Below, in pieces: positions 1 through 10,548 of a DNA stretch of 10,548 bases. The notes beneath the pieces were generated by a model. The model saw only the letters and a list, made by a program, of their open reading frames with translations, made no database searches and had not been told where the DNA came from. The position numbers and the translations under genes were made by a program. Location of the stretch: assembly GCA_000004985.1 (NCBI GenBank), contig GG739021.1; one strand, given 5' to 3'. The first letter of the stretch is position 1, and every line of letters starts with the position of its first letter. This stretch comes from Naegleria gruberi. Lineage: Eukaryota.

Positions 1-71
1 GTGGCTCGACGATGCTTAACTTCTCAATCGGACGGGATGAGGTGCATTCATCGTGATATGGCCGTAGCCAT
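1..71. repeat. Copy 1 of a 71/72-nt direct repeat (GTGGCTCGACGATGCTTAAC...GGCCGTAGCCAT). The window starts exactly at its first base. Weaker homology continues to about position 100 (ATTGAATATAAG vs CAATGAATATAAG at the same offset).
   Basis: Identical to 1866-1937 except for one extra A in copy 2 (CTCAATCGG vs CTCAAATCGG). Internal complementarity: TGGCT (2-6) pairs with AGCCA (66-70), and ACGATG (9-14) pairs with CATCGT (49-54), so a hairpin is possible. Confidence 0.9.
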
Positions 72-797
72 CAATTACGTTAATAAATTGAATATAAGGC
101 TAACATCATCAATACGGTTAATATTAGCACCTCCTAATTGAGATTTTAAACACACTTGAACAATTTCTGAAACACCAACTCTCAATTGAGCATTATTTCC
201 ATAGCAGTTTGCAAGCATCCAAGATGAGGTAACACTTTGAAGTTTAGTATTGCCTTTGAAATTGCGTAACATGTAGTAGTTAGAAATTTAAAATTAGGCT
301 TACAAGTTGATACATTTTTGATTTTGATGAAGGAAATTTAATGAAAATCATGAATAAACAAAAGAAAACGACAAAAAACAACAAAACAACCCTCCTAATC
401 AATAAATTGTCTTTTTCAACAGTATCGTTCTGTTTCAATAACATTACTCCTCACCTTGATCATTCCAAAGTAACTAGTTCTCCAGTTTTAGAATTCCATG
501 TAGTTTTTTTTCGTTTTGGTGGTTCCAAAAGTTACAATGAGTTCCCAACTAATTATTTTAAGCAACACGATCAGGACCGTTAAATGAGAATATTGTAAAC
601 TAATATCCTCCCTTATCCATATCAAATTGTGTTGTTGAGTTCTATTCGATAGTTAGATGATACTGAGGTGTTACCATTCCTCTTACTGACTTCTCAATAA
701 GGTTGTTCCACATTGTTCAACCAATTCAATTCTCAGAAAACCATTGAACTCTATTAAACTCCATTGTAAATATTGTAATCTTACACAGTAAAATTTC

Positions 798-804
798 TAT
801 AAAT
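798..804 (+). promoter_or_regulatory. TATAAAT box about 100 bp upstream of the ATG at 902
   Basis: Canonical TATAAAT motif in a non-coding stretch, followed by an A-rich leader (aaaaaacaacacaaaaaaaac) and an A-rich ATG context (tcaaaATGact). Confidence 0.25.
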
Positions 805-901
805 TCAAATTGACTATTCTTTATGATAAAAAACAACACAAAAAAAACAATATTCAATATTGGATTGTATCTGAAAACTCCTCAACAAACTTTATATCAA
901 A

Positions 902-1121
902 ATGACTCAACAAACTCACGAAGAATTATTCAATGAAAACATGTGTGGAAGTGGTTTGGCATTCAAGAAGGTAGTTCGTGAATTATTCAACAATCGTATT
1001 GTTCCTGCAACCAAGAATCTTCAACAAGTCAATTCAAAGATGATCATCTTGTTGGATTGGGCTTCTCTTGCTGCATTGCCAACTGAAACCAAATACAAGT
1101 ATGGTGATAGATTGCTGAAGA
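902..1121 (+). CDS. Hypothetical protein, 5' part only (73 codons before assembly gap): MTQQTHEELFNENMCGSGLAFKKVVRELFNNRIVPATKNLQQVNSKMIILLDWASLAALPTETKYKYGDRLLK
   Basis: Open frame from a well-contexted ATG (aaaATGa) that runs into the N gap. No family recognised. Codon usage (TTG, CTG, AAG, ATC, AAC, TTC) and about 38% GC are unlike the neighbouring, extremely AT-rich genes. Confidence 0.45.
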
Positions 1122-1632
1122 NNNNNNNNNNNNNNNNNNNNNNNNNNNNNNNNNNNNNNNNNNNNNNNNNNNNNNNNNNNNNNNNNNNNNNNNNNNNNNN
1201 NNNNNNNNNNNNNNNNNNNNNNNNNNNNNNNNNNNNNNNNNNNNNNNNNNNNNNNNNNNNNNNNNNNNNNNNNNNNNNNNNNNNNNNNNNNNNNNNNNNN
1301 NNNNNNNNNNNNNNNNNNNNNNNNNNNNNNNNNNNNNNNNNNNNNNNNNNNNNNNNNNNNNNNNNNNNNNNNNNNNNNNNNNNNNNNNNNNNNNNNNNNN
1401 NNNNNNNNNNNNNNNNNNNNNNNNNNNNNNNNNNNNNNNNNNNNNNNNNNNNNNNNNNNNNNNNNNNNNNNNNNNNNNNNNNNNNNNNNNNNNNNNNNNN
1501 NNNNNNNNNNNNNNNNNNNNNNNNNNNNNNNNNNNNNNNNNNNNNNNNNNNNNNNNNNNNNNNNNNNNNNNNNNNNNNNNNNNNNNNNNNNNNNNNNNNN
1601 NNNNNNNNNNNNNNNNNNNNNNNNNNNNNNNN
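1122..1632. other. Assembly gap (511 N)
   Basis: Continuous run of N. ORF-track translations across it (902..1639 +, 1034..1675 -) are artifacts beyond the gap edges. Confidence 1.
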
Positions 1633-1865
1633 TGATTAATGCTTTCAATTGTTTAAAATGGCAGTACTCAATCAATATTGTAATGAATCAATAAAAACAA
1701 GCTTCCAATATTGTTAATATCAAACAAAATTTCTTCCTTTCAGAAACCTCTTTCAAAGACAGATTAATCATCGTTAAACTTACTTGTAAATGAACAAACT
1801 CTCCATAAAGATAAAAAGACTACAGCACTACAGGTTCCCAAGTTGTCTCCAACCTCAGTACTGAT

Positions 1866-1937
1866 GTGGCTCGACGATGCTTAACTTCTCAAATCGGACG
1901 GGATGAGGTGCATTCATCGTGATATGGCCGTAGCCAT
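1866..1937. repeat. Copy 2 of the 71/72-nt direct repeat
   Basis: 70/71 identity with 1-71 plus a 1-nt insertion. Preceded by ...cctcagtactgat. Same downstream partially conserved ATGAATATAAG block 16-27 nt after the repeat end. Confidence 0.9.
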
Positions 1938-2611
1938 TCATTTCCCAAACACAATGAATATAAGATTGGATATCTTCGTTTACTGGCAGTGGAAATTTCC
2001 TTATCTTTCAACAATCTATCAGAAACTAGATTAGATGATCTAGATCCAAAACAAGTTGTTTCTTCCATTTTACACAAAAGCTTTAACTGCCAACAATCAA
2101 ACTGATCAATGGTCTAGCTCCATTACTCGACAAATGTTAACCCAAAAATTTTCAATCCATCAATGCAGAAGAAACCAAAAACAAGGTAATCATGATTGCA
2201 AGTATTCAATAGTTTTGGAAATTAATTCCTAATCTCAAATGGGAAGGTGTGTTTTTTACAATTTTGTCAATCAATATTTTACAAAATATTAAAGTTAGAG
2301 AAATGCTATATATTCCAATTTTGGATTTGAATTTTCTCCCAAATAGATATCTTCTTCTTGCTCTTCGTGTTGAAATTAAGACATTTGATAAGAAGGCAAT
2401 TCCATCATATCAGGAAAACAATGAGAGGAAAGAACAAATGGAACTAAAAAGGGCATCTTGGAATATTTTTAAGGAATATGACACTTTGAAATCTTTGATT
2501 ATTTTCTCGGTGGTTTTAAGAGATATAACTTTGAAAATTGATAATTGGCTAGATTACATATCATTCCTCTTATGATGAAAAAATTAAAACTCAAATTTTG
2601 GAGATAATGTC

Positions 2612-2616
2612 AAAAA
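2612..2616 (-). terminator. RNA polymerase III terminator (T5 on the tRNA strand) 5 nt downstream of the tRNA-Asp 3' end
   Basis: Plus-strand AAAAA at 2612-2616 is TTTTT on the minus strand, immediately 3' of the tRNA discriminator base. Confidence 0.6.
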
Positions 2617-2621
2617 TTAAT

Positions 2622-2692
2622 CTCGAGTGCCGGGAATTGAACCCGGGTCGCCAGAGTGACAGTCTGGAATGCTACCACTATACCACACCCGA
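2622..2692 (-). tRNA. tRNA-Asp (anticodon GUC), 71 nt, no intron, CCA not encoded
   Basis: Reverse complement reads TCGGGTG-TG-GTAT-AGTGGTA-GCAT-T-CCAGA-CTGTCAC-TCTGG-CGAC-CCGGG-TTCAATT-CCCGG-CACTCGA-G. The acceptor stem is 7 bp (one G-T wobble). The anticodon stem CCAGA/TCTGG is perfect. The anticodon loop CTGTCAC carries GTC at positions 34-36. The T-arm CCGGG-TTCAATT-CCCGG is a canonical B box. The D-arm (GTATAGTGGT) resembles eukaryotic tRNA-Asp. Confidence 0.9.
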
Positions 2693-3044
2693 TTTCACAT
2701 TAATTCTCATTCAACATAATATTTCTAGCTATTCTAAAAAGGAACCTTAATTGTAGCTTTAAGTGTAATATTGCTTTCAATAAAAATTTTTTGATATTAA
2801 GGCTGAAGAGTTTGGTAAACTTAAACAATTTAAACTTGTTCAATGGAAACAAGTTCAAGTTTAATTTAAAGAATCAGACAGAGAAATTGTTTTACAAGCT
2901 ATTTCAATGGGAAAAGTTTACAATTATTCAAATGAAGTTGTTGGTTTTCCATTGGTAATTTTTAAAATAATTATGAGTGTCACTTCAAGTTCATCCTATT
3001 GAATCAATGTTTTGATCAATTTGAACAATGAACATTAAAAAAAA

Positions 3045-4198
3045 ATGTCATCATCATCGGATCCACTTGCTGATTATCGTCGTTTAGCAGCAGAGAGAAG
3101 AAATCGTTTATTAGGTAACAACAATACTTCTACTCCACCTCCATCACCATCAAATTTAAATAATAATAATAATAGTATATCATCATCATCACCTTCATCA
3201 TCAAATAACACGACAACTATTAATAATAATATATCATCAAATACTCCTAATACTCCTAATACTCCTAATACTCCTAATAATAATATAAAAACTAAAAAAT
3301 TAAAATTAATTGAAAAATCCAATGAAGAAATATTAAAAGAAAGAGAATCATTAATTCCAACAAATTTAATTTCAATTTTAAATCCAAATACAGAAAAAAA
3401 GAAATATTTAGAAAAATTAAATTCTGAAAATGAAATGATATTAAAAAGAGAAAGAGAAGAAAAAGAAAATTTATTAAAACAATTAAGAAATGATCCACAT
3501 ATAGGTAAAAAATCCAAATCTATTGATTATCCAAATATAGATAATAGTTTAAAATTAAATTCACCAACAAAACCAAATGAAATAACTGAAACTATATTTG
3601 AAAGTCAATTAGAAGAAAATGAACCATGTATTTTACAAATTAGATTTATAGATGGTTCAATTAGTAAAGTTAAATTTGAATCAAATGATAAATTAACACA
3701 AATATGTCAATATATATTTAATTCTGAAAAAGGAAAAGATTATAATGGTATTAAAATTAAAATACCATTATTTAAAATTAAATATTTTAATAATACAAAT
3801 ATGAATTTATATAATTTAAAAGAATTAGAATTAACTCCAAATGGTAATTTAATTATTGAAAATGATGAAAGTGAATTTGCATTTACAATTAATAATTTAA
3901 TTCAAGATTTAAATATTAATCATGAATTAAATTATTTACCTGTTGAATATATTTTACAAAATTTTGGTTCATCCTACAGATTAAAAGGTGATACAATTGA
4001 AGAGAAGGAAAAATTTAGAAATCGTCAACGTGAAAAGGAAATTGAACATGCAAAATTAGAAAAATTAAAAAAAAAGAAGGAAATGGAACAAGTTAGAAGA
4101 AATTTAGAATTAGATAAAAAAGAAAGATTAGAAAAATTAGAAAAATTAAATAATTTATCATCCAATTCACATTCATCATCAGCTATATTTGATTCAAG
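3045..4198 (+). CDS. Low-complexity protein with a UBX-like ubiquitin-fold domain (about aa 190-275: EPCILQIRFIDGSISKVKFESNDKLTQICQYIF...LELTPNGNLIIE) followed by a K/E-rich coiled coil. 5' end complete, 3' end lost in the assembly gap.
   Basis: Uninterrupted 384-codon frame from ATG in an A-rich context (aaaaaaaaATGtca). The N-terminus is rich in Asn/Ser/Thr/Pro, including a (PNT)4 repeat. The IRFxDGS...KF..NDKL.QI..YI pattern matches the beta-grasp core of UBX domains (p47/FAF1-like), although the FPR loop motif is absent. The ORF-track extension to 6371 is an artifact of translating N. Confidence 0.8.
3240..3275 (+). repeat. Perfect tandem 9-bp repeat (AATACTCCT)x4 encoding (NTP)x4 inside the UBX-like gene
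   Basis: aatactcct appears four times consecutively at 3240-3275. It is in frame and translates to NTPNTPNTPNTP. Confidence 0.95.
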
Positions 4199-6359
4199 NN
4201 NNNNNNNNNNNNNNNNNNNNNNNNNNNNNNNNNNNNNNNNNNNNNNNNNNNNNNNNNNNNNNNNNNNNNNNNNNNNNNNNNNNNNNNNNNNNNNNNNNNN
4301 NNNNNNNNNNNNNNNNNNNNNNNNNNNNNNNNNNNNNNNNNNNNNNNNNNNNNNNNNNNNNNNNNNNNNNNNNNNNNNNNNNNNNNNNNNNNNNNNNNNN
4401 NNNNNNNNNNNNNNNNNNNNNNNNNNNNNNNNNNNNNNNNNNNNNNNNNNNNNNNNNNNNNNNNNNNNNNNNNNNNNNNNNNNNNNNNNNNNNNNNNNNN
4501 NNNNNNNNNNNNNNNNNNNNNNNNNNNNNNNNNNNNNNNNNNNNNNNNNNNNNNNNNNNNNNNNNNNNNNNNNNNNNNNNNNNNNNNNNNNNNNNNNNNN
4601 NNNNNNNNNNNNNNNNNNNNNNNNNNNNNNNNNNNNNNNNNNNNNNNNNNNNNNNNNNNNNNNNNNNNNNNNNNNNNNNNNNNNNNNNNNNNNNNNNNNN
4701 NNNNNNNNNNNNNNNNNNNNNNNNNNNNNNNNNNNNNNNNNNNNNNNNNNNNNNNNNNNNNNNNNNNNNNNNNNNNNNNNNNNNNNNNNNNNNNNNNNNN
4801 NNNNNNNNNNNNNNNNNNNNNNNNNNNNNNNNNNNNNNNNNNNNNNNNNNNNNNNNNNNNNNNNNNNNNNNNNNNNNNNNNNNNNNNNNNNNNNNNNNNN
4901 NNNNNNNNNNNNNNNNNNNNNNNNNNNNNNNNNNNNNNNNNNNNNNNNNNNNNNNNNNNNNNNNNNNNNNNNNNNNNNNNNNNNNNNNNNNNNNNNNNNN
5001 NNNNNNNNNNNNNNNNNNNNNNNNNNNNNNNNNNNNNNNNNNNNNNNNNNNNNNNNNNNNNNNNNNNNNNNNNNNNNNNNNNNNNNNNNNNNNNNNNNNN
5101 NNNNNNNNNNNNNNNNNNNNNNNNNNNNNNNNNNNNNNNNNNNNNNNNNNNNNNNNNNNNNNNNNNNNNNNNNNNNNNNNNNNNNNNNNNNNNNNNNNNN
5201 NNNNNNNNNNNNNNNNNNNNNNNNNNNNNNNNNNNNNNNNNNNNNNNNNNNNNNNNNNNNNNNNNNNNNNNNNNNNNNNNNNNNNNNNNNNNNNNNNNNN
5301 NNNNNNNNNNNNNNNNNNNNNNNNNNNNNNNNNNNNNNNNNNNNNNNNNNNNNNNNNNNNNNNNNNNNNNNNNNNNNNNNNNNNNNNNNNNNNNNNNNNN
5401 NNNNNNNNNNNNNNNNNNNNNNNNNNNNNNNNNNNNNNNNNNNNNNNNNNNNNNNNNNNNNNNNNNNNNNNNNNNNNNNNNNNNNNNNNNNNNNNNNNNN
5501 NNNNNNNNNNNNNNNNNNNNNNNNNNNNNNNNNNNNNNNNNNNNNNNNNNNNNNNNNNNNNNNNNNNNNNNNNNNNNNNNNNNNNNNNNNNNNNNNNNNN
5601 NNNNNNNNNNNNNNNNNNNNNNNNNNNNNNNNNNNNNNNNNNNNNNNNNNNNNNNNNNNNNNNNNNNNNNNNNNNNNNNNNNNNNNNNNNNNNNNNNNNN
5701 NNNNNNNNNNNNNNNNNNNNNNNNNNNNNNNNNNNNNNNNNNNNNNNNNNNNNNNNNNNNNNNNNNNNNNNNNNNNNNNNNNNNNNNNNNNNNNNNNNNN
5801 NNNNNNNNNNNNNNNNNNNNNNNNNNNNNNNNNNNNNNNNNNNNNNNNNNNNNNNNNNNNNNNNNNNNNNNNNNNNNNNNNNNNNNNNNNNNNNNNNNNN
5901 NNNNNNNNNNNNNNNNNNNNNNNNNNNNNNNNNNNNNNNNNNNNNNNNNNNNNNNNNNNNNNNNNNNNNNNNNNNNNNNNNNNNNNNNNNNNNNNNNNNN
6001 NNNNNNNNNNNNNNNNNNNNNNNNNNNNNNNNNNNNNNNNNNNNNNNNNNNNNNNNNNNNNNNNNNNNNNNNNNNNNNNNNNNNNNNNNNNNNNNNNNNN
6101 NNNNNNNNNNNNNNNNNNNNNNNNNNNNNNNNNNNNNNNNNNNNNNNNNNNNNNNNNNNNNNNNNNNNNNNNNNNNNNNNNNNNNNNNNNNNNNNNNNNN
6201 NNNNNNNNNNNNNNNNNNNNNNNNNNNNNNNNNNNNNNNNNNNNNNNNNNNNNNNNNNNNNNNNNNNNNNNNNNNNNNNNNNNNNNNNNNNNNNNNNNNN
6301 NNNNNNNNNNNNNNNNNNNNNNNNNNNNNNNNNNNNNNNNNNNNNNNNNNNNNNNNNNN
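4199..6359. other. Assembly gap (2161 N). It hides the 3' end of the UBX-like gene and the downstream approximately two thirds of pckA (converging genes).
   Basis: Continuous run of N. Coding frames enter it from both sides on opposite strands. Confidence 1.
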
Positions 6360-6887
6360 TGGTCTAATTAACATATTTCTCATGAATAGAGCATGATAAG
6401 CACGTGTAGAGACAACTCTAATCTTAATTCTATATTTTGGATCCCAACCAGCATAACCATCAAAAACGTATAATTGTTCACGTGTATTTAAATAATCAAC
6501 AGCACGTTCTCTATTAACCATAAATGAATCTTCACTTAATGGAATATTAACAGGACCAAACCAAATATCATCTTTTGATGTTTCTTCTGAAACAATACGT
6601 TTATCTTTAGGTGAACGACCTGTCTTTTGTCCACTAAAAGCAACAAGTGCACCTGTACAAGTTAATGCTGTACCTCTTTCATGTTTTAATGCTTGTTCAT
6701 ATAATACTGGTACTGAAGCATTATGATAAACTCTACGTGCTGTAATACCATAACTTTCTAATTCTTGATGAACTGAATCTTCATCTGATGAATAATATTC
6801 TGGATCCATACGATGAAATTGATGATCTGATGCATGTTGATTATCTTGATGAACAGTTGGTGCTAAATGTTTGGCTAAATTTGACAT
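6360..6887 (-). CDS. pckA: Phosphoenolpyruvate carboxykinase (ATP), N-terminal 176 codons (MSNLAKHL...RAYHALFMRNMLIRP). The rest lies in the gap.
   Basis: The translation aligns closely with yeast Pck1 and E. coli PckA N-terminal regions: ELESYGI, VLYEQAL, SGALVAFSGQKTGRSPKDKRIV (nucleotide-binding kinase-1a region), WFGPVN, VNRERAVDYL, DGYAGWDPKYRIKIRVV, RAYHALFMRNMLIRP. ATG at 6887-6885. The frame is exactly in phase at the gap edge. Confidence 0.93.
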
Positions 6888-6929
6888 TTTTCTATTATTA
6901 TTATCATATCATATTATTATCATGATTAA

Positions 6930-7000
6930 CAGTGTAGGGGAGGAAAATAGGAATTGCATAAATAACAGTATAGGAGGAAAATAGGAGGAATTGCATAAAA
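6930..7000. promoter_or_regulatory. Imperfect tandem duplication (about 35 nt x2) of a G-rich box in the pckA 5' flank. Unit A CAGTGTAGGGGAGGAAAATAGGAATTGCATAAATA (6930-6964). Unit B CAGTATAGGAGGAAAATAGGAGGAATTGCATAAAA (6966-7000). A third TAGGGAGG box lies at 7111-7118.
   Basis: Two adjacent units are about 85% identical with small indels, 45-115 bp upstream of the pckA ATG (minus strand). G/C-rich boxes stand out against AT-rich flanks. On the gene strand they read CCTCC(CC)TA. Confidence 0.5.
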
Positions 7001-8063
7001 TGATCATAATGTTTTGATCAATTGTAAATGGATCAATCATTAATAAACATTGAATATTAATATAAAATTATTAATACAATAATAATACGCTACCTCTATT
7101 ATTTTAATATTAGGGAGGTGATGAAATAATTGAGACTTTTTTTTTTGAAATTAAATGGACCCAAGATAGATACAAAGCGACTTTAAATCCATTTTTGATT
7201 GGAGTCTAGTTTGGGTTCTGGTTTAAAATCTCGCGAATTAGCCCAGGTGGTAACCTATGGTGAAAAATGTGTTCGTTGATTTTGTAATATCGCTCTCACA
7301 TTAGCGAATTTATTGACTATTAGATATTTGTTGAGGTGAACTGGTGAATGATCAGGGTGCGCTATTTCAACCATTTTCTTTGTAGGGACTAAATTTGTTT
7401 CCGCCCCAAGTTTGAACATATTAAGGTTTATCAATTATACCAGTTATAGGTCCAAAGTATTAAGAGACATTATCTGAGATCTATCTAAACTCTTCATTTA
7501 TTTATGTGAGGTCTTTATTCAGTCAGAACCTTTTTAGTAAACGGAGAATGTACAACATTAATTTGATACAAAATGCATTTTTTGTCAATTAAATTTGGAA
7601 AACAAATCTATTCCAAATTTTTTAAACAGCAATTACATCAAAACCTCCTGATAAATTATTAAAGGCTACATTATCATTTGAAAAGCACATCAAACAGTGT
7701 AGTAAGGCAACTTTGAATGTCAATTCACAAATTTCATTTATTGATAGTGAGAACCATTTTCAATTGTGACTCACAACGATTGTTTATTCTGAATTCCACT
7801 CTCTGATTGTAAAATAATTCTCACTATGACCCCTCATTCCTAGACAAATCCAAGAAGTGTAATTCCCTGCAATGGAGGAAATTGTATTGAAAATCATACC
7901 ACTGGTGACTGACAATGAATTGTATGAAATTGGCTCACTTGTGGCCAAAGACCAAGAATATGTGAACGCATGTCCATTTAATCTACCTTTTTTTGCAAAC
8001 AGTTTAGTGAAATTGGCTTATCTCAACAATTATTTTTATTCTTGAGAAGGATTTACATGCCAT

Positions 8064-8396
8064 ATGGCTGTTTTAAACAAAAGAGGTGATCTATGTTTCA
8101 TGGATAGATCTCAACAAGACATGATATACTCTCCAGAAGAATTTAATGTTCTACTAATCTTTAAGAACAGTTTGCCAAATATACATTCAATGAACTGTGA
8201 CATCCCTCCTATTTTTACTAGCTCAATGGAGCTGATATGTCATTATCGATTACTCCAAGACTTCAACCAGAGCAGGTTCCAGTACAACTCACTCTACTGG
8301 TGGACTTTCCAAATGAGAAAAGTATTTGTCAAATCATTAAGGAGAATCACCAAGAGTTTCTACTGTTTTGCGAATTGGATATTGTCTCATTTCTAA
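8064..8396 (+). CDS. Orphan 110-aa ORF inside the 2.5-kb moderate-GC non-coding region. Probably not a real gene.
   Basis: It is the only ORF of at least 60 aa in 7000-9470. It is rich in C/W/F with no recognisable motifs, and its composition matches the surrounding non-coding DNA. Confidence 0.15.
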   Translation: MAVLNKRGDLCFMDRSQQDMIYSPEEFNVLLIFKNSLPNIHSMNCDIPPIFTSSMELICHYRLLQDFNQSRFQYNSLYWWTFQMRKVFVKSLRRITKSFYCFANWILSHF

Positions 8397-9473
8397 TAAG
8401 GTAAAAAGTTTAATTTCATGTGGATGGATATCATTTTACATGTCATGATGGTAATGAAAGAGATATTGTTGTAGCTTACATTCGTTTTATTTGAAAAAAG
8501 TTGGCTATTTTTATTTAAAAGACAAATATACCAATATAAACTTGTTTTTGTTAAACTGCAAAATATTTATGTAAATGTTAAAATTTGATGGGTTTTATCT
8601 TCTGTTGGTTTAACTTTAAACACTTGGAAGTGGAAAACCTTGAAACTATTCATTGAGAGTATTGATAATTAGAGTACTTAATTTACCAACGTTTGGATGA
8701 CCATTAACTCCTGTTATTTACCATACTGGTAATGATATACAGTGATAACTTTGGAATTGTACAGACAATAGGTTAGTCATTTAAAACTGCACCATTTGCT
8801 TGTATCTGATGTGGTTTAATACAACATTTAAAATCAATTTACGCTAAGTACTGTGGATATGTTTCCGTTTTGTTCTTGAGAAAACTTAAAGTGTTGGTAC
8901 TTGGCTAAGTTGTACCGATATCAGCACCTACTTACAGTATTGTTGTGCACTATAGAGACTCGTTAACATATATGCAAAGTCAGAGTAGTTTGAAAACTAC
9001 TAATACAATATAAAGTGCTCATCAATATGTATGGTATATTATCGTTACCGTATGTGTAAATACACAGCAGTACAACCCAGTTTGAGGTATGTTGGGTTTG
9101 CTACGATATCAAATGTGAGCAACATAACTCATCAAAAACACCAAAGTCAGAACAGCGAACCATGCTAAACCACCCAATACATAATGTAATATTTAGTGGT
9201 ATTTTCTTTTTAGGATCTTATCCACAGTGATAAAATATGATAACACCAATAATCGAAAATTCTAACAAATTGAAACTTTACAAAGTCTGCTATTTGTTGT
9301 GATAGACATGTTAATTACCCAAATCAGCTCATCAATCACGTAACCATTTTACGAGTCAACTGTCGTTAACAACATCAAATAAAAATGCTCACACAAACAC
9401 AGGCAGCAAATACAACCAGTTTTTCCAAAGCTTCTACATTTTGATTCAAGCATCATAATGTACCAACCCAATA

Positions 9474-9941
9474 TTACAAAATAATACATTTTTCCTTTTC
9501 ATCTCTATAATATTCACTTGCAGTTTGTGAAGGCATTTCTTGTTTAATTTGATTTCTTCCCTTAGTATTATTATATTCTCTATATTGAGAATCATCATTA
9601 TATTGTTGTTGATTTGATCTTTTATCAGCAATTATATTTCTTCTTGAATGATGTTGTTGATTATTATAATAAGGTTCATCTAATTCATGTTGTTGATATT
9701 GATCATATTGATCATGATGAGGATGTGAATGTTGTTGTTGTTGATAATATTGTTGTTGATCATCATCTAATTCATATTGTTGATGTTGAATAAAAGGTCC
9801 AACATTTGATTCATATTGATGATTAATACTACCAGGTTGATCATCAATCATATCTAATTGATCTATAATTTCTTGTTCTAATCTTTGTTGATCTAATAAT
9901 TCTTGTTCTCTTCTTTCTTGTTCAATCATTTCTTCTTTCAT
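9474..9941 (-). CDS. Q/H/Y/D-rich low-complexity C-terminal segment ending in CaaX box CIIL. It is probably the tail of the same kinesin-like gene, joined through a +1 frameshift at about 9979-9984.
   Basis: 155-codon ORF (MKEEMIEQERREQELLDQQRLEQ...RDEKEKCIIL*). Its frame stays open upstream of the Met (RRKNLNNQQQELIFDE-MKEE...) back to a TGA that overlaps the previous frame. One extra A in the A6 run would fuse the two frames. The terminal Cys-Ile-Ile-Leu fits the prenylation CaaX consensus with X=Leu. Confidence 0.5.
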   Translation of the reverse strand: MKEEMIEQERREQELLDQQRLEQEIIDQLDMIDDQPGSINHQYESNVGPFIQHQQYELDDDQQQYYQQQQHSHPHHDQYDQYQQHELDEPYYNNQQHHSRRNIIADKRSNQQQYNDDSQYREYNNTKGRNQIKQEMPSQTASEYYRDEKEKCIIL

Positions 9942-9973
9942 TTCATCAAATATTAATTCTTGTTGTTGATTAT

Positions 9974-10173
9974 TTAAATTTTTTCTTCTTCATTTTTAAT
10001 ATGATTACCATGATTACTAATATTTAAAGTACTAGTATTTAAATTATTTTGATTATTAGTATTTAAATTATAATCAGTTTGTATTTCTTTTGATTGTGAT
10101 TGTGGTGGTAATTCAATAGCATTAATAGTTCTATAATAATCTAATGCTTCATCTACTTCATATCCATATAAAT
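9974..10173 (-). CDS. Kinesin-like gene, putative exon 2 (DLYGYEVDEALDYYRTINAIELPPQSQSKEIQTDYNLNTNNQNNLNTSTLNISNHGNHIKNEEEKI*). It ends at TAA inside an A6 homopolymer region.
   Basis: Same strand and orientation as the upstream exon, and in phase if the predicted intron is removed. The frame is listed in the ORF track as 9974..10180. Confidence 0.45.
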
Positions 10174-10307
10174 CTGTCATTATTGATATTTCATTTTTAT
10201 TTATATTATTATTAAATTATTTAAATTATTATTTATATTATTATTTAAATTATTTAAATTATTTAAATTATTATTATTATTAGGTATTAAAGATGATATA
10301 ATCATAC
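10174..10307 (-). other. Putative 134-nt spliceosomal intron (GTATGA...ACAG) in the kinesin-like gene
   Basis: Donor GTATGA with G at +5 and acceptor CAG. The interval is about 10% GC, noticeably lower than the flanking exons. It contains AATTATTTAAATT-type microsatellite repeats. Splicing joins ...NSTLHN to DLYGYEVDEALDYY... in frame. Without splicing the frame stops at 10201-10203 (…NNLIII*), only 20 nt before the next ATG, which is implausibly close for a separate gene. Confidence 0.45.
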
Positions 10308-10548
10308 CATTATGTAAAGTACTATTTAAAATGTTAGAATTTAAAGTATTACTATTTAATAAAATATTATTATTTAAATAATAAAATAATTGATTTTCTA
10401 ATTCTAAAATTCTATTTTTTAATATTTTTTCATTTTGTAATAATAAATTAATTTTATCTAAATTAGGATCACCTCTAATAATTTTTAACTTATTTTTAAT
10501 ATGTTTAGCTCTATCAGCAAAATATAAAGATGATAAAATTCTTCCATA
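10308..10548 (-). CDS. Kinesin-like protein, end of the motor domain (YGRILSSLYFADRAKHIKNK), neck linker and coiled coil (RGDPNLDKINLLLQNEKILKNRILELENQL). The 5' part of the gene is outside the window.
   Basis: Open frame entering from the window edge. LSSLYFADRAKHIKNK matches the conserved kinesin motor C-terminal motif (ETLSTLRFAxRAKxIKNK). It is followed by a neck-linker-like xxDPxxxxLLxxxQxEIxxL pattern and heptad-repeat residues. Confidence 0.65.

What the first reader, a model, noticed from the sequence alone, without database searches (positions are those of the whole stretch)
1..1937. 71/72-nt hairpin-forming direct repeat bounding an 1.9-kb island of foreign-looking composition. The window starts exactly at the repeat.
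Positions 1-71 and 1866-1937 are the same sequence (one 1-nt indel), with residual homology for a further 30 nt or so. The window's first base is the repeat's first base, which is what is expected when a contig breaks at a multi-copy repeat. The repeat can fold (TGGCT/AGCCA terminal stem, ACGATG/CATCGT internal stem). Between the copies lie an assembly gap and an orphan ORF (902-1121) with codon usage unlike the neighbouring genes. The whole block sits a few hundred bp from the 3' side of a tRNA gene, and in dictyostelids tRNA flanks are the preferred landing sites of TRE3/TRE5/DGLT retroelements. Candidates are terminal or solo repeats of an undescribed mobile element, or two copies of a small structured ncRNA gene (about 70 nt with paired 5'/3' ends, reminiscent of but not matching the dictyostelid Class I RNAs).
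Basis: partly seen in the sequence, partly recalled or inferred. Interest (0 to 1): 0.6.

Follow-up and report, generated by a model that had tools for sequence, protein, structure and literature searches.

The report
Two ordinary Naegleria 5S rRNA genes
The "71/72-nt repeat" is the first 70 bases of the 5S ribosomal RNA gene read on the opposite strand: one complete copy and one cut off by the scaffold end, in the amoeboflagellate Naegleria gruberi, whose ~279 scattered 5S genes were already catalogued in 2012, so this is ordinary.

Summary
The repeat is real (1-98 vs 1866-1964, E 3.7e-32), but it is not a mobile-element terminus or a new ncRNA. On the minus strand, 1817-1935 is a complete 5S rRNA gene (Rfam 100 bits). 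Positions 1-69 are the 5' 69 nt of a second copy, cut by the scaffold start, so the "72-nt" unit size is an edge artefact.

Both copies have an identical TATA-like element (CTTATATTCA) at -29 to -20 and box A at the classical position. The complete copy also has a box C-like element and a T5 terminator.

The window is a whole 10,548-nt Naegleria gruberi scaffold, not dictyostelid DNA. [quoted passage not shown] Its row "scaffold_188 1816-1932" is almost certainly this copy. Pairs 1.5-2.5 kb apart are common in that table.

The "orphan ORF" (902-1121) is the start of a real gene from a small Naegleria paralog family. Its codon usage matches its paralogs, and those paralogs are not flanked by 5S genes. 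I found no transposon domains and no target-site duplications. The block's 33% GC equals the genus average.

Verdict: already known, low interest.

The parts
1..69 (-). 5S rRNA gene copy A. Only the 5' 69 nt are present (Rfam model positions 1-71); the 3' part lies beyond the scaffold start. One U of the UU bulge in helix III is missing relative to copy B.
   Evidence: Rfam RF00001, 49.3 bits, E 5e-08, flagged as cut at the 3' end. Alignment to copy B.
7..21 (-). Box A of the internal control region in copy A (AGTTAAGCATCGTCG).
   Evidence: Exact match to the box A consensus used in PMC3369914, at RNA positions 49-63.
89..98 (-). TATA-like upstream element CTTATATTCA of copy A, at -29 to -20.
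   Evidence: 10/10 identical and in register with copy B while the surrounding flanks differ; shuffle P ~1e-4. A TATA box is reported for N. gruberi 5S genes in PMC3369914.
902..1121 (+). N-terminal 73 codons of a real protein-coding gene (exon 1 of annotated NAEGRDRAFT_76539 / XP_002668543.1), running into the gap. It belongs to a ~175-aa Naegleria paralog family of unknown function and is not part of the 5S genes.
   Evidence: Exhaustive phmmer finds P0123 (94%), P0124 (54%), P0126 (48%) and P0127 (42%). Accessions come and the alignment. No Pfam or PDB hit.
1122..1632 (.). Assembly gap of 511 N. The 1866-nt spacing between the copies is therefore an estimate, and the 3' two-thirds of the spacer gene is probably hidden here.
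   Evidence: The paralogs are 174-175 aa, so the gene would end near 1430.
1813..1817 (-). T5 run at the 3' end of copy B, a Pol III terminator.
   Evidence: The minus strand reads ...GCTGTAGTCTTTTTATC.
1817..1935 (-). 5S rRNA gene copy B, complete (119 nt).
   Evidence: Rfam RF00001, 100.1 bits against a gathering score of 38, E 1.8e-21, model positions 1-120. The MFE fold is the three-helix junction. In a 10-sequence alignment, 22 of 38 pairs show compensatory changes. It is 117/119 identical to metagenomic L023.
1839..1856 (-). Box C-like element of the internal control region in copy B (GAGGTTGGAGACAACTTG, RNA 80-97).
   Evidence: Matches the box C consensus with 2 mismatches at the classical position.
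1872..1886 (-). Box A of the internal control region in copy B (RNA 50-64).
   Evidence: Exact consensus match.
1955..1964 (-). TATA-like upstream element CTTATATTCA of copy B, at -29 to -20.
2622..2692 (-). tRNA-Asp(GUC) gene in the same orientation as the 5S genes. It has its own T5 terminator at 2612-2616, so it is not co-transcribed with the 5S gene 686 nt downstream.
   Evidence: ARAGORN, Rfam 57.1 bits, sequence.

Best explanation
The repeat is two chromosomal 5S ribosomal RNA genes of Naegleria gruberi, both on the minus strand and about 1.9 kb apart. A tRNA-Asp gene lies 0.7 kb upstream in the same orientation. Copy B (1817-1935) is complete. Copy A (1-69) is truncated because the scaffold ends inside this multi-copy gene, so the apparent 71/72-nt unit is only the part of the gene that fits in the window.

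Each gene is an independent RNA polymerase III unit with four parts: a TATA-like element at -29 to -20, box A at +50-64, a box C-like element at +80-97 (visible only in copy B, because copy A is cut), and a T5 terminator (also visible only in copy B).

Inferred mechanism, not tested here: TFIIIB/TBP is positioned by the TATA element and by factors bound to the internal control region. Pol III then transcribes a ~119-nt RNA that folds into the three-helix 5S structure and enters the large ribosomal subunit. The 18S/5.8S/28S genes of this organism sit on an extrachromosomal circle.

The DNA between the copies is ordinary host DNA carrying a small host gene on the other strand. It is not the interior of a mobile element.
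For: - Identity of the RNA: Rfam 5S_rRNA at 100.1 bits (full) and 49.3 bits (3'-cut), with no other family at E<=1 apart from the tRNA. The canonical fold is supported by 22 of 38 covarying pairs.
- Promoter and terminator: box A, box C, TATA and T5 at the classical positions. The TATA element is identical and in register in both copies although the flanks differ.
- Organism: PEPCK fragment P0001 'predicted protein [Naegleria gruberi]' is 171/173 identical and lies on a contig of 10,548 nt, the window's length. P0123 = XP_002668543.1 lies on the same 10,548-nt contig.
- Literature: PMC3369914 reports 279 N. gruberi 5S genes with an ICR and a TATA box, not linked to the rDNA. Its Table S1 has the row scaffold_188 1816-1932.
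- Arrangement: in that table 29 adjacent pairs lie under 4 kb apart (7.5 expected if random, taking a 41-Mb genome from my own knowledge), 17 of them at 1.5-2.5 kb. Several small scaffolds begin in a 5S gene.
- Relative: a near-identical 5S gene (117/119) with an upstream TATA-like motif occurs on metagenomic contig L023.
- rDNA: the Naegleria extrachromosomal rDNA element carries only 18S, 5.8S and 28S (PMC5805870 and PMC12482156).
Against: - Nothing contradicts the 5S identity.
- Expression of these two particular copies was not shown.
- Copy A cannot be shown to be complete, and it carries a 1-nt deletion in the helix III bulge, so it could be a variant, a pseudogene or a read-end error.
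- Box C has 2 mismatches to the generic consensus.
- TFIIIA was not found in N. gruberi by PMC3369914, so how the internal control region is read remains open.
- The equation with 'scaffold_188' rests on matching coordinates, not on a sequence comparison.
Confidence: 0.97

Rival explanations
1. The two copies are terminal or solo repeats of an undescribed mobile element that inserted next to a tRNA gene.
For: Direct repeats bracket ~1.8 kb next to a tRNA gene. The block is absent from the syntenic UBX-PEPCK contig of a relative, L056.
Against: - The repeat is a full-scoring 5S rRNA gene.
- Similarity stops at the TATA element and the flanks are unrelated.
- No target-site duplication: the longest shared flank k-mer is 5 nt, P 0.74.
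- No RT, integrase or transposase domain in any ORF of 35 aa or more in 1-2858.
- The interior encodes a host paralog-family gene whose paralogs are not flanked by 5S genes.
- TRE and DGLT elements are dictyostelid elements, and this organism is a heterolobosean.
Confidence: 0.01
2. A novel ~70-nt structured ncRNA gene with paired 5' and 3' ends, similar to a Class I RNA, present in two copies.
For: Two nearly identical copies exist, and the 72-mer can be drawn as a hairpin.
Against: - The plus-strand 72-mer folds no better than shuffled sequence (z -0.03 and -0.19).
- The unit is really 119 nt on the minus strand, and the 72-nt boundary is the window edge.
- The proposed terminal stem is not used in the covariation-supported structure.
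- No Rfam family other than 5S and tRNA matches at E<=1.
- The organism is not a dictyostelid.
Confidence: 0.01
3. The second copy is an assembly artefact: a duplicated or mis-joined contig end, so that only one 5S gene really exists here.
For: - Copy A sits at the very end of the scaffold.
- It is linked to the rest only across a 511-N gap.
- The scaffold looks like a redundant haplotig: the UBX gene is 131/132 identical to P0122, which lies on a 573-kb scaffold.
Against: - The two copies have entirely different upstream flanks beyond the 10-nt TATA element, so they are two distinct loci.
- Copy A differs by an indel.
- Pairs 1.5-2.5 kb apart are a common arrangement in the published list.
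Confidence: 0.04
4. Copy A is a non-functional 5S variant or pseudogene, while copy B is the working gene.
For: Copy A lacks one U of the two-nucleotide bulge in helix III. That U is present in copy B and in the close relative L023. Its 3' half cannot be seen.
Against: - The TATA element and box A are intact.
- The difference is a homopolymer-length change within 45 nt of a scaffold end, where read quality is typically poor.
- The rest of the visible 69 nt is identical to copy B.
Confidence: 0.15

Closest known systems
Naegleria gruberi chromosomal 5S rRNA genes as catalogued in PMC3369914 (PLoS One 2012, Table S1, 279 copies; row R33406 scaffold_188 1816-1932)
   Same: - Same organism.
- Essentially the same coordinates as copy B (1817-1935).
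- Same reported features: upstream TATA box, internal control region, T-run terminator, and location away from the 18S-5.8S-28S unit.
   Different: - Their BLAST-defined copy is 117 nt, against 119 nt from the covariance model.
- The truncated copy at 1-69 is not in their list.
- They call the arrangement 'tandem'. By my count of their coordinates it is loose clustering: the closest spacing is 462 nt and the mode is 1.5-2.5 kb.
Dispersed 5S rRNA genes with an upstream TATA-like element near -25 to -30, as in Neurospora crassa, Schizosaccharomyces pombe and Arabidopsis (from my own knowledge, not checked here)
   Same: Individual Pol III type-1 units scattered through the chromosomes. Each has its own TATA-like element about 25-30 nt upstream, in addition to the internal control region. 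Several unrelated protist 5S loci in the metagenome sample also show TATA-like motifs at about -33 to -22.
   Different: In N. gruberi no TFIIIA was detected (PMC3369914), and a quarter to a fifth of the copies sit in close pairs.
Yarrowia lipolytica dicistronic tRNA-5S genes (mentioned in PMC3369914)
   Same: A tRNA gene lies upstream of a 5S gene in the same orientation, in an organism where TFIIIA-independent 5S transcription is discussed.
   Different: Here the tRNA-Asp is 686 nt away and has its own T5 terminator at 2612-2616. The 5S gene has its own TATA element. These are separate transcription units.
   Same: Only the superficial setting: AT-rich amoeba DNA, a tRNA gene nearby, and a repeated short sequence.
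   Different: Different phylum (Heterolobosea vs Amoebozoa). No retroelement ORFs, no target-site duplications, and the repeat is 5S rRNA.

Membership tests
5S ribosomal RNA (Rfam RF00001) | Covariance-model score above the curated gathering threshold over the full model | tested here: met
   Copy B scores 100.1 bits against a threshold of 38, over model positions 1-120, E 1.8e-21. Copy A scores 49.3 bits over model positions 1-71 and is cut by the window end.
5S ribosomal RNA (Rfam RF00001) | A ~120-nt RNA forming a three-way junction (helices I-V) in which the 5' and 3' ends pair as helix I | tested here: met
   The MFE fold of 1817-1935(-) gives helix I plus two arms. RNAalifold on 10 diverse 5S loci including this one gives 38 pairs, 22 with compensatory changes.
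Eukaryotic Pol III type-1 (5S) gene | Internal control region: box A at about +50-64 and box C at about +80-97 | tested here: met
   Box A matches exactly at +50-64. Box C-like at +80-97 has 2 mismatches to the consensus quoted in PMC3369914. Factor binding was not tested.
Eukaryotic Pol III type-1 (5S) gene | Termination at a run of four or more T directly after the mature 3' end | tested here: met
   TTTTT at 1817-1813 on the minus strand. Copy A's terminator lies outside the window.
N. gruberi 5S gene family (PMC3369914) | Upstream TATA box, chromosomal and multi-copy, not linked to the rDNA unit | tested here: met
   CTTATATTCA at -29 to -20 in both copies. There is no 18S, 5.8S or 28S match in the window. 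Copy number comes from the paper, not from my own count.
5S ribosomal RNA (function) | Transcribed and incorporated into the large ribosomal subunit | not testable with these tools
   No expression or ribosome data are available here.
LTR or terminal-repeat mobile element (incl. dictyostelid TRE/DGLT) | Terminal repeats enclosing element-encoded RT, integrase or transposase | tested here: not met
   No such Pfam domain in any ORF of 35 aa or more in 1-2858. The interior ORF belongs to a host paralog family. Part of the interior is hidden in the 511-N gap.
LTR or terminal-repeat mobile element (incl. dictyostelid TRE/DGLT) | Target-site duplication flanking the inserted unit | tested here: not met
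   The longest k-mer shared by the 40-nt flanks of the conserved unit of copy B is 5 nt, as expected by chance (P 0.74).
Dictyostelid Class I RNA | Found in Dictyostelia; a short RNA whose 5' and 3' ends form the terminal stem | tested here: not met
   The organism is Naegleria gruberi, Heterolobosea. The proposed terminal stem is not part of the supported structure, and the 72-mer fold has z about 0. The family's sequence motif and upstream DUSE element were not specifically searched.

The most novel reading that the evidence does not exclude
The 5S genes of N. gruberi spread and persist as minimal ~150-bp 'TATA-to-terminator' units. These units are non-randomly arranged in same-strand pairs 1.5-2.5 kb apart, often beside tRNA genes, and each pair brackets a single protein-coding gene. 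Such Pol III gene pairs might act as TFIIIB/TFIIIC-bound chromatin boundaries, or they might mark a local duplication mechanism. Because no TFIIIA has been found in this organism, the invariant -29 to -20 TATA element might be the main promoter determinant rather than the internal control region.
Probability: 0.1. Interest if true: 0.35.

Novelty: already known. Interest (0 to 1): 0.07.

Why it matters
It matters mainly as a correction.
- A feature that looked like a mobile-element boundary or a new small RNA is the 5S rRNA gene read on the wrong strand and clipped by the scaffold end.
- The organism was mis-guessed.
- It also explains why the scaffold ends where it does: the assembly broke in a ~279-copy gene.
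- The annotated gene model NAEGRDRAFT_76539 has an "intron" that swallows an assembly gap and a 5S gene, and is probably wrong.

The only mildly open biology is why about a fifth of N. gruberi 5S genes sit in ~2-kb pairs, and how they are transcribed without a recognisable TFIIIA. Both questions already follow from published data.

Tried and rejected
- The repeat finder did not list the 5S repeat among its top families, which were swamped by AT-rich low complexity. Self-BLAST was needed.
- The bacterial-type promoter/terminator scan was uninformative for a eukaryote.
- Exact 37-nt 5S search in metagenome contigs: 0 hits. A degenerate pattern then gave 51 loci, only one of them close (L023).
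- Look-ups of the N. gruberi proteins P0001 and P0122 for genomic context failed because they are not in the index. I therefore could not read the 573-kb scaffold or other N. gruberi 5S loci.
- The genome paper (Cell 2010) is not held.
- I first concluded that ORF 902-1121 was a chance open frame: the word-index search found no homolog, its length is within chance (P 0.19), and it shows no AT3 bias. I rejected that conclusion after the exhaustive HMMER search found N. gruberi paralogs.
- I suspected a chimeric or contaminant scaffold because of Dictyostelium-like AT3-rich, poly-N genes beside GC3~0.38 DNA. I rejected this for four reasons:
  - The gap-free contig 1633-4198 links 5S-B, the tRNA and the UBX gene.
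  - The UBX gene also lies on a 573-kb N. gruberi scaffold.
  - PEPCK is 93% identical to a syntenic relative.
  - Low GC3 is reported for N. clarki (PMC11702301).
- Composite '5S-gene-5S' unit: rejected, because the paralog loci L057, L058 and L060 have no 5S or tRNA gene. Their flanks are short, though (0.2-1.6 kb).
- Function of the spacer protein family: no Pfam hit and no PDB hit. The AlphaFold single-sequence model had pLDDT 36.5 and was unusable, so I ran no fold search.
- Pfam on ORFs of the ORF-poor 7150-9470 stretch and the right-end ORFs gave nothing above threshold.
Full report
**1. The observation**

The repeat exists. Positions 1-71 and 1866-1937 are identical except for one T in a T-run, and the similarity continues to 98/1964. 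A self-BLAST of the window gives 1-98 vs 1866-1964 at E 3.7e-32. Every other self-match is AT-rich low complexity. The 511-N gap (1122-1632), the ORF 902-1121 that runs into it, and a tRNA gene (tRNA-Asp GUC, 2622-2692, minus strand) are all there.

**2. What the repeat is**

Read on the minus strand, 1817-1935 is a complete 5S rRNA gene: Rfam RF00001, 100.1 bits against a gathering score of 38, E 1.8e-21, model positions 1-120. Positions 1-69 match model positions 1-71 at 49.3 bits and are flagged as cut at the 3' end by the end of the sequence. A permissive scan (E<=1) finds nothing else in the window except the tRNA.

The "71/72-nt repeat" is therefore the 5' 70 nt of the gene. Its left boundary at 1866 exists only because the window begins there, and copy B runs on as 5S for another 49 nt.

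- The 119-nt RNA folds into the three-helix junction.
- In an alignment with nine other 5S loci, 22 of 38 pairs show compensatory changes, and the 5' end pairs with the true 3' end.

**3. Anatomy of the genes**

| Feature | Position relative to +1 | Window coordinates (copy B / copy A) | Evidence |
|---|---|---|---|
| TATA-like element CTTATATTCA | -29 to -20 | 1955-1964 / 89-98 | Identical and in register in both copies while the rest of the upstream flanks differ; shuffle P ~1e-4 |
| Box A | +50-64 | 1872-1886 / 7-21 | Exact consensus match |
| Box C-like element | +80-97 | 1839-1856 / outside the window | 2 mismatches |
| T5 terminator | directly after the 3' end | 1813-1817 / outside the window | |

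The tRNA-Asp lies 686 nt upstream on the same strand and has its own T5 run at 2612-2616. So these are three separate Pol III units, not a Yarrowia-type tRNA-5S dicistron.

Copy A lacks one U of the UU bulge in helix III. Copy B and the close relative L023 both have it. The difference lies within 45 nt of the scaffold end, so it may be a read error, a variant or a pseudogene.

**4. Organism**

The window is not dictyostelid.
- The PEPCK exon at 6360-6887(-) is 171/173 identical to a "predicted protein [Naegleria gruberi]" that lies on a contig of 10,548 nt, exactly the window length.
- The gene model XP_002668543.1 (NAEGRDRAFT_76539) is also on a 10,548-nt contig and is built from window sequence.
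- N. gruberi is a heterolobosean.
- The UBX-domain gene at 3045-4198 is 131/132 identical to a second N. gruberi protein on a 573,072-nt contig. This small scaffold is therefore probably a redundant haplotype or duplicate of a locus in a large scaffold.

**5. What is already known**

PMC3369914 (2012) searched the N. gruberi genome and reported 279 putative 5S genes. They have a TATA box and an internal control region and are not linked to the rDNA unit. The paper found TFIIIB and TFIIIC but no TFIIIA. Its Table S1 contains "scaffold_188 1816-1932", which matches copy B (1817-1935) to within BLAST-boundary differences.

From that table I computed the following:
- The copies lie on 117 scaffolds.
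- 29 adjacent pairs are closer than 4 kb, against 7.5 expected for random placement in 41 Mb (genome size from my own knowledge).
- 17 of those pairs are 1.5-2.5 kb apart.
- 56 of 279 copies have a neighbour within 4 kb.
- Five small scaffolds start within 300 nt of a 5S gene.

A ~1.9-kb pair and a scaffold that ends inside a copy are therefore typical of this assembly. The large rRNAs of Naegleria are on an extrachromosomal circle that carries 18S, 5.8S and 28S only (PMC5805870 and PMC12482156).

**6. The "island"**

*Composition.* The block is 33% GC, against 27% for the rest of the window. That is the published genus value of 33-37%, and it is close to the 31% of 6888-9473. The window's low-GC parts are AT3-rich, low-complexity coding regions.

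*The ORF.* I first took ORF 902-1121 for a chance frame: the word-index search found no homolog and its length is within chance (P 0.19). The exhaustive HMMER search overturned that.
- It is exon 1 of NAEGRDRAFT_76539.
- It has paralogs in N. gruberi: NAEGRDRAFT_75460 (175 aa) and NAEGRDRAFT_59497 (174 aa), both on large scaffolds, plus a 217-aa relative.
- Its GC by codon position (0.43/0.32/0.38) matches its paralogs, whose GC3 is 0.30-0.37. The unusual codon usage is therefore a family trait, not a foreign one.
- The neighbouring UBX and PEPCK genes are the extreme ones, with GC3 of 0.05-0.07.

*The annotated model.* The model joins 902-1102 to 2294-2572 through a 1.19-kb GT-AG "intron" that contains the gap and 5S copy B. 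Paralog homology stops at exon 1. The window reads on in frame as KYKYGD, like paralog P0124. The second exon is therefore probably an artefact, and the real 3' part probably lies in the gap.

**7. Mobile-element test**

- The two copies share nothing beyond the gene and the TATA element.
- The flanks of the conserved unit have no target-site duplication.
- No ORF of 35 aa or more in 1-2858 has an RT, integrase or transposase domain.
- The paralog loci L057, L058 and L060 have no 5S or tRNA gene within 0.2-1.6 kb, so there is no composite 5S-gene-5S unit.
- A syntenic contig from a relative (L056) has UBX followed by a convergent PEPCK gene, with PEPCK 93% identical. Upstream of UBX it has LRR genes and no 5S or tRNA. 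The Pol III gene cluster is thus lineage-specific, as expected for dispersed 5S genes, but this says nothing about mechanism.

**8. Related sequences**

A degenerate 5S pattern found 51 metagenomic loci. One of them, L023, carries a 5S gene that is 117/119 identical (Rfam 106 bits), with a TATA-like AATTATAGAA at about -26 to -16. Only the gene itself aligns with the window. Several unrelated protist 5S loci in the set also show TATA-like motifs near -33 to -22.

**9. Verdict**

The feature is a pair of ordinary, already catalogued 5S rRNA genes of Naegleria gruberi. Novelty: already known. Interest: low.

The residual open points already follow from published data:
- the excess of ~2-kb pairs;
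- transcription without a detectable TFIIIA;
- the status of copy A.

Noticed in passing
window 902-1121, 1103-2294, 2294-2572: The annotated gene model NAEGRDRAFT_76539 (XP_002668543.1) joins ORF 902-1102 to 2294-2572 through a 1.19-kb GT-AG 'intron' that contains the 511-N gap and a 5S rRNA gene. Paralog homology covers only exon 1, and the window continues in frame (KYKYGD) like paralog P0124. The second exon is therefore probably a prediction artefact.
   Followed up: yes
window 902-1121; loci L057 196-720, L058 1193-1720, L060 1622-2275: A small family of ~175-aa proteins, so far seen only in Naegleria-like DNA (conserved GGLAFKK...MILLIDWxSL...LKYK...DPDCKEAF...CF*). No Pfam or PDB match, and the AlphaFold single-sequence model was unusable (pLDDT 36). 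The word-index homolog search missed the family entirely; only the exhaustive HMMER search found it.
   Followed up: partly
window 3045-4198 and 6360-6887 vs 902-1121; L056 2444-5696: There is a very large GC3 split within one scaffold. The UBX and PEPCK genes have GC3 of 0.05-0.07 with poly-N/Q tracts, while the spacer gene has 0.38 and non-coding DNA is ~0.30-0.33. The orthologous UBX and PEPCK genes in a syntenic relative (PEPCK 93% aa identity) have GC3 of 0.39-0.41. Third codon positions that are far more AT-rich than the surrounding non-coding DNA are unusual, and I have no explanation.
   Followed up: partly
window 7150-9470: A 2.3-kb ORF-poor stretch (longest ORF 110 aa) with 31-34% GC lies between the PEPCK gene and the Q-rich gene, in a genome reported to be gene-dense. 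It has no Pfam or Rfam hit. Given how the spacer gene was missed at first, it could still hide unrecognised genes.
   Followed up: partly
window 3801-4196 (UBX gene, residues 253-384): This segment is 131/132 identical to N. gruberi protein P0122, which lies on a 573,072-nt contig and continues past the window's second gap. The 10.5-kb scaffold is therefore probably an alternative haplotype or redundant duplicate of a locus in a large scaffold.
   Followed up: partly
window 25-27 (copy A) vs 1890-1893 (copy B): Copy A has GAUUGAG where copy B and the close relative L023 have GAUUUGAG, so one U of the two-nucleotide helix III bulge is missing. This is a homopolymer-length difference within 45 nt of the scaffold end: an error, a variant or a pseudogene.
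   Followed up: partly
window 2612-2616 and 2716-2724: The tRNA-Asp gene has its own T5 terminator 5 nt after its 3' end, and an AT-rich AAATATTAT at -32 to -24. This is a position similar to the 5S TATA-like element, but it could be chance in AT-rich DNA.
   Followed up: no
L056 1-6507: A metagenomic contig from a relative keeps the UBX -> <- PEPCK convergent gene pair. Upstream of UBX it has LRR-protein genes and no 5S or tRNA genes, so the Pol III gene cluster is not conserved at this locus.
   Followed up: partly
window about 10204-10548 (minus strand): The ORF cut by the right end of the scaffold begins ...GRILSSLYFADRAKHIKNK. From memory this resembles the C-terminal end of a kinesin motor domain, but Pfam gave no significant hit on the short fragment.
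   Followed up: partly
L030 3136-3986 and L046 996-1837: Two metagenomic contigs from an unrelated protist carry two identical 5S genes about 725-730 nt apart, each with a TATAAAAGC motif near -30. This is a tighter tandem arrangement than anything in the N. gruberi list.
   Followed up: no
window 3891-3936: A 46-nt self-complementary AT-rich stretch (87% palindromic) lies inside the UBX gene coding region. It is probably low-complexity chance.
   Followed up: no

Follow-up and report, generated by a model that had tools for sequence, protein, structure and literature searches.

A probable kinesin gene fragment with two frame breaks and a CaaX ending at the edge of a Naegleria gruberi scaffold

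Prenylated kinesins and the Naegleria locus

Prenylated kinesins are already known, namely CENP-E and the Trypanosoma brucei protein KinesinCaaX (PMC3206815). The latter (Tb10.389.1270) is a protein of 832 aa comprising an N-terminal motor, a coil and the terminal sequence CVIM; it has been shown experimentally to be farnesylated, is essential, and was reported by its authors to be restricted to kinetoplastids (PMC3206815). CaaX boxes in which X is Leu belong to the GGTase-I class (PMC3206815). The CaaL substrates of this enzyme, such as the Rho/Rac/Rap GTPases and the G-gamma subunits, end in Cys-aliphatic-aliphatic-Leu, as does the locus described here, which ends in CIIL. The G-gamma-12 subunit ends in the identical four residues. 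The carrier of CIIL in the present case would be a motor protein, whereas these GGTase-I substrates are small signalling proteins.

The window analysed, meaning the whole stretch of DNA, is a complete Naegleria gruberi scaffold of 10,548 bp, and the kinesin-like gene occupies its last 1,075 nt and runs past the scaffold end. Judged from its sequence, the locus is most likely an ordinary single-exon gene with two single-base errors. Its CIIL ending is real, and a kinesin with a CaaX ending is plausible and has clear precedents. The element of interest would plausibly be a kinesin ending in a GGTase-I-type CaaX box, which represents no new kind of system.

Like T. brucei KinesinCaaX, the locus appears to encode an N-terminal motor, here deduced from its end and neck, followed by a coiled or helical stalk and a terminal CaaX box, and its tail likewise fits no standard kinesin family. 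The two proteins differ in that KinesinCaaX ends in CVIM and is farnesylated, whereas the Leu at position X of the Naegleria fragment predicts geranylgeranylation. In KinesinCaaX, moreover, a palmitoylatable Cys is conserved three residues before the CaaX box; this Cys is absent in Naegleria (…RDEKEK). The Naegleria tail is of low complexity and unrelated to that of KinesinCaaX.

CENP-E (kinesin-7) resembles the putative Naegleria protein in having an N-terminal plus-end motor and a C-terminal CaaX box, which in CENP-E is prenylated. CENP-E is, however, farnesylated and contains a coiled coil of ~2000 residues, whereas the Naegleria tail has ~340 residues and is mostly disordered, with a single helix of 48 residues. 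The neck, ...DPN..., has the form found in kinesin-3 and kinesin-2, unlike that of CENP-E. The likeness to kinesin-3 and kinesin-2 (KIF13B, KIF1A, KIF3C, OSM-3) extends over alpha-6 and the neck linker, ...L(S/R)(Y/F)ADRAKHI.N....(N/R)(E/G)DPN.... In contrast to these families, the Naegleria fragment has no FHA, PH or PX module and no kinesin-2 tail, and its attachment to a membrane would be by a lipid anchor and not by a lipid-binding domain.

It is tentatively possible, although doubtful, that a kinesin of Naegleria is geranylgeranylated and that a C20 lipid anchors this plus-end motor directly in the membrane, without adaptors or lipid-binding domains. If true, this would be the first CaaL-type kinesin and the first predicted to carry geranylgeranyl. 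If the protein is both made and prenylated, lipid-anchored kinesins would be known from a third lineage in addition to those of CENP-E and trypanosome KinesinCaaX, and the tail of the protein would represent a simple form of motor-membrane coupling. Naegleria builds a microtubule cytoskeleton only when it undergoes mitosis or differentiates into a flagellate. Naegleria and the trypanosomes both belong to the supergroup Discoba; the protein, if real, may be a distant relative of the kinetoplastid KinesinCaaX, in which case lipid-anchored kinesins would be ancestral in Discoba.

Coding signal across the three frames

A preliminary description of this DNA had placed three consecutive frames, referred to here as i, ii and iii, on one strand, which is the minus strand, and all of its coordinates proved correct. 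Frame i (YGRILSSLYFADRAKHIKNK...) is closed by a TAA stop at 10203-10201. Frame ii has an ATG at 10180 and a TAA at 9976-9974, and its open stretch actually reaches back to 10216. The open stretch of frame iii extends from 9989 to the TAA at 9476-9474, with ...RDEKEKCIIL as its C-terminus. The open frames comprise 115, 80 and 171 codons, respectively. Their lengths are beyond chance, since the longest open run in 2000 shuffles had a mean of 46 codons, was at least 80 codons in 1% of them and never reached 115.

The three frames showed extreme codon periodicity, with GC3 values of 0.025, 0.00 and 0.041 for i, ii and iii. Codon usage was scored with a log-odds model trained only on the two other genes of the scaffold (UBX and PEPCK). 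Scores of+0.95 to+1.37 bit/codon were obtained for the three frames and for the proposed intron read in frame i, with frame ii giving the strongest score of the locus, while the spacer and 3' flank scored about -0.8 bit/codon in every frame. In a sliding window of 12 codons, the best-scoring frame was i to ~10207, then ii, and then iii from ~9990 to ~9487, and no non-coding interval was seen between them in this window. The codon periodicity and the uninterrupted coding signal across frames i to iii support the earlier proposal of a single same-strand gene in place of three. Frame iii is unlikely to be a separate CaaX protein, the other option raised in that description, because its coding signal abuts the end of frame ii with no gap. 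When one A was restored at each of the two breaks, a single ORF of 358 codons was obtained. The features of the locus and of the remainder of the scaffold are collected in Table 1.

Table 1. Features of the kinesin-like locus and other mapped features of the 10,548 bp scaffold.
Feature	Position	Strand	Basis or remark
Kinesin motor C-terminal end, alpha-6-like helix, YGRILSSLYFADRAKHIKNK	10489..10548	-	PDB phmmer and AlphaFold; cut by scaffold end
Neck linker (LKIIRGDPN) and neck helix (LDKINLLLQNEKILKNRILELENQLFYYL)	10375..10488	-	KIF13B alignment, AlphaFold
Proposed GTATGA...ACAG intron	10307-10174	-	134 nt, 8.2% GC; excision joins frames i and ii in frame
A2 run, A3 in upstream duplicate	10212..10213	-	Probable one-base deficit at the i/ii break
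Frame ii coding segment (DLYGYEVDEALDYYRTINAIELPPQSQSKEIQTDY..., then Asn-rich)	9977..10173	-	80 codons open, GC3 0.00,+1.37 bit/codon
A6 run	9979..9984	-	One added A joins frame ii to iii; best-scoring frame switches here
50-nt intron candidate, G|GTAATC...CAACAAG|	10008-9959	-	
349-nt intron candidate	10307-9959	-	Skips frame ii
Charged stalk helix, 48 residues (RKNLNNQQQELIFDEMKEEMIEQERREQELLDQQRLEQEIIDQLDMID)	9843..9986	-	AlphaFold single-sequence model
Gln/Tyr/His/Asp-rich tail, predicted disordered	9489..9842	-	AlphaFold and codon score
CaaX box CIIL (TGT ATT ATT TTG) and TAA stop	9474..9488	-	
PEPCK fragment	6360-6887	-	99% identical to 'predicted protein [Naegleria gruberi]' XP_002668544.1, EFC35800.1, NAEGRDRAFT_76540
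UBX-domain gene	3045-4198	+	
Last exon of annotated model XP_002668544.1 (…FTYMWIIS)	3509-3486	-	Maps onto scaffold

Motor end, neck and CaaX tail

To characterize the 5' part of the gene, the first 54 residues of frame i were searched against the PDB with phmmer. Kinesins accounted for 12 of the 14 matches, with KIF13B as the best (E = 0.034); the individual E-values were weak, ranging from 0.03 to 1.5. The kinesins matched were KIF13B, KIF1A, KIF3C, OSM-3, Giardia kinesin-2 and one labelled only 'kinesin-like protein'. For each of them, query residue 1 was aligned to the last motor helix (chain residues ~312-414) and the alignment extended through the neck linker (…ADRAKHI.N…DPN…), reaching through ...VVNEDPNARIIRDL... 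in the case of KIF13B. The alpha-6 helix (…L.FA.RAK.I.N) and the neck linker of the kinesin superfamily are present as a weak match at the correct position.

In a single-sequence AlphaFold model, two helices were predicted, at residues 2-25 and 28-77, separated by a break at the RGDP neck-linker position; in the second, the neck helix, pLDDT was >90 for residues 31-55. The predicted layout is that expected for alpha-6, neck linker and neck coil. About 20 motor-domain residues are present on the scaffold and the kinesin call rests on ~50 residues; no frame gave a significant match to Pfam, with PF00225 below threshold on so short a piece. By phmmer against the PDB and by AlphaFold, the 5' part resembles a kinesin motor at its C-terminal end, followed by the neck, in agreement with the kinesin-like character first ascribed to it, and the gene fragment very probably derives from a kinesin with an N-terminal motor. 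Among the PDB structures, the neck was closest to kinesin-3 and kinesin-2, and E-values of 0.03-1.5 are too weak for assignment to a kinesin family. An affinity to CENP-E (kinesin-7) was not indicated, with no CENP-E chain among the 14 PDB matches.

For frame iii, the AlphaFold model (single sequence) showed one helix at residues 2-49 with pLDDT of ~86-96, and most of residues 63-162 had pLDDT <50. The restored product has the C-terminus …YYRDEKEKCIIL. As the preliminary description stated, a canonical CaaX box with X = Leu is located directly before the stop codon. The 358 restored residues contain no Cys other than that of this box, at position -4. From the composition, the chance of a C-aliphatic-aliphatic-X ending was about 1.6e-4 to 8.5e-4, and ~10x lower for X = Leu/Phe. 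The C-terminus is probably correct, because the coding score of frame iii remained positive to within ~10 nt of the stop and the 3' flank scored as non-coding. Upstream of CIIL, a second lipidation site or a polybasic stretch is absent.

Relatives of the tail were sought in several ways. An exhaustive phmmer search of frame iii against 1.84 billion representative proteins gave no matches, and an exact look-up of the frame iii product returned no record. No matches were returned by a word-indexed protein search with either the fused 313-aa tail or its informative part of 93 aa. These two negatives are weak, because the PEPCK control returned only proteins of up to ~1.75x the query length, and the search was probably unable to return full-length kinesins. 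In scans of contig collections, frame iii had no relatives in genome contigs or viral contigs, and a 93-aa query made up of the motor end and frame ii found none in metagenome contigs.

Origin of the two frame breaks

The two breaks are alike in that each is one A short in a run of A; they are separated by 230 nt, and both fall in the final 600 nt of the scaffold, in sequence of 8-25% GC. At the second break, a 13-nt zone at 9989-9977 (AGAAGAAAAAATT), which contains the A6 run, is open in frame ii as well as in frame iii. The earlier claim that one extra A in this run (9984-9979) restores frame ii to iii was confirmed on the sequence, and with A7 in place of A6 the predicted stalk helix runs on through the junction (…IKNEEEKNLNNQQQELIFDEMKEEM…). 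Programmed -1 frameshifting at this site was rejected on inspection and is unlikely because GAA AAA ATT TAA is not a slippery heptamer of the type X XXY YYZ. Transcriptional slippage at A6 was also rejected on inspection, the run being too short.

For the first break, a 30-nt unit (TTTAAATAATTTAAATAATAATATAAATAA) at 10258-10229 was found to be repeated 33 nt downstream with 29/30 identities. As 33 nt equals 11 codons, the repeat is in phase. The sole difference between the duplicates is one A, absent at 10213-10212, and this site falls within a 13-nt zone (10216-10204) that is open in frame i as well as in frame ii. Addition of an A at 10213-10212 gives ...NNLNNNINKNEISIMTDLYGYEV... and fuses frames i and ii without splicing (…NNLNNLNNNINKNEISIMTDLYGYEV…).

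The locus was interpreted, with a probability of roughly 0.55, as the 3' end of one unannotated single-exon gene for an N-terminal-motor kinesin, interrupted by two one-base deficits of A, namely A2 for A3 at 10213-10212 and A6 for A7 at 9984-9979. The exon would encode, in order, the end of alpha-6, the neck linker, the neck helix, Asn-rich low complexity, a short acidic segment, the charged helix of 48 residues, the disordered Gln/Tyr-rich tail and CIIL, and the remaining motor domain would lie beyond the scaffold end, together with the catalytic motifs of the kinesin superfamily, namely the P-loop (GxxxxGKT/S), switch I (SSRSH) and switch II (DLAGSE). Errors of base calling or assembly in AT-rich low complexity are the most probable cause of both breaks, which are single-A deficits near the scaffold end; the alternative is very recent replication slippage. 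GGTase-I would geranylgeranylate the restored protein on Cys-355, as the CaaX box with X = Leu suggests, and through the lipid at this position a plus-end-directed motor would be attached to the membrane by its cargo end. The locus illustrates how single-base homopolymer errors in AT-rich scaffold ends can mimic gene structures with introns and frameshifts, and how genes of the 2010 N. gruberi assembly can go unannotated because of such errors.

A different explanation of the first break is that a spliceosomal intron of 134 nt (10307-10174) joins frames i and ii, so that only the A6 run is wrong or shifted. The boundaries GTATGA...ACAG, of which GTATGA is an acceptable donor, the length of 2 mod 3 and the in-frame join are consistent with such an intron. 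Its size of 134 nt also fits the range of Naegleria introns (mean of 203 bp in N. gruberi, median of 80 bp in N. lovaniensis). However, introns are few in N. gruberi, at 0.7 per gene (PMC8296547). Five GT and 11 AG dinucleotides are present between frame i and the open frame ii; of the 55 possible GT x AG pairings, 35 keep the frame and are stop-free. An in-frame GT…AG pair is uninformative because these 35 pairings equally qualify. Neither the coding score nor the amino-acid style changes at the donor, the disputed segment (10204-10308) scoring+0.95 bit/codon in frame i against 1.0 in the adjoining exon. Under the intron model, however, this codon score would be no more than a coincidence of about 1 in 3, because (AAT)n holds a 3-nt phase even inside introns. 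The GC content is 8% compared with ~13% in the adjoining accepted exon, and on direct reading neither a pyrimidine tract nor an evident branch site was seen before ACAG. The 29/30 duplicate lacking one A also accounts for the break without splicing. With the intron as the null, a 1-nt indel was able to fuse the flanks in only 2.7% of mononucleotide shuffles; the corresponding figures were 1-23% for triplet-block shuffles and 38% for cyclic rotations.

The evidence reads better with 10174-10307 as coding sequence for Asn/Leu/Ile-rich low complexity, in frame i to ~10213 and then in frame ii. A genuine 134-nt intron is improbable, and the combination of this intron with an error or shift confined to the A6 run is likewise unlikely. 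The requirement for an intron in the preliminary description was unsupported, given that the coding score is undiminished in the segment and that one missing A suffices. Reassignment of TAA as in ciliates was excluded by inspection, as frame i would still stop at the TGA at 10179-10177.

It is also unlikely, to a slightly greater degree, that the locus is a recent pseudogene in which both deficits are genuine slippage mutations and the full-length protein is not made. Two frame breaks within 230 nt would fit this explanation, as would a tail without a known homologue among the 1.84 billion proteins and the position of an unannotated gene on a small unplaced scaffold. Against it, all three frames have stayed free of in-frame stops and the codon bias is retained in full (~+1 bit/codon), so that inactivation would have to be very recent. 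Moreover, both breaks have the form that read or assembly errors most typically take where A/T runs lie close to the end of a contig.

An origin of the locus as a contaminant or foreign insert (dictyostelid-like or viral), and not as Naegleria nuclear DNA, has a low probability. It was considered on account of the GC3 of 0.00-0.07, the usage of TTA/AAT/CAA/AGA and the N/Q-rich proteins, all atypical beside spacers of 27-40% GC. A 94%-identical PEPCK on a metagenome contig has ordinary codons (GC3 0.375), and ContScout marks some proteins of GCA_000004985.1 as contaminant. However, both compositions occur inside single gap-free contigs, and do so twice (the N gaps of the scaffold are at 1122-1632 and 4199-6359). 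No dictyostelid or viral relatives of the tail were found in the searches of 1.84 billion proteins and of viral contigs, and the viral PEPCK match is only 61% identical, which argues against a giant-virus origin. Low GC3 has also been reported for Naegleria species (PMC11702301).

The last explanation, that splicing alone joins the frames without any sequence error, through either the 134-nt and 50-nt introns or the single 349-nt intron, is very improbable: both versions give an uninterrupted ORF ending in CIIL and introns down to 30 nt are assumed for N. fowleri, but GTAATC lacks a G at+5, the acceptor is an A-rich AAG, the 349-nt version drops the 80 codons of frame ii with their+1.37 bit/codon and GC3 of 0.00, and hundreds of such models arise by chance.

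With regard to the remainder of the scaffold, no transposon or repeat structure was found in the block of 33% GC on the 3' side of the kinesin-like stop codon, and ORFs in the spacers gave no significant match to Pfam. The contrast between the GC3 of 0.00-0.07 in the coding sequence of the scaffold and the 27-40% GC of its spacers counts against the single-exon interpretation. A recoded or synthetic scaffold was ruled out, since the last exon of the annotated model XP_002668544.1 threads onto it. The scaffold also carries two 5S rRNA genes and one tRNA-Asp gene.

Base composition of coding pieces and spacers

The three recognisable coding pieces, the UBX-domain gene at 3045-4198(+), the phosphoenolpyruvate carboxykinase (PEPCK) piece at 6360-6887(-) and the kinesin-like gene at 9474-10548(-), all had GC3 values of 0.00-0.07. 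The codons TTA, AAT, CAA, GAA and AGA (with CGT) were used almost exclusively in each, and the products were N/Q-rich. In low GC3, codon choice and N/Q-rich products, these pieces resemble dictyostelid genes. The UBX-domain gene, which extends into an assembly gap, contains long runs of Asn, Ser and Pro-Asn-Thr. The non-coding spacers (142-900, 1936-3044 and 7150-9473) had a GC content of 27-40%, and the shift in composition was abrupt immediately past the CIIL stop codon of the kinesin-like gene. A spacer GC far in excess of GC3 is, in general, unusual.

The ORF at the first gap differed in codon usage from the other genes of the window (GC3 of 0.38, with TTG, AAG and TTC), and a search for a Pfam match to it returned none. 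It could belong to a gene in another expression class, or the ORF could be spurious.

Features located in the window
Feature	Position	Strand	Remark
5S rRNA gene	1-69	-	Truncated by scaffold start
ORF	902-1120	+	Runs into first gap
5S rRNA gene	1817-1935	-	
tRNA-Asp(GTC)	2622-2692	-	Near the 5S rRNA genes
UBX-domain gene	3045-4198	+	Pfam PF00789, E = 1.7e-6
PEPCK model join	6360-6887 to 3509-3486	-	Annotated model NAEGRDRAFT_76540

The annotated PEPCK model and a metagenome relative

NAEGRDRAFT_76540 (XP_002668544.1, 183 aa) consists of the first 171 PEPCK residues followed by 12 residues (…IFGFFTYMWIIS) from beyond the 2161-N gap. The final eight of those 12 residues (FTYMWIIS, 3509-3486), if not more, are read antisense to the UBX gene. 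The join across the gap is an artefact of gene modelling, and the true PEPCK extends into the gap (…FMRNMLIRP).

The PEPCK encoded by L001, a 624-nt metagenome contig (ENA ERZ27237200 k141_224364), was identical to the window piece at 83 of 88 residues and also matched its idiosyncratic N-terminal extension (…DPEYYSSDEDSVHQELESYGIT…). The contig's version had ordinary codon usage, with a GC3 of 0.375 compared to 0.10 in the window PEPCK, and 45 of the 83 same-residue codons were identical. The N-terminal piece on this contig was in inverted orientation, probably through an assembly artefact.

A repeat at the proposed intron donor

A 23-nt in-phase repeat (83% identity) was found in the kinesin-like gene at 10547-10525(-), within the motor helix, where the encoded residues are (Y)GRILSSL, and at 10310-10288(-), where they are (N)GMIISSL. 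Since the second copy spans the GTATGA donor of the intron proposed in the preliminary description, it gives a small further hint that this donor lies within coding sequence. The repeat itself may be due to chance.

5S rRNA and tRNA genes

The two 5S rRNA genes were spaced 1865 nt apart, with flanks 88-100% identical across ~100 nt. They are of the dispersed or short-array type, adjoining protein-coding genes.
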